This document shows positions 1 through 64,000 of a DNA stretch of 64,000 nt, piece by piece. The DNA comes from Escherichia coli. Its GTDB lineage: Bacteria > Pseudomonadota > Gammaproteobacteria > Enterobacterales > Enterobacteriaceae. The DNA is taken from the NCBI RefSeq assembly GCF_017348835.2, contig NZ_CP071375.1, one strand, 5' to 3'. The position numbers were made by a program, and so were the translations under genes. The first letter of the stretch is position 1, and every line of letters starts with the position of its first letter. Below the pieces are notes generated by a model. The model was not told the origin of the DNA. It searched no databases and saw only the letters and a program-made list of their open reading frames with translations.

Positions 1-527
1 GTCTGATGCAAATGGCTGAACGCTTTAAGATGCCAATCATCACCTTTATCGACACCCCGGGGGCTTATCCGGGCGTGGGCGCAGAAGAACGCGGTCAGTC
101 TGAAGCTATTGCACGCAACCTGCGTGAAATGTCTCGCCTCGGTGTACCGGTAGTTTGTACGGTTATCGGTGAAGGTGGTTCTGGCGGCGCGCTGGCGATT
201 GGCGTGGGCGATAAAGTGAATATGCTGCAATACAGCACCTATTCCGTTATCTCGCCGGAAGGTTGTGCGTCCATTCTGTGGAAGAGCGCCGACAAAGCAC
301 CGCTGGCAGCTGAAGCGATGGGTATCATCGCTCCGCGTCTGAAAGAACTAAAACTGATCGACTCCATCATCCCGGAACCGCTGGGTGGTGCTCACCGTAA
401 CCCGGAAGCGATGGCGGCATCGTTGAAAGCGCAACTGCTGGCGGATCTGGCCGATCTCGACGTGTTAAGCACTGAAGATTTAAAAAATCGTCGTTATCAG
501 CGCCTGATGAGCTACGGTTACGCGTAA
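1..527 (+). CDS. accA: Acetyl-CoA carboxylase carboxyltransferase alpha subunit, C-terminal part (gene starts upstream of window)
   Basis: ORF 6..527 translation matches AccA C-terminus as recalled; frame is open to the window edge. Confidence 0.9.
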
Positions 528-544
528 TTCGCAAAAGTTCTGAA

Positions 545-572
545 AAAGGGTCACTTCGGTGGCCCTTTTTTA
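545..572 (+). terminator. Rho-independent terminator after accA
   Basis: GC stem aaagggtcac...gtggccc followed by a T-run. Confidence 0.5.
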
Positions 573-625
573 TCGCCACGGTTTGAGCAGGCTATGATTA
601 AGGAAGGATTTTCCAGGAGGAACAC

Positions 626-2767
626 ATGAACATCATTGCCATTATGGGACCGCATGGCGTCTTTTATAAAGATGAGCCCATCAAAGAACTGGAGTCGGCG
701 CTGGTGGCGCAAGGCTTTCAGATTATCTGGCCACAAAACAGCGTTGATTTGCTGAAGTTTATCGAACATAACCCACGAATTTGCGGCGTGATTTTTGACT
801 GGGATGAGTACAGTCTCGATTTATGTAGCGATATCAATCAGCTTAATGAATATCTCCCGCTTTATGCCTTCATCAACACCCACTCGACGATGGATGTCAG
901 CGTGCAGGATATGCGGATGGCGCTCTGGTTTTTTGAATATGCGCTGGGGCAGGCGGAAGATATCGCTATTCGTATGCGTCAGTACACCAACGAATATCTT
1001 GATAACATTACCCCACCGTTCACGAAAGCCTTGTTTACCTACGTCAAAGAGCGGAAGTACACCTTTTGTACGCCGGGTCATATGGGCGGCACCGCATATC
1101 AAAAAAGCCCGGTTGGCTGTCTGTTTTATGATTTTTTCGGCGGGAATACCCTTAAGGCTGATGTCTCTATTTCGGTCACCGAGCTTGGTTCGTTGCTCGA
1201 CCACACCGGGCCACATCTGGAAGCGGAAGAGTACATCGCGCGGACTTTTGGCGCGGAACAGAGTTATATCGTTACCAACGGAACATCGACGTCGAACAAA
1301 ATTGTGGGTATGTACGCCGCGCCATCCGGCAGCACGCTGTTGATCGACCGCAATTGTCATAAATCGCTGGCGCATCTGTTGATGATGAACGATGTAGTGC
1401 CAGTCTGGCTGAAACCGACGCGTAATGCGTTGGGGATTCTTGGTGGGATCCCGCGCCGTGAATTTACTCGCGACAGCATCGAAGAGAAAGTCGCTGCCAC
1501 CACGCAGGCACAATGGCCGGTTCATGCGGTGATCACCAACTCCACCTATGATGGCTTGCTCTACAACACCGACTGGATCAAACAGACGCTGGATGTCCCC
1601 TCGATCCACTTCGATTCCGCCTGGGTGCCGTACACCCATTTTCATCCGATCTACCAGGGTAAAAGTGGTATGAGCGGCGAGCGTGTTGCGGGACAAGTGA
1701 TCTTCGAAACGCAATCGACCCACAAAATGCTGGCGGCGTTATCGCAGGCTTCGCTGATCCACATTAAAGGCGAGTATGACGAAGAGGCCTTTAACGAAGC
1801 CTTTATGATGCATACCACCACCTCGCCCAGTTATCCCATTGTTGCTTCGGTTGAGACGGCGGCGGCGATGCTGCGTGGTAATCCGGGCAAACGGCTGATT
1901 AATCGTTCAGTAGAACGAGCTCTGCATTTTCGCAAAGAGGTCCAGCGGTTGCGGGAAGAGTCTGACGGTTGGTTTTTCGATATCTGGCAACCGCCGCAGG
2001 TGGATGAAGCCGAATGCTGGCCCGTTGCGCCTGGCGAACAGTGGCACGGCTTTAACGATGCGGATGCCGATCATATGTTTCTCGATCCGGTTAAAGTCAC
2101 TATTTTGACACCGGGGATGGACGAACAGGGCAATATGAGTGAGGAGGGGATCCCGGCGGCGCTGGTGGCAAAATTCCTCGACGAACGTGGGATCGTAGTA
2201 GAGAAAACCGGCCCTTATAACCTGCTGTTTCTCTTTAGTATTGGCATTGATAAAACCAAAGCAATGGGATTATTGCGTGGGCTGACGGAATTTAAGCGCT
2301 CTTACGATCTCAACCTGCGGATCAAAAATATGCTACCCGATCTCTATGCTGAAGATCCCGATTTCTACCTCAATATGCGTATTCAGGATCTGGCGCAAGG
2401 GATCCATAAGCTGATTCGTAAACACGATCTTCCCGGTTTGATGTTGCGGGCATTCGATACTTTGCCGGAAATGATCATGACGCCACATCAGGCATGGCAG
2501 AGACAGATTAAAGGTGAAGTAGAAACCATTGCGCTGGAACAACTGGTCGGTAGAGTATCGGCAAATATGATCCTGCCTTATCCACCGGGCGTACCGCTGT
2601 TGATGCCTGGAGAAATGCTGACCAAAGAGAGCCGCACAGTACTCGATTTTCTACTGATGCTTTGTTCCGTAGGGCAACATTACCCCGGTTTTGAAACGGA
2701 TATTCACGGCGCGAAACAGGACGAAGACGGCGTTTACCGCGTACGAGTCCTAAAAATGGCGGGATAA
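626..2767 (+). CDS. ldcC: Lysine decarboxylase, constitutive
   Basis: 713 aa ORF with RBS aggagg upstream; fold-type I PLP decarboxylase sequence; position after accA. Confidence 0.9.
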   Translation: MNIIAIMGPHGVFYKDEPIKELESALVAQGFQIIWPQNSVDLLKFIEHNPRICGVIFDWDEYSLDLCSDINQLNEYLPLYAFINTHSTMDVSVQDMRMALWFFEYALGQAEDIAIRMRQYTNEYLDNITPPFTKALFTYVKERKYTFCTPGHMGGTAYQKSPVGCLFYDFFGGNTLKADVSISVTELGSLLDHTGPHLEAEEYIARTFGAEQSYIVTNGTSTSNKIVGMYAAPSGSTLLIDRNCHKSLAHLLMMNDVVPVWLKPTRNALGILGGIPRREFTRDSIEEKVAATTQAQWPVHAVITNSTYDGLLYNTDWIKQTLDVPSIHFDSAWVPYTHFHPIYQGKSGMSGERVAGQVIFETQSTHKMLAALSQASLIHIKGEYDEEAFNEAFMMHTTTSPSYPIVASVETAAAMLRGNPGKRLINRSVERALHFRKEVQRLREESDGWFFDIWQPPQVDEAECWPVAPGEQWHGFNDADADHMFLDPVKVTILTPGMDEQGNMSEEGIPAALVAKFLDERGIVVEKTGPYNLLFLFSIGIDKTKAMGLLRGLTEFKRSYDLNLRIKNMLPDLYAEDPDFYLNMRIQDLAQGIHKLIRKHDLPGLMLRAFDTLPEMIMTPHQAWQRQIKGEVETIALEQLVGRVSANMILPYPPGVPLLMPGEMLTKESRTVLDFLLMLCSVGQHYPGFETDIHGAKQDEDGVYRVRVLKMAG

Positions 2768-2823
2768 CTTGCCAGAGCGGCTTCCGGGCGAGTAACGTGC
2801 TGTTAACAAATAAAGGAGACGTT

Positions 2824-3213
2824 ATGCTGGGTTTAAAACAGGTTCACCATATTGCGATTATTGCGACGGATTATGCGGTGAGCAAAGCTTTCTACTGCGA
2901 TATTCTTGGTTTCACGCTGCAAAGCGAAGTCTATCGCGAAGCGCGCGACTCGTGGAAAGGGGATTTGGCGCTTAATGGGCAATATGTGATTGAGCTTTTC
3001 TCATTTCCGTTCCCGCCGGAGCGCCCCAGCCGACCGGAAGCTTGCGGCCTGCGTCATCTGGCTTTTAGCGTTGATGATATCGATGCGGCAGTGGCGCACC
3101 TTGAAAGCCATAACGTGAAGTGTGAAGCCATCCGTGTCGATCCATACACGCAAAAACGCTTCACGTTCTTTAACGATCCGGACGGGCTGCCGTTGGAACT
3201 GTATGAGCAGTAA
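2824..3213 (+). CDS. yaeR: VOC / glyoxalase-family protein YaeR
   Basis: ORF 2797..3213; likely start at internal Met 2824 (MLGLKQVHH); conserved synteny. Confidence 0.75.
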   Translation: MLGLKQVHHIAIIATDYAVSKAFYCDILGFTLQSEVYREARDSWKGDLALNGQYVIELFSFPFPPERPSRPEACGLRHLAFSVDDIDAAVAHLESHNVKCEAIRVDPYTQKRFTFFNDPDGLPLELYEQ

Positions 3214-3277
3214 GGCTTGTCATCGCCGCATTTGCCCGGTAACGTGCCGGGCATTGCTACTGTAAAATCGCACCATC

Positions 3278-4573
3278 ATGACACTCACGCTCAATAGACA
3301 ACTTCTCACCTCACGCCAGATTCTGGTGGCCTTTAGCGGCGGGCTTGACTCCACCGTTCTGCTGCATCAGTTGGTGCAGTGGCGGGCGGAAAATCCGGGC
3401 GTCACTCTGCGCGCTATTCATGTGCATCACGGTTTAAGTGCCAATGCCGATGCCTGGGTTAGGCATTGCGAGAACATCTGCCAACAGTGGCAGGTGCCGC
3501 TGGTGGTCGAGCGCGTGCAACTTGCGCAAGAAGGACTGGGCATTGAGGCCCAGGCGCGGCAGGCGCGTTATCAGGCATTTGCCCGCACCTTGTTGCCCGG
3601 TGAAGTGCTGGTCACCGCGCAACATCTCGACGATCAATGTGAAACTTTTCTGCTGGCGCTAAAACGCGGTAGCGGCCCTGCCGGGCTTTCGGCTATGGCG
3701 GAAGTTTCGGAGTTTGCCGGAACACGGCTTATCCGCCCGTTGCTTGCCCGCACGCGGGGGGAACTGGCGCAGTGGGCATTGGCGCATGGTTTACGCTGGA
3801 TTGAAGACGAAAGTAATCAGGACGACTCATACGATCGTAACTTTCTGCGCCTGCGCGTAGTGCCGTTATTGCAGCAGCGTTGGCCGCATTTTGCCGAAGC
3901 AACAGCCCGCAGCGCCGCACTTTGCGCTGAACAAGAGAGCCTGTTGGATGAACTGCTGGCGGATGATTTAGCACACTGTCAATCGCCGCAGAGGACGCTG
4001 CAGATTGCGCCAATGCTGGCGATGAGTGATGCCCGCCGCGCGGCGATTATCCGCCGCTGGCTTGCAGGGCAGAATGCACCGATGCCTTCCCGCGACGCGT
4101 TGGGGCGGATCTGGCAGGAAGTGGCGCTGGCGCGGGAAGATGCCTCCCCCTGTTTACGTTTGGGCGCGTTTGAAATCCGACGCTATCAGTCGCAACTGTG
4201 GTGGATTAAATCCGTCACCGGGCAAAGCGAAAACATTGTGCCGTGGCAGACGTGGCTTCAACCGCTGGAATTACCGGCGGGGCTGGGAAGTGTACAGCTT
4301 AATGCGGGAGGCGATATTCGCCCTCCGCGTGCAGACGAAGCGGTCAGCGTGCGTTTCAAAGCGCCAGGATTGCTGCATATTGTCGGGCGTAACGGCGGAC
4401 GTAAGCTAAAGAAAATCTGGCAAGAGCTGGGCGTGCCGCCGTGGCTACGTGACACCACGCCACTGCTGTTTTATGGCGAAACGCTGATTGCGGCGGCAGG
4501 GGTATTTGTGACGCAAGAAGGTGTGGCTGAAGGTGAGAATGGCATAAGTTTTGTCTGGCAGCGAAACGCTTAG
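3278..4573 (+). CDS. tilS: tRNA(Ile)-lysidine synthetase
   Basis: 431 aa ORF; PP-loop motif SGGLDS near the N-terminus. Confidence 0.9.
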
Positions 4574-4625
4574 TTAAGTGAAGGCCGGATATGACGCATT
4601 AAGCGTCGCATCCGGCGAAAGTCAA

Positions 4626-4886
4626 TCAGGACTCGCTCACCACCACCGTACCGATTTCCGGGTGGCTAAAGCTGGTAATTTTATCCAGACGTAGCTCACG
4701 GGTTTCGCCAGCGGCCTCGACGACCAGATACTCCACATTTTTGCGGGAGACTAAATCGCTGGCTTTTGCCTGCAATTTTTCGCCATCTTTCAGCTCAAGT
4801 GTCAGCATTAAATGATGCTGGCAGGCGAGCTCAAGATTATCGTAATCATCACAATTGATTGGTTGATACGTATCATTCATTGACAT
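4626..4886 (-). CDS. rof: Rho-binding antiterminator Rof
   Basis: 86 aa ORF matches Rof as recalled. Confidence 0.85.
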
Positions 4887-5073
4887 AATCGCTCACCAGT
4901 AAGTTTGCCGCAGCGTATGCTGCTTTTTCCCTGACAGCCTCAGAAAGGGCGTCGTCGGCAGCCATTTCATTCAGCACTTTCAAAACGCAGCCCAGCGCGT
5001 CCGGAACGTATCCTAAGTCTCCGCTGGCGATTTCCGCGTACCGCTTGCGTATTAACTCACAATATTTTTCCAC
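4873..5073 (-). CDS. yaeP: UPF0253 small protein YaeP
   Basis: ORF 4873..5091; probable GTG start at 5073 gives the 66 aa product. Confidence 0.7.
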
Positions 5074-5238
5074 ATGCCCTCCTGTCAGCACTCTGACTTA
5101 ACCGTGGATGCAAGTCTAAGCCTACGAAGATAAACTCTGTTTCGCAAGGTGACTATACCACACTCATTTCTGCAATATCAGCGCCGCAACTGCACGTATT
5201 CCGTTACAATGGCCTCCTGATTCGAAAGGAGTTTTCTT

Positions 5239-5784
5239 ATGGCGCTTAAAGCGACAATTTATAAAGCGACGGTTAATGTGGCCGATCTCGACCGCAACCA
5301 GTTTCTCGATGCCTCTCTGACGCTGGCGCGCCACCCTTCAGAAACCCAGGAGCGTATGATGCTGCGCTTGCTGGCGTGGCTGAAATATGCTGATGAACGT
5401 CTGCAATTTACCCGTGGTTTGTGTGCCGATGATGAGCCGGAAGCGTGGCTGCGTAACGATCACCTGGGCATTGATTTGTGGATTGAGCTGGGGCTGCCGG
5501 ATGAGCGGCGGATTAAGAAAGCCTGCACCCAGGCCGCAGAAGTGGCGCTGTTTACCTATAATAGTCGGGCGGCGCAAATCTGGTGGCAGCAAAATCAGAG
5601 CAAATGTGTGCAGTTTGCCAATCTTTCCGTCTGGTATCTGGACGATGAACAACTGGCGAAAGTAAGCGCCTTTGCCGATCGTACCATGACGCTGCAGGCA
5701 ACGATTCAGGATGGCGTGATCTGGTTATCGGATGATAAGAATAATCTGGAAGTGAACTTAACCGCCTGGCAACAACCTTCATGA
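5239..5784 (+). CDS. yaeQ: YaeQ family protein
   Basis: 181 aa ORF; synteny. Confidence 0.8.
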
Positions 5785-6203
5785 TTGTGATTTCCCGACA
5801 TGTTGCTATTCCCGATGGTGAGCTTGAGATCACCGCCATTCGTGCGCAGGGCGCGGGCGGGCAGCATGTTAATAAGACCTCAACGGCTATTCATCTGCGT
5901 TTTGACATTCGGGCGTCCAGCCTGCCAGAGTATTACAAAGAGCGTCTGCTCGCCGCCAGCCATCATTTGATCAGCAGTGATGGCGTGATTGTCATTAAGG
6001 CACAGGAATACCGCAGTCAGGAACTGAACCGCGAAGCAGCTCTGGCCCGGCTGGTGGCTGTGATTAAAGAATTAACAACAGAACAAAAAGCCCGACGACC
6101 CACGCGGCCCACCCGTGCATCGAAAGAGCGCAGGCTGGCATCGAAAGCACAAAAATCAAGCGTGAAGGCGATGCGCGGCAAAGTGCGCAGCGGTCGGGAA
6201 TAA
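5781..6203 (+). CDS. arfB: Alternative ribosome-rescue factor / peptidyl-tRNA hydrolase ArfB
   Basis: 140 aa ORF with GGQ motif ([10 protein letters not shown]) and basic C-terminal tail. Confidence 0.85.
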
Positions 6204-6216
6204 AAAGAAGGAATGG

Positions 6217-6927
6217 ATGGTGAAAAAAGCGATAGTGACAGCGATGGCTGTAATCAGCCTCTTTACTCTGATGGGTTGTAATAATCGGGCCGAAGTCGAT
6301 ACGCTTTCTCCGGCGCAGGCAGCCGAACTGAAACCGATGCCGCAAAGTTGGCGCGGCGTGCTGCCGTGTGCCGATTGCGAAGGAATCGAAACCTCTCTGT
6401 TCCTCGAAAAAGACGGAACATGGGTGATGAATGAGCGTTATCTCGGTGCTCGTGAAGAACCTTCCTCCTTCGCTTCCTACGGTACATGGGCGCGAACCGC
6501 TGACAAGCTGGTATTAACCGACAGCAAAGGTGAAAAGTCATATTATCGGGCGAAAGGCGATGCGCTGGAGATGCTCGATCGTGAAGGTAAACCGATTGAA
6601 TCGCAGTTCAACTATACGCTGGAAGCGGCACAATCCAGTTTACCCATGACGCCGATGACTCTGCGGGGCATGTATTTTTATATGGCTGATGCGGCGACCT
6701 TCACTGATTGCGCGACCGGAAAACGTTTCATGGTAGCGAATAACGCAGAGCTGGAGCGTGGCTACCTGGCTGCGCGCGGGCACAGTGAAAAACCGGTGTT
6801 ACTGTCAGTAGAAGGTCACTTTACGCTTGAGGCTAATCCGGATACCGGTGCGCCGACCAAAGTATTAGCGCCCGATACGGCGGGTAAATTTTATCCGAAC
6901 CAGGATTGCAGTAGTTTGGGGCAGTAA
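6217..6927 (+). CDS. nlpE: Outer-membrane lipoprotein NlpE (Cpx activation)
   Basis: Lipoprotein signal with lipobox LMGC; CxxC motif CADCEG. Confidence 0.85.
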   Translation: MVKKAIVTAMAVISLFTLMGCNNRAEVDTLSPAQAAELKPMPQSWRGVLPCADCEGIETSLFLEKDGTWVMNERYLGAREEPSSFASYGTWARTADKLVLTDSKGEKSYYRAKGDALEMLDREGKPIESQFNYTLEAAQSSLPMTPMTLRGMYFYMADAATFTDCATGKRFMVANNAELERGYLAARGHSEKPVLLSVEGHFTLEANPDTGAPTKVLAPDTAGKFYPNQDCSSLGQ

Positions 6928-6939
6928 ACCTGCTTAAGG

Positions 6940-7070
6940 CAGAAACAAACGCAAAATTGCCTGATGCGCTGCGCTTATCAGGCCTACAGCATATAATGCA
7001 ACATTTTGAATTAGCACGATTTTGTAGGCCGGATAAGGCGTTCACGCCGCATCCGGCATTTTGTGCACGA
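6940..7070. repeat. REP / BIME palindromic elements
   Basis: gccggatgcggcgtgaacgccttatccggcctac-type palindromes. Confidence 0.5.
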
Positions 7071-7081
7071 GGCTGGCTTTA

Positions 7082-7915
7082 TCACTGAGTCAAACCAACA
7101 AAGCGACCCGCCTTGATATAAATCCCTGGCTTCAGGTGCCCAACATACTGTAACTGCGTTTCTGGCTTAAACGCAGAGACATCACCAATACGCATATGCA
7201 TCAGATCGGCAGGGCTAATCCAGCCCGATTGCGCCAGCGTAAGCGGATGCCCGGCTTTGGCAAATGCATCAGTGACAAATTCCGAACAAAACCACGACTT
7301 TTTGTCTCCTTCGCCCACACTGCTTAACTGCGCTTTCGCCAGGCCGCTGACGCACTGTTGGCGAAAATCCTCGGAGAACGGATTCAGTGAGCACATCTGG
7401 CGAGTCACCATAAAGGGAATAAATTCGACAATGCCGCGATAGTTGTAACCGCTATCTTTAATTTTGTTGGCGAACGCGGTGATTTCTGTGGCTTGTTGCG
7501 GGGTAAGATCCGGGACTCGTAAGACGAAAAGCTTATCGCTATGCTTCATCGCTTTTTTAAGGGAAACAATCTGGACGCCAGCCCCTGTCGCTTCTGCAAC
7601 GTTGTTATCACCCAGATAGATTGCAACGTGACTCACTGAGGAAGTGCTGAAGACGCGGATACCAAATGAGGTTACCCCAAGACTTGAGGAGAACAGCAAA
7701 TCGCCGGGTTTGAGGTCAGGTTCTGTTATTTCTTTTATTGATTGTTCGGTGAAAGAGCTTTGATGCTGGAATTTGACAGCCCATGTTTTCGTCTCGGTAT
7801 CTATCGCTGTGGCTGAGGAGTCTGGCTGGCTGATATCAACGGTACAGGCCGAAAGTAAAAGAAAGCAGGGGAGAAGCAGGCGGCAGTATGCCTTTGGTTT
7901 ATCCATTTTATACAA
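7082..7915 (-). CDS. yaeF: Lipoprotein YaeF (NlpC/P60-like)
   Basis: 277 aa ORF with N-terminal lipoprotein signal (LLSAC). Confidence 0.7.
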   Translation of the reverse strand: MYKMDKPKAYCRLLLPCFLLLSACTVDISQPDSSATAIDTETKTWAVKFQHQSSFTEQSIKEITEPDLKPGDLLFSSSLGVTSFGIRVFSTSSVSHVAIYLGDNNVAEATGAGVQIVSLKKAMKHSDKLFVLRVPDLTPQQATEITAFANKIKDSGYNYRGIVEFIPFMVTRQMCSLNPFSEDFRQQCVSGLAKAQLSSVGEGDKKSWFCSEFVTDAFAKAGHPLTLAQSGWISPADLMHMRIGDVSAFKPETQLQYVGHLKPGIYIKAGRFVGLTQ

Positions 7916-7920
7916 TCCCT

Positions 7921-7952
7921 GTAAAAAAGGGTCCTGAAATTCAGGACCCTTT
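7921..7952 (-). terminator. Rho-independent terminator downstream of proS
   Basis: Palindrome aaagggtcctgaa.ttcaggaccctttc. Confidence 0.5.
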
Positions 7953-7958
7953 CTGGCA

Positions 7959-9677
7959 TCAGCCTTTAATCTGTTTCACCAGATAATCGACGATGTCACC
8001 GGTCTTAATTAACTGTTTCTCGCCGTTACGACGGTATTTGTATTCGATATCGTCGTTGTCGAGGTTACGGTCGCCCAGCACAATAGTGTGCGGAATACCG
8101 ATCAGTTCCATATCAGCAAACATCACGCCCGGACGCTCTTTGCGGTCATCCAGCAGGACTTCGATACCTTGTGCACGCAGTTCGCTGTACAGCTTCTCGG
8201 CCAGCTCTTGTACACGGAAGGACTTGTGCATATTCATAGGCAGAATCGCTACCTGGAACGGTGCGATCGCGTCAGGCCATACGATGCCGCGTTCGTCGTA
8301 GTTCTGCTCAATTGCTGCAGCTACTACGCGCGTTACGCCGATACCGTAGCAACCCATAGTCAGGATTTGGTTACGGCCATCTTCACCCTGTACGGAGGCT
8401 TTCAGTGCTTCGGAGTACTTGGTACCCAGCTGGAAGATGTGACCGACTTCGATACCACGTTTGATCAGCAGCGTACCCTGACCATCCGGGCTTGGATCGC
8501 CCGCCACCACGTTGCGGATATCAGCAATTTCTGGGGTAGCGACATCGCGATCCCAGTTGATACCGAAGTAGTGTTTACCATCGATGTTAGCACCAGCAGC
8601 GAAATCACTCATCGCCGCAACGGTACGGTCAATCACCACCGGAATCGGCATGTTTACTGGACCCAGTGAACCCGGACCGGCTTTAACCACGGCACGAATT
8701 TCTTCTTCGGTCGCGAAAGTCAGCGGGCTTGCAACCTGCGGCAGTTTTTCTGCTTTAACTTCGTTCAGCTCGTGATCACCGCGCACCAGCAGCGCAACCA
8801 GCGGGAAGCTACTGCCTTCAACCGCTTTAACCAGCAGAGTCTTAACCGTTTTCTTAATCGGCAGATTGAACTGTTCAACCAGTTCCGCGATGGTTTTCGC
8901 GTTCGGCGTATCAACCAGCGTCATTTCCTGGGTAGCAGCAGCGCGCGGTTCTTTCGGCGCGATAGCTTCTGCCAGTTCAATGTTCGCTGCATAGTCAGAG
9001 GTGTCGGAGAAGACCACATCGTCTTCACCGCTCTGCGCCAGCACCTGGAATTCGTGAGAGGCGCTGCCGCCGATAGAACCGGTGTCGGCCTGTACGGCGC
9101 GGAAATCCAGCCCCATGCGGCTGAAGATTTTGCTGTAGGCCGCATACATTGCATCGTAGGTTTCCTGCAGGGATTCCTGAGAAGTATGGAAAGAGTAAGC
9201 ATCTTTCATCAGGAATTCGCGGGAACGCATGACGCCGAAACGCGGACGCACTTCGTCGCGGAACTTGGTCTGGATCTGATAGAAGTTCAGCGGCAGCTGT
9301 TTGTAAGAGCTAAGCTCGTTACGAATCAGGTCAGTGATAACTTCTTCATGAGTTGGGCCGAGTACGAACGGACGCTCGCCACGGTCAACAAAACGCAGCA
9401 GTTCCGGACCGTACTGTTCCCAACGACCACTCTCTTGCCACAAATCGGCTGGCTGAACCACCGGCATCGACACCTCGATTGCACCGGCGTTGTTCATCTC
9501 TTCACGCACGATGTTTTCGACTTTTTTCAGAACGCGCACGCCGGTCGGCAGCCAGGTATATAACCCGGAGGCCAGCTTGCGGATCATCCCGGCGCGCAGC
9601 ATCAGCTGATGGCTGATCACCTCGGCGTCGGCAGGTGTCTCCTTGAGAGTGGAGAGCAGGTATTGGCTAGTACGCAT
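7959..9677 (-). CDS. proS: Prolyl-tRNA synthetase
   Basis: ORF 7959..9731; probable true start at internal Met ([13 protein letters not shown]) at 9677. Confidence 0.9.
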
Positions 9678-9787
9678 GTTGTTACGGTTCCAGTTGGAAG
9701 GTAGAACAGGCTCAAGGCGAGCCTGGGACAAAAAAAGTGATTTAGTTTACCAGTGCAAAAGAAATGTCAAAAGAGAAGGGCGTGAAT

Positions 9788-10495
9788 TTAACGCGGTTCC
9801 AGCGCAAAGACTTCAAAACCTGCGTCGGTGACGCGCCAGCGAACGTTAAAATCATGTAGCCAGACGGCATAGGTTTTACCCGTTTCCTCACCTTTACGAT
9901 AGGCCGGGCGTGGGTCTTGCGCCAGTACTTCGCGGATAAACAGGGTTAACTGCGGATAACGCTTCTCCAGCGTCAAAAGCTGCTTTTCGACCTCTGCGGT
10001 AAAACTCACCGTCATCTCTGCCGCTGGCGCACTTTGCGCATAGCTGGCACAGGCATCGGGAAGCGATTCAGCAAAGGGGAGATACGGTTTGATATCCACT
10101 ACCGGCGTACCATCGACCAGATCCATACTGCCGAGCTTCAGAATCACGCTGTCTTTATGGCAAACAACCTCTTTCAGCTCTACCAACGACATACCAATTG
10201 GGTTAGGGCGAAAAGTGGAACGCGTAGCGAAAACACCCATTCTGGCATTACCGCCAAGACGAGGCGGACGCACAGTCGGACGCCAGCCGCCTTCCATCGT
10301 TTGATGAAAGACGAAAAGGATCCATAAATGGCTGAATGCTTCCAGGCCGCGAACGGCGTCGGCCTGGTTGTAGGGAGCAATGAGATGCAGTTCGCCGTTG
10401 GCGCTTTTTACCAGACCAGGCTGGCGCGGAACGGCGAATTTTTCTTTATAGGGCGAGCGAATAACGCCTATTTGCTCGAACTGGAAACTGCTCAT
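9788..10495 (-). CDS. tsaA: tRNA N6-threonylcarbamoyladenosine methyltransferase TsaA (YaeB)
   Basis: 235 aa ORF; synteny between proS and rcsF. Confidence 0.8.
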   Translation of the reverse strand: MSSFQFEQIGVIRSPYKEKFAVPRQPGLVKSANGELHLIAPYNQADAVRGLEAFSHLWILFVFHQTMEGGWRPTVRPPRLGGNARMGVFATRSTFRPNPIGMSLVELKEVVCHKDSVILKLGSMDLVDGTPVVDIKPYLPFAESLPDACASYAQSAPAAEMTVSFTAEVEKQLLTLEKRYPQLTLFIREVLAQDPRPAYRKGEETGKTYAVWLHDFNVRWRVTDAGFEVFALEPR

Positions 10496-10896
10496 TTCGC
10501 CGTAATGTTAAGCGCAGAGCCGATACATACAGCCTGACGATAGCAGCCCGGCGTACCGCTGGTGACTTCGCAGCTATGCAGTAATACAGCATTGGCTTTC
10601 ATTTTAGAGGCGTTGATTTGCATCCGCTTACGTGCGGTTGGAATGCTCGGCGGAGAGTCCTGATTAGAGGCCTGGCAAGAGTCGCCACTGACTTCACCGA
10701 GATCGCGGAACGGTTTGCCGACTAATTCTTCTGCATTGGTATAAATTCGGACCGGCGTGGCGCGCGGCGCTTTCGGTTTTGCAGGCTCCGCTTTCGGCTG
10801 GGGTGCAGTGCTTTGAACGGGTTCGACAGGGGATCTGCTTAACATGGAACAGCCGCTTAGCATGAGTGCTACTAAACAGATCGGTAAAGCACGCAT
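10492..10896 (-). CDS. rcsF: Outer-membrane lipoprotein RcsF
   Basis: 134 aa ORF; lipobox LSGC; Pro-rich linker; C-terminal Cys residues. Confidence 0.85.
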   Translation of the reverse strand: MRALPICLVALMLSGCSMLSRSPVEPVQSTAPQPKAEPAKPKAPRATPVRIYTNAEELVGKPFRDLGEVSGDSCQASNQDSPPSIPTARKRMQINASKMKANAVLLHSCEVTSGTPGCYRQAVCIGSALNITAK

Positions 10897-11013
10897 AGTA
10901 TTTCCTCAATGTATGATCAAAACGTCAATATTGAATCAGGAGCTTGTAAAAATGACAAGACGGGCAAGCGCCCGTCCTGAATGATATTACAAATTGTGGA
11001 AACAGCCTAAAAA

Positions 11014-11829
11014 TTACCAGCCTTTAACAGCGCCGCCGTTAAACACTTTGTTTGCTGCTTCGTAAACTTCGTCAGACTGATAAGCCTGGACGAATTTCTT
11101 CACGTTCTCGGCGTCTTTGTTATCTTCACGCGTCACGATCAGGTTTACGTACGGGGAGTCTTTATCTTCGACAAAGATACCGTCTTTCGCTGGAGTCAGG
11201 CCAATCTGGCTGGCATAGGTGGTATTGATAACTGCCAGAGCGATTTGCGCGTCGTCCAGAGAGCGAGGCAGCTGCGGTGCTTCCAGCTCAACAATTTTCA
11301 GATTTTTTGGGTTCTCAACAACATCAAGTACGGTCGGCAGCAGGCCAACGCCATCTTTCAGTTTGATCAAGCCCACTTTTTGCAGCAGCAGCAGTGAACG
11401 ACCAAGGTTAGTTGGGTCGTTTGGCACGGCAACCTGCGAACCATCCTGCAGTTCATCCAGTGATTTGATTTTCTTGGAGTAACCAGCAATCGGATAAACA
11501 AAAGTGTTGCCTACTGCGACCAGTTTGTAGCCACGATCTTTCAGTTGCTGATCAAGGTACGGTTTATGCTGGAAGGCGTTGGCGTCGATATCGCCTTTGC
11601 TCAATGCTTCGTTTGGCAGAACATAGTCGTTGAAGGTTACCAGCTCAACGTCCAGGCCATATTTGTCTTTCGCAACTTTCTGCGCGACTTCTGCAACCTG
11701 CTGTTCGGCACCAACAATCACGCCGACTTTAATGTGGTTTGGATCTTTTTCATCCTGACCGCAGCCTACCAGTGCCAGTGATCCGATCAGGGCTCCCACT
11801 GCCGCAAAGGTTTTGAATTTGAACGCCAT
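11014..11829 (-). CDS. metQ: D-methionine ABC transporter substrate-binding lipoprotein
   Basis: 271 aa ORF with lipobox LVGC. Confidence 0.9.
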   Translation of the reverse strand: MAFKFKTFAAVGALIGSLALVGCGQDEKDPNHIKVGVIVGAEQQVAEVAQKVAKDKYGLDVELVTFNDYVLPNEALSKGDIDANAFQHKPYLDQQLKDRGYKLVAVGNTFVYPIAGYSKKIKSLDELQDGSQVAVPNDPTNLGRSLLLLQKVGLIKLKDGVGLLPTVLDVVENPKNLKIVELEAPQLPRSLDDAQIALAVINTTYASQIGLTPAKDGIFVEDKDSPYVNLIVTREDNKDAENVKKFVQAYQSDEVYEAANKVFNGGAVKGW

Positions 11830-11868
11830 ACCTTATTCCTTCTTCAATTATTTATGTTGTGTTGAACG

Positions 11869-12522
11869 TTACTTGCGAGTGACAGCCCGGACGATGCGGT
11901 CGCCTGCGAACTGAATTAAATAAACCAGAATGACCAGCAATACCAGTACCGTATTCATAACCGTCGCGTTGTAGCCGATGTAGCCATACTGATAGCCAAT
12001 CTGACCTAAACCACCGGCACCGACTGCACCACCCATCGCGGAATAACCGACCAGGGTAATCAGGGTGATAGTTGCCGCATTCACCAGACCCGGCAACGCT
12101 TCCGGTAACAGCACCTTACGGACGATCTGCATTGGAGTGGCACCCATTGCGCGGGAAGCTTCAATTAACCCGGTTGGGATCTCCAGAAGAGCGTTCTCGA
12201 CCATACGGGCAATAAACGGCGCTGCGCCAACGGTTAACGGAACAATCGCTGCCTGCAAACCAATCGATGTACCGACAATAACGCGGGTAAACGGAATCAT
12301 CCATACCAGCAAGATAATGAACGGGATGGAACGGAAAATGTTCACAATCGCAGAAACGGTACGATACAGCTTCGCGTTAGCAATAATTTGCCCCGGACGC
12401 GTGACATAAAGCAGGACGCCAACCGGCAGACCAATCACAAACCCAAAAAATCCGGATACGAAGGTCATTGCCAGCGTTTCCCATACGCCACGAACCAGCA
12501 GCCACATCATCGGCTCAGACAT
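11869..12522 (-). CDS. metI: D-methionine ABC transporter permease
   Basis: 217 aa hydrophobic ORF. Confidence 0.9.
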
Positions 12523-13546
12523 AACCCAGTACCTCTACTTTTACATGGTGTTCCTGCAGCCAGGCAATGGCGGCTTGCGTATCTTGTTGTGTGCCATGCA
12601 TTTCAGTCAGCATGATGCCGAACTTAACGCCACCGGCGTAATCCATCTGCGCGCTAATAATGTTGTTGTTGACGTTAAAACGACGCGCGGTTTCAGAAAG
12701 CAGTGGGGCATCGACCGATTGACCGGTAAACTCCAGACGCAGCATCGGCACGCAGTCAGTGAATGGCTCCGCTTGCAGACGTTCCTGGTAATCTTCCGGG
12801 ATATCCAGATGCAGGGTTGACTGAATAAACTTCTGCGCCAGCGGCGTTTTCGGATGTGAGAACACTTCACTTACCGTGTCCTGCTCGATCAGTTCGCCAT
12901 TGCTGATGACCGCCACGCAATCACAAATGCGCTTCACAACGTCCATTTCGTGAGTGATCAACAGAATCGTCAAACCCAGACGGCGGTTGATGTCTTTCAG
13001 CAGTTCGAGAATAGAACGTGTCGTTGCCGGGTCCAGCGCGCTGGTGGCTTCATCACACAGCAATACTTTGGGATTGCTGGCTAATGCACGGGCAATCGCC
13101 ACACGTTGTTTCTGCCCACCGGAAAGATTCGACGGGTAGCTATCATGCTTATCGCCAAGACCAACCAATGACAGCAATTCCGTCACGCGACGTTTGATCT
13201 CGTCTTTCGGTGTGTTGTCCAGCTCCAGCGGCAGAGCCACGTTGCCAAAAACAGTACGCGAAGAGAGCAGGTTAAAATGCTGGAAAATCATACCAATCTG
13301 GCGGCGAGCTTTGGTCAACTCGGATTCTGACAGCGTGGTCAGTTCCTGTCCATCGACCAGCACGCTACCCTCGGTTGGGCGCTCCAGCAGGTTTACACAA
13401 CGTATAAGCGTACTCTTACCCGCGCCTGAGGCCCCGATAACGCCATAAATTTGTCCAGTTGGCACATGCAGGCTGACGTTGTTCAACGCCTGGATGGTGC
13501 GGGTGCCCTGGTGGAACACTTTGGTGATATTCGAAAGTTTTATCAT
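12515..13546 (-). CDS. metN: D-methionine ABC transporter ATPase
   Basis: Walker [10 protein letters not shown]; ABC signature LSGGQKQR; 343 aa. Confidence 0.9.
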
Positions 13547-13636
13547 TGAATATTTATTATCGTCATTAAGTTAGTCGTGGCATTTCGAATGCCTGAAACG
13601 GGCAACGCCGTCAATGAAATGGATGTTAAGGCATCC

Positions 13637-13644
13637 AGACGTCT
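13637..13644. promoter_or_regulatory. Candidate MetJ box (AGACGTCT) in the metNIQ promoter region
   Basis: Exact 8-mer agacgtct upstream of metN; only one clear box seen. Confidence 0.35.
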
Positions 13645-13733
13645 AAATCAATCAGGTTTATGCGAAGAGCACTTTCTTGCAGGTCGAAACATGCGATACT
13701 AGCGCCACATGCCTTATTAAGGAGCTATAAAAG

Positions 13734-14306
13734 GTGGCGAAGAGCGTACCCGCAATTTTTCTTGACCGTGATGGCACCATTAATGTCGATCACGGCTATG
13801 TCCATGAGATCGACAACTTTGAATTTATCGACGGTGTTATTGACGCCATGCGCGAGCTGAAAAAAATGGGCTTTGCGCTGGTGATAGTAACCAACCAGTC
13901 TGGCATTGCTCGCGGTAAATTTACTGAAGCACAGTTTGAAACGCTGACCGAGTGGATGGACTGGTCGCTGGCGGACCGCGATGTCGATCTGGATGGTATC
14001 TATTATTGCCCGCATCATCCGCAGGGTAGTGTTGAAGAGTTTCGCCAGGTCTGCGATTGCCGCAAACCACATCCGGGGATGCTTTTGTCAGCACGCGATT
14101 ATTTGCATATTGATATGGCCGCCTCTTATATGGTGGGCGATAAATTAGAAGATATGCAGGCAGCGGCTGCGGCGAACGTGGGAACAAAAGTGCTGGTGCG
14201 TACGGGTAAACCTATTACACCTGAAGCAGAAAACGCGGCAGATTGGGTGTTAAATAGCCTGGCAGACCTGCCGCAAGCGATAAAAAAGCAGCAAAAACCG
14301 GCGTAA
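13734..14306 (+). CDS. gmhB: D-glycero-D-manno-heptose 1,7-bisphosphate phosphatase
   Basis: 190 aa ORF; HAD motif FLDRDGT. Confidence 0.85.
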
Positions 14307-14309
14307 TGA

Positions 14310-14495
14310 TTAAAAGATGAGCGGTTGAAATAAAAATGCATTTTTCCGCTTGTCTTCCTGAGCCGACTCCCTATAATGCGCCTCCATCGACACGGCGGAT
14401 GTGAATCACTTCACACAAACAGCCTGTTCGGTTGAAGAGAAAAATCCTGAAATTCAGGGTTGACTCTGAAAGAGGAAAGCGTAATATACGCCACC
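14310..14495 (+). promoter_or_regulatory. rrn tandem promoters P1 and P2 with AT-rich UP region
   Basis: P1 -35 TTGTCT (14350-14355) and -10 TATAAT (14372-14377), GC-rich discriminator; P2 -35 TTGACT (14460-14465) and -10 TAATAT (14482-14487). Confidence 0.7.
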
Positions 14496-14525
14496 TCGCG
14501 ACAGTGCGCTAAAGCGCGTCGCAAC

Positions 14526-14538
14526 TGCTCTTTAACAA
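14526..14538 (+). promoter_or_regulatory. boxA antitermination element in the rrn leader
   Basis: tgctctttaacaa matches the boxA consensus. Confidence 0.6.
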
Positions 14539-14669
14539 TTTATCAGACAATCTGTGTGGGCACTCGAAGATACGGATTCTTAACGTCGCAAGACGAAAAA
14601 TGAATACCAAGTCTCAAGAGTGAACACGTAATTCATTACGAAGTTTAATTCTTTGAGCATCAAACTTTT

Positions 14670-16211
<1,542 letters not shown>

Positions 16212-16279
16212 CCTTAAAGAAGCGTACTTTGTAGTGCTCACACAGATTGTCTGATGAAAATGAGCAGTAAAACCTCTAC

Positions 16280-16356
<77 letters not shown>

Positions 16357-16398
16357 AATTTGCACGGCAAATTTGAAGAGGTTTTAACTACATGTTAT

Positions 16399-16474
16399 GG
16401 GGCTATAGCTCAGCTGGGAGAGCGCCTGCTTTGCACGCAGGAGGTCTGCGGTTCGATCCCGCATAGCTCCACCA
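16399..16474 (+). tRNA. alaV: tRNA-Ala (TGC)
   Basis: GGGGCTATAGCTCAG...CTCCACCA; anticodon loop TTTGCAC. Confidence 0.95.
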
Positions 16475-16657
16475 TCTCTGTAGTGATTAAATAAAAAATA
16501 CTTCAGAGTGTACCTGCAAAGGTTCACTGCGAAGTTTTGCTCTTTAAAAATCTGGATCAAGCTGAAAATTGAAACACTGAACAACGAGAGTTGTTCGTGA
16601 GTCTCTCAAATTTTCGCAACACGATGATGAATCGAAAGAAACATCTTCGGGTTGTGA

Positions 16658-19560
<2,903 letters not shown>

Positions 19561-19653
19561 ACAACGCCGAAGGTGTTTTGGCGGATTGAGAGAAGATTTT
19601 CAGCCTGATACAGATTAAATCAGAACGCAGAAGCGGTCTGATAAAACAGAATT

Positions 19654-19773
19654 TGCCTGGCGGCCGTAGCGCGGTGGTCCCACCTGACCCCATGCCGAAC
19701 TCAGAAGTGAAACGCCGTAGCGCCGATGGTAGTGTGGGGTCTCCCCATGCGAGAGTAGGGAACTGCCAGGCAT
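19654..19773 (+). rRNA. rrfH: 5S ribosomal RNA
   Basis: TGCCTGGCGGCCGTAGCGCGGTGG...GGAACTGCCAGGCAT; 120 nt. Confidence 0.95.
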
Positions 19774-19964
19774 CAAATTACGAAGAATGGCAATGACCTT
19801 TGAGGCAGTTCACTACTCGATAAGAGAGTAGGACAAAAGCGAAAGCTTTTGAACGTTGCGAAGCAACGGCCCGAAGGGTGAATCACGAAGTGATTCATAA
19901 ACTGCCAGGCATCAAATTAAGCAGTAAGCCGGTCATAAAACCGGTGGTTGTAAAAGAATTCGGT

Positions 19965-20041
19965 GGAGCGGTAGTTCAGTCGGTTAGAATACCTGCCTGT
20001 CACGCAGGGGGTCGCGGGTTCGAGTCCCGTCCGTTCCGCCA
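19965..20041 (+). tRNA. aspU: tRNA-Asp (GTC), distal tRNA of the rrn operon
   Basis: GGAGCGGTAGTTCAGTCGGTTAGAATACCTGCCTGTCACGCAGG...CCGCCA. Confidence 0.95.
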
Positions 20042-20050
20042 CTTATTAAG

Positions 20051-20085
20051 AAGCCTCGAGTTAACGCTCGAGGTTTTTTTTCGTC
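20051..20085 (+). terminator. rrn operon terminator
   Basis: Palindrome gcctcgagttaacgctcgaggc followed by T8. Confidence 0.6.
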
Positions 20086-20203
20086 TGTATATCTATTATT
20101 GCCAGAATCGCAAAAATCCTCTGCATTTTACGCTCTTTTTCCTCAACAGTCTGAAGCCCATAATCACCTCAGTTAACGAAAATAGCATTAAAAGAGGCAT
20201 ATT

Positions 20204-21007
20204 ATGGCTATCCCTGCATTTGGTTTAGGTACTTTCCGTCTGAAAGACGACGTTGTTATTTCATCTGTGAAAACGGCGCTTGAACTTGGTTATCGCGCAA
20301 TTGATACCGCACAAATCTATGATAACGAAGCCGCAGTAGGTCAGGCGATTGCAGAAAGTGGCGTGCCACGTCATGAACTCTACATCACCACTAAAATCTG
20401 GATTGAAAATCTCAGCAAAGACAAATTGATCCCAAGTCTGAAAGAGAGCCTGCAAAAATTGCGTACCGATTATGTTGATCTGACGCTAATCCACTGGCCG
20501 TCACCAAACGATGAAGTCTCTGTTGAAGAGTTTATGCAGGCGCTGCTGGAAGCCAAAAAACAAGGGCTGACGCGTGAGATCGGTATTTCCAACTTCACGA
20601 TCCCATTGATGGAAAAGGCGATTGCTGCTGTTGGCGCTGAAAACATCGCTACTAACCAGATTGAACTCTCTCCTTATCTGCAAAACCGTAAAGTGGTTGC
20701 CTGGGCTAAACAGCACGGCATCCATATTACTTCCTATATGACGCTGGCGTATGGTAAGGCCCTGAAAGATGAGGTTATTGCTCGTATCGCAGCTAAACAC
20801 AATGCGACTCCGGCACAAGTGATTCTGGCGTGGGCTATGGGGGAAGGTTACTCAGTAATTCCTTCTTCTACTAAACGTAAAAACCTGGAAAGTAATCTTA
20901 AGGCACAAAATTTACAGCTTGATGCCGAAGATAAAAAAGCGATCGCCGCACTGGATTGCAACGACCGCCTGGTTAGCCCGGAAGGTCTGGCTCCTGAATG
21001 GGATTAA
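20204..21007 (+). CDS. dkgB: 2,5-diketo-D-gluconate reductase B (aldo-keto reductase)
   Basis: 267 aa AKR-family ORF; synteny. Confidence 0.85.
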
Positions 21008-21918
21008 GCCTCTCTGACAGCTCCTCCGGGAGCTGTTTTTACATGCTCGCTAAGGAAATCGATAAAAGCCCGGATGCGCGTACTTACCGCACGGTCGCTG
21101 TAATAGACTGCACTGAATGGCATTTCCACTGGCAACACTTTATCTGCCATTAACTCCACCAATTCTCCGCGAGCGATTTCTCTATCGATCATATAGTCGG
21201 ACAAACACGCAATCCCGTTGCCACTCAGGCAAAGCTGTTTCAGTGTTTCCCCACTATTGGATGACAAACCGTACTTCACCTCATGTAATTGTCCATCGCT
21301 ACAGGCTATCGGCCAGGTATTGAGGGAAGCGGGTTCAGTGAATCCCAGGCAAACATGTTGCTTTAAATCGTCGATCGTTTCTGGCTTCCCGTAGCGGGAA
21401 ATATAATCGGGGGAGGCGATAATTTTTCGATAACTGTTAAATAACGGCCTGGCACGTAAGCTGGAATCCGTTAACGTACCAGCGCGTATCGCGACATCCA
21501 CTTTTCTTTCGATCAAATTAATAATCGTTTCGGAGGAGACTAGCGACAAAGTGACTTCCGGATAGCGTTCACGGAAAGGCTTAATTAACGGCATCAGAAA
21601 GTGCAGCACCACTGGAGTTGCGGCATCGATCCGTAACAGTCCACGCGGTGTATTACGCGTCTCCATAATTTCTGATTCTGCCGCTGCCATCTCCTGCAAA
21701 ATTGACTGTACGCGACGGAAATAACGCTCGCCTTCTTCCGTCAGGCTAAGTTGTCGCGTGGTCCGATTAAGCAGGCTAACGCCAAGTTTCATCTCCAGCT
21801 TTTTCACCGCCCGGCTTACCGCTGAGTTTGCTTGCCCTAATTGTTCCGCTGCCCGGCTAAAGCTGCCGCTTTCTACGACCGAAACAAAAATGGCGAGTTC
21901 TTCCGACGTGGCTTTCAT
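21004..21918 (-). CDS. yafC: LysR-family transcriptional regulator
   Basis: 304 aa ORF with N-terminal HTH, divergent from yafD. Confidence 0.8.
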
Positions 21919-22107
21919 TTTTGCTCCTGTTGCAAAATAGAAGAGATATTTTGAATTTATTTGTCATTAAACCATCAGGATGCGTGATATGTCATCCGAT
22001 TTAATGTTCTCAATAATGAGCAAAATTCTGACCGGTGTAAGCACTTGCTTACATAACAATATACAATTGCTCGTTGAAAGAGTGAGCTAAAATCCCTATA
22101 ACAGTAG

Positions 22108-22959
<852 letters not shown>

Positions 22960-23036
22960 GGTATGTCAGGTCTGCCACAGGGCAGACCAACATTTGGCGC
23001 TGCCCTTTTATACTCAAATAACAAAAGGACAGCGCA

Positions 23037-23807
23037 ATGACAATACAATCCCACCATGACCATGTAGAAAAGCAGTTTAGCTCTCAAGCCAGCGAATATC
23101 TGACCAGTACCGTACATGCATTCGGACGAGATTTACAGCGCCTGGCGGTGTGTCTGGCTGATTATCCTGATGCAAGTGTACTTGATATGGGCTGCGGAGC
23201 AGGGCATGCCAGTTTTGTCGCTGCGCAAAACGTGAGCACGGTGGTGGCGTATGACTTATCTGCCCAAATGCTGGATGTCGTGGCACAAGCTGCCGAAGTC
23301 CGGCAACTGAAAAATATCACCACCCGCCAGGGTTATGCCGAAAGTCTGCCATTTGCCGATAACGCATTTGATATTGTTATCAGCCGTTATTCTGCCCATC
23401 ACTGGCATGATGTTGGTGCAGCATTGCGTGAAGTGAACCGGATATTGAAACCTGGCGGTAGGCTGATTGTGATGGACGTAATGTCTCCGGGGCACCCAGT
23501 GCGCGACATCTGGTTACAGACGGTAGAAGCATTACGCGATACCTCTCACGTACGAAACTACGCCAGCGGTGAGTGGTTGACGTTAATCAATGAAGCCAAT
23601 CTGATAGTTGATCATTTAATCACGGATAAGTTACCGCTGGAATTTTCTTCATGGGTCGCGAGAATGCGTACGCCAGAAGCGTTAGTAGACGCTATTCGCA
23701 TTTACCAACAGAGCGCATCGACAGAGGTGAAAACGTATTTTGCTTTGCAGAATGATGGCTCTTTCACCAGTGATATCATCATGGTAGAAGCACATAAATC
23801 GGCATAA
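23037..23807 (+). CDS. yafE: SAM-dependent methyltransferase
   Basis: Motif I LDMGCGAGH; 256 aa. Confidence 0.75.
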   Translation: MTIQSHHDHVEKQFSSQASEYLTSTVHAFGRDLQRLAVCLADYPDASVLDMGCGAGHASFVAAQNVSTVVAYDLSAQMLDVVAQAAEVRQLKNITTRQGYAESLPFADNAFDIVISRYSAHHWHDVGAALREVNRILKPGGRLIVMDVMSPGHPVRDIWLQTVEALRDTSHVRNYASGEWLTLINEANLIVDHLITDKLPLEFSSWVARMRTPEALVDAIRIYQQSASTEVKTYFALQNDGSFTSDIIMVEAHKSA

Positions 23808-23814
23808 ATGAAAA

Positions 23815-23840
23815 AGGCACCGGGGGAATCGGTGCCTTTC
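23815..23840. terminator. Bidirectional terminator between yafE and mltD
   Basis: Palindrome ggcaccgggggaatcggtgcc. Confidence 0.5.
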
Positions 23841-23854
23841 TATTATCTGGTTTG

Positions 23855-25213
23855 TCAGGAGTCTGGCATGCTGTTGTTTTTCACAAACAACGTCAGCTTA
23901 TCGCCTGGTTGCAGATTCGCAGTATCGCTGTTCCAGCGCATCACATCTTTGATGTTCACGCCGTGGCGTTTAGCAATGCTTGAAAGCGAATCGCCTTTGC
24001 GTACACGATACGTAATGCTATCGCTGTTGTTTGCCAGTCGCTGTGCGCTACTGCCTGCACCAATCGTCAAACTTTGGCCTGGCTTCAGCTTAGATCCGCG
24101 CAGTTTGTTCCACTGCTGCAAATCTTTGGTGCTTACGCCGAGACGTGAAGCGATACTTGAAAGCGTGTCGCCAGAGCGTACTGTGTAAACACGGCTGTTA
24201 AGCGGCGTATTGTCGGCAACCAGCGTCGACTGTACAGCAGCAATTTCGCCTGAAGCCAGAGATTCACGCAGTTGATCTGCATGCTTCTTTGGCACCATCA
24301 CGTATTGCGGACCACTTGCGCCCAGCGTGGAGCCTTTCACGCCAGCGTTGAATGTCTTCAGCTTGCTGACGGAAATCCCCGCCATATCTGCAACCTTCGC
24401 CATTTCAACCGGGCTGCTCAGGTGCACACGCGCCAGAGCACGGCTTTCATCGGTCGTTGGCAGACGTACGCCATAACGCTTGCTGTTTTTGAGAATATCA
24501 CTCAATGCCAGCATTTTAGGCACGTACTGCTTCGTTTCCTGCGGCAACGGTAACGACCAGAAGTCCGTGGATTTCCCACGCGCTTTGTTCGTTTTAATTG
24601 CCTTCATGACCCGACCTTCGCCGCTGTTATAAGCCGCTACGGTCAGAAGCCAGTCGCCGTCAAACATTTTGTTCAGACGCTGCATCATGTTCAGCGCGGC
24701 AGTTGTTGAAGCAACAACATCGCGACGCGCGTCATAATTGCGGGTCTGTTTCAAACCATAATTGCGCCCCGTGCTCGGAATGATCTGCCAGATGCCTGCG
24801 GCATTGGCGCCAGACGTTGCGTGAGGATCAAAAGCGCTCTCCACTATGGGTAGTAGTACCAGTTCCATAGGCATGTTACGTTTTTTAACTTGCCCGGCTA
24901 TCCAGTACATATACGGCTCTGCCCGTAAAGTTACATCGTGGAGATAGCTCTTATTGCGTAAATATTTCTGTTTCTGTTCGCGAATCCGGTCATTTTCCGG
25001 AATTCCCATCTTTAGCTCGTCGCCAATGAAAGCCCACAAGTCACCATCTGGCGCGATAGACGTCCCATCGTCCATCCATCGTGCCTGACTTGTAAACTTT
25101 GCTGCTTCCCCTTGACCAGCTGCAGAAAGGCTCTGTGCGTGCTGTTGAACGTTGCCGGTACTCTGGCAACCCACGAGCAGGACAGAGGCGAGTAATATCG
25201 CTTTTGCCTTCAT
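23855..25213 (-). CDS. mltD: Membrane-bound lytic murein transglycosylase D
   Basis: 452 aa ORF; lipoprotein signal LVGC; C-terminal LysM repeats. Confidence 0.85.
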   Translation of the reverse strand: MKAKAILLASVLLVGCQSTGNVQQHAQSLSAAGQGEAAKFTSQARWMDDGTSIAPDGDLWAFIGDELKMGIPENDRIREQKQKYLRNKSYLHDVTLRAEPYMYWIAGQVKKRNMPMELVLLPIVESAFDPHATSGANAAGIWQIIPSTGRNYGLKQTRNYDARRDVVASTTAALNMMQRLNKMFDGDWLLTVAAYNSGEGRVMKAIKTNKARGKSTDFWSLPLPQETKQYVPKMLALSDILKNSKRYGVRLPTTDESRALARVHLSSPVEMAKVADMAGISVSKLKTFNAGVKGSTLGASGPQYVMVPKKHADQLRESLASGEIAAVQSTLVADNTPLNSRVYTVRSGDTLSSIASRLGVSTKDLQQWNKLRGSKLKPGQSLTIGAGSSAQRLANNSDSITYRVRKGDSLSSIAKRHGVNIKDVMRWNSDTANLQPGDKLTLFVKNNSMPDS

Positions 25214-25284
25214 GTGTGTGTCAATAGTTGCTTAAAAGACGACCGATCATAACGGCGAACGGAGCCGATGACAAGAAAGTTTTA

Positions 25285-26034
<750 letters not shown>

Positions 26035-26046
26035 TTACCTCTCAGT

Positions 26047-26787
26047 GTGAAACGGAAGGTTGTGATGAAACCGGCAAGAGTCCCTCAAACTGTCGTGGCT
26101 CCTGATTGCTGGGGCGATTTGCCCTGGGGAGAGCTTTATCGCAAGGCGCTGGAGCGCCAGCTCAACCCATGGTTCACGAAAATGTATGGTTTTCATCTGC
26201 TTAAGATTGGCAATTTAAGCGCAGAAATCAATTGCGAAGCGTGCGCGGTTTCTCATCAAGTGAATGTTTCTGCTCAAGGAATGCCCGTCCAGGTGCAGGC
26301 GGATCCACTTCATCTTCCTTTTGCCGATAAATCCGTTGATGTTTGTCTATTGGCACATACATTGCCGTGGTGCACCGATCCGCATCGTTTATTGCGTGAA
26401 GCCGATCGGGTATTGATTGATGATGGCTGGCTGGTGATTAGTGGCTTCAATCCCATTAGTTTAATGGGATTACGCAAACTTGTGCCGGTATTGCGAAAAA
26501 CCTCGCCCTATAACAGCCGGATGTTTACTCTGATGCGGCAACTGGACTGGCTCTCTTTGTTGAATTTTGAAGTGCTGCACGCCAGCCGTTTCCATGTTCT
26601 CCCGTGGAACAAACACGGAGGAAAACTATTGAATGCGCATATTCCTGCGCTTGGTTGCTTACAACTTATTGTTGCCCGGAAACGGACTATTCCTTTAACG
26701 CTAAACCCGATGAAACAGAGTAAAAACAAGCCACGAATTCGCCAGGCGGTTGGAGCCACCCGGCAATGTCGTAAACCACAGGCTTAA
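26047..26787 (+). CDS. yafS: Putative SAM-dependent methyltransferase YafS
   Basis: 246 aa ORF; synteny; true start may be a few codons downstream. Confidence 0.7.
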
Positions 26788-27251
26788 ACTTCGACTTGGT
26801 AGCCCGTATCTTCCAGTGTGGGGTTCATCGCCGCGGCACGAGCCAGTTCATCACAGCGTTCGTTTTCCGGGTGTCCGGCATGGCCTTTAACCCATTCCCA
26901 TTTGATTTGATGCTGCCCCAATGCAGCATCAAGACGTTGCCAGAGATCGACATTTTTTACTGGTTTTTTGTCTGCTGTTTTCCAGCCACGTTTTTTCCAG
27001 TTATGGATCCACTGGGTGATACCCTGGCGGACATACTGGCTGTCGGTACTCAAAATGACTTCGCAATGTTCTTTTAACGCCTCCAGCGCGACAATAGCGG
27101 CCATCAACTCCATACGGTTGTTGGTGGTGCGGGTGTAGCCTGCGCTAAAGGTTTTCTCGCGTCCGCGATAGCGTAAAATAGCGCCGTAACCCCCAGGTCC
27201 AGGATTACCCAGACACGAACCATCGGTGAAAATTTCTACCTGTTTAAGCAT
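26784..27251 (-). CDS. rnhA: Ribonuclease HI
   Basis: ORF 26784..27362; true start [23 protein letters not shown] gives 155 aa. Confidence 0.9.
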
Positions 27252-27315
27252 CTCTGGTAGACTTCCTGTAATTGAATCGAACTGTAAAACGACAAGTCTG
27301 ACATAAATGACCGCT

Positions 27316-28047
27316 ATGAGCACTGCAATTACACGCCAGATCGTTCTCGATACCGAAACCACCGGTATGAACCAGATTGGTGCGCACTATGAAGGCCACA
27401 AGATCATTGAGATTGGTGCCGTTGAAGTGGTGAACCGTCGCCTGACGGGCAATAACTTCCATGTTTATCTCAAACCCGATCGGCTGGTGGATCCGGAAGC
27501 CTTTGGCGTACATGGTATTGCCGATGAATTTTTGCTCGATAAGCCCACGTTTGCCGAAGTAGCCGATGAGTTCATGGACTATATCCGCGGCGCGGAGTTG
27601 GTGATCCATAACGCAGCGTTCGATATCGGCTTTATGGACTACGAGTTCTCGTTGCTCAAGCGCGATATTCCGAAGACTAATACCTTCTGTAAGGTCACCG
27701 ATAGCCTTGCGGTGGCGAGGAAAATGTTTCCCGGTAAACGCAACAGCCTCGATGCGTTATGTGCCCGCTACGAAATAGATAACAGTAAACGAACGCTGCA
27801 CGGGGCATTACTTGATGCCCAGATCCTTGCGGAAGTTTATCTGGCGATGACCGGTGGTCAAACGTCGATGGCTTTTGCGATGGAAGGAGAGACACAGCAG
27901 CAACAAGGTGAAGCAACAATTCAGCGCATTGTACGTCAGGCAAGTAAGTTACGCGTTGTTTTTGCGACAGATGAAGAGCTTGCAGCTCATGAAGCCCGTC
28001 TTGATCTGGTGCAGAAGAAGGGCGGAAGCTGCCTCTGGCGGGCATAA
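27316..28047 (+). CDS. dnaQ: DNA polymerase III epsilon (proofreading) subunit
   Basis: [17 protein letters not shown] exonuclease motif; divergent from rnhA. Confidence 0.9.
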
Positions 28048-28179
28048 ATACATGTAAAAGGCGCTAAAAATAGCGACTTGGGCGATTTTTGCAGCAAACG
28101 ATTCAAAAGATGAGAAAAACCGTTGACGAAGGTCGAGGCAATCCGTAATATTCGCCTCGTTCCCAACGGAACACAACGC

Positions 28180-28256
28180 GGAGCGGTAGTTCAGTCGGTT
28201 AGAATACCTGCCTGTCACGCAGGGGGTCGCGGGTTCGAGTCCCGTCCGTTCCGCCA
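28180..28256 (+). tRNA. aspV: tRNA-Asp (GTC)
   Basis: Identical in sequence to the tRNA-Asp at 19965-20041. Confidence 0.95.
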
Positions 28257-28387
28257 ATATTCAGAAAGCCCGAATCAGTAATGATTCGGGCTTTCGTCGT
28301 TTTGGTGAAGTGAGAATTTTTCACTCCGGAAGTAAAACGGATATGATTTAAAAAATGGCCAGACATTATAAATTCTGGCCACTTCTG

Positions 28388-29434
28388 TTACTCCAGCGCA
28401 TCCCATTTCTCCAGCAGTTCTACTGGAATTTCATTTATTACCTCCGAGAAGCGTTTTCCGACCAGGCGTTCTGCCTGGCGCAGCAAAGGAATGGACGGGC
28501 TGCTCGGTTCGCTGTGCTCAAACCAGCGACGGATAACACGCAGGCGTTCCAGCGCGTCGTTCCGGTCGCGGATCTGCCGGGGTTCTGCGCCGGTCATCGG
28601 TGATATTTCCTCCGAGATACGCACCGGTAGCGCAATCTGCTCTGCCTGCATCTGTTCAGTATGATCGATGGTGGCGTTCTCCGGCTGTTCAGCCTGTGGT
28701 TGTGGCAGGATCTCCGGCGTGGTGCTCTGCACTGCTCCCGGCAACAGGGCTAGCAGTTGCGTCAGACGGGAGAAGTCCGGTGCCTGGTCATTCAGCGTTT
28801 CACGCGCATGGTGTTGCAGCCGCTCAGTGGTCTCTGCTGCCTGGCGAAAGGCATCCAGCGGCAGTGTGCCGCGCGCTTCCAGGTCTGCCAGTTGCTGGCG
28901 TACCGATTCTGGTGCCAGCGCATCCGCCGGACGTAATGCAGATAGCGAACGCTCCACATCCCGTACCTGAAGGCGCATGACAGCATTATTTGACAGTGTA
29001 ATGCCACGAATATCCGCCATTACGCCTTCGTGGTCCAGCAACGCCGCCAGCGCGTTACTGCGTGCCACCGCAGCATCTTCGGCGGTGATATCTTCAGTCG
29101 CGAGCAGTTGAGGATGGATGGCGTCCGGGTACGTGGCGCACAACGTTTCCAGCAGCGTGAGCGTCTCCGCCAGTCCCCTGGCACCGGCCTGCTGGATACG
29201 GCAGCGCAGCAGGACAACCAGAATGCGGATATCTTTGCTGCGCATCAGCAGACGATGGGCGTCCCGCTCAAGCTCCGCCCAGTTAATGTTTTCAGGCGTA
29301 CTGACAAAATCGCCATATTGCGCTTCTTCACGCGGTGCGGCGCGGGTGAACAGCAGCAGGTATTCCGGATCGTACTCCAGATCCGGGCCGCAGGGGCATT
29401 CCGCCGAAATTGGGTCAGACAGGAATATTTCCAT
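28388..29434 (-). CDS. tssA: T6SS TssA-family protein (ImpA N-terminal domain)
   Basis: 348 aa; N-terminal LSDPISAECPCGPDLEYDPEYLL resembles the ImpA_N domain; adjacent to tssG/tssF. Confidence 0.55.
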   Translation of the reverse strand: MEIFLSDPISAECPCGPDLEYDPEYLLLFTRAAPREEAQYGDFVSTPENINWAELERDAHRLLMRSKDIRILVVLLRCRIQQAGARGLAETLTLLETLCATYPDAIHPQLLATEDITAEDAAVARSNALAALLDHEGVMADIRGITLSNNAVMRLQVRDVERSLSALRPADALAPESVRQQLADLEARGTLPLDAFRQAAETTERLQHHARETLNDQAPDFSRLTQLLALLPGAVQSTTPEILPQPQAEQPENATIDHTEQMQAEQIALPVRISEEISPMTGAEPRQIRDRNDALERLRVIRRWFEHSEPSSPSIPLLRQAERLVGKRFSEVINEIPVELLEKWDALE

Positions 29435-29444
29435 TTAATTATCC

Positions 29445-30473
29445 TCAGTGCGCCAGGTAGTGTTCTGGTTCGAAAATCATGCCCGTCACCGGGTTGTCGT
29501 GCATGGCTTTACCCGCCCATGCGGTCCAACCCAGTTGGTACGGACCACCGGTAACAGCCGGAGGGGCGGCGTGGGGCTTTAGCTGTAGCTCAATTTCCCA
29601 GCAGTATTCAAAACCACTAAAGGCGCGGACCAGTTCGGTCAGGACAGGCAGGTTATTGCCGCCAGGCAGAAAACGTCGGTAATCCTCCAGCGTCAGCGGG
29701 CCGATAACCAGCCGGAACTTATACTGCATGTCCGGCACGGCCTGGCCGATAAGTGCACCATTGCCAATAACGGAAGAGGGGGCAGGCATCCCCAGCCGGG
29801 TTATCTCATCGTCCGCCACGGTTATCCAGTGCAGCACATACTCTTGTATCCGGAAAGATACACCGAAATAGTGCGCCAGCGTGGTGGCCAGACCGTCCGG
29901 ATTGCGGGACTCACGCACCAGATGGGCCGATGCCGCCAGACGAGCGTGATCCGGCAACGGGCTGTCGGCACTCTCCCGCAAATCCTGCCCGCTGAGGCTG
30001 GCGACATAAAAGGCAAAGCGGTCATGTTGCGGTTTATCCAGACCGCCCCCGGCGGACTGGGCGCTGCGCCATGCCTGGTAAAACTGCGTCAGCCAGCGGT
30101 GATGAAAAAGATCAGAAAAACGGGTTAGCGTCGGGTCTCTTCGGCTTTCAGTCCGGTTGCGCGCCAGTTCGCTGTAGTGCAGCGGCAGTGGACCGTTCGG
30201 CCCCCACAGCCCGAGACTGTACAAACTGATGTGCAAGCGCTCTTCCTGCCAGCTCACACTGGCGATTTCCCGTGGCGCAAAGGTCAGCGCGGGCGTTTGT
30301 CCGAGGCGAAATTTTTCTATCCGTGGTTGCCAGGTGTTGCCCGCCGGAACGCGACACAACTGCACATCAACGCGGCGCATCAGGTTCAGAAAACCGTAAC
30401 GCCAGGGGGTTTCCTGCGCCTGAGTGAAATCGTTGCTCATACGCTTCCCCGCTGTCCCGCCCTGACAGGCCAA
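29445..30473 (-). CDS. tssG: T6SS baseplate protein TssG
   Basis: 342 aa ORF immediately downstream of tssF with overlap; size and position typical of TssG. Confidence 0.55.
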   Translation of the reverse strand: MACQGGTAGKRMSNDFTQAQETPWRYGFLNLMRRVDVQLCRVPAGNTWQPRIEKFRLGQTPALTFAPREIASVSWQEERLHISLYSLGLWGPNGPLPLHYSELARNRTESRRDPTLTRFSDLFHHRWLTQFYQAWRSAQSAGGGLDKPQHDRFAFYVASLSGQDLRESADSPLPDHARLAASAHLVRESRNPDGLATTLAHYFGVSFRIQEYVLHWITVADDEITRLGMPAPSSVIGNGALIGQAVPDMQYKFRLVIGPLTLEDYRRFLPGGNNLPVLTELVRAFSGFEYCWEIELQLKPHAAPPAVTGGPYQLGWTAWAGKAMHDNPVTGMIFEPEHYLAH

Positions 30474-32320
30474 GTCATAATTTTACCGCGCTGCATGCTG
30501 TGCAGCGTCATCTGCGAGAAGGTATTAATGGAAACATGGCGGGCGATATAGTGTTCCAGCACCAGGCCGAACAGATACGGACTGATGCCGGAAAAACCTT
30601 CTTCATCCACCGTCAGTTCACAACTGACGCCACGCCCATAGGCCAGTAGTCCGGAACCGGGCAGACGGCGGGTGACCGGGGTCGTTTTACAACCAATCAG
30701 GCTGCGCACCTGGCGCGATTGCGGACTGTCATGAGCAGGAATAAACAGGTTCAGCAGATCTCGCAACGCCTGGCCGCCGGTACGGTGATCCAGATCGGCC
30801 AGCGGCAGATAATTAAAAGATAACTGGCGGATCAACCGCCATGCCATCTCACGTTCAGCCAGCGGGGGCTGCGGCGAGCGTGGCGGGCGGATAAGCCCTA
30901 CGCCCGCCACCGGGATGGCCGCATCCACGGTTAGATCGTCCCGGCCATTGCGGGCAATAAGACAGGGCAGATCGCGGTTAGTGACCATGGCCGTGATGGT
31001 GATGTGGCGCAGATTTTCCGGGTACGGCGCTTCATACTGGTCAACCAGCGACAGGAACACTTCCGAGCCCGTATAGGGGGTACGGGTGCCGTAACGGCGG
31101 GCGTTTTCTGATAAGCGGCGGGGCTCCCGGTGCAGGGAAAAATAACGTCCGTGATTGCCTTCATCATTATTGCGGGTGTGGTAGAGCGGGCGAAAGGCCA
31201 TCTTCCGTGTGGTGTCGGTTTCCAGCCCTTCCACTTCCTGGACCGAGAACACCTCATAATCCAGCGGATGGGTTCTGTCCACCACCAGATGCTGTTCCGT
31301 CGTGCTGTGCGTGACATCGATCCGGGCGGTGACGCGGGGAAACAGGTTGATAACCGGGGTACAGAACAGGCTGAACTGTGCCGCATTTGTCTGGTGGATC
31401 AGCCAGTCCGGCGGCAGGCGGTTCAGCAGGATAACAATCTCCGCCACGCCACCGTCAATTTTCTGTAATCCGGCAGACAGGCCTGTCGGGGTGAAAAAAT
31501 AGAAGCGTTCCGGACAGGCAAAATATTCATGCAGCAGGTTATGACCGTGAAACACGTTCCACGCCAGCGGCAGCAGCCCCTGATCCGGCTCCAGGCCTTC
31601 GTACATAACGGGCTGTTGCAGATTCACATCCAGCGCGCCGTCAAAATGTCCCGGAATGCCAGCCAGGGTCGCGATGGCGCTGGTATGTAGAAGTTCTAAC
31701 AGGTGTGAGGCCGTACGCTCCTCGCCGCAGAGATAAAACGGCAGCCTATCCAGTCCTGCAAGCTGACTGAACGTTAGTTCACCAAAGGTGCGCAGGGTAA
31801 TACGCAGCGCCCCGGCGACGTGAATGTTGGCCGGCAGGTAGCGATGCAGGGCAGGCATATCCGGTGGCGCGGCGGTCAGTCGCGCCTCTTCGATGGCGAG
31901 CGGCCACAGCGTTACATCCTGGCTGCTGCGAAACTGGCAGGCAGTGCTTTCGCCTTCCGGAATGGCGGAGAAAAAGGCCGTGTCGCGCGGGACGGTAAAT
32001 CCTTTCGCCAGATCGCCTTCTTCCGTATCGGGATGCAACTGCGCCACGCTCATTGAGGGCGTGGGTGTGACGTAATTGGGGCTGACCACTTCCAGCAGGC
32101 GCTGGGTGAAACGGGGGAATTCAGCGTCAATTTTTAGCTGCGTGCGGGCGGTCAGGAAGCTGAAGGCCTCGACCATTCGCTCTACATACGGATCGGCAAT
32201 ATCCGTTCCCTGCATGCCCAGCCGGGCGGCGACTTTGGGATGACGGGCGGCAAATTCGGCTCCCGTTTCCCGCAGATAGCTTAGTTCGCGGTTGTAGTAT
32301 TCCAGTAGCCGTGGATCCAT
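30437..32320 (-). CDS. tssF: T6SS baseplate protein TssF
   Basis: 627 aa; N-terminus [36 protein letters not shown] matches the TssF (ImpG/VasA) N-terminal signature as recalled. Confidence 0.75.
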
Positions 32321-32425
32321 CGGTCTCTCTCTGAATTAAAAAAACGTAATGCGGCTCTGCTCCATATCCAGCGCGCTACGTACGCGGGTTCAGCCGTAAC
32401 CGATGTATCTGGTGCCGCCGAGGAG

Positions 32426-34591
32426 ATGGCAGAACAGGCAGCGGCGGACCTGTTTGGTGCGTTGCCGGAACCGTCAGGTCTGGTTAAAGCCGCAGTAGCT
32501 GCTGCGCAGGCTGCCGCTGCAGCAGCAGGGATCCCGGATATGGCTGGTGCAGTTCAGGATGCGGCGGCGTCGATTGCTGCCGGTGGACCGGGGGCGCATA
32601 ACGTCACAGTAAGTGGTAGTGCGGTGCCGCCGCAGCTGCTTTTGTTTGCAGGCATGAATGGTTCGGAAGGGCTTGGAAACCTGTTTTCCTACACAGTACA
32701 GCTTAAAACCCCGGATACCCTGAACCTCGGATATGTCTCCCCCGCAGCCAACCTGCCGCTCAAGCCGATGGTGGGCAAAGACCTGTGCGTCAGTATCGAA
32801 CTGGACGGCGGCGGCAAACGGCATATCAGCGGGCTGGTGACAGCGGCGCGGGTGGTGGGCTATGAGGGCCGCTCGGTAACGTATGAATTACGCCTTGAGC
32901 CGTGGCTGAAACTGCTGACCCATACCAGCGACTACAAAGCGTTCCAGAATAAAACCGTGGTGGATATTCTCGATGAAGTACTGGATGAATATTCCTTTCC
33001 GGTGGAAAAGCGGCTGGTGGAAAATTATCCACCCCGCGCCTGGCAGGTGCAGTATGGTGAAACCGACTTCGATTTCATCCAGCGCCTGATGCAGGAATGG
33101 GGGATTTACTGGTGGTTTGAGCACAGCGAGAACAGCCACACGCTGGTGCTGGCGGATGCCATCAATGGTCATAAAGCGTGCCCTGACTCGCCGCTGGTGG
33201 AGTGGCACCAGGAAGGGCTGAAACTGGACAAGGAATTTATCCACACCATTACGGCCAGTGAGAGGCTGCGTACTGGAAAGTGGGTGATGGACGATTTTGA
33301 TTTTATGAAGCCTCGTTCGCTGCTTAAAAGTACCGTGGCTAGTCCGCGTGATACCGGTCATGCTGAATACGAGCATTATGAATGGCCTGGTGATTACTTC
33401 ACTACGGGCGAAGGCGAGATGCTGACGCGCATTCGTATGGAAGCGCAGCGCAGCCCCGGCAGCCGGGCACATGGGGCAGGTCATATCCGCACCCTCATGA
33501 CGGGTTACACCTTTACGCTGATGAATCATCCAACGGCAGAGGTCAACCAGGAATACCTACTGGTACAGACCACGCTGTTTTTACGGGATAATGCGCAGCA
33601 CAGCGGTCAGGAGCAGCATTTTACCTATGTCACCACGTTTGAACTGCACCCCACCAGCGAAGTTTACCGCCCACAGCGAACCCTAAGCAAACCCCACACC
33701 AAAGGCCCGCAGAGCGCCATCGTCACCGGCCCGGCAGGGCAGGAAATCTGGACGGATAAATATGGCCGGGTGAAGGTGCAGTTTGGCTGGGACCGTTACC
33801 TGTACGATGCGGAACAGCCGTACACGCCGGTGGCCGCCATCACGGGGCGCGGAGAGAGCCGGAAAATCTGGTATTACCACACGGACCTGACGGGCACGGT
33901 ACAGGAGGTGACCGCGCCGGACGGGACGCTGGTGTGGGCGGGCTATCAGGCGGGATTTGGTGAAAACCGGGGCGACATCAGCAACAGCGGGGCGTACTTT
34001 GAGCAGCCGCTGCGGCTGCCGGGGCAGTATTATGATGAAGAGACGGGGCTGCACTATAATCTGTTCAGATATTATGCGCCGGAGTGCGGGAGGTTTATCA
34101 GTCAGGATCCGATTTCGATCCGTGGGGGGCTGAATCTTTACCGGTATGCGCCTAATCCGCTGAGATGGATTGATCCGCTTGGATTAGACTGGAATTATCA
34201 TTTAACAGATAGTGATGGTAAGGTTTATTATCATGGACGTGCAAGTGATAATGCGTCAATGGAAGATGTTGCCCGTCGTCACAGCAATACAACAGGAGCT
34301 GATAAGGCAAGATTTGGAGAAACAGATACCATGACACGAATAACTGAGCCGGGTACGCCAAAATTAACAGCACAAGGTGTGGAAGGTATTGCCATAGGTG
34401 ATAATACTATCGGGCGAAGAGCTGATAACGGTAATAGGGGTCGGGGTAATAATATTCGGGGTGTTAATCCCAATGCAACCAATGCTACTGAAAAACTAAA
34501 TGCGGGTAAAGAATTTTTAAATGGACGAATACCAAGTGAAATGACTGGTGAAACATTGACAGGTAAGGAGTATTTTGAATCAAAATGTTAA
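32426..34591 (+). CDS. Chimeric protein: VgrG N-terminal (gp27-like) region fused in frame to an Rhs C-terminal core segment and a C-terminal toxin domain
   Basis: VgrG-like up to KVQFGWDR, then [21 protein letters not shown]...[27 protein letters not shown], which is nearly identical to 38200-38586 in the downstream Rhs; then an AT-rich unique tail. Confidence 0.7.
33795..34185 (+). repeat. Rhs 3' core segment, copy inside the VgrG chimera
   Basis: Near-identical nucleotide sequence to the Rhs core 3' ends at 38200-38586, 40930-41319 and 43520-43907. Confidence 0.8.
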
Positions 34592-35463
34592 AATTAACCG
34601 ATGTAAATAAAAATGCATTAAGAATACTTAAAAAATATAACGTGCTGGCAGAAGGTGACATAATAAGAGGTCATCCATTAAGTGAGCGGGATTTGAAATA
34701 TGTTGAGGCGCATTGTATTACAACTGAAGAACGAGCCTTTTTAAATGAAAAAGGTTTGGGGTTCGGATTTATTTCTGTGACTCATGATGAAGCATTAAGA
34801 GATTCGTTTACATATTTTAAATCTTCTAATAAAAATGATGTGACAGCTTCTTTTCTGGTGAGCCTGAGTAGTGCCAGATTAGACTACAGAAGTGGATTGT
34901 CTGCATTTGCAATTATGCAAACAATGCCGATGCATGGCTTTGAACCAAATCAGGCTTCTTTTTGTAAAGTATGTTCCGCAGAAAAATATAAAAAGCATTT
35001 TGATCTAACCAGCTTAAATCAGACTCGTTTCTTTAGTGGTTCTCTAGCAGTCTTTAAAACTCCTTATGAAATTTCTTTTTTTCTGGAGCAACAATCAAAA
35101 TTGGAAGTCGTTCAGCCAACCGAAAAAGATTTCTCTATCTTTAATGCGATTTTGAAAATAATTGTTGACGCAGAATCTGGCGAAAAACTGACATCAATAA
35201 TTAAAAAAATTAGAGCGATTGATGGCTTCAGGATAACTACAGATCAGTGTCGATGTCTTCTGGAAACGCTGGGATTTTGTGGGATTCTGGAAACGAAGGA
35301 ACACAAAGGGTATCTGACTTACTTTACTAATCCTGGACTGGCTCCGAGTAAATCTCATAGTTCTAACTGGGCCTATCCGGTTGATTTCTGGACCGGAGGG
35401 GATGGAATAAATCGCGAAGCGTTAAAATTCTGGTTTGGTGAATATAAAGAAATTGTTATCTGA
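34585..35463 (+). CDS. Putative immunity protein for the chimera's C-terminal toxin
   Basis: 292 aa AT-rich ORF; start overlaps the toxin stop (ATGTTAA), which suggests translational coupling. Confidence 0.45.
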
Positions 35464-35557
35464 TTAATTATTTTATAAATTTTTAATCGAGGGACGGATG
35501 GAAATCAATGCCGGATCCCCACCAGTACTAACAGGCGAAAATCCGGGAGAACTGATC

Positions 35558-35887
35558 TTACGGTTGAATAAGATCGTCAATAAACACCGCACCGTCAACG
35601 GTACGCAACCAGCGTGGCGCTTTCAGTTTTGCCGCAAAGAACCAGACCAGTTCACAAAGCAGCCCCGTCAGGGGTTGTTCCATTTTAGATCCCTGCGCCT
35701 GTTCCGTCAGGAGCTGGAGTAATACCTCGCAATATTCACACAATTGCTCAGGATCCAGGTCAAAGTGCGGAAATGAGGCAGGCAGGTCGTCGAGTGTCAG
35801 GCTGTCTACCAGATGGGGTGGAATAGGATCGTTCAGCGTGGGAGACAGAATGGCGATACAGGCGCGAAGTCGTCCGAACAACGCCAT
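35558..35887 (-). CDS. Hypothetical protein, possibly the distal part of a frameshifted gene that starts near 36021
   Basis: 109 aa ORF; upstream on the same strand a 36-codon ORF with RBS ggaggt ends in a stop just before it. Confidence 0.2.
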   Translation of the reverse strand: MALFGRLRACIAILSPTLNDPIPPHLVDSLTLDDLPASFPHFDLDPEQLCEYCEVLLQLLTEQAQGSKMEQPLTGLLCELVWFFAAKLKAPRWLRTVDGAVFIDDLIQP

Positions 35888-36097
35888 TTTCAGCGCCGGA
35901 TCGTGACACTCTATAAGGGTTCAGCGAAGCGATCGCAGTGATCGGCCAGGTCTGTGAAATCGGTGGCAGAACTGAAAGGAATGGACAATAAATCATAATC
36001 AGGGGTGAGGACTGTAGCCATAAGGCAACCTCCGATAAGTAGGCGTTAAAACCACCACCGAAGAGACCAATCTTACGGGTGGTGGAACCGGGCGGAG

Positions 36098-38932
36098 TTG
36101 GTCTTACCGGCCTTATCGGATACCGGCGCATCTTTCGATGCCACCGCCCGGCCCACCATTGAGGTACAGCCGTGCGTGCAACACAAAAAAGACGCTGGCG
36201 CGTCATGTGTCGCCGATAAGACTTATTCAGGAGACCAATCCCGACGCCTGATTTTGCAGACGCGGCATAACGATACAACGATCGCGAAATGGCGACAAAC
36301 CCCTTTCCCGGAAGGCGGCTCGCAAAATCAGAAATATCACAGGGAAAGACAGAGCGCCGCAACGCGGCGGGATGTACCGCTTCACGTACAACGAAAACCA
36401 TTTTCCGGTAGCGGTGGAACTCCCCGGCGAACGCAGGTAACGCTGGAATACGACACCCTGAGCCGGGTGGTGAAAGAGACGGACCCGGCAGGCCGGGTGA
36501 CACAGACGCAGTGGAACGGCAGTTTTGCTGAAATCACGCGCCGGGCACTGGATGACGACCACGTATGGAAGGCGGATTACAACGAACACGGCCAGGTGAT
36601 ACGGGAGACGGACCCGGAAGGGCGCGTCACGCGCTACGGGTATGATGAACAGGGGCTGGCGGTCAGCCGCACGGATGCGCGGGGCGGCGAGGCTGCGCTG
36701 GCGCATGATGCGCGCGGCCAGCTGAGGCGTTACACCGACTGTTCAGGGCGTGCCACGGGTTATGAATACGATGAAGACGGCAACCTGACGGTGGTGACGG
36801 ACGCGGAGGGGAAAACGGTACGTATCCGCTATAACCGTCTGGGACTGCCGGAGACGGTAAATCATCCCGGTAAACAGCAGGACCGTTACACGTGGAACGC
36901 GCTGGGGTTACTGAGCAGCCACCGTCGCATCACAGGCAGTGTGCAGTCCTGGCAGTATACGCCGCGCGGTCTGCTGGCGCTCCACGTAGATGAAGAGAAA
37001 CGGGAGACGCGCTGGCATTATACCGCGGAGGGATGGATTGCCAGTCTGAGCAACGGCAACGGAGCGCTTTACCGGTTCAGTCACGATGCGGACGGACGGC
37101 TGACGGGAGAACAGCGCCCGGACGGTCTGATACGGATGTTTGTGCTGAATGCGGGCGGGTATCCGGTCATCATCCAGACGCAGGGTACAGAAGGCGGGGG
37201 GCGCAATGAACAGCAGGAGCGTGACGCGCTGGGCCGCCTGCTGCGCAGTGACACGCAGCACAGTACACGGACCTTCAGCTACAACCGTCTTGACCAGATA
37301 ACGGAAGTGACGCTCACCCCGACGAAAGAAGGGGAACGGCTGCACCACATGCAGGCGGACACGGTGCGCTTTGCGTATGACCGCAGCGGCTGGCTGACGG
37401 CAGAGCACAGCGTGCACGGCAGCATAAAATATCAGCGTGACGCGCTGGGCAATCCCACCGATATCACGTTGCCGGACGGGCAGCATCTCAGTCATCTTTA
37501 CTACGGCAGCGGACATCTGCTCCAGACGGCACTGGACGGTATCACGGTCAGCGAATATGAGCGTGACAGTCTGCACCGTCAGGTGATGCGCACGCAGGGG
37601 AAACTGGCGACGTTCAGCGGCTACAACGCCGACAACCGGTTAAGCTGGCAGCGCAGTCTGCCAGGTGGCAGCCAGAATCCACAGCAGACCGGTAACCCCC
37701 CGGCGCAGAACGACAGCGTGACGGCGCGGGACTATATCTGGAATGCGGACGGTGAGGTCGGCGGCATCAATGACAAACTGCGCGGTTGCCTGGTGTTCAG
37801 CTATGACCGCAGCGGCTGGCTGACCAGTCGCACGGGTCAGATGTACGACCATGACCATTATTATTACGACAAAGCGGGCAACCTGCTGACGGACGAGTAT
37901 CAGAGCGCGGTGATGGATAACCGCCTGCCGGGCTACGGGCGTGACCGTTACCGCTATAACGAATGGGGCGAACTGACAGAGCGCAGGGACCAGCAACTGG
38001 AGTGGAATGCGCAGGGCCAGTTAACGCGGGTCATCAGCAGCAACAGCGAGACGCGGTATCAGTATGATGCGCTGGGCAGGCGTATCAGCAAGGCGACCAG
38101 CAATCTCCATACCGACCGGGGAGAACGAAGCCGGACAACGTTTGTGTGGGAAGGGGTCCGGCTGTTGCAGGAGACAACGTGGCAGGGAAAGCGGACGTAC
38201 CTGTACGACGCGGAACAGCCGTACACGCCGGTGGCCGCCATCACCGGGCGCGGAGAGAGCCGGAAAATCTGGTATTACCACACGGACCTGACGGGCACGG
38301 TACAGGAGGTGACCGCGGCGGACGGGACGCTGGTGTGGGCGGGCTATCAGGCGGGGTTCGGAGAAAACCGGGGCGACATCAGCAACAGCGGGGCGTATTT
38401 TGAACAGCCGCTGCGGCTGCCGGGGCAGTATTATGATGAAGAGACGGGGCTGCACTATAATCTGTTCAGATATTATGCGCCGGAGTGCGGGAGGTTCGTA
38501 AGCCAGGATCCGATTTCGATCCGGGGTGGTCTGAATCTTTACCGGTATGCGCCGAATCCGATTACTTGGATCGATCCGTGGGGATTGGCAAAGGGGGATT
38601 ATGGTAAAATGCCTACGTTCCCTGGTTGGCAGAAACATCATAATATTCCACAAAATATGGCTACTCATTCGGCAATTGTTGACTCTGGATTTGATATACA
38701 TAATAGTCGTAACATTACAACCTTGCCAAAAACTGGAAGTATAGATACTGCCAGAACAGTGCACAGTGGAATGCACACAGGAGATTATGACAGGATGGTA
38801 AAAAATGCTTTAGATCAAATTGACTCGTTGAATGCTTCCCCTGAGATCAAAAAAATGCATATAGAAGCCTTATCTGATGATATTGGCAATAAATTGAGAA
38901 CAAAACAAATTACGTTAAATGCTGCATGTTGA
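36098..38932 (+). CDS. Rhs / YD-repeat protein, 5'-truncated and frameshifted near 36425, with a C-terminal toxin domain after DPWGL
   Basis: YD repeats (RYxYD, YxYDxxG); frame switch at gaacgcaggtaacgctg; core ends ...NPITWIDPWGL, followed by an AT-rich tip. Confidence 0.7.
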   Translation: MVLPALSDTGASFDATARPTIEVQPCVQHKKDAGASCVADKTYSGDQSRRLILQTRHNDTTIAKWRQTPFPEGGSQNQKYHRERQSAATRRDVPLHVQRKPFSGSGGTPRRTQVTLEYDTLSRVVKETDPAGRVTQTQWNGSFAEITRRALDDDHVWKADYNEHGQVIRETDPEGRVTRYGYDEQGLAVSRTDARGGEAALAHDARGQLRRYTDCSGRATGYEYDEDGNLTVVTDAEGKTVRIRYNRLGLPETVNHPGKQQDRYTWNALGLLSSHRRITGSVQSWQYTPRGLLALHVDEEKRETRWHYTAEGWIASLSNGNGALYRFSHDADGRLTGEQRPDGLIRMFVLNAGGYPVIIQTQGTEGGGRNEQQERDALGRLLRSDTQHSTRTFSYNRLDQITEVTLTPTKEGERLHHMQADTVRFAYDRSGWLTAEHSVHGSIKYQRDALGNPTDITLPDGQHLSHLYYGSGHLLQTALDGITVSEYERDSLHRQVMRTQGKLATFSGYNADNRLSWQRSLPGGSQNPQQTGNPPAQNDSVTARDYIWNADGEVGGINDKLRGCLVFSYDRSGWLTSRTGQMYDHDHYYYDKAGNLLTDEYQSAVMDNRLPGYGRDRYRYNEWGELTERRDQQLEWNAQGQLTRVISSNSETRYQYDALGRRISKATSNLHTDRGERSRTTFVWEGVRLLQETTWQGKRTYLYDAEQPYTPVAAITGRGESRKIWYYHTDLTGTVQEVTAADGTLVWAGYQAGFGENRGDISNSGAYFEQPLRLPGQYYDEETGLHYNLFRYYAPECGRFVSQDPISIRGGLNLYRYAPNPITWIDPWGLAKGDYGKMPTFPGWQKHHNIPQNMATHSAIVDSGFDIHNSRNITTLPKTGSIDTARTVHSGMHTGDYDRMVKNALDQIDSLNASPEIKKMHIEALSDDIGNKLRTKQITLNAAC
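36848..38586 (+). repeat. Rhs conserved core repeat, copy 1
   Basis: About 1.7 kb, near-identical to 39583-41319; 3' part near-identical to 42465-43907. Confidence 0.85.
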
Positions 38933-38947
38933 ATAACGAGGGAATAT

Positions 38948-39538
38948 ATGATTTATTTTTTATCTGATAAAAAAAATACCTTCGGGTTGTTGCATTATGA
39001 TCATAAAACTTCGATCGACTACACAGTATTTAATGAGGGGGTTAGCATAACAGGAATAGACATTAATATTAAATATACATCAAACAATAAAAATGATTTA
39101 AAACGGCTCGAAAAGTGTAACATTATAGAAACGACAGGTCCGACATTGATAAATAATAAGATTAGACATGTTTTTGAAAAATATGCAAGCAATGCGGTTG
39201 AATTTTTTGATGTAGACATTAACGATGATATAGATTTATCAAGGAAGTTTTGTGCGATTAATTTATTATGGGTCTTACCATGTTGTGATATGGAAAAGAG
39301 TGAATTTACATTAAGTAATTTCGATCTTGCCAATCCTAACTATATGTTTATGTATAAAGTTCTAAAAAATGATATTAATAGAGAGGTGGATATATTTCGG
39401 TGTAAGGAGCAGCATACTGAAATTGTTGTAAGTGAAGGAGTTAAGCAAGCATGTATGGACGCGGGAATTAAAGGATTGCGTTTTTGTACGGCTATTGATT
39501 TAACTCCAAAAAATAGATCTGAGTGTGTATTTATTTAA
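38948..39538 (+). CDS. Putative immunity protein for the toxin tip of the Rhs at 36098-38932
   Basis: 196 aa AT-rich ORF immediately after the toxin. Confidence 0.45.
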   Translation: MIYFLSDKKNTFGLLHYDHKTSIDYTVFNEGVSITGIDINIKYTSNNKNDLKRLEKCNIIETTGPTLINNKIRHVFEKYASNAVEFFDVDINDDIDLSRKFCAINLLWVLPCCDMEKSEFTLSNFDLANPNYMFMYKVLKNDINREVDIFRCKEQHTEIVVSEGVKQACMDAGIKGLRFCTAIDLTPKNRSECVFI

Positions 39539-39547
39539 TATATATGT

Positions 39548-41656
39548 ATCACGCGGTGCGGGTATGACGAACAGTTCCTGCCGGAGACGGTCAGCCACCC
39601 CGGTAAACAGCAGGACCGTTACACCTGGAACGCACTGGGGTTACTGAGCAGCCATCGTCGCATCACGGGCAGTGTGCAGTCCTGGCAGTATACGCCGCGC
39701 GGGATGCTGGCGCGCCATACGGATGAAGAGAAACGGGAGACGCGCTGGCAGTACACCCCGGAAGGGCTGGTTGCCAGTCTGAGCAACGGCAACGGAGCGC
39801 TTTACCGGTTCAGTCACGATGCGGACGGACGGCTGACGGGAGAACAGCGCCCGGACGGTCTGATACGGATGTTTGTGCTGAATGCGGGCGGGTATCCGGT
39901 CATCATCCAGACGCAGGGTACAGAAGGCGGGGGGCGCAATGAACAGCAGGAGCGTGACGCGCTGGGCCGCCTGCTGCGCAGTGACACGCAGCACAGTACA
40001 CGGACCTTCAGCTACAACCGTCTTGACCAGATAACGGAAGTGACGCTCACCCCCACGGAAGAAGGGGAACGGCTGCACCACATGCAGGCGGACACGGTGC
40101 GCTTTGCGTATGACCGCAGCGGCTGGCTGACGGCAGAGCACAGCGTGCACGGCAGCATAAAATATCAGCGTGACGCGCTGGGCAATCCCACCGACATCAC
40201 GTTACCGAACGGGCAGCACCTCAGCCATCTTTACTACGGCAGCGGGCATCTGCTCCAGACGGCACTGGACGGTATCACGGTCAGTGAATATGAGCGTGAC
40301 AGTCTGCACCGTCAGGTGATGCGCACGCAGGGGAAACTGGCGACGTTCAGCGGCTACAACGCCGACAACCGGTTAAGCTGGCAGCGCAGCCTGCCAGGTG
40401 GCAGCCAGAACCCACAGCAGGCCGGTAACCCCCCGGCGCAGAAAGACAGCGTGACAGCGCGGGATTATATCTGGAACGCAGACGGTGAAGTCGGCGGCAT
40501 CAATGACAAACTGCGCGGTTGCCTGGTGTTCAGCTATGACCGCAGCGGCTGGCTGACCAGTCGCACGGGTCAGATGTACGACCATGACCATTATTATTAC
40601 GACAAAGCGGGCAATCTGCAGACGGATGAGCATCAGGGAGCGGTGCCGGATAACCGCCTGCCGGGCTACGGGCGTGACCGCTACCGCTATAACGAATGGG
40701 GCGAACTGACAGAGCGCAGGGACCAGCAACTGGAGTGGAATACGCAGGGCCAGTTAACGCGGGTCATCAGCAGCAACAGCGAGACGCGGTATCAGTATGA
40801 TGCGCTGGGCAGGCGTATCAGCAAGGCGACCAGCAATCTCCATACCGACCGGGGAGAACGAAGCCGGACAACGTTTGTGTGGGAAGGGTTCCGGCTGTTG
40901 CAGGAGACAACGTGGCAGGGAAAGCGGACATACCTGTACGACGCGGAACAGCCGTACACGCCGGTGGCGGCCATCACGGGGCGCGGAGAGAGCCAGAAAA
41001 TCTGGTATTACCACACGGACCTGACGGGCACGGTACACGAGGTAACCGCGCCGGACGGGACGCTGGTGTGGGCGGGCTACCAGGCGGGATTTGGCGAAAA
41101 CCGGGGCGACATCAGCAACAGCGGGGCGTACTTTGAGCAGCCGCTGCGACTGCCGGGGCAGTACTTTGACGAAGAAACAGGGCTGCATTACAATCTGTTC
41201 AGGTATTATGCGCCGGAGTGCGGGAGGTTCGTAAGCCAGGATCCGATAGGGTTGCTTGGTGGGCTGAACTTATATGCTTATGCGCCTAATCCGCTGTCAT
41301 GGATCGATCCGTTAGGTTTGACTCCATGTGCAAATGGGGGGAATGCTAAAAAACATGGTGGCACAGGACATAATAATTTTATTGATAATCTTATTGCGGA
41401 TGCTCGCAGTCAGGGTGCTACAAATATCAGGAAAAACCAATGGCAGGTAGATGTTAATGGAAATGTTGTTGGTAAAAATAGACCGGATGTTCAATTTGAT
41501 TTAAATGGTAAACATTATAATATTGAGGTTGATACAACAATAAAAGGCAGCGTTGGTCACCAAAATACTATACCTACACTTGATCCCAACTCAAGAAATA
41601 CATTTTGGCTAATTGATGACTTAGGGAATATTTTAAATGGCCACTCAACCATCTGA
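39548..41656 (+). pseudogene. Orphan 5'-truncated Rhs fragment with a distinct C-terminal toxin domain
   Basis: Rhs homology starts abruptly right after the upstream immunity gene; ORF track gives 39674..41656; core ends DPLGL, then a unique tip. Confidence 0.65.
39583..41319 (+). repeat. Rhs conserved core repeat, copy 2
   Basis: Near-identical to 36848-38586. Confidence 0.85.
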
Positions 41657-42221
41657 TAATAAAAAATTAGTGTTTGCTGTAGTGAACAGTGATTTTAATG
41701 ATATAGAAAGAACTATCCATAATGGATTGAACTGGCCGAGTGAACCAATAAGTAGTCGAAAACTTATTGAGGAAATACACTTGACTATTCAACGTGGTGG
41801 GGTCTTGCCGTCCGAGGGGGTTTTCTATTATCCGTGTATAAATGACAGCAAATTAATTTTTCTGTCTAATTTATCTGATGGATGGGACTCTTTACTTTAT
41901 TGCCTGTCAAAACAGAATAAATCTAGCTATCTACTGTTTAGGTTATTGATGGGGGAATACCCTCTGATGGAAATGAGTTTTATAGAGTCAGGGAAAACAA
42001 TACGTTTAATTAGAGTGATAAAAGAAAATAAATGGATTTTTTATGAGGTCGGGGAACCGTTATGGTTTGAAGAAAAGGAAAACTATTCAAAAAGAAGAAT
42101 CGCAGATAGAATTACTTATGATCTCTTACTCTCCTATTCACGGAAAAATGGCATTGACTTTGATTCCCCCGCATTTTTTAAAACGGAAAAAGAATCACTA
42201 TGGTTGAATGAAATACGATAG
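41637..42221 (+). CDS. Putative immunity protein for the second orphan toxin
   Basis: 194 aa AT-rich ORF overlapping the toxin 3' end. Confidence 0.4.
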   Translation: MATQPSDNKKLVFAVVNSDFNDIERTIHNGLNWPSEPISSRKLIEEIHLTIQRGGVLPSEGVFYYPCINDSKLIFLSNLSDGWDSLLYCLSKQNKSSYLLFRLLMGEYPLMEMSFIESGKTIRLIRVIKENKWIFYEVGEPLWFEEKENYSKRRIADRITYDLLLSYSRKNGIDFDSPAFFKTEKESLWLNEIR

Positions 42222-42232
42222 TTTATTTAAAT

Positions 42233-42271
42233 AAAAAGCCGGAAAAGAAATTAAACTTTCCCGGCTTTTTT
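42233..42271. terminator. Bidirectional hairpin terminator
   Basis: aaaaagccggaaaag...ctttcccggctttttt; homologous to the hairpin at 44613-44650. Confidence 0.5.
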
Positions 42272-42276
42272 ATTAT

Positions 42277-42465
42277 TTAACTCTCGTTCAGCACACTAAA
42301 CATCCCGTCCCGCATCCCCTTAACTGCCTGTTTAACCTGATAAAGCTCCCTGCGCAGTTCCTGTACTTCGTTGTTATCCGCAAGCAGGATCAGACATCCC
42401 TCCGAGATCTTCACGGTAACGCCCGTGCCGATCTCAAATCCCGCTTCTCTCAGCCATTTGGCGCT
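42277..42465 (-). pseudogene. SymE-like toxin gene, 5'-truncated by the adjoining Rhs fragment
   Basis: C-terminal 60 aa AKWLREAGFEIGTGVTVKISEGCLILLADNN... resemble SymE; the upstream part of the ORF is antisense Rhs sequence. Confidence 0.5.
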
Positions 42466-43907
42466 GAATGCGGGCGGGTTTCCGGTCATCATCCAGACGC
42501 AGGGCACAGAGGGCGGGGTGCGTAATGAGCGGCAGGAGCGTGATGCGCTGGGCCGCCTGCTGCGCAGTGACACGCAGCACAGTACACGGACCTTCAGCTA
42601 CAACCGTCTTGACCAGATAACGGAAGTGACGCTCACCCCCACGGAAGAAGGGGAACGGCTGCACCACATGCAGGCGGACACGGTGCGCTTTGCGTATGAC
42701 CGCAGCGGCTGGCTGACGGCAGAGCACAGCGTGCACGGCAGCATAAAATATCAGCGTGACGCGCTGGGCAATCCCACCGACATCACGTTACCGAACGGGC
42801 AGCACCTCAGCCATCTTTACTACGGCAGCGGGCATCTGCTCCAGACGGCACTGGACGGTATCACGGTCAGTGAATATGAGCGTGACAGTCTGCACCGTCA
42901 GGTGATGCGCACGCAGGGGAAACTGGCGACGTTCAGCGGCTACAACGCCGACAACCGGTTAAGCTGGCAGCGCAGCCTGCCAGGTGGCAGCCAGAACCCA
43001 CAGCAGGCCGGTAACCCCCCGGCGCAGAAAGACAGCGTGACAGCGCGGGATTATATCTGGAACGCAGACGGTGAAGTCGGCGGCATCAATGACAAACTGC
43101 GCGGTTGCCTGGTGTTCAGCTATGACCGCAGCGGCTGGCTGACCAGTCGCACGGGTCAGATGTACGACCATGACCATTATTATTACGACAAAGCGGGCAA
43201 TCTGCAGACGGATGAGCATCAGGGAGCGGTGCCGGATAACCGCCTGCCGGGCTACGGGCGTGACCGCTACCGCTATAACGAATGGGGCGAACTGACAGAG
43301 CGCAGGGACCAGCAACTGGAGTGGAATACGCAGGGCCAGTTAACGCGGGTCATCAGCAGCAACAGCGAGACGCGGTATCAGTATGATGCGCTGGGCAGGC
43401 GTATCAGCAAGGCGACCAGCAATCTCCATACCGACCGGGGAGAACGAAGCCGGACAACGTTTGTGTGGGAAGGGTTCCGGCTGTTGCAGGAGACAACGTG
43501 GCAGGGAAAGCGGACATACCTGTACGACGCGGAACAGCCGTACACGCCGGTGGCGGCCATCACGGGGCGCGGAGAGAGCCAGAAAATCTGGTATTACCAC
43601 ACGGACCTGACGGGCACGGTACACGAGGTAACCGCGCCGGACGGGACGCTGGTGTGGGCGGGCTACCAGGCGGGATTTGGTGAAAACCGGGGCGACATCA
43701 GCAACAGCGGGGCGTACTTTGAGCAGCCGCTGCGGCTGCCGGGGCAGTATTATGATGAAGATACGGGGCTGCACTATAATCTGTTCAGATATTATGCGCC
43801 GGAGTGCGGGCGGTTTATCAGTCAGGACCCGATAGGGCTGGCGGGAGGAATAAACCTATATGCTTATGCGCCTAATCCGCTAAGTTATATTGATCCTCTT
43901 GGGCTTT
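42465..43907 (+). repeat. Rhs conserved core repeat, copy 3
   Basis: Near-identical to 37146-38586 and 39880-41319. Confidence 0.85.
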
Positions 43908-44335
43908 GTAAATTAAGGGGAAGCGATGGGCGCTACAGAAGTGCACAGAATATTCAGGAAGAAATAGGCGGCCTACCCAATTTTGCAGGAAAAACTCCAG
44001 GAGAAATACGACAAACTTTGCGTAATCGAGGTTATTCGTCGGTACAAGCGTATAGTGGAGGAGAGGTCTGGACAAAAGCATTACCTGACGGAAATACTGT
44101 TGCAGTGAGGCTTGATCCGGCAAATCCTCGCTCACCTTCACATTATGCTGATGCTGTACCTCATGCTCATATTGAAACAGTTCCAACATCCAGTGTTTCT
44201 AATGGGAATTATCGCCCGCGAGACGTGACTGGCAGGCATACTGCCACTGGTGGGGTTTCTGATCGAGGAACAAATCCGAATCATAACGCTGATGTTTACA
44301 TTCCAATGTCTCCGGGACGATTCCCATATGATTAA
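42465..44335 (+). pseudogene. Orphan 5'-truncated Rhs fragment with a third distinct C-terminal toxin domain
   Basis: Rhs homology starts at gctgaatgcgggcggg (matches 37139 in copy 1); core ends DPLGL at 43907, followed by a unique tip. Confidence 0.65.
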
Positions 44336-44346
44336 TGTGAGGTTTT

Positions 44347-44610
44347 ATGAATATCCGAAATCAATATAATGAAGCCTTAAATAAATTAGAAGTTGATGTT
44401 AATGATGGTTTGAGAGATTTAATAAACATATATTGTGTGGCTATTGATTCTTTTGAAAATGATATCGTTGACTCGATTGCTTTATACGTGATTGATATGG
44501 GAAATAAAGATACTTGTCGATATCTACAAGAAGTCTTATCAGAGAATGAAGATCCTTATTTAGTAAAAGAATTTAATGCATGGATAAAAGAAATTAAGAA
44601 AAAATATTAA
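44347..44610 (+). CDS. Putative immunity protein for the third orphan toxin
   Basis: 87 aa AT-rich acidic ORF immediately after the toxin. Confidence 0.4.
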   Translation: MNIRNQYNEALNKLEVDVNDGLRDLINIYCVAIDSFENDIVDSIALYVIDMGNKDTCRYLQEVLSENEDPYLVKEFNAWIKEIKKKY

Positions 44611-44612
44611 AA

Positions 44613-44650
44613 TAAAAGCCGGGAAGGTTATAAAATCTTCCCGGCTTTTT
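44613..44650. terminator. Bidirectional hairpin terminator
   Basis: aaaagccgggaagg...cttcccggcttttt. Confidence 0.5.
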
Positions 44651-44654
44651 ATTT

Positions 44655-44939
44655 TTAATTCTCGTTCAGTACACTAAACATCCCGTCCCGCATCCCCTTA
44701 ACCGCCTGTTTAACCTGATAAAGTTCCCTGCGCAGTTCCTGTACTTCGTTGTTATCGGCAAGCAGGATCAGGCAGCCTTCCGAGATCTTCACAGTAACGC
44801 CCGTGCCGATCGAAAATTCCGCTTCTCTCAGCCATTTGGCGCTGATTTTGATCACCGGCGTGTCGCTGCTGTTGGGCAGATATCCTACGGTACAACGGCG
44901 TTGTGTTTTGGAAATGGTGACTTCTGGCGTAATATCATG
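44655..44939 (-). CDS. SymE-like toxin homolog; no canonical ATG at the 5' end of the open frame
   Basis: The open frame reads ...RRCTVGYLPNSSDTPVIKISAKWLREAEFSIGTGVTVKISEGCLILLA..., resembling K-12 SymE (LTVSY...ITLKGQWLEAAGF...GTAVDVKVMEGCIVLTA) as recalled; ORF track starts at 44855. Confidence 0.5.
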   Translation of the reverse strand, partial: HDITPEVTISKTQRRCTVGYLPNSSDTPVIKISAKWLREAEFSIGTGVTVKISEGCLILLADNNEVQELRRELYQVKQAVKGMRDGMFSVLNEN

Positions 44940-45001
44940 TTTAAGTTAGGGGCTTTCGTAGTCATACCCCGACTCTCCCCGGCCCTAAACACAACCCCCA
45001 C

Positions 45002-45781
45002 TCACCACAACCTAAACTCATCCGCATCCTGCCATGCCGGAAACTTTTCTCTATATTCCCGCAATGCCATCATCGACAGCTCCGCATCAATGCGCGTTGC
45101 CTGATGCGCGTCGGCAGTAGCGATAATCTCGCCTTGTGGATTAATCACCCGGCTGTCACCGCGATAATGGCAGCCGTTGCCATCGCTGCCGACGCGATTG
45201 CATCCCGCCACATACGCCTGATTCTCAATCGCGCGGGCCGTCAGCAATGCCTGCCAGTGCAGAGAGCGCGGAGCAGGCCAGTTGGCGACGTACAGGGCGA
45301 GGTCATAATCGTTGAGATTGCGCGACCACACAGGAAAACGTAAGTCGTAGCACACCAGCGGCAAAATACGCCAGCCGCGCCATTCCACAATCACTCGCGC
45401 ATTGCCCGCTTTATAATGCAGATGCTCATCAGCCATTCGGAACAGATGACGCTTATCATAAAAATGTACCGTGCCGCCCGGCTCAACCAGCAAAAAGCGG
45501 TTAACTGAACCAGACTCCGTTTGTAATGCAACACTGCCTGCAATCAGCGCATTGCACTGCTGCGCTTTAGCTGTCATCCAGTTCACTACGTCATCTTGCG
45601 CTAGCGACGAAGCTGCCGCTTCCATGGCAAAGCCGCTGGTAAACATCTCCGGTAGAACGATCACATCGCGCCCGGTAATACCTTCCAGTTGACGATCAAA
45701 ATGACGCAGGTTGGCAGGACCATCCATCCACACCAGTGGTTGCTGCAAAAGCGTAATCTTCAAACCAGGCACGGTGTACAA
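45002..45781 (-). CDS. yafV: Omega-amidase YafV (nitrilase superfamily)
   Basis: 259 aa C-N hydrolase family ORF; synteny with ivy. Confidence 0.8.
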   Translation of the reverse strand: MYTVPGLKITLLQQPLVWMDGPANLRHFDRQLEGITGRDVIVLPEMFTSGFAMEAAASSLAQDDVVNWMTAKAQQCNALIAGSVALQTESGSVNRFLLVEPGGTVHFYDKRHLFRMADEHLHYKAGNARVIVEWRGWRILPLVCYDLRFPVWSRNLNDYDLALYVANWPAPRSLHWQALLTARAIENQAYVAGCNRVGSDGNGCHYRGDSRVINPQGEIIATADAHQATRIDAELSMMALREYREKFPAWQDADEFRLW

Positions 45782-45925
45782 CTCCTTTATGCGAAGGGTT
45801 TTATAACTTTAACACCTTATCAGGCAGTTGCCTTAGCGCAGAATAAATTGATAACAAATGCTGATATTGGAAATATCTGATTTGCAAATTATCGTGTTAT
45901 CGCCAGGCTTTAGGAGGTTAATAAC

Positions 45926-46399
45926 ATGGGCAGGATAAGCTCGGGAGGAATGATGTTTAAGGCAATAACGACAGTCGCCGCTCTGGTCATCGCCACCAGT
46001 GCAATGGCGCAGGATGATTTAACCATTAGTAGCCTTGCAAAGGGCGAAACCACCAAAGCTGCGTTTAATCAGATGGTGCAAGGGCATAAGCTGCCTGCAT
46101 GGGTGATGAAAGGCGGTACTTATACTCCCGCACAAACCGTAACGTTGGGAGATGAGACGTATCAGGTGATGAGCGCGTGCAAACCGCATGACTGTGGCTC
46201 GCAACGTATCGCTGTGATGTGGTCCGAGAAATCTAATCAGATGACGGGGCTGTTCTCGACTATTGATGAGAAAACGTCGCAAGAGAAACTCACCTGGTTG
46301 AATGTGAACGATGCGCTTTCGATTGATGGTAAAACGGTGCTGTTCGCGGCGTTGACCGGCAGCCTGGAAAACCATCCGGATGGCTTTAATTTTAAATAA
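45926..46399 (+). CDS. ivy: Inhibitor of vertebrate lysozyme
   Basis: 157 aa with signal peptide; CKPHDC motif. Confidence 0.85.
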   Translation: MGRISSGGMMFKAITTVAALVIATSAMAQDDLTISSLAKGETTKAAFNQMVQGHKLPAWVMKGGTYTPAQTVTLGDETYQVMSACKPHDCGSQRIAVMWSEKSNQMTGLFSTIDEKTSQEKLTWLNVNDALSIDGKTVLFAALTGSLENHPDGFNFK

Positions 46400-46441
46400 T
46401 TAGCGGATAAAGAAACGGAGCCTTTCGGCTCCGTTATTCAA

Positions 46442-48886
46442 TTACGCGGCTTCAACTTTCCGCACTTTCTCCGGCAACTTTACCGGCTTCGTCGCCAGCT
46501 CTTCCGGATCAAAGTCATCAACGTTAATACTGCGCAGACGGCTTTCTTCCGCTTTCACCAAAATGGCGGCTTCATCTTTATCAATCAGCCCCTTCGCCAG
46601 CGCGTTGTGCGCCAGTTCATCCAGACGGGTAAATGGCAGATTTTTACCCAGCTCTTTACAGATCCGCTGATGAATCGGGTCGGCGGCAATCACATCCACC
46701 AACGCCTCTTCCAGTAAACCAACCGGATTATGCTCGCTCGGCGTCAGGTACTGACCGCGACCAATACGTGAGCGAGTGGCGTTCGGCACTTGTAAAATCT
46801 TCGCCACTTTATGATCCAGCTTGTCAGACGGTGCCAGATAATGACGTCCGGTCGGGAAGATCACTACATTCAGCAGCCCGGCAACCACGCGGTTCGGGAA
46901 GTTTTGCAGTAAATCGTCCATCGCCTGTTCAGCCTTATACAGCGCATCCTGTACGCCCCAGTGCACCAGCGGCAGATCGGCTTCATTACGGCCTTCGTCG
47001 TCATAACGCTTCAGAACGGCGGAGGCGAGGTAGAGCTGGCTTAAAATATCCCCCAGACGTGCCGAGATACGCTCACGACGTTTCAGGCTGCCGCCCAGCA
47101 CTGCCATCGAGACATCAGAAAGCAGGGCGAGGTTGGCGCTCAGGCGGTTAAGATGCTGATAGTAGCGTTTAGTGGCATCGCCGGTTGGCGTGCTGCTGGT
47201 TAAACCGCGCGTCAGGCCCAGCCAGAAGCTGCGAACTTTGTTGCTACCGACGTGACCGATATGTTTGAACAACAGTTTATCGAACGCGTTAACGTCATTG
47301 TTCTTCGCTGCTTCCATCTCTTCCAGCACGTACGGATGGCAACGAATCGCCCCCTGGCCGAAGATCATCATGCTGCGGGTCAGAATGTTAGCCCCTTCAA
47401 CGGTGATGGCAATCGGTGCGCCCTGGTAAGCACGCGCCAGGAAGTTGCTTTGCCCGAGCATAATGCCTTTGCCACCAGTGATATCCATCGCATCAATAAT
47501 CGACTGCTGCCCGCGGTGGGTACAGTGATACTTAACGATAGCCGACAGCACGGCAGGTTTTTCGCCGAGCATAATGCCGTAGGTAATCAGCGATGCCGCA
47601 GCATCCATTACATAAGCGTTCCCGGCAATACGCGCCAGCGGCTCTTCAATCCCTTCCATCTTACCAATAGAAATTTTGAACTGACGACGAATGTGCGCAT
47701 ACGCACCCGTTGCCAGCGCTACTGATTTCACGCCGCCGGTTGAGTTGGAAGGCAAGGTGATGCCGCGGCCTACCGAGAGGCACTCCACCAGCATCCGCCA
47801 GCCTTGCCCGGCCATTTTTGGTCCGCCGATGATGTAATCGATCGGTACGAAGACATCTTTACCGCGCGTCGGTCCGTTCTGGAAAGGTACGTTAAGCGGG
47901 AAGTGGCGACGACCAATTTCCACGCCCGGCGTGGTGGTCGGGATCAGCGCACAGGTAATACCTAAATCTTCTGCGCCACCCAGCAGCTTTTCCGGGTCGG
48001 AGAGTTTAAACGCCAGCCCAAGCACAGTCGCAATCGGTGCCAGCGTAATGTAGCGTTTGTTCCAGGTCAGACGCATCCCCAGCACCTGCTGGCCCTGCCA
48101 TTCGCCCATGCAGACAATCCCGGTGTCCGGAATCGCGCCCGCATCGGAACCCGCTTCCGGGCTGGTTAGTGCAAAGCAAGGGATTTCCTGACCACGCGCC
48201 AGACGCGGCAGATAGTGATCTTTCTGCTCGTCAGTGCCGTAATGTTGCAGCAGCTCGCCCGGGCCTAATGAGTTCGGCACGCCGACGGTAATCGCCAGGA
48301 TCCCGCTCACGCCGGAGAGTTTTTGCAGCACGCGAGACTGGGCATAAGCCGAGAACTCCAGCCCGCCGTACTCTTTTTTGATGATCATCGCGAAGAAACG
48401 ATGCTCTTTAAGGTACGCCCACAACTCCGGCGGCAGATCCGCCAGTTCATGGGTGATCTGGAAATCATTCGCCATCCGGCAGGCTTCTTCTACCGGGCCG
48501 TCGAGAAACGCTTGCTCTTCAGCCGTCAGGCGCGGCTGCGGATAGTTATGCAGCTTTTTCCAGTCCGGCTTGCCCTGGAACAAGTCGCCCTCCCACCAGG
48601 TGGTGCCCGCATCAATCGCTTCTTTCTCAGTGCGCGACATCGGCGGCATCACCTTACGGAAACCACGAAATACCGGCGCGGAAATCATCGACTTACGCAT
48701 AGGCGCAAAGTTAAATGGCACGAGGATAATGGCCAGAGGCACCAGTACCCACGCCGACCACAGACCAGCAACGCCGAGGGCGGCTGTCCAGGCGAGCAAA
48801 ATCAGACTGCTGATAAATAAGCTCACGCGGTGATAGAACAACGCGCCGAGCAGGACAACCGTAGCGAGAATACTCAAAATCATCAT
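46442..48886 (-). CDS. fadE: Acyl-CoA dehydrogenase FadE
   Basis: ORF 46442..48964; likely start [11 protein letters not shown] at 48886 gives 814 aa. Confidence 0.9.
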
Positions 48887-49125
48887 AACGAAAAGCCCCT
48901 TACTTGTAGGAGGTCTGACCACTTGTGATGATATGGTTGTAGTGGATGTAAAAACATTTAGCAATGTGTTTACAATATAATTACAACAAAGCTCACATTG
49001 TTGCTGTTTTTATCCGCACTTCAGGTCAAAAAGTCCTGGTCATAGCACCTGCCCGTACTTCTCGCTTTTGGCGGTATCCGGTACACTGCATTTTGTCTAT
49101 TACATTTATGCTGAAGGATATCCTC

Positions 49126-49704
49126 ATGTACCAGGATCTTATTCGTAACGAACTGAACGAAGCGGCGGAAACGCTGGCTAACTTTTTAAAAGATGACGCC
49201 AATATTCACGCCATTCAGCGCGCGGCGGTCCTGTTAGCAGATAGCTTTAAAGCCGGTGGCAAAGTGCTTTCCTGCGGCAACGGCGGCTCCCATTGCGACG
49301 CCATGCACTTTGCCGAAGAACTGACAGGTCGCTACCGTGAAAACCGTCCGGGCTACCCGGCGATTGCCATTTCTGACGTTAGTCATATTTCCTGCGTCGG
49401 TAATGATTTCGGTTTCAATGATATTTTCTCCCGCTATGTTGAAGCGGTAGGTCGCGAAGGCGATGTACTGCTGGGGATCTCCACCTCCGGTAACTCTGCA
49501 AACGTGATCAAAGCGATCGCAGCGGCGCGTGAGAAGGGGATGAAAGTGATCACCCTGACCGGTAAAGACGGCGGCAAAATGGCTGGTACGGCGGATATCG
49601 AAATTCGCGTTCCGCACTTTGGTTATGCCGACCGCATTCAGGAGATTCACATTAAAGTAATCCATATCCTGATCCAGTTAATTGAAAAAGAGATGGTTAA
49701 GTAA
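49126..49704 (+). CDS. gmhA: Sedoheptulose 7-phosphate isomerase
   Basis: Start [13 protein letters not shown] at 49126 inside the longer ORF; SIS domain. Confidence 0.9.
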
Positions 49705-49708
49705 GTCT

Positions 49709-49850
<142 letters not shown>

Positions 49851-49909
49851 AAATTCTTAAATCAATCTTCGCCGGGGGCCATGCGCTCCCGCTGTTGTGG
49901 AGGTTACCC

Positions 49910-50677
49910 ATGTGCGAATTGCTCGGGATGAGCGCCAACGTCCCTACCGATATCTGCTTTAGTTTCACCGGTCTGGTGCAGCGTGGTGGTGGAACCGGGC
50001 CACATAAAGATGGCTGGGGCATTACCTTTTACGAAGGTAAAGGCTGTCGCACATTTAAAGATCCACAACCCAGCTTTAATTCCCCCATCGCCAAACTTGT
50101 CCAGGACTACCCGATAAAATCCTGTTCGGTGGTGGCTCATATTCGCCAGGCTAATCGGGGCGAGGTGGCGCTGGAAAATACTCACCCATTTACCCGCGAG
50201 TTATGGGGGCGTAACTGGACTTATGCCCATAACGGACAACTGACGGGCTACAAATCACTGGAAACCGGCAACTTCCGCCCGGTAGGCGAAACCGACAGCG
50301 AAAAAGCCTTCTGCTGGCTCCTGCATAAATTAACGCAGCGTTACCCGCGCACACCGGGCAACATGGCGGCGGTATTTAAATATATCGCCTCACTGGCGGA
50401 TGAACTGCGGCAGAAGGGCGTTTTCAACATGCTGCTTTCTGACGGGCGCTATGTAATGGCGTATTGCTCGACTAATTTACACTGGATCACCCGCCGCGCG
50501 CCGTTTGGCGTGGCAACGTTGCTGGATCAGGATGTGGAAATCGACTTCAGCTCGCAGACCACACCGAATGATGTGGTCACGGTGATTGCAACACAGCCGC
50601 TGACGGGCAATGAAACCTGGCAAAAGATTATGCCAGGCGAATGGCGCTTATTTTGCCTCGGGGAGCGTGTAGTTTGA
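49910..50677 (+). CDS. yafJ: Class II glutamine amidotransferase YafJ
   Basis: Start [12 protein letters not shown] with Cys2 nucleophile. Confidence 0.8.
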
Positions 50678-51388
50678 TGCCAGCTGTGGTTGCACAACTT
50701 CGTGGCTTAACGGCTTGCTGACCACGTAACGACCATTGACCACAGAAACGGTCGGTGGCTTACGGGTTTGCTCAAAGTAGTCGTAACCCGGCTTCAGTTG
50801 CTCCCAGAAGTCCTTAAAGTTGGAATATTTATGGCGCTTCATATTGGCGTCGGTCATGCGGAACGGGTAAATACTCACTTGCACGCTCGGCTGACCAAAC
50901 ACCAGCGCACCAGTAACGAACTGGAAGATCTCATCAATACCCTGATTGGTCATTGCGTAGCAGCCGATGGAAACACAATCGCCGTGGATCATCAGATATT
51001 TCCCTTCATAACCATGCGCACGGTCATAGGCATTGGGGAATCCAATATTAATCGCTTTGTAGTAACGGCTGTCTGGTTTTAATTGATTACGCTGGACGCT
51101 ATAAAACCCTTCCGGGCTTTTGAAATCGCCCTGACGCTGTTTTGGCCCTAAGCCGCCGGAATATTTACAGATTTTATAGCTGTCGAGCAGTTGATATTGC
51201 TCGCCCATTTTGACGTAGAGATCGAGCGTACGTTCTTCCTTGAAGATCTGGATGTAGACAGGGGATCCCATCAACTGCTGCTTATACTCTTTGCTCACTG
51301 GCGTGGTCGAGCTACTGCTGCCCAGCAAACCGGCAAACGAAACGCACGGGATCAACAACATCGCAAGAATTAATGCGATTTTACGCAT
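50648..51388 (-). CDS. yafK: L,D-transpeptidase-domain periplasmic protein YafK
   Basis: 246 aa with signal peptide; YkuD-like. Confidence 0.8.
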
Positions 51389-51543
51389 ACTGCTTATTCC
51401 TTGATAAAACGGTTACACACGCCAGGACGGCAAAATGGATCCCAAATCGGAATAGTCTGGATTTGGAAGGCTCACATTATCACCAAAAGAGTTTTACGCA
51501 AGCCTGTCGGCGCAGGGTTTACAAATTTCATCGGAAGCGGGCT

Positions 51544-51822
51544 TTACCCAAAGAGCACCGCGTGAGTTCCAGTTCTCTCAAATCGTAAAAGTTTATCGGT
51601 AAGTTTGTAAATCAGGAGCCAGTCCGGTTCGACATGAGCATCGCGATAACCTTTCCATGAACCCTGCAGCGGGTGGTCTTTATAAACAGCTGGAAGCGGT
51701 AAAGTATTATTGATAAGAAGCGTCATAAGATATTTCAATTTATTCATATCATTATGACGCTTTTGTGCAAGTTTTACATCCTTTGAAAATTGTCCCGAGT
51801 ATTCAATATCCCTTTGAATCAT
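51544..51822 (-). CDS. yafQ: Type II toxin YafQ (RelE-like mRNA interferase)
   Basis: 92 aa; paired with upstream dinJ. Confidence 0.85.
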   Translation of the reverse strand: MIQRDIEYSGQFSKDVKLAQKRHNDMNKLKYLMTLLINNTLPLPAVYKDHPLQGSWKGYRDAHVEPDWLLIYKLTDKLLRFERTGTHAVLFG

Positions 51823-51824
51823 AT

Positions 51825-52085
51825 TTAAATTCCTAATTTATCAAATAAATCATCGGCGTCTTTGGCCTTATGAACATCAACGCCAGCTTCGCTGTTTTTG
51901 ATTGATTGAATGGTTAATTGATTAGGCTCGCGTAAATCAAACGGCAATGCCTTTTCACGCGCGACCTTTGTGAGGGTTATGCGAACCAGGTCAGAGATGG
52001 TCAGCCCCATCCCGGCCAGTACGTCCGCCGCCTGATTCTTCAGATCTTCATCGATTCGGGCGCGAACAAATGCATTTGCAGCCAT
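51825..52085 (-). CDS. dinJ: Antitoxin DinJ
   Basis: 86 aa RHH-type ORF upstream of yafQ. Confidence 0.85.
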   Translation of the reverse strand: MAANAFVRARIDEDLKNQAADVLAGMGLTISDLVRITLTKVAREKALPFDLREPNQLTIQSIKNSEAGVDVHKAKDADDLFDKLGI

Positions 52086-52101
52086 TGGGGTATCTCCTGT
52101 G

Positions 52102-52117
52102 CTGTATATATATTCAG
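52102..52117. promoter_or_regulatory. LexA (SOS) box upstream of dinJ
   Basis: CTGTATATATATTCAG matches CTG-N10-CAG. Confidence 0.6.
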
Positions 52118-52234
52118 CTTGAATTGTAGCTCAATTGAGCAACAGCGGCAATTCATGAGCAATTCAATAAACTGATGTATTTACATAATTCACTGAAATA
52201 TATATGTTAATTTTATAATAATGGTTTATTAAGT

Positions 52235-53044
52235 TTGTTCAGAAACGATCCGGGATACACTGCAACATTAAAGCATGACCAGCCATTATTGAGTATGTCC
52301 TTGCCGTCGATTCCATCCTTTGTATTGTCGGGATTACTGTTGATTTGTTTGCCGTTTTCTTCATTTGCCAGCGCCACCACATCACATATCTCTTTCAGCT
52401 ACGCCGCCCGCCAGCGGATGCAAAACCGTGCGCGTTTATTAAAACAGTACCAAATCCATCTGAAAAAACAGGCCAGCTATATTGTGGAAGGCAATGCCGA
52501 AAGCAGAAGGGCGCTACGCCTGCACAACCGCGAACAGATAAAACAGCACCCGGAGTGGTTTCCTGGTCCGCTCAAGGCGAACGACCGACGCTGGCAGGCG
52601 CTCGCAGAAAACAACCATTTCTTAAGCAGCGACCACCTGCATAACATCACCGAAGTGGCGATTCACCGCCTAGAGCAGCAGCTTGGCAAGCCTTACGTCT
52701 GGGGCGGCACGCGGCCCGATAAAGGCTTCGACTGTAGCGGGTTGGTTTTTTATGCCTACAACAAGATCCTTGAGGCGAAGCTCCCGCGCACGGCCAATGA
52801 GATGTATCACTACCGCCGGGCAACGATTGTGGCGAATAACGACCTGCGCCGGGGAGATTTGCTGTTTTTCCATATTCACAGTCGTGAGATTGCCGACCAT
52901 ATGGGGGTGTATCTGGGCGATGGGCAATTTATCGAGTCGCCACGCACCGGGGAAACCATTCGGGTAAGCCAGTTAGCTGAACCTTTCTGGCAGGACCATT
53001 TTTTGGGCGCGCGCAGGATTTTGACGGAAGAGACGATTTTGTAA
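52235..53044 (+). CDS. yafL: NlpC/P60-family peptidase YafL
   Basis: 269 aa; catalytic motif DCSGLV. Confidence 0.75.
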   Translation: MFRNDPGYTATLKHDQPLLSMSLPSIPSFVLSGLLLICLPFSSFASATTSHISFSYAARQRMQNRARLLKQYQIHLKKQASYIVEGNAESRRALRLHNREQIKQHPEWFPGPLKANDRRWQALAENNHFLSSDHLHNITEVAIHRLEQQLGKPYVWGGTRPDKGFDCSGLVFYAYNKILEAKLPRTANEMYHYRRATIVANNDLRRGDLLFFHIHSREIADHMGVYLGDGQFIESPRTGETIRVSQLAEPFWQDHFLGARRILTEETIL

Positions 53045-53100
53045 ATGGGTAATATTGACGAACTGGCAAAAGGCCGGATGCCACACGGCATCCGACTTGT

Positions 53101-53457
53101 TTACATCTGGGCTGAAAACTCACGTTCTAAGACATCAACAATGAGCTGGTTTTTTGAAATGGAATGTTGTCTGGCGACGATGGTCAGCCGCGAATCAATG
53201 TGATGAGGAACACGAAGCGTCAGGCGTTTTTGCTCTTCTTCTTCACGAAAAGGGGCAATACCGTCCTCTTCACAATCCGCCATCCACTCATCCAGCGCGC
53301 TTTCGCCCTCACGATATAATGCCTCAATGCTTGTGGCTACAAAGTCACAATAACCGTTTACATTGAGGAATTTGCCGCGAAATGCATTGATATCGGCTTC
53401 AAATGTCACTGCGGCTGGTTGACCTTTAATTGTGATAATGTTCGATGCTTTATTCAT
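53101..53457 (-). CDS. HicB-like antitoxin (N-terminal HicB fold plus C-terminal RHH)
   Basis: 118 aa; C-terminus LTLRVPHHIDSRLTIVARQHSISKNQLIVDVLEREF looks like an RHH DNA-binding domain; overlaps the upstream ORF by 8 nt. Confidence 0.45.
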   Translation of the reverse strand: MNKASNIITIKGQPAAVTFEADINAFRGKFLNVNGYCDFVATSIEALYREGESALDEWMADCEEDGIAPFREEEEQKRLTLRVPHHIDSRLTIVARQHSISKNQLIVDVLEREFSAQM

Positions 53458-53749
53458 AATCTACCCCTACACAGTTAACAAACCACTCCTTAAGACCTGC
53501 TACTGCGCCTTTATCCATCACATTCTTTGGATGTGGCTCATGTGTACTGAATTTGGTCGTTCCAATCTGAAATTTCCTTCTGGACCCATTGTTATTTTTT
53601 ATTGTTCCACCCACCGCTTTAATGAGCGCAACAACATCATCCCATTTAATTCCAGATTTTGGCGGCTCCGTCATTACATCGTCGAATGTTTTTCTATGGC
53701 GGGAGCCTAGCGCGCTGACCTTAATCATACTATCAATCCATGACATCAT
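53450..53749 (-). CDS. Putative HicA-like toxin partner (uncertain)
   Basis: 99 aa ORF translationally coupled to the HicB-like gene; family assignment is by position only. Confidence 0.3.
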   Translation of the reverse strand: MMSWIDSMIKVSALGSRHRKTFDDVMTEPPKSGIKWDDVVALIKAVGGTIKNNNGSRRKFQIGTTKFSTHEPHPKNVMDKGAVAGLKEWFVNCVGVDYE

Positions 53750-53832
53750 TGTATGGTGTCATCGTAGTATGTTTGCAATGTGACGTCAATCAATGGTGTC
53801 AGATGCATGCAAAGCATGGAAAAGAATCCCCA

Positions 53833-55572
53833 TCAACTCAACGCCCCCATAATCTTCAACTCCAGCTCATCCGGCACTTCGTTATACGACAGCACATGCA
53901 GCCCCGGCGCAAACAACCTTGCGTAGCGCGCTAGCAAAGGGCGCAGCTGCGGCGGCACCAGCAGCACCGGGTCTTTCCCCGCCGCTTTCATCTGCTCCTT
54001 CACCTGCGGCATCGTGCTCTGGAACTGGTTGAGCATATTCGGGTCGACCGGCACGCTGTCGAGCATCACTTTGCCGCCCTGTTGCGCCTGATTCACCACG
54101 TTGGTCAGCAGATTTTCCAGCTCATTATTCAGCGTATACACCGTCAGCTCCTGCTTGCGAACGAAAGGATGAGTAATGCTGCGCCGCAGCGCCAGGCGCA
54201 CATCGGCCGCCAGCAGAATATGATCTTTGGTCACCGCGCTACTGGCGACCAGCACGGTGGCGATGGTGACGATGTCGCGCAGGGAAACGCCTTCGGTCAG
54301 CAGCGCACGGTACACTTTCAGCAACTGGCTGTAATTCAGCGCCGCGCTCAAATCCTCCGCCAGGCGCGGTGCCATTGACGACAAACGGTTATGCAACTGC
54401 GTGATGTCATCATAGTTAAACAAATCAGGAATATAACTGCGCACAATCTTATTCACATGGGTGGCAATCACGCTGGCGCTGTCGATCACCTGATACCCCA
54501 TATTCAGCGCCTTCGCTTTCTGCGCAGGCTGGATCCAGGTGACTGGCATCCCATACGCCGGGTCGTTCCCCAGCACGCCGTCTATCTCGCCGTAGGTTTC
54601 GCTGGAGGGCAGGGCCATCAGTTTATCCGCCGGAATATCCGCTTCATCAGCCTTAATGCCGTTGATGAAAATGGCGTACTGGCTGGGCTTGAGGCGGAAA
54701 TTTTCCCTAATGCGGATCTCCGGCAGCAGCACGCCGTTGCCGTCGGATATCACCTGCCGCACGCCGCGGATCCGCTGGGTGAGCGGGTTACCCTGTGCTT
54801 TATCGACCAGCGCTACTAGCTTGTAGCCAAGGCTTAAGCTGATGGGTTCGATCAGCGGAATGGTTTCCCAACTGACCTGTTGCTCGCTGGTTTCAGTGAT
54901 GGTGCGGGTCAGCGTTTCGAGGCTTTTCTCCTCCGCCTCTGCCGCCTGCGGCTGTTTGCTCATTCGCCAGCCGGTAAAGCCAAGCAGGGCGCTGAACATC
55001 AGGAACGGCAGGTGCGGCATCCCCGGCACCACTGCCAGCACAAACATAATTCCGGTAGCGGTGTAGAGCACCGACGGGCTTGCCAGCAGTTGGTTACGCA
55101 CGTCATGGGCGATATCGCCGTTGTCGCTGACGCGGGTGACGATAATCGCCGCTGCGGTGGAGAGCAGCAGGGAAGGGATCTGCGCCACCAGCCCATCGCC
55201 GATGGTCATCAGCACATATTGCTGGAAGGCGGCATCGGCGCTCAGGTTGTATTTGAAGATCCTGATACAGACGCCGCCGATCAGGTTGATCGCCAGAATC
55301 ATCATCCCGGCGATGGCATCCCCGCGCACAAACTTCGATGCCCCGTCCATCGCGCCGTAGAAATCGGCTTCGCTGGCGACATCTTTACGCCGGGTTTGCG
55401 CCTGCGCCTGGTTGATCAATCCGGCGTTAAGGTCGGCGTCAATCGCCATCTGCTTGCCGGGCATCGCGTCAAGGGTAAAGCGGGCAGAAACCTCGGAAAT
55501 ACGCTCGGCCCCTTTGGTGACGACAATAAAGTTGATTGTCAACAGCGTCAGTAAATCCGAGCGTGAAAGCAT
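53833..55572 (-). pseudogene. lfhA: FlhA-like flagellar export protein fragment (Flag-2 remnant)
   Basis: 579 aa ORF homologous to FlhA but lacking the N-terminal ~120 aa. Confidence 0.7.
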
Positions 55573-55574
55573 TA

Positions 55575-56302
55575 TCGCCGCGCTGCACGGGCAGTCGATT
55601 TTTAACGGTGGTGGGCTGTCGCCGTTAAATAAAATCAGCCCGTCTCATCCGCCAAAACCTGCCACCGTGGCGGTGCCGGAAGAGACGGAGAAAAAAGCGC
55701 GTGATGTGAATGAGAAAACGGCGCTGCTGAAGAAGAAATCCGCCACCGAGCTTGGCGAGTTGGCAACCAGTATCAACACCATTGCCCGTGATGCGCATAT
55801 GGAAGCGAATCTGGAGATGGAGATTGTTCCCCAGGGATTACGCGTGCTGATTAAAGACGACCAGAATCGCAATATGTTCGAACGCGGCAGCGCGAAGATT
55901 ATGCCGTTCTTTAAAACGCTGCTGGTGGAGCTAGCGCCAGTGTTCGACTCGCTCGATAACAAAATTATTATTACCGGGCATACCGATGCGATGGCCTACA
56001 AAAACAATATCTACAACAACTGGAACCTTTCGGGCGATCGCGCGCTTTCAGCTCGTCGGGTGCTGGAAGAGGCCGGAATGCCGGAAGATAAAGTGATGCA
56101 GGTAAGCGCAATGGCGGACCAGATGCTGCTGGATGCCAAAAATCCGCAAAGCGCGGGCAATCGGCGTATTGAGATTATGGTGCTGACCAAAAGTGCGTCC
56201 GATACGCTGTATCAATACTTTGGTCAGCATGGGGATAAAGTGGTGCAGCCACTGGTGCAAAAGCTGGATAAGCAGCAGGTGCTTTCGCAGCGAACGCGTT
56301 AA
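55575..56302 (+). pseudogene. lafU: MotB-like fragment (Flag-2 remnant)
   Basis: OmpA-like C-terminal domain (NWNLSGDRALSARRV...NRRIEI); the 5' part of the ORF is antisense lfhA. Confidence 0.6.
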
Positions 56303-56340
56303 ATGCTGAATCTTTACGCATTTCTCAAACCCTGAAATCA

Positions 56341-56356
56341 CTGTATACTTTACCAG
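56341..56356. promoter_or_regulatory. LexA (SOS) box of dinB
   Basis: CTGTATACTTTACCAG just upstream of the dinB start. Confidence 0.7.
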
Positions 56357-56372
56357 TGTTGAGAGGTGAGCA

Positions 56373-57428
56373 ATGCGTAAAATCATTCATGTGGATATGG
56401 ACTGCTTTTTCGCAGCGGTGGAGATGCGCGACAATCCCGCCCTGCGCGATATCCCTATTGCTATTGGCGGCAGCCGCGAACGTCGAGGGGTGATCAGCAC
56501 CGCCAATTATCCCGCGCGTAAATTTGGCGTACGTAGCGCTATGCCGACAGGGATGGCGCTCAAATTATGCCCACATCTCACCTTGCTTCCGGGGCGCTTT
56601 GACGCCTACAAAGAAGCCTCAAATCATATCCGTGAAATCTTCTCGCGCTACACCTCGCGCATTGAACCGTTGTCACTGGATGAAGCCTATCTCGATGTCA
56701 CCGATAGCGTCCATTGCCACGGTTCTGCGACCCTCATCGCCCAGGAAATCCGCCAGACGATTTTCAGCGAGCTGCAACTGACGGCGTCTGCGGGCGTGGC
56801 ACCAGTAAAGTTTCTCGCCAAAATCGCCTCCGACATGAATAAACCCAACGGCCAGTTTGTGATTACGCCGGCAGAAGTTCCGGCATTTTTACAAACCTTA
56901 CCACTGGCAAAAATCCCCGGCGTCGGCAAAGTCTCGGCGGCAAAACTGGAAGCGATGGGGCTGCGGACCTGCGGTGATGTACAAAAGTGTGATCTGGTGA
57001 TGCTGCTTAAACGCTTTGGCAAATTTGGCCGCATTTTGTGGGAGCGTAGTCAGGGGATTGACGAACGCGATGTTAACAGCGAACGGTTGCGAAAATCCGT
57101 CGGCGTGGAACGCACGATGGCGGAAGATATTCATCACTGGTCTGAATGTGAAGCGATTATCGAGCGGCTGTATCCGGAACTTGAACGCCGTCTGGCAAAG
57201 GTAAAACCTGATTTACTGATTGCTCGCCAGGGGGTGAAATTAAAGTTCGACGATTTTCAGCAAACCACTCAGGAGCACGTCTGGCCGCGGCTGAATAAAG
57301 CTGACTTAATCGCCACCGCGCGTAAAACCTGGGATGAACGCCGCGGCGGGCGCGGTGTGCGACTGGTGGGGCTGCATGTGACGTTGCTTGACCCGCAAAT
57401 GGAAAGACAACTGGTGCTGGGATTATGA
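56373..57428 (+). CDS. dinB: DNA polymerase IV
   Basis: 351 aa; [18 protein letters not shown]-family signature. Confidence 0.9.
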
Positions 57429-57877
57429 ATAACATACAAATAAGAAACTATCAGCCTGGCGATTTTCAGCAACTATGCGCTATTTTCATTAGAGCGGTTA
57501 TGATGACCGCCAGTCAGCATTATTCACCACAACAAATTGCCGCCTGGGCGCAGATTGACGAATCTCGCTGGAAGGAGAAACTCGCGAAATCACAAGTGCG
57601 GGTTGCAGTCATTAATGCACAACCGGTTGGTTTTATTTCCCGCATTGAACATTATATCGATATGTTATTTGTTGACCCTGAATACACCCGCCGTGGGGTT
57701 GCCAGCGCTTTGTTAAAACCTTGGATTAAGTCTGAATCCGAACTTACGGTGGACGCAAGCATAACCGCAAAACCCTTTTTTGAACGTTATGGTTTTCAGA
57801 CAGTTAAGCAGCAGCGCGTTGAATGCCGGGGAGCGTGGTTTACTAATTTTTCTATGCGATATAAACCGCAACATTAA
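57425..57877 (+). CDS. yafP: GNAT acetyltransferase YafP
   Basis: 150 aa; start overlaps the dinB stop (ATGA). Confidence 0.8.
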
Positions 57878-58183
57878 ATCCAGCTTGCAATGAAAATAAC
57901 GCCCGCCTGGTATGTGCGCGTTTTCTTATTCCACAAACTGCAAGGAGGTAAATCATGACAAATCCTTTATCAATGACTCTTTGCAGACCTTTCCAGGATT
58001 AATTCTTTTTTTCTTGCCCTGGATTCGTCTGCCATTTCCTGATTTTTAATATTTATATACTCTAAATAATTCGAGTTGCAGGAAGGTGACAAGCGAGTGA
58101 ATCGCCAGGAGCTTACTAAAGTAAGTGACTGGGGTGAACGAACGCAGTCGCAGTACATGCAACTTGAAGTATGACGAGTATAA

Positions 58184-58450
58184 ATGGAATGGTACATGGG
58201 CAAATATATTCGTCCCTTATCCGATGCGGTATTTACCATCGCATCTGATGACCTGTGGATCGAGAGTTTAGCGATCCAACAATTACACACCACGGCAAAT
58301 TTACCCAACATGCAGCGCGTAGTGGGGATGCCAGATTTACACCCCGGACGCGGCTACCCGATTGGCGCAGCGTTCTTCTCTGTTGGTCGTTTTTACCCGA
58401 CAAGACGTCGCGGTAACAGTGCTGGAAACAGAAACAGGTCGTTACTCTGA
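58184..58450 (+). pseudogene. ykfJ: RtcB-like fragment
   Basis: 88 aa ORF resembling an RtcB fragment; fused out of frame to prfH. Confidence 0.5.
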
Positions 58451-58786
58451 CACCCTGCGTTCAGCGCTGGTTTCTCTGAATGGCGACAACGCATGGGCAT
58501 TAAGCGAAAGCTGGTATGGCACTATTCAGTGGATTTGTCGGAGTCCGTATCGCCCACATCATGGGCGTAAAAACTGGTTTCTGGGCATTGGGCGTTTTAC
58601 TGCTGATGAGCAGGAACAATCCGACGCGGTCCGTTATGAGACGCTGCGTTCGTCGGGGCCGGGCGGTCAACATGTCAATAAAACCGATTCGGCGGTGCGC
58701 GCCACGCATCTGGCTACCTGGATTAGCGTGAAGGTTCAGTCAGAGCGCAGCCAGCATGCCAACAAGCGGCTGGCACGATTGCTGAT
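58397..58786 (+). pseudogene. prfH: Peptide chain release factor homolog PrfH, 5' part, interrupted by an IS element
   Basis: GGQ motif [17 protein letters not shown]; reading frame continues at 60097. Confidence 0.7.
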
Positions 58787-58828
58787 TGAACCGCCCCGGG
58801 TTTCCTGGAGAGTGTTTTATCTGTGAAC

Positions 58829-59716
58829 TCAGGCTGCCAGATCATTATTTCCGATGGAAGCATAATAAGCTTTTTCTGCTTCTGCCGGAGGAATATGGCC
58901 CAGCCTTTCCAGCAATCGTCGATTGTTATACCAGTCCACCCACGTTAGTGTGGCCAGTTCCACTTCTGTCCGGTTTTTCCAGCTCTTACGGTGTATTACC
59001 TCCGCTTTGTAAAGACCATTGATGCTCTCCGCCATCGCGTTGTCATACGAGTCGCCAGTACTCCCTGTTGATGCCAGTAATCCGGCTTCCTTAAGCCGCT
59101 GCGTGTAGGCCAGCGATACATACTGAGAACCTTTATCACTGTGATGGATTGTGCCGGACGGCCGACGGGCCCACAACGCCTGCTCCAGTGCATCCAGCAC
59201 GAATGTTGTTTCCATGGATGATGAGACCTGCCATCCCACGATGTATCCGGCGAACACATCAATGATGAACGCCACATAAACGAAGCCCTGCCATGTGCTT
59301 ACCCAGGTAAAATCAGCCACCCACAACTGGTCTGGACGTTCTGCCACGAACTGACGGTTTACGCGGTCGCATGCGGCAACGGCTTTCCGGCTGACGGTAG
59401 TGCGGACCTTTTTACCCCGGAGAACACCGGCAAGTCCCATAACTGCCATGAGACGTGCCACAGTGCATCTGGCCACTCTGATACCTTCCCGTAACAACTG
59501 ACGCCAGACTTTACGCACACCGTATACCTGGTGATTTTCATCGTATACGCGCTGTATCTCTTTCTTCAGCCAGTCATCGTGCTGCGCACGGGCACTGCGT
59601 TTATCCGGATGATGTCGCTGTTGCTGACAATGGTAATACGTTGACGGGGCAATATGCAGTTCGCTGCATACCGGTCCGACCCCGTACTGCTCACGCAGCT
59701 TATCCAGCAGTGGCAT
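58829..59716 (-). CDS. IS3-family transposase OrfB (DDE integrase domain)
   Basis: 295 aa rve-domain ORF; probably expressed as an OrfAB fusion by -1 frameshifting. Confidence 0.85.
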   Translation of the reverse strand: MPLLDKLREQYGVGPVCSELHIAPSTYYHCQQQRHHPDKRSARAQHDDWLKKEIQRVYDENHQVYGVRKVWRQLLREGIRVARCTVARLMAVMGLAGVLRGKKVRTTVSRKAVAACDRVNRQFVAERPDQLWVADFTWVSTWQGFVYVAFIIDVFAGYIVGWQVSSSMETTFVLDALEQALWARRPSGTIHHSDKGSQYVSLAYTQRLKEAGLLASTGSTGDSYDNAMAESINGLYKAEVIHRKSWKNRTEVELATLTWVDWYNNRRLLERLGHIPPAEAEKAYYASIGNNDLAA

Positions 59717-60042
59717 TATTTTTTCCAGAGGCGGTCGAACTCCGCCTTCGCAAAATAAGCGGAAGCCTGGCGAAGGATATCGTTACTGCGGCGCAGTTCA
59801 CGATTTTCACGTTCCAGCTCTTTCAGACGCTGACGTTCAGCGGTGGTGAGTCCACCATCACCACTCCCGGTATCCCGCTCATGCTGGCGAACCCAGACAC
59901 GCAGAGTCTCCGGCGTACAGCCAATCTTTGGGGCAATGGAACAAATTGCCGCCCACTGTGAGTCATATTCATCCTGACTTTCCAGAACCATACGAATCGC
60001 CCGCTGACGGACTTCGGGGGAAAAACGAGTATTTTTAGTCAT
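59716..60042 (-). CDS. IS3-family transposase OrfA (HTH)
   Basis: 108 aa, [22 protein letters not shown]...; leucine-zipper-like C-terminus. Confidence 0.85.
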
Positions 60043-60096
60043 CCTGTTTACCTCTTTCTCAGGGAGTTTAGTCTCCAGGATTTCCGGGGCGGTTCA

Positions 60097-60232
60097 GATT
60101 GCCTGGAAGCTGGAGCAACAGCAACAGGAAAATAGCGCAGTGCTGAAATCGCAGCGGCGAATGTTCCATCACCAGATTGAACGTGGCAACCCGCGACGAA
60201 CGTTTACAGGGATGGCTTTTATCGAAGGATAA
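60097..60232 (+). pseudogene. prfH: PrfH 3' part (after the IS insertion)
   Basis: Translates to [43 protein letters not shown], continuing from LARLLI before the IS. Confidence 0.7.
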
Positions 60233-60239
60233 TGAAGGA

Positions 60240-60285
60240 TGAAACTGCCGGAAGGCGATTAAACGCCATCCGGCAGCAAATCAAA
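60240..60285. terminator. Bidirectional terminator between prfH and pepD
   Basis: Palindrome ctgccggaaggcg...cgccatccggcag. Confidence 0.5.
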
Positions 60286-60288
60286 TAA

Positions 60289-61746
60289 TTACTTCGCTGG
60301 AATTTCTTTCAGCAGTTCAGTCAGCAGTGTCCAGTAATGACCTACGCTTTCGATGTGAACTTGCTCATCCGGAGAGTGTGGACCGGTGATTGTTGGCCCG
60401 ATAGAAACCATGTCCATTTCCGGATACGGTTTTTTGAACAGACCACATTCCAGGCCCGCGTGGATAATCTGGATGTTCGGCGTCTTGTTGAACAGACGCT
60501 GATAGGTTTCACGTACCAGATGCATCACCGGAGAGTTAGCGTCCGGCTGCCAGCCAGGATATGCGCCTTTCGCTTCGGTTTTCGCGCCAGCCAGTTTACC
60601 CAGCGAATCCAGCATGCTCACCACGTAGTCTTTACCGCTGTCGATCAGAGAACGGATCAGGCAGTGAATTTCTACATTATTGTCAGTCATGGTCACCACA
60701 CCGACGTTCAGGGAGGTTTCGACCACACCTTTTGCCACGTCGGAATTGCGGATAACACCGTTCGGGGTGGCGTTCAGCAGACGAATAAAGGTATCGCGAG
60801 ATTTCGCAATCAGGGCAGCTTTATCGTTCGCTACAGAGTCCAGCAACAAGGCCAGATTTTTCTCTTTCTCTGCCAGCTCGTTTTTCAGGATCTCCTGATA
60901 GGTATTCACCAGAGATTTCAGGGCGTCGACTTTATCAGCTGCGACAGCAATGGTCGCAAAGGCTTCACGCGGGATGGCGTTACGCAGTGTGCCGCCGTTG
61001 AAATCAATAAGACGCAGATCCAGTTCTTCTGCATGACCCGCCAGGAAGCGCACCAGCAGTTTGTTGGCATTACCCAGGCCAACGTGGATTTCACCGCCGG
61101 AGTGACCGCCTTTCAGACCTTTTAAGGTTAACTTGAAGGTTTCAAAACCAGCTGGAACCGCTTCACGATCTAAATGCAGGTTGGAGGTGAAGTCGATACC
61201 CCCCGCACAACCCATGTAGATTTCACCTTCTTCTTCGGAGTCGGTGTTAATCAGAATATCAGCCTGCAACCAGTTGCTCTGTAAGCCGAACGCACCGTCC
61301 ATACCGGCTTCTTCGGTCATGGTCAGCAGCACTTCCAGCGGACCGTGAACCACGTTTTCGTCAGCCAGAACCGCCAGCGCAGACGCCATACCAATGCCGT
61401 TATCCGCACCCAGCGTGGTGCCGCGCGCTTTAACCCATTCGCCATCAATATAAGGCTGGATAGGATCTTTCGTGAAGTCATGCACGGTGTCGTTATTTTT
61501 CTGCGGCACCATATCGAGGTGGGCCTGTAAGACGACCGGTTTACGATTTTCCATACCTGCGGTAGCAGGTTTACGAATCAGGATATTACCTACCTGATCG
61601 CGTTCGACATGGAAACCTTTCTCTTTTGCCCAACCAACAATGTATTCAGCGAGTTGCTCTTCATGATAGGACGGGTGAGGAATAGAACAGATTTTGGCAA
61701 AAATATCCCACAGCGGCTGTGGAGATAATTGAGACAGTTCAGACAC
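60289..61746 (-). CDS. pepD: Cytosol non-specific dipeptidase (aminoacyl-histidine dipeptidase)
   Basis: 485 aa M20-family ORF. Confidence 0.9.
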   Translation of the reverse strand: MSELSQLSPQPLWDIFAKICSIPHPSYHEEQLAEYIVGWAKEKGFHVERDQVGNILIRKPATAGMENRKPVVLQAHLDMVPQKNNDTVHDFTKDPIQPYIDGEWVKARGTTLGADNGIGMASALAVLADENVVHGPLEVLLTMTEEAGMDGAFGLQSNWLQADILINTDSEEEGEIYMGCAGGIDFTSNLHLDREAVPAGFETFKLTLKGLKGGHSGGEIHVGLGNANKLLVRFLAGHAEELDLRLIDFNGGTLRNAIPREAFATIAVAADKVDALKSLVNTYQEILKNELAEKEKNLALLLDSVANDKAALIAKSRDTFIRLLNATPNGVIRNSDVAKGVVETSLNVGVVTMTDNNVEIHCLIRSLIDSGKDYVVSMLDSLGKLAGAKTEAKGAYPGWQPDANSPVMHLVRETYQRLFNKTPNIQIIHAGLECGLFKKPYPEMDMVSIGPTITGPHSPDEQVHIESVGHYWTLLTELLKEIPAK

Positions 61747-62006
61747 GTTAAGTCTCCTTGTCGATCACCCGCAAAACAGTATTGCAGGTCACAGGGTTAG
61801 CAGAAAATGTTGTCAACACAAGACATGCTTGCGAGATATGTTTGAGAATACCACTTTATCCCGCGTCAGGGAGAGGCAGTGCGTAAAAAGACGCGGACTC
61901 ATGTGAAATACTGGTTTTTAGTGCGCCAGATCTCTATAATCTCGCGCAACCTATTTTCCCCTCGAACACTTTTTAAGCCGTAGATAAACAGGCTGGGACA
62001 CTTCAC

Positions 62007-62465
62007 ATGAGCGAAAAATACATCGTCACCTGGGACATGTTGCAGATCCATGCACGTAAACTCGCAAGCCGACTGATGCCTTCTGAACAATGGAAAGGCA
62101 TTATTGCCGTAAGCCGTGGCGGTCTGGTACCGGGTGCGTTACTGGCGCGTGAACTGGGTATTCGTCATGTCGATACCGTTTGTATTTCCAGCTACGATCA
62201 CGACAACCAGCGCGAGCTTAAAGTGCTGAAACGCGCAGAAGGCGATGGCGAAGGCTTCATCGTTATTGATGACCTGGTGGATACCGGTGGTACTGCGGTT
62301 GCGATTCGTGAAATGTATCCAAAAGCGCACTTTGTCACCATCTTTGCAAAACCGGCTGGTCGTCCGCTGGTTGATGACTATGTTGTTGATATCCCGCAAG
62401 ATACCTGGATTGAACAGCCGTGGGATATGGGTGTCGTATTCGTCCCGCCAATCTCCGGTCGCTAA
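62007..62465 (+). CDS. gpt: Xanthine-guanine phosphoribosyltransferase
   Basis: 152 aa; PRPP-binding motif [11 protein letters not shown]. Confidence 0.9.
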
Positions 62466-62556
62466 TCTTTTCAACGCCTGGCACTGCCGGGCGTTGTTCT
62501 TTTTAACTTCAGGCGGGTTACAATAGTTTCCAGTAAGTATTCTGGAGGCTGCATCC

Positions 62557-63801
62557 ATGACACAGGCAAACCTGAGCGAAACCCTGTTCAAACCCCGCTT
62601 TAAACATCCTGAAACCTCGACGCTAGTCCGCCGCTTTAATCACGGCGCACAACCGCCTGTGCAGTCGGCCCTTGATGGTAAAACCATCCCTCACTGGTAT
62701 CGCATGATTAACCGTCTGATGTGGATCTGGCGCGGCATTGACCCACGTGAAATCCTCGACGTCCAGGCACGTATTGTGATGAGCGATGCCGAACGTACCG
62801 ACGATGATTTATACGATACGGTGATTGGCTACCGTGGCGGCAACTGGATTTATGAGTGGGCCACCCAGGCGATGGTGTGGCAACAAAAAGCCTGTGCGGA
62901 AGAAGATCCGCAACTCAGTGGGCGTCACTGGCTGCATGCGGCTACGTTGTACAACATTGCCGCCTATCCTCATCTGAAAGGAGATGACCTGGCCGAGCAA
63001 GCGCAGGCTTTGTCAAACCGCGCCTATGAAGAGGCCGCTCAGCGTCTACCGGGCACGATGCGGCAGATGGAGTTTACCGTACCCGGCGGTGCGCCCATCA
63101 CCGGCTTTTTGCATATGCCGAAAGGCGATGGCCCGTTCCCGACGGTATTAATGTGTGGTGGTCTGGATGCGATGCAGACGGACTATTACAGCCTGTATGA
63201 ACGTTATTTTGCGCCGCGCGGCATTGCGATGCTGACTATTGATATGCCGTCGGTGGGCTTTTCTTCAAAATGGAAGCTCACCCAGGACTCCAGCCTGTTG
63301 CATCAGCACGTCTTAAAGGCGCTGCCTAACGTACCGTGGGTGGATCACACTCGCGTCGCGGCCTTTGGTTTCCGTTTCGGCGCTAACGTTGCCGTGCGTC
63401 TGGCATACCTTGAATCGCCGCGTCTGAAAGCGGTTGCCTGTCTTGGTCCGGTAGTTCATACCCTGTTGAGTGATTTTAAGTGCCAGCAACAGGTGCCGGA
63501 AATGTATCTTGACGTTCTGGCGAGTCGTTTGGGGATGCATGATGCTTCCGACGAAGCGTTACGCGTGGAGCTGAATCGTTATTCATTAAAAGTGCAAGGA
63601 TTGCTGGGGCGTCGCTGCCCAACGCCAATGTTATCAGGCTACTGGAAGAACGATCCGTTCAGCCCGGAAGAGGACTCACGCTTAATCACCTCATCCTCTG
63701 CTGACGGTAAATTATTAGAGATCCCATTTAACCCGGTGTATCGGAATTTTGACAAAGGTCTTCAGGAAATCACGGACTGGATCGAAAAACGTTTGTGTTA
63801 A
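62557..63801 (+). CDS. frsA: Esterase FrsA (fermentation/respiration switch protein)
   Basis: 414 aa alpha/beta hydrolase ORF. Confidence 0.85.

Positions 63802-64000
<199 letters not shown>

What the first reader, a model, noticed from the sequence alone, without database searches (positions are those of the whole stretch)
57940..58180. Short ORF with a strong Shine-Dalgarno and a GC-rich leader upstream of the ykfJ/prfH remnant
caaggaggtaaatcATG at 57944-57958 starts a 15-codon ORF (MTNPLSMTLCRPFQD). It is followed by about 150 nt of relatively GC-rich sequence before ykfJ. This could be a leader peptide or structured 5' region of the RtcB-PrfH operon, or simply remnant sequence.
Basis: inference. 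Interest (0 to 1): 0.25.

Follow-up and report, generated by a model that had tools for sequence, protein, structure and literature searches.

The report
Ribosome-stall leader ORF plus ERIC repeat
The 15-codon ORF is real and is the E. coli counterpart of a known Pseudomonas leader peptide that senses stalled ribosomes and controls the RtcB-PrfH ribosome-repair operon, while the "GC-rich leader" behind it is an ordinary ERIC repeat and the operon itself is dead in this strain.

Summary
AAGGAGGT (57942-57949), a 5-nt spacer and ATG start a 15-codon ORF (57955-58002, MTNPLSMTLCRPFQD).

The finding contains two unrelated things.

1. The ORF and its flanks (57885-58041) are a conserved leader of the rtcB2-prfH operon. 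The same architecture occurs in 36 distinct leaders from Escherichia, Salmonella, Klebsiella, Citrobacter, Enterobacter, Cronobacter, Pragia and Pseudomonas. It consists of a promoter, a strong SD, a 13-18-codon ORF and a hairpin whose 5' arm is the ORF's last codons. The hairpin covaries. The peptide is not conserved, but the position of its stop codon is. The leader aligns with P. aeruginosa PA5471.1, the 13-aa leader peptide of armZ(rtcB-like)-PA5470(prfH). Published work on PA5471.1 proposes that it couples ribosome stalling to operon expression.

2. The "GC-rich ~150 nt" (58055-58182) is a 128-nt ERIC repeat. It is absent or internally deleted in other E. coli, including strains with intact operons.

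In this window the operon is a remnant (a ~1-kb deletion plus an IS), so the leader controls nothing useful. How the OFF state forms in enterics is inferred, not shown. Verdict: an unannotated E. coli ortholog of a known leader, and a known repeat.

The parts
57885..57913 (+). Putative sigma-70 promoter of the leader/rtcB-prfH transcript: -35 TTGCAA (57885-57890), 17-nt spacer, -10 TGGTAT (57908-57913; TAGTAT in strains with intact operons). A GC-rich discriminator GTGCGCG and a T run follow.
   Evidence: The hexamers are conserved while the spacer varies, from E. coli to P. aeruginosa (A2, A5). The site is below the threshold of the consensus scan. In P. aeruginosa the leader is reported to be transcribed from a constitutive promoter (PMC13041342).
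57942..57949 (+). Shine-Dalgarno AAGGAGGT of the leader ORF, 8 nt complementary to the 16S 3' end, with a 5-nt spacer.
   Evidence: (A)AAGGAG is invariant in 36 leaders (A4, A5).
57955..58002 (+). Leader ORF of 15 codons plus TAA (MTNPLSMTLCRPFQD), the ortholog of P. aeruginosa leader peptide PA5471.1 (MIQFSTLCRLRLA).
   Evidence: An ORF of 13-18 codons is present in every leader examined. The N-terminus is variable. The stop always lies 2-4 nt after the upper 5' arm of hairpin B, even in two leaders that read the motif in another frame.
57938..57986 (+). Helix A: CUGCAAGGAG (57938-57947, covering the SD) pairs with CUCUUUGCAG (57977-57986, codons 8-11). It shares GCAG with hairpin B, so A and B exclude each other.
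   Evidence: the repeat finder I6. The helix is in the MFE fold of nearly all species and of the window. It is 96% paired across 17 sequences, but both sides are invariant, so there is no covariation.
57983..58032 (+). Hairpin B: 5' arm GCAGACCUUUCCAGG (57983-57997, leader codons 10-15) and 3' arm CCUGGAUUCGUCUGC (58018-58032). The leader stop codon lies in its loop.
   Evidence: the repeat finder I2. It is the only helix in the RNAalifold consensus. Covariation: GC:23/AU:11/GU:1 and AU:16/UG:13/UA:2. In the count of hairpin B together with helix C, 0-1 of 500 shuffles reached the observed values.
58032..58039 (+). CCAUUUCC, immediately 3' of hairpin B, is complementary to the rtcB ribosome-binding region GGAAUGG (helix C, 'anti-RBS').
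   Evidence: The pairing appears in MFE folds of most species and of the window, where it closes around the ERIC hairpin. Duplex energies are -7 to -11.5 kcal/mol against -6.2 for shuffled sequence, but the cognate versus non-cognate test is not significant (p=0.34).
58055..58182 (+). ERIC (IRU) repeat, full-length form, 128-nt imperfect palindrome, inserted in the loop between the anti-RBS and the rtcB RBS. Boundaries are uncertain by about 5 nt.
   Evidence: The ERIC2 primer site matches with 1 mismatch and ERIC1R with 3 (primer sequences confirmed). Arms 58056-58080 and 58158-58182. RNA fold -52.9 kcal/mol, z -8.6. Median 5 matching places per E. coli genome. At this site other strains have an empty site or a copy with a 72-nt internal deletion (A1, A2). 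Sub-threshold Rfam match to V_AS5.
58186..58198 (+). rtcB (ykfJ) translation initiation region: the conserved GGAAUGG (58186-58192) and ATG (58196-58198).
   Evidence: GGAWUGG-N3-5-AUGGGCA is conserved from E. coli to P. aeruginosa (A4, A5). The start matches RefSeq annotation.
58196..58786 (+). Dead cargo: the first ~69 codons of rtcB are fused by a ~1-kb deletion (junction ~58400) to prfH codon ~31 onward. The prfH remnant is then cut at ~58787 by an IS3-family element (~58787-60100, minus strand), and the prfH 3' end resumes at ~60100-60232.
   Evidence: Translations. Pfam RtcB and RF-1 fragments and transposase domains. RefSeq pseudogene annotation. Baranov 2006 (PMC1586002).

Best explanation
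The finding covers two independent elements.

(1) Positions 57885-58041 are the leader of the rtcB2-prfH (ykfJ-prfH) operon. The leader has its own promoter, an 8-nt Shine-Dalgarno and a 15-codon ORF. Its last six codons form the 5' arm of a conserved hairpin (B), and the stop codon lies in the hairpin loop. This is the enterobacterial ortholog of the P. aeruginosa PA5471.1 leader peptide, which lies upstream of armZ (an RtcB-like ligase) and PA5470 (prfH).

Proposed working, by analogy with PA5471.1 and partly supported by folding here. A ribosome that reads the leader to its stop codon unzips hairpin B. This frees B's 3' strand and the adjacent CCAUUUCC to form the OFF structure. In enterics the OFF structure is most likely pairing with the rtcB ribosome-binding region GGAAUGG..AUG. 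In P. aeruginosa a terminator has been proposed. A ribosome that stalls or aborts early in the leader (antibiotics, damaged decoding centre, uncharged tRNA) melts the SD-sequestering helix A but leaves B free to form, and the operon is expressed. Only the act of translation matters, not the peptide.

Shown here: conservation of the ORF, hairpin B and the sequence blocks, and homology to PA5471.1. Taken from the literature: stall-dependent induction in P. aeruginosa, and induction of E. coli ykfJ by 4-azaleucine. Inferred: the nature of the OFF state in E. coli.

(2) Positions 58055-58182 are a 128-nt ERIC repeat inserted between the anti-RBS and the rtcB RBS. It folds on itself, so the flanking pairing can still close around it.

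In this strain rtcB-prfH is destroyed (deletion plus IS), so the leader is an intact relic.

The confidence of 0.8 is for the identities (ortholog of the PA5471.1 leader, and an ERIC copy). For the specific RBS-masking mechanism in E. coli I would give about 0.4.
For: Synteny and presence. An SD-preceded ORF of 13-18 codons lies upstream of rtcB-prfH in every locus examined: 8 genome loci, 11 contexts of PrfH homologs, P. aeruginosa, and at least 28 metagenome contigs in which the leader pattern lies ~40 nt upstream of an rtcB homolog.

The constraint is on RNA and on translation, not on the peptide. N-terminal residues vary. The conserved residues (L-C-R, Q) coincide with stem nucleotides, and loop codons vary. 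L024 and L039 keep CUUUGCAGG in another reading frame yet keep an ORF whose stop lies at the same place in hairpin B.

Hairpin B. It is the RNAalifold consensus in 17 and in 35 sequences, with compensatory changes: GC:23/AU:11/GU:1 and AU:16/UG:13. In the count of B together with helix C, 93% of cells are paired, 6 pairs changed on both sides, and 0-1 of 500 shuffles reached the observed values.

Homology to PA5471.1. L081:1211-1252 encodes MIQFSTLCRLRLA. It has 13 codons, CAG at nt 7-9 and TTC at nt 10-12, and lies 254 nt upstream of armZ. This matches the published Q3Am, Q3K and F4L mutations and the '~250 bp upstream' position (PMC13041342; PMC3516279). The -35, -10, SD, CUUUGCAG, CCWGG, GYCUGCC and GGAWUGG-AUGGGCA blocks all align (A5). 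A covariance model built without P. aeruginosa hits its leader at E 2e-5 and the window at 90 bits, although the near-identical E. coli leaders in the model make the window hit expected. Chance pattern matches are rejected.

Function, from the literature. Stalling on PA5471.1 restructures the RNA and induces armZ. E. coli K-12 ykfJ is reported as inducible by 4-azaleucine (review PMC3516279).

Folding. Helices A and C appear in MFE folds across species and in the window with ERIC. Masking a ribosome footprint on codons 1-2 or 4-5 lowers the opening energy of the rtcB initiation region from 10-13 to 6-9 kcal/mol in most enterics. Masking late codons does not.

ERIC.
Against: There is no direct evidence that the E. 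coli ORF is translated. The one small-ORF ribosome-profiling supplement I could search lists nothing near K-12 coordinate 253239. K-12 carries only the remnant operon, and possibly a weakened -10 hexamer.

Helix A has no covariation, because both sides are invariant. Helix C shows complementarity, but the cognate versus non-cognate test failed (p=0.34). Helix D is weak.

No intrinsic terminator is detectable in the E. coli leader, nor in the P. aeruginosa leader with the same simple scan. The published 'transcriptional attenuation' model therefore cannot be transferred as it stands.

In the equilibrium model the untranslated RNA has a closed rtcB initiation region. In contrast, a start-codon mutant in P. 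aeruginosa is reported to be constitutive. That detail comes from my memory of the Morita 2009 abstract, which I could not read.

The footprint simulation is noisy: codon 3 gives no effect, and several species show no trend.

The primary papers (Morita 2006, 2009) were not available. I rely on reviews and on a 2026 paper that restates them.
Confidence: 0.8

Rival explanations
1. The leader works as in the published P. aeruginosa model. It is a transcription attenuator in which full translation of the leader lets an intrinsic terminator form, or gives Rho access, upstream of rtcB. Masking of the rtcB ribosome-binding site is not involved.
For: Transcriptional lacZ and qPCR data in P. aeruginosa are summarised as transcriptional attenuation with a terminator formed by segments 3 and 4 (PMC13041342; PMC12057347). 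The segment after hairpin B is U/C-rich and G-poor in all species (A4), which would suit Rho loading.
Against: No stem followed by a U-tract is found in the 65-nt E. coli spacer or in the P. aeruginosa leader. The U run starts 8-9 nt after hairpin B. [quoted passage not shown] Complementarity between the anti-RBS and the rtcB RBS is present in every leader.
Confidence: 0.3
2. The ORF encodes a functional 15-residue micropeptide whose sequence (the ..LCRPFQD motif) acts in trans or as a sequence-specific arrest peptide.
For: The C-terminal L-C-R-x-x-Q motif is shared by most enteric leaders and LCR by Pseudomonas leaders. In P. aeruginosa, codons Q3 and F4 matter in a cca mutant.
Against: The conserved residues map exactly onto stem nucleotides, and non-stem codons vary (P/H/L/S/R, F/S/L/T/I, D/E/A/G/Q). 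Two leaders read the same nucleotides in another frame and give unrelated peptides: MQHVTLQSTNRFAGIFWG and MRQSISPSLQVVAGA. N-termini are unrelated. Length varies from 13 to 18 residues.
Confidence: 0.05
3. The GC-rich 58055-58182 segment is a dedicated structured regulatory element (riboswitch or thermosensor type) of the rtcB-prfH 5' UTR.
For: It folds very stably (-52.9 kcal/mol, z -8.6). It lies inside the 5' UTR, 13 nt upstream of the rtcB start.
Against: It carries the ERIC core and occurs in about 5 megablast-detectable places per E. coli genome. At this site it is absent in L004, L007 and L008 and internally deleted by 72 nt in L002, L003 and L009, all but L002 with intact operons. It is absent from Salmonella, Klebsiella oxytoca, Citrobacter, Pragia and Pseudomonas leaders. 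It could still modulate mRNA stability as a side effect. ERICs have been reported to do so in Yersinia, but that is from my own knowledge and was not checked here.
Confidence: 0.05
4. The ORF is a chance ORF in decaying intergenic sequence next to a pseudogene and has no function.
For: The downstream genes are dead in this strain. SD-plus-ATG motifs with one mismatch occur at about chance frequency in the window. Nothing is annotated here in any of 5,449 E. coli records or in K-12.
Against: The 124 nt around the ORF are invariant across four diverse E. coli. The architecture is conserved in other genera, families and genomic contexts. Hairpin B covaries.
Confidence: 0.03

Closest known systems
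PA5471.1, the 13-aa leader peptide of the armZ (PA5471)-PA5470 (prfH) operon of Pseudomonas aeruginosa (Morita et al. 2009; reviews PMC3516279, PMC12057347; PMC13041342)
   Same: The operon is orthologous: an RtcB-family ligase followed by PrfH. Both leaders have a strong SD (GCAAAGGAGGU), a short ORF with ..L-C-R.., the invariant CUUUGCAG(R), hairpin arms GCAGRC/GYCUGC and CCWGG/CCNGG, a stop codon in the hairpin loop, and the conserved GGAWUGG-AUGGGCA start region. The promoter hexamers and GC-rich discriminator are also conserved (A5; covariance-model hit at E 2e-5).
   Different: The E. coli ORF has 15 codons rather than 13. The leader is compact: about 65 nt from the leader stop to the rtcB start without ERIC, against about 210 nt in P. 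aeruginosa, where ~130 extra nt sit inside the hairpin loop. No room or signal for a separate intrinsic terminator is visible in E. coli. E. coli has no MexZ/MexXY output, so the cargo is only the ribosome rescue and repair pair. Regulation in E. coli has not been tested, apart from the reported 4-azaleucine induction of ykfJ. The ORF is unannotated in E. coli records.
ERIC / IRU (enterobacterial repetitive intergenic consensus) elements
   Same: It is a 128-nt imperfect palindrome that carries the ERIC1R and ERIC2 primer core. It is intergenic and lies within a transcribed region. Several copies occur per genome. At this site it shows presence/absence polymorphism and an internally deleted short form. 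The literature describes ERICs as 127-bp imperfect palindromes (PMC6066780) and as probable MITEs (PMC3116915).
   Different: Nothing unusual. The only point of note is its position in the loop between the anti-RBS and the RBS of a regulatory leader. Other hairpin inserts also occupy this site in other taxa.
ermC / cat-type translational attenuation leaders
   Same: A short SD-preceded leader ORF overlaps one arm of a hairpin. Ribosome stalling in the leader is proposed to re-pair the downstream RNA. The ribosome-binding site of the regulated gene is complementary to an upstream segment.
   Different: There is no sequence homology. The stall is not known to depend on a specific nascent peptide and drug pair. 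The alternative pairing that would free the rtcB RBS is not fully defined, because the anti-RBS directly abuts hairpin B. Evidence for RBS masking is complementarity only.
Autoregulated or defect-sensing expression of other ribosome rescue and termination factors (prfB frameshift site; arfA non-stop mRNA controlled by tmRNA)
   Same: The logic is the same: expression of a rescue factor is coupled to the translational defect it relieves. This comparison rests on my own knowledge.
   Different: The mechanisms are entirely different, with no frameshift site and no RNase III-generated non-stop mRNA. The feedback by PrfH/RtcB2 on leader-stalled ribosomes is speculation.

Membership tests
PA5471.1-type leader of armZ/rtcB2-prfH operons | A short ORF preceded by a Shine-Dalgarno sequence lies on the same strand upstream of an RtcB-family gene that is followed by prfH. 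| tested here: met
   SD at 57942-57949 and ORF at 57955-58002. The rtcB remnant starts at 58196 and the prfH remnant follows. The layout is the same in intact loci.
PA5471.1-type leader of armZ/rtcB2-prfH operons | The leader RNA is homologous in sequence to the P. aeruginosa leader. | tested here: met
   Alignment A5 shares the -35, -10, SD, AUG, CUUUGCAG, CCWGG, stop, GYCUGCC and GGAWUGG-AUGGGCA blocks. Model R1, built without P. aeruginosa, hits L081:1184-1293 at 33 bits, E 2e-5, and the window at 90 bits. The window hit is partly by construction, because near-identical E. coli leaders are in the model.
PA5471.1-type leader of armZ/rtcB2-prfH operons | A conserved RNA secondary structure overlaps the 3' end of the leader ORF. 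| tested here: met
   Hairpin B at 57983-58032 is the RNAalifold consensus, with compensatory changes in 5 of 10-11 pairs.
PA5471.1-type leader of armZ/rtcB2-prfH operons | The leader ORF is translated. | not testable with these tools
   The only indirect support is conservation of the SD, the start, ORF openness and stop position despite divergence of the peptide and even frame changes. There is no entry near K-12 253239 in the Stringer et al. small-ORF supplement.
PA5471.1-type leader of armZ/rtcB2-prfH operons | The downstream operon is induced by ribosome stalling or translation inhibitors. | not testable with these tools
   Literature only. P. aeruginosa. E. coli K-12 ykfJ is reported as inducible by 4-azaleucine (review PMC3516279 citing Morita 2006). 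The primary papers are not held.
PA5471.1-type leader of armZ/rtcB2-prfH operons | A transcription terminator (segments 3:4) lies between the leader ORF and the RtcB-family gene. | tested here: inconclusive
   No terminator-like site was found in the window or in L004. The same scan also finds none in the P. aeruginosa leader, so the scan may simply miss it.
ERIC / IRU repeat | An imperfect palindrome of about 127 bp. | tested here: met
   58055-58182 is 128 nt, with outer arms of 25 nt that are 80% complementary. The RNA fold is -52.9 kcal/mol, z -8.6. Definition from PMC6066780.
ERIC / IRU repeat | A conserved central core, which is the target of the ERIC1R and ERIC2 primers. | tested here: met
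   ERIC2 matches at 58119-58140 with 1 mismatch. ERIC1R matches at 58097-58118 on the minus strand with 3 mismatches. About 0 matches are expected by chance. The primer sequences are as printed in 233 papers.
ERIC / IRU repeat | Dispersed multiple copies per genome, and insertion polymorphism between strains. | tested here: met
   The median is 5 matching places per E. coli genome. Only 1,651 of 5,426 genomes cover at least 80% of the intergenic query. The empty site and the 72-nt internal-deletion allele are shown in A1 and A2.
Any curated Rfam family (cis-regulatory leader, riboswitch, sRNA) | A match at or above the family gathering score. | tested here: not met
   Only sub-threshold matches were found in the window: V_AS5 at 43 bits against a gathering score of 96, and Ysr49 at 17.6 against 95, both over the ERIC copy. 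Eight intact loci gave no match at gathering thresholds.
ermC-type translational attenuator (works like, not a member) | The RBS of the regulated gene is sequestered by pairing that is relieved when a ribosome stalls in the leader. | tested here: inconclusive
   CCAWUUCC x GGAWUGG complementarity is present in every leader and in MFE folds. There is no covariation signal (p=0.34). The footprint simulation gives a 3-5 kcal/mol opening for early stalls in most enterics but is noisy.
Amino-acid biosynthesis attenuators (trpL/hisL type) | Runs of regulatory codons for one amino acid in the leader peptide, followed by an intrinsic terminator. | tested here: not met
   No codon runs occur in any of the leader peptides, and no intrinsic terminator was found.

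The most novel reading that the evidence does not exclude
The leader is the ancestral, general damage sensor of the RtcB2-PrfH ribosome rescue and repair module across Gammaproteobacteria. Ribosomes with a broken decoding centre (for example after colicin E3 or CdiA cleavage), or otherwise unable to elongate, are captured by the unusually strong SD and stall in the first codons. This switches the leader RNA and induces the very proteins that release and religate them, and PrfH/RtcB2 then reset the sensor. In enterics the switch would act on the rtcB ribosome-binding site rather than on a terminator. The MexZ/MexXY antibiotic-resistance output in P. aeruginosa would be a late add-on to this circuit.
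Probability: 0.3. Interest if true: 0.6.

Novelty: new member of a known kind. Interest (0 to 1): 0.35.

Why it matters
The E. coli papers on PrfH and RtcB2 that I could search express the genes from plasmid promoters or refer only to 'natural expression levels'. None of the five mentions a leader or a native promoter. The Pseudomonas literature treats PA5471.1 as a peculiarity of MexXY regulation.

Showing that the same leader travels with rtcB2-prfH from E. coli to Pseudomonas connects the two fields. It predicts that the ribosome-repair operon is induced by stalled or damaged ribosomes in enterics. It also supplies a compact ~110-nt natural variant of the sensor, without the ~130-nt Pseudomonas insert, on which the still unconfirmed mechanism could be dissected. 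Finally, it identifies an unannotated translated-ORF candidate in E. coli (K-12 coordinates 253239-253286).

For this particular window the practical importance is low. The operon is a pseudogene and the GC-rich segment is an ordinary ERIC copy.

Tried and rejected
- **yafP terminator.** I first read the stem-like sequence after yafP (57897-57920) as a yafP terminator. I rejected this because cross-species alignment shows conserved hexamers with a variable 17-nt spacer, which is promoter-like, and the terminator scan finds nothing there.
- **Rfam.** There is no family at gathering score in the window region or in 8 intact loci. The weak STnc350 match on the minus strand (E 0.52) is treated as chance.
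- **Other ORFs.** The minus-strand 113-aa ORF (57970-58311) and the plus-strand 45-aa ORF (57912-58049) have no Pfam match. The former runs through the ERIC copy.
- **Helix D** (UUGCCC in the loop of B pairing with GGGCAA of rtcB codons 1-3). It is 89% paired but fails in distant species and shows no covariation. I did not retain it.
- **Co-evolution of helix C.** The cognate versus non-cognate duplex test was negative (p=0.34).
- **16S fragment idea.** I considered whether the 3' 16S fragment released by colicin E3 pairs with the anti-RBS. The E. coli and most Pseudomonas anti-RBS sequences are not complementary to the 16S tail, by inspection, so I dropped the idea.
- **Ribosome-profiling support.** The Stringer et al. 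supplement has nothing at K-12 2532xx. The Meydan et al. supplements are not held.
- **Primary papers.** Morita 2006 and 2009 are not held. A full-text search for the peptide MIQFSTLCRLRLA found nothing. The cluster look-up refuses peptides under 20 aa.
- **Genome-collection scan.** The scan with RtcB2 returned only 8 loci, so diversity came from PrfH homolog contexts and one metagenome DNA-pattern scan. About half of the 56 pattern hits were chance matches without an rtcB downstream.
Full report
**What is in the sequence**

The window is E. coli chromosome: lfhA'-lafU'-dinB-yafP-[306-nt spacer]-rtcB/prfH remnant-IS-pepD.

In the spacer, AAGGAGGT (57942-57949) is followed after 5 nt by ATG (57955). 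Fifteen sense codons (MTNPLSMTLCRPFQD) and TAA (58000-58002) follow.

A perfect AAGGAGGT-N5-ATG occurs only here in the 64 kb. With one mismatch allowed the count is 2, against 0.8 expected by chance. The motif alone proves nothing.

The 'GC-rich' stretch is real but modest: GC is 0.45-0.52, against about 0.3 just upstream.

**The GC-rich stretch is an ERIC repeat**

- Positions 58055-58182 form a 128-nt imperfect palindrome, with outer arms 58056-58080 and 58158-58182.
- As RNA it folds at -52.9 kcal/mol (z = -8.6).
- It contains the ERIC2 primer sequence with one mismatch and the ERIC1R sequence with three (primer sequences confirmed).
- ERICs are described as 127-bp imperfect palindromes (PMC6066780) and are thought to be MITE-like (PMC3116915).
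- A megablast of the 306-nt spacer finds a median of five places per E. coli genome. Only 1,651 of 5,426 genomes cover at least 80% of the query.

Alignment of four alleles (A1; also A2) shows three states at this site:

| State | Loci |
|---|---|
| Full element | window, K-12, O157, L006 |
| Copy with a 72-nt internal deletion | L002, O26 L003, L009 |
| Empty site | L004, L007, L008 |

Intact rtcB-prfH operons occur with all three states. The only Rfam signals are sub-threshold matches of this element to V_AS5 and Ysr49. So the 'structured GC-rich leader' is a mobile repeat, not an operon-specific regulator.

**The short ORF belongs to a conserved leader**

The unique part of the spacer (57878-58048) is invariant over 124 nt around the ORF in four diverse E. 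coli. It is nearly invariant in other Escherichia species.

Outside Escherichia, every rtcB-prfH operon I could retrieve has the same architecture. These were:

- K. oxytoca, K. spallanzanii, Citrobacter and an Enterobacteriaceae MAG.
- Salmonella, C. farmeri, K. aerogenes, Kosakonia, Enterobacter and Cronobacter.
- Entomohabitans, Pragia, Entomomonas, a Pseudomonas species and an unassigned contig, some in quite different genomic contexts.
- At least 28 metagenome contigs recovered with a DNA pattern, each with an rtcB homolog starting about 40 nt downstream.

The shared parts are, in order:

- A TTGCAA-N17-TAnnAT promoter-like pair with a GC-rich discriminator.
- The SD (A)AAGGAG(G).
- An ORF of 13 codons (Pseudomonas type), 15 (enterics), 16 or 18.
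- The invariant CUUUGCAG(R).
- A hairpin, then GYCUGCC followed by CCAWUYCC.
- An A/U-rich spacer.
- GGAWUGG-N3-5-AUGGGCA, which is the rtcB start region (A3, A4, A5).

**What is under selection**

The peptides differ freely in the N-terminal half. Examples are MTNPLSMT.., MNTDFQNA.., MQQLEIST.. and MQQLIT...

The conserved residues (L-C-R and Q) coincide with stem nucleotides. Codons in the internal loop vary.

Two leaders (L024 and L039) keep CUUUGCAGG but read it in another frame. Their peptides are MQHVTLQSTNRFAGIFWG and MRQSISPSLQVVAGA. Both still keep an open frame whose stop lies 2-4 nt after the upper 5' arm of the hairpin.

So the RNA, and the fact and extent of translation, are constrained. 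The peptide is not.

**RNA structure**

Hairpin B (window 57983-57997 with 58018-58032) is the RNAalifold consensus in both alignments. It carries compensatory changes: lower stem GC:23/AU:11/GU:1 and upper stem AU:16/UG:13/UA:2. Counted on the structure I supplied (hairpin B plus helix C), 93% of cells are paired and 6 pairs changed on both sides. Only 0-1 of 500 shuffles reached those values, and the slid controls collapse.

Three further pairings rest on weaker evidence:

- **Helix A.** The SD region CUGCAAGG pairs with CUUUGCAG. It is 96% paired and appears in nearly all MFE folds, but both sides are invariant, so there is no covariation.
- **Helix C.** CCAUUUCC just 3' of B pairs with GGAAUGG upstream of the rtcB AUG. 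It is present in MFE folds and its duplexes are better than shuffled controls. A cognate versus non-cognate test is not significant (p = 0.34).
- **Helix D.** It is weak.

In the window's own transcript, helix C is predicted to close around the self-folded ERIC hairpin. This may explain why that loop tolerates insertions: ERIC in E. coli and, independently, in K. spallanzanii, and other hairpins in Entomomonas, L024 and L039.

**Comparison with what is known**

The five papers on PrfH and RtcB2 that I could search say nothing about a leader or native promoter. K-12 and RefSeq annotate nothing in the spacer.

A search for 'ykfJ' led to the Pseudomonas MexXY literature. In that organism:

- armZ (PA5471) is an RtcB-like ligase in an operon with PA5470 (prfH).
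- The operon is controlled by a 13-residue leader peptide, PA5471.1.
- Ribosome-targeting antibiotics, or suhB, cca, fmt and folD defects, stall ribosomes on the leader, restructure the RNA and induce armZ.
- Transcriptional attenuation is proposed, but 'additional studies are needed' (PMC3516279, PMC12057347, PMC13041342, PMC3884212).
- The 2012 review states that E. coli K-12 ykfJ is also inducible by 4-azaleucine.

I retrieved a P. aeruginosa locus (L081). L081:1211-1252 encodes MIQFSTLCRLRLA, 254 nt upstream of armZ. CAG lies at nt 7-9 and TTC at nt 10-12, exactly as required by the published Q3Am, Q3K and F4L mutations.

It aligns block for block with the window's leader (A5). A covariance model built from 35 other leaders hits the P. 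aeruginosa leader at E = 2e-5 and the window at 90 bits. It rejects chance pattern matches.

The window ORF is therefore the enterobacterial ortholog of PA5471.1.

**How it probably works**

Shown here: the architecture, hairpin B and the homology. Taken from the literature: stalls or premature stops early in the leader turn the operon on in P. aeruginosa.

Inferred for E. coli:

- A ribosome reading to the stop codon occupies the 5' arm of B. B's 3' strand plus CCAUUUCC then pair with the rtcB initiation region (OFF).
- A ribosome held at the first codons melts helix A and lets B form, which loosens that pairing (ON).

A footprint-masking simulation gives limited support. The opening energy of the rtcB initiation region is 10-13 kcal/mol in free RNA. 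It falls to 6-9 with a ribosome on codons 1-2 or 4-5 in most enterics, and stays at 10-14 with a ribosome on late codons. The signal is noisy.

The model does not explain why a start-codon mutant would be constitutive, as I recall from the 2009 abstract, which I could not read.

No intrinsic terminator is detectable in the E. coli or P. aeruginosa leaders with the simple scan. A Rho-dependent or terminator-based mechanism remains a serious rival.

**State in this window**

The first ~69 codons of rtcB are fused to prfH codon ~31 by the known ~1-kb deletion. An IS3-family element (~58787-60100) splits the prfH remnant.

The leader is intact except that its -10 hexamer reads TGGTAT. The intact-operon strains I looked at have TAGTAT. 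The sample is small and I did not follow this up.

**Verdict**

The 'leader peptide' reading is supported, and it can be named: the ortholog of PA5471.1. The 'structured GC-rich 5' region' is an ERIC copy.

Neither element is a new kind of thing. The E. coli ORF appears to be unannotated. Its conservation across Gammaproteobacteria links the E. coli ribosome-repair literature with the Pseudomonas efflux-regulation literature.

Noticed in passing
window 56373-57877: dinB is followed directly by yafP (overlapping stop and start). The yafN-yafO toxin-antitoxin pair present in K-12, L002 and L004 is absent here, as it is in L001 and O26 L003.
   Followed up: no
window 57908-57913: The -10 hexamer of the leader promoter is TGGTAT in the window, K-12 and L002, which all carry rtcB-prfH remnants. 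It is TAGTAT in L003, L004 and L006-L009, which carry intact operons. This could be decay of the promoter after the operon died, but the sample is tiny and K-12 ykfJ is reported to be inducible.
   Followed up: partly
window ~58787-60100 (minus strand; orfB 58829-59716, orfA 59716-60042): An IS3-family insertion sequence (rve and HTH_Tnp_1 domains; I recall it as IS629/IS1203-like) splits the prfH remnant, whose 3' end resumes at ~60100-60232. The same arrangement occurs in E. coli F2_81 (CP043542). RefSeq annotates an 'AL1L pseudoknot' in this IS.
   Followed up: partly
L012 2424-2486; L022 ~990-1060; L024 ~1015-1045; L039 ~4725-4770 (minus strand): The loop between the anti-RBS and the rtcB RBS carries independent insertions in several taxa: a short ERIC in K. 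spallanzanii and unrelated hairpins in Entomomonas, L024 and L039. It seems to be an insertion-tolerant or preferred site.
   Followed up: partly
L081 1253-1415: The P. aeruginosa leader has about 130 extra, GC-rich nucleotides inside the loop of hairpin B compared with other Pseudomonas-type leaders from metagenomes, which are as compact as the enteric ones. The published terminator model may concern this lineage-specific insert.
   Followed up: no
window 57914-57925 and the equivalent positions in A5: A GC-rich discriminator (GCGC..) followed by a T run lies directly after the -10 hexamer and is conserved from E. coli to Pseudomonas. It is reminiscent of rRNA P1-type, stringently controlled promoters.
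   Followed up: no
window 58055-58220: Rfam families V_AS5 (Vibrio antisense RNA) and Ysr49 (Yersinia sRNA) give sub-threshold full-length matches to the ERIC copy. This suggests those families were built on ERIC-derived transcripts.
   Followed up: no
window 57889-57961 (minus strand): There is a weak match to Salmonella sRNA STnc350 (21 bits against a gathering score of 60, E 0.52) opposite the leader promoter and SD. It is probably chance.
   Followed up: no
window 53833-56302: The region holds remnants of the lateral flagellar (Flag-2) cluster: an N-terminally truncated flhA-like gene and a lafU gene annotated with an internal stop in the identical strain 504239.
   Followed up: no

Follow-up and report, generated by a model that had tools for sequence, protein, structure and literature searches.

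The element that splits prfH is best explained as a copy of the IS629/IS1203 group that is intact, probably remains active and transposed into a chromosomal prfH already pseudogenized by a deletion across rtcB2 and prfH, a reading to which we assign a probability of about 0.96. It lies in a stretch of Escherichia coli DNA of 64,000 nucleotides, here called the window, and its features are collected in Table 1. The element is probably active, a judgment made because it is intact and has near-identical relatives in multiple copies. The insertion itself is already known, as RefSeq annotates it in two related genomes. It is an ordinary insertion of a well-known insertion sequence, and an earlier note on this DNA, made from the sequence, had read it correctly.

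Table 1. Features of the interrupted rtcB2-prfH remnant and of the inserted element (window coordinates)
Feature	Position	Strand	Remarks
rtcB2 5' stub (68 codons left of 379), joined to prfH	58196-58399	+	blastn against FWSEC0005; RefSeq pseudogene
prfH pseudogene, upstream part	58396-58786	+	from about codon 31; GGQ motif; ends ...NKRLARLLI
GAT, left copy of the target site duplication, 3 bp	58784-58786	.	read directly; empty site has a single GAT in 13 genomes
Complete IS629/IS1203-group insertion sequence (IS3 family), 1310 bp	58787-60096	-	transposase genes antisense to prfH
IRR, downstream of orfB	58787-58811	+	TGAACCGCCCCGGGTTTCCTGGAGA read inward; 22 of 25 positions equal to IRL
orfB, 295 aa from ATG, -1 frame, DDE catalytic domain	58829-59716	-	Pfam HTH_21 and rve
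ALIL pseudoknot region, predicted -1 frameshift stimulator, across the orfA/orfB overlap	59645-59761	-	Rfam RF01497
orfA, 108 aa, predicted helix-turn-helix DNA-binding protein	59716-60042	-	Pfam HTH_Tnp_1; TAA stop 59716-59718
A6 run, putative -1 slippery site	59719-59724	-	final two orfA codons (AAA AAA), before TAA
IRL, upstream of orfA	60072-60096	-	TGAACCGCCCCGGAAATCCTGGAGA on the minus strand
GAT, right copy of the target site duplication, 3 bp	60097-60099	.	read directly; empty-site comparison
prfH, downstream part	60097-60232	+	AWKLEQQQQ...MAFIEG, stop 60230-60232

Structure and coding capacity of the element

Read directly from the sequence, the element is exactly 1310 bp long, begins with TGAACCGCCCCGG and ends with CCGGGGCGGTTCA; its limits and those of the two GAT triplets beside it agree base for base with the positions that the earlier note had given. 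Members of the IS3 family have imperfect inverted repeats of the TG...CA form and a total length of about 1.2-1.55 kb. The termini here read TGAACC...GGTTCA, the length falls within that range, and a repeat search recovered the imperfect inverted repeats that had been described, as arms of 25 nt paired at 22 of 25 positions (88% complementary). The 13-mer TGAACCGCCCCGG occurs at both ends of the element and nowhere else in the 64-kb window, with 0.13 occurrences expected by chance.

Removing the element and one GAT in silico restores a continuous prfH frame through to MAFIEG*. The empty site reconstructed in this way (800 bp, 400 bp from each side with one GAT) is found at 100% identity in 13 complete E. 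coli genomes, counting matches that form a single alignment piece; in one of them, Santai, the site reads ...CGATTGCTGATTGCCTGGAAG... and is shown also as ...GCACGATTGCTGATTGCCTGGAAG... Because the uninterrupted allele of these 13 genomes has one GAT, the GAT pair is, judged by this comparison, a true target site duplication of 3 bp, as had been proposed. That the repeats might prove not to be a duplication relative to an uninterrupted allele was also looked at, and this did not occur. Target duplications of IS629 span 3-4 bp (PMC3271280), and a 3-bp GAT duplication is of the short kind (3-4 bp) seen in the IS3 family.

The two reading frames have the arrangement usual for frameshifting elements of this kind, as the earlier note had held: orfA (108 aa) and orfB (295 aa) overlap in ATAATG, and orfB is read in frame -1 with respect to orfA, which is the two-frame organization of the IS3 family. 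An ALIL pseudoknot is present as well. In the RNA the overlap region reads CUC UGG AAA AAA UAA UGC, with the AUG of orfB overlapping the stop codon of orfA. Pfam places HTH_Tnp_1 in OrfA and HTH_21, rve and rve_3 in OrfB, and the predicted fused OrfAB of 404 aa matches the NCBIfam IS3 equivalog NF033516 across the whole profile (positions 1-369 of 369), scoring 362 bits where 160 is the cut-off. By these profiles the protein combines the N-terminal helix-turn-helix and C-terminal rve of an IS3-family DDE transposase, and together with the ALIL match they bear out the family assignment made earlier; placement in another family, which would have spoken against it, did not arise. OrfB contains a candidate DDE triad in ADFT (motif at 134), HSDKG (192) and AESINGLYK (229), with a candidate K located 7 residues past the E of the triad.

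The predicted programmed -1 frameshift of the IS3-family type is indicated by two sequence signals, the A6 run and the pseudoknot. The Rfam model ALIL (RF01497) is matched at model positions 1-117 of 117 with E = 4.5e-32 and 120.3 bits, above the gathering score of 50, and RefSeq (PGAP) labels the same coding sequence in the strains F2_81 and PE164 'IS3 family transposase, programmed frameshift' and also places an 'AL1L pseudoknot' feature on it in both. With a G ahead of it, the A6 run does not form a canonical X_XXZ_ZZN heptamer; we infer the exact position of the slip to be at this run. The frameshift products of IS629 were reportedly the subject of an experimental study by Chen and Hu in 2006. 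In IS3411 and in no fewer than 27 further insertion sequences, ALIL (apical loop-internal loop) was defined as the structure that stimulates -1 frameshifting (PMC5009743), and the full-length Rfam match at 120 bits gives the likeness of the element to IS3411, whose ALIL signal is credited in PMC5009743 to Mazauric et al., 2008.

Promoter-like sites were absent from 58700-60300 in a simple sigma-70 consensus scan, and the two terminator-like sites in that interval are no excess over chance expectation. Weak promoters are usual among IS3-family elements. The absence of a sigma-70-like site fits such promoters, and expression of the element is not thereby indicated.

Affiliation within the IS629 group

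Homologous copies are widespread: of 5426 complete E. coli genomes, 4261 contain them. Most of these copies are 95-99% identical to the window element, and a copy at least 99% identical is present in only 198 records. Eight other copies were aligned, and all are 1310 bp long and colinear with the window element without indels, the length expected within one isoform group. Counted in differing positions, the window copy is 7 away from the one that the Stx phage BP-4795 (O84:H4) carries under the label IS629, 21 from a copy in the Stx2a phage Stx2_13E027, 54 from an O157:H7 phage copy annotated IS629 and likewise 54 from a copy on the Shigella sonnei plasmid pSS_046, and 73 from a copy in the Stx2a phage Stx2_131990. 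Among the aligned IS629-group copies there are at least four sub-types with mutual differences of 47-80 positions (about 4-6%), all 1310 bp in length.

The IS629 copy of BP-4795 (E. coli O84:H4, AJ556162) has the same 1310 bp and identical ends at 99.5% nucleotide identity; its OrfB is identical to that of the window, its OrfA differs at 2 residues, and its insertion site is different. The IS1203 type (E. coli O111:H-, and the predominant 'IS629' of O157:H7) shares with the window element the length, the terminal 13 bp and the organization of orfA, orfB and ALIL, and differs from it by 54 substitutions (4.1%; 95.9% nucleotide identity), with 12 of 403 residues changed in OrfA plus OrfB (identity about 97%). 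The equation of the two names is visible in the sequences themselves, in that the O157:H7 phage copy annotated IS629 is base for base the O111 copy that PGAP names 'IS3-like element IS1203 family'; across copies annotated IS629 in O157:H7 phages, identity to the window element is 95.8-95.9%. The differences between the window element and IS1203 are concentrated at element positions 520-1070, within orfB, and this mosaic in mid-orfB suggests recombination among sub-types. For the IS629 of S. sonnei we take X51586 to be the reference entry. Judged from the one pSS_046 copy, the S. sonnei element is 1310 bp long, has no indels, the same architecture and 95.9% identity, and its 54 substitutions are scattered along the entire element, including position 14 of IRL, where it has GGGAATCC in place of GGAAATCC.

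The isoform convention of ISfinder asks for nucleotide identity of at least 90%, and transposase identity of at least 95%, to a named member. The values found here are 99.5% to the BP-4795 copy, 95.9% to the O157 phage copy and 95.9% to the pSS_046 copy, with about 97% for OrfA and OrfB against IS1203. PGAP names the transposase of the window type only 'IS3 family transposase' (in F2_81 and PE164), not IS1203, and gives 'IS3-like element IS1203 family transposase' to the type 4.1% away from the window copy. With the label generic for one type and IS1203 for the other, RefSeq annotation gives no decisive name. By these alignments, the element can be called IS629 in the sense of the isoform group, and the exact name rests on the labels of depositors and PGAP. 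The window copy is by the same measure neither the O157 type nor the Shigella prototype, the latter represented by the single pSS_046 copy. The description of the element as IS629-like and 1310 bp long is therefore supported by the 99.5% identity to the 'IS629' of BP-4795 but needs the qualification that it is a distinct sub-type, 54 positions from both IS1203 and the pSS_046 copy.

These relationships can be set beside the published picture. IS629 of S. sonnei was originally described by Matsutani and Ohtsubo, 1990, as cited in PMC3271280; that paper treats IS1203 and IS3411 as isoforms of IS629 and recognizes at least three IS629 sub-types differing by 55-60 bp. The differences among the sequences compared here fit that picture of sub-types (PMC3271280), and, matched by description, the BP-4795 copy is likely the O26:H11-like 'sub-type III' of Rump et al., 2011 (PMC3271280).

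State of the target locus

The gene into which the element is inserted is a remnant. In the O111 strain FWSEC0005, which we used as the intact reference operon, rtcB2 encodes 379 aa and prfH 204 aa. In a blastn comparison with this operon, the window keeps the first 204 bp of rtcB2, lacks the next 1023 bp and continues from prfH nucleotide 92, with a 4-nt overlap at the deletion junction. Neither a full-length rtcB2 (379 aa) nor a full-length prfH (204 aa), the parts of a functional RtcB2-PrfH operon, is present at the target locus. The rtcB2 stub matches the Pfam RtcB model below its cut-off (23 bits vs 27), and RefSeq marks both fragments as pseudogenes in F2_81, with the entry 'prfH, missing N-terminus and C-terminus'.

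The identical deletion junction is present in 2687 of the 5426 complete genomes, the remaining genomes matching the rtcB2 side only. Santai, whose empty site is 100% identical, also carries the junction, annotated as two pseudogenes. Because this junction is shared by relatives whose flanks are 100% identical and whose site is empty, the deletion is older than the insertion, and the target is, as judged from these junctions, a K-12-type truncated rtcB2'-'prfH pseudogene that existed before the insertion sequence arrived. The splitting of the prfH frame by the element, which the earlier note had described, is confirmed, with the correction that prfH was already 5'-truncated and joined to an rtcB2 stub through the 1023-bp deletion. 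The truncated operon of the K-12 strain BW25113 gave no protection against colicin E3 (PMC9223846).

Several observations concern the surrounding sequence. The intergenic region between yafP and rtcB2' (58055-58178) matches the Rfam Vibrio RNA V_AS5 with 43 bits, below the gathering score of 96, and 58119-58140 is the ERIC2 primer sequence with one mismatch. We take this primer sequence to identify 58055-58178 as an ERIC (enterobacterial repetitive intergenic consensus) repeat, and a role of the V_AS5 match as a regulatory RNA of rtcB2 was rejected on that ground. Farther upstream, dinB (56373-57428) directly overlaps yafP (57425-57877) in the window, and the yafN-yafO toxin-antitoxin pair, which in K-12 presumably sits between these two genes, is absent from that position in the window, F2_81, PE164, Santai and FWSEC0005. 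Upstream of dinB, at about 53833-56302 (1647-4116 of the F2_81 extract), lies what is seen in F2_81 to be a remnant of a lateral-flagella (Flag-2) cluster, with an flhA-like pseudogene lacking its N-terminus beside lafU and, further out in F2_81, a HicAB toxin-antitoxin pair.

Distribution and age of the insertion

A 2510-bp query spanning both junctions was searched against the 5426 complete E. coli genomes, and full coverage at one site was obtained only in F2_81 and FWSEC0005. The insertion is shared by only two of the genomes: F2_81, which has it whole, and PE164, which has the left junction and the insertion sequence only. Both are pig isolates, F2_81 from Australia and PE164 from China. 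The query pieces found in FWSEC0005 are just neighbours, with an IS1203 copy past pepD lying beside an intact rtcB2-prfH. The window has 4 mismatches to F2_81 in 11.8 kb and 1 to PE164 in 6.9 kb, and therefore represents a third strain, closely related to these two.

PE164 (extract 5601-6939) has the same left junction and insertion sequence, but where the window continues to the right with GAT and the remainder of prfH, PE164 reads GAC... and goes on to prophage tail genes. This arrangement is best explained as a later IS-mediated inversion or recombination of the same ancestral insertion. PE164 also carries a copy 100% identical to the element at another site, and F2_81, PE164 and the O103:H2 strain 129 each have 99.9% identical copies at 26-36 places on the chromosome (26-32 in F2_81 and PE164). 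The genome authors reported 23 'IS1203 (and IS1203-like)' copies on the F2_18C chromosome (PMC6985150). F2_18C and F2_81, the RefSeq name, appear to be the same strain.

A recent and lineage-specific insertion is indicated by the perfect target site duplication, by sister copies that are identical or nearly so, by how rarely the insertion is met and by the empty sites, 100% identical, of relatives. The suggestion that it is recent and a strain marker finds support in its restriction to 2 of 5426 genomes and in the emptiness of the site in relatives whose flanks are 100% identical.

Discussion

IS3-family elements move along a copy-out-paste-in route via a circular intermediate (bioRxiv 10.1101/2023.06.07.543989), and by analogy the history of this insertion could be reconstructed as follows. 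Translation of orfA would yield the 108-aa DNA-binding protein, and a fraction of ribosomes would slip by -1 at the A6 run before the stop codon, helped by the ALIL pseudoknot, to produce the 404-aa OrfAB DDE transposase. OrfAB would then act on the TG...CA inverted repeats to generate a circular copy, which would integrate by staggered cuts 3 bp apart and so create the GAT duplication. The integration site lies in the 3' half of prfH, between dinB-yafP and pepD.

How far the copy has kept its ability to move is one point on which a different view could be taken. If the element were a decayed, immobile relic, the lack of a sigma-70-like promoter in the consensus scan and the non-canonical heptamer, with G ahead of the A6 slippery run, would be expected signs of decay. 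Both frames are nevertheless full length, free of stops or indels relative to the eight other copies, the element retains intact inverted repeats and a match to the ALIL model from end to end, and the target duplication is perfect. The identical copy elsewhere in PE164 and the 99.9% copies at 26-36 places per chromosome moreover indicate ongoing transposition of the sub-type, and we regard a relic as very improbable. Still less credible is a coincidental pair of GATs around an element that arrived through homologous recombination between insertion sequences or in a larger rearrangement. A match of 3 bp does arise by chance 1 time in 64, and the different right flank in PE164 shows that IS-mediated rearrangement has taken place at this same copy; the flanks of the window, however, are contiguous at 100% identity in 13 genomes with exactly one GAT at the junction, and the order dinB-yafP-rtcB'-prfH' on one side and 'prfH-pepD-gpt on the other is the normal chromosomal order. 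We rejected a recombination origin because the empty-site comparison has the signature of a simple insertion.

The consequences for the host depend on what was interrupted. The element splits the RF-1 domain frame just past ...NKRLARLLI and removes the last 44 residues, which on its own might suggest that a working prfH was inactivated and with it the RtcB2-PrfH defense against colicin E3, with a resulting phenotype. This is very hard to reconcile with the target, in which the start and first approximately 30 codons of prfH are absent and rtcB2 is reduced to 68 codons; the deletion responsible, being present in so many genomes, including the empty-site relatives, is the older event, both fragments are RefSeq pseudogenes, and the truncated operon of BW25113 was without protective effect (PMC9223846). 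We therefore rejected the knock-out of a functional prfH in view of the pre-existing 1023-bp deletion and prefer the insertion of an intact copy into a pseudogene. Since the deletion predates the insertion sequence, the insertion disrupted nothing functional; the RtcB2-PrfH ribosome-repair module, out of function beforehand, is expected to be unaffected, and no phenotype is expected from an insertion into a gene that was already a pseudogene.

A broader reading concerns the element itself. Possibly the window type forms an IS629 sub-lineage of its own, now expanding in a pig-associated E. coli lineage (F2_81 and PE164), where it would have spread to 26-32 places per chromosome and be actively reshaping the chromosome, the altered right flank of this copy in PE164 being an example; we put this proposal forward tentatively and at somewhat below even odds. 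It is raised because PGAP leaves this type unnamed and because it stands 54 positions (4.1%) from the IS1203 and S. sonnei copies. The clustering in orfB of its differences from IS1203 would fit recombination between sub-types.

For E. coli, the insertion provides a clean, recent and rare lineage marker, whose use is limited mostly to strain typing. It is also an example of how IS629-group elements accumulate in dispensable DNA, and the right flank in PE164, if best explained as above, illustrates how the same copy may go on to seed further rearrangement of the genome.
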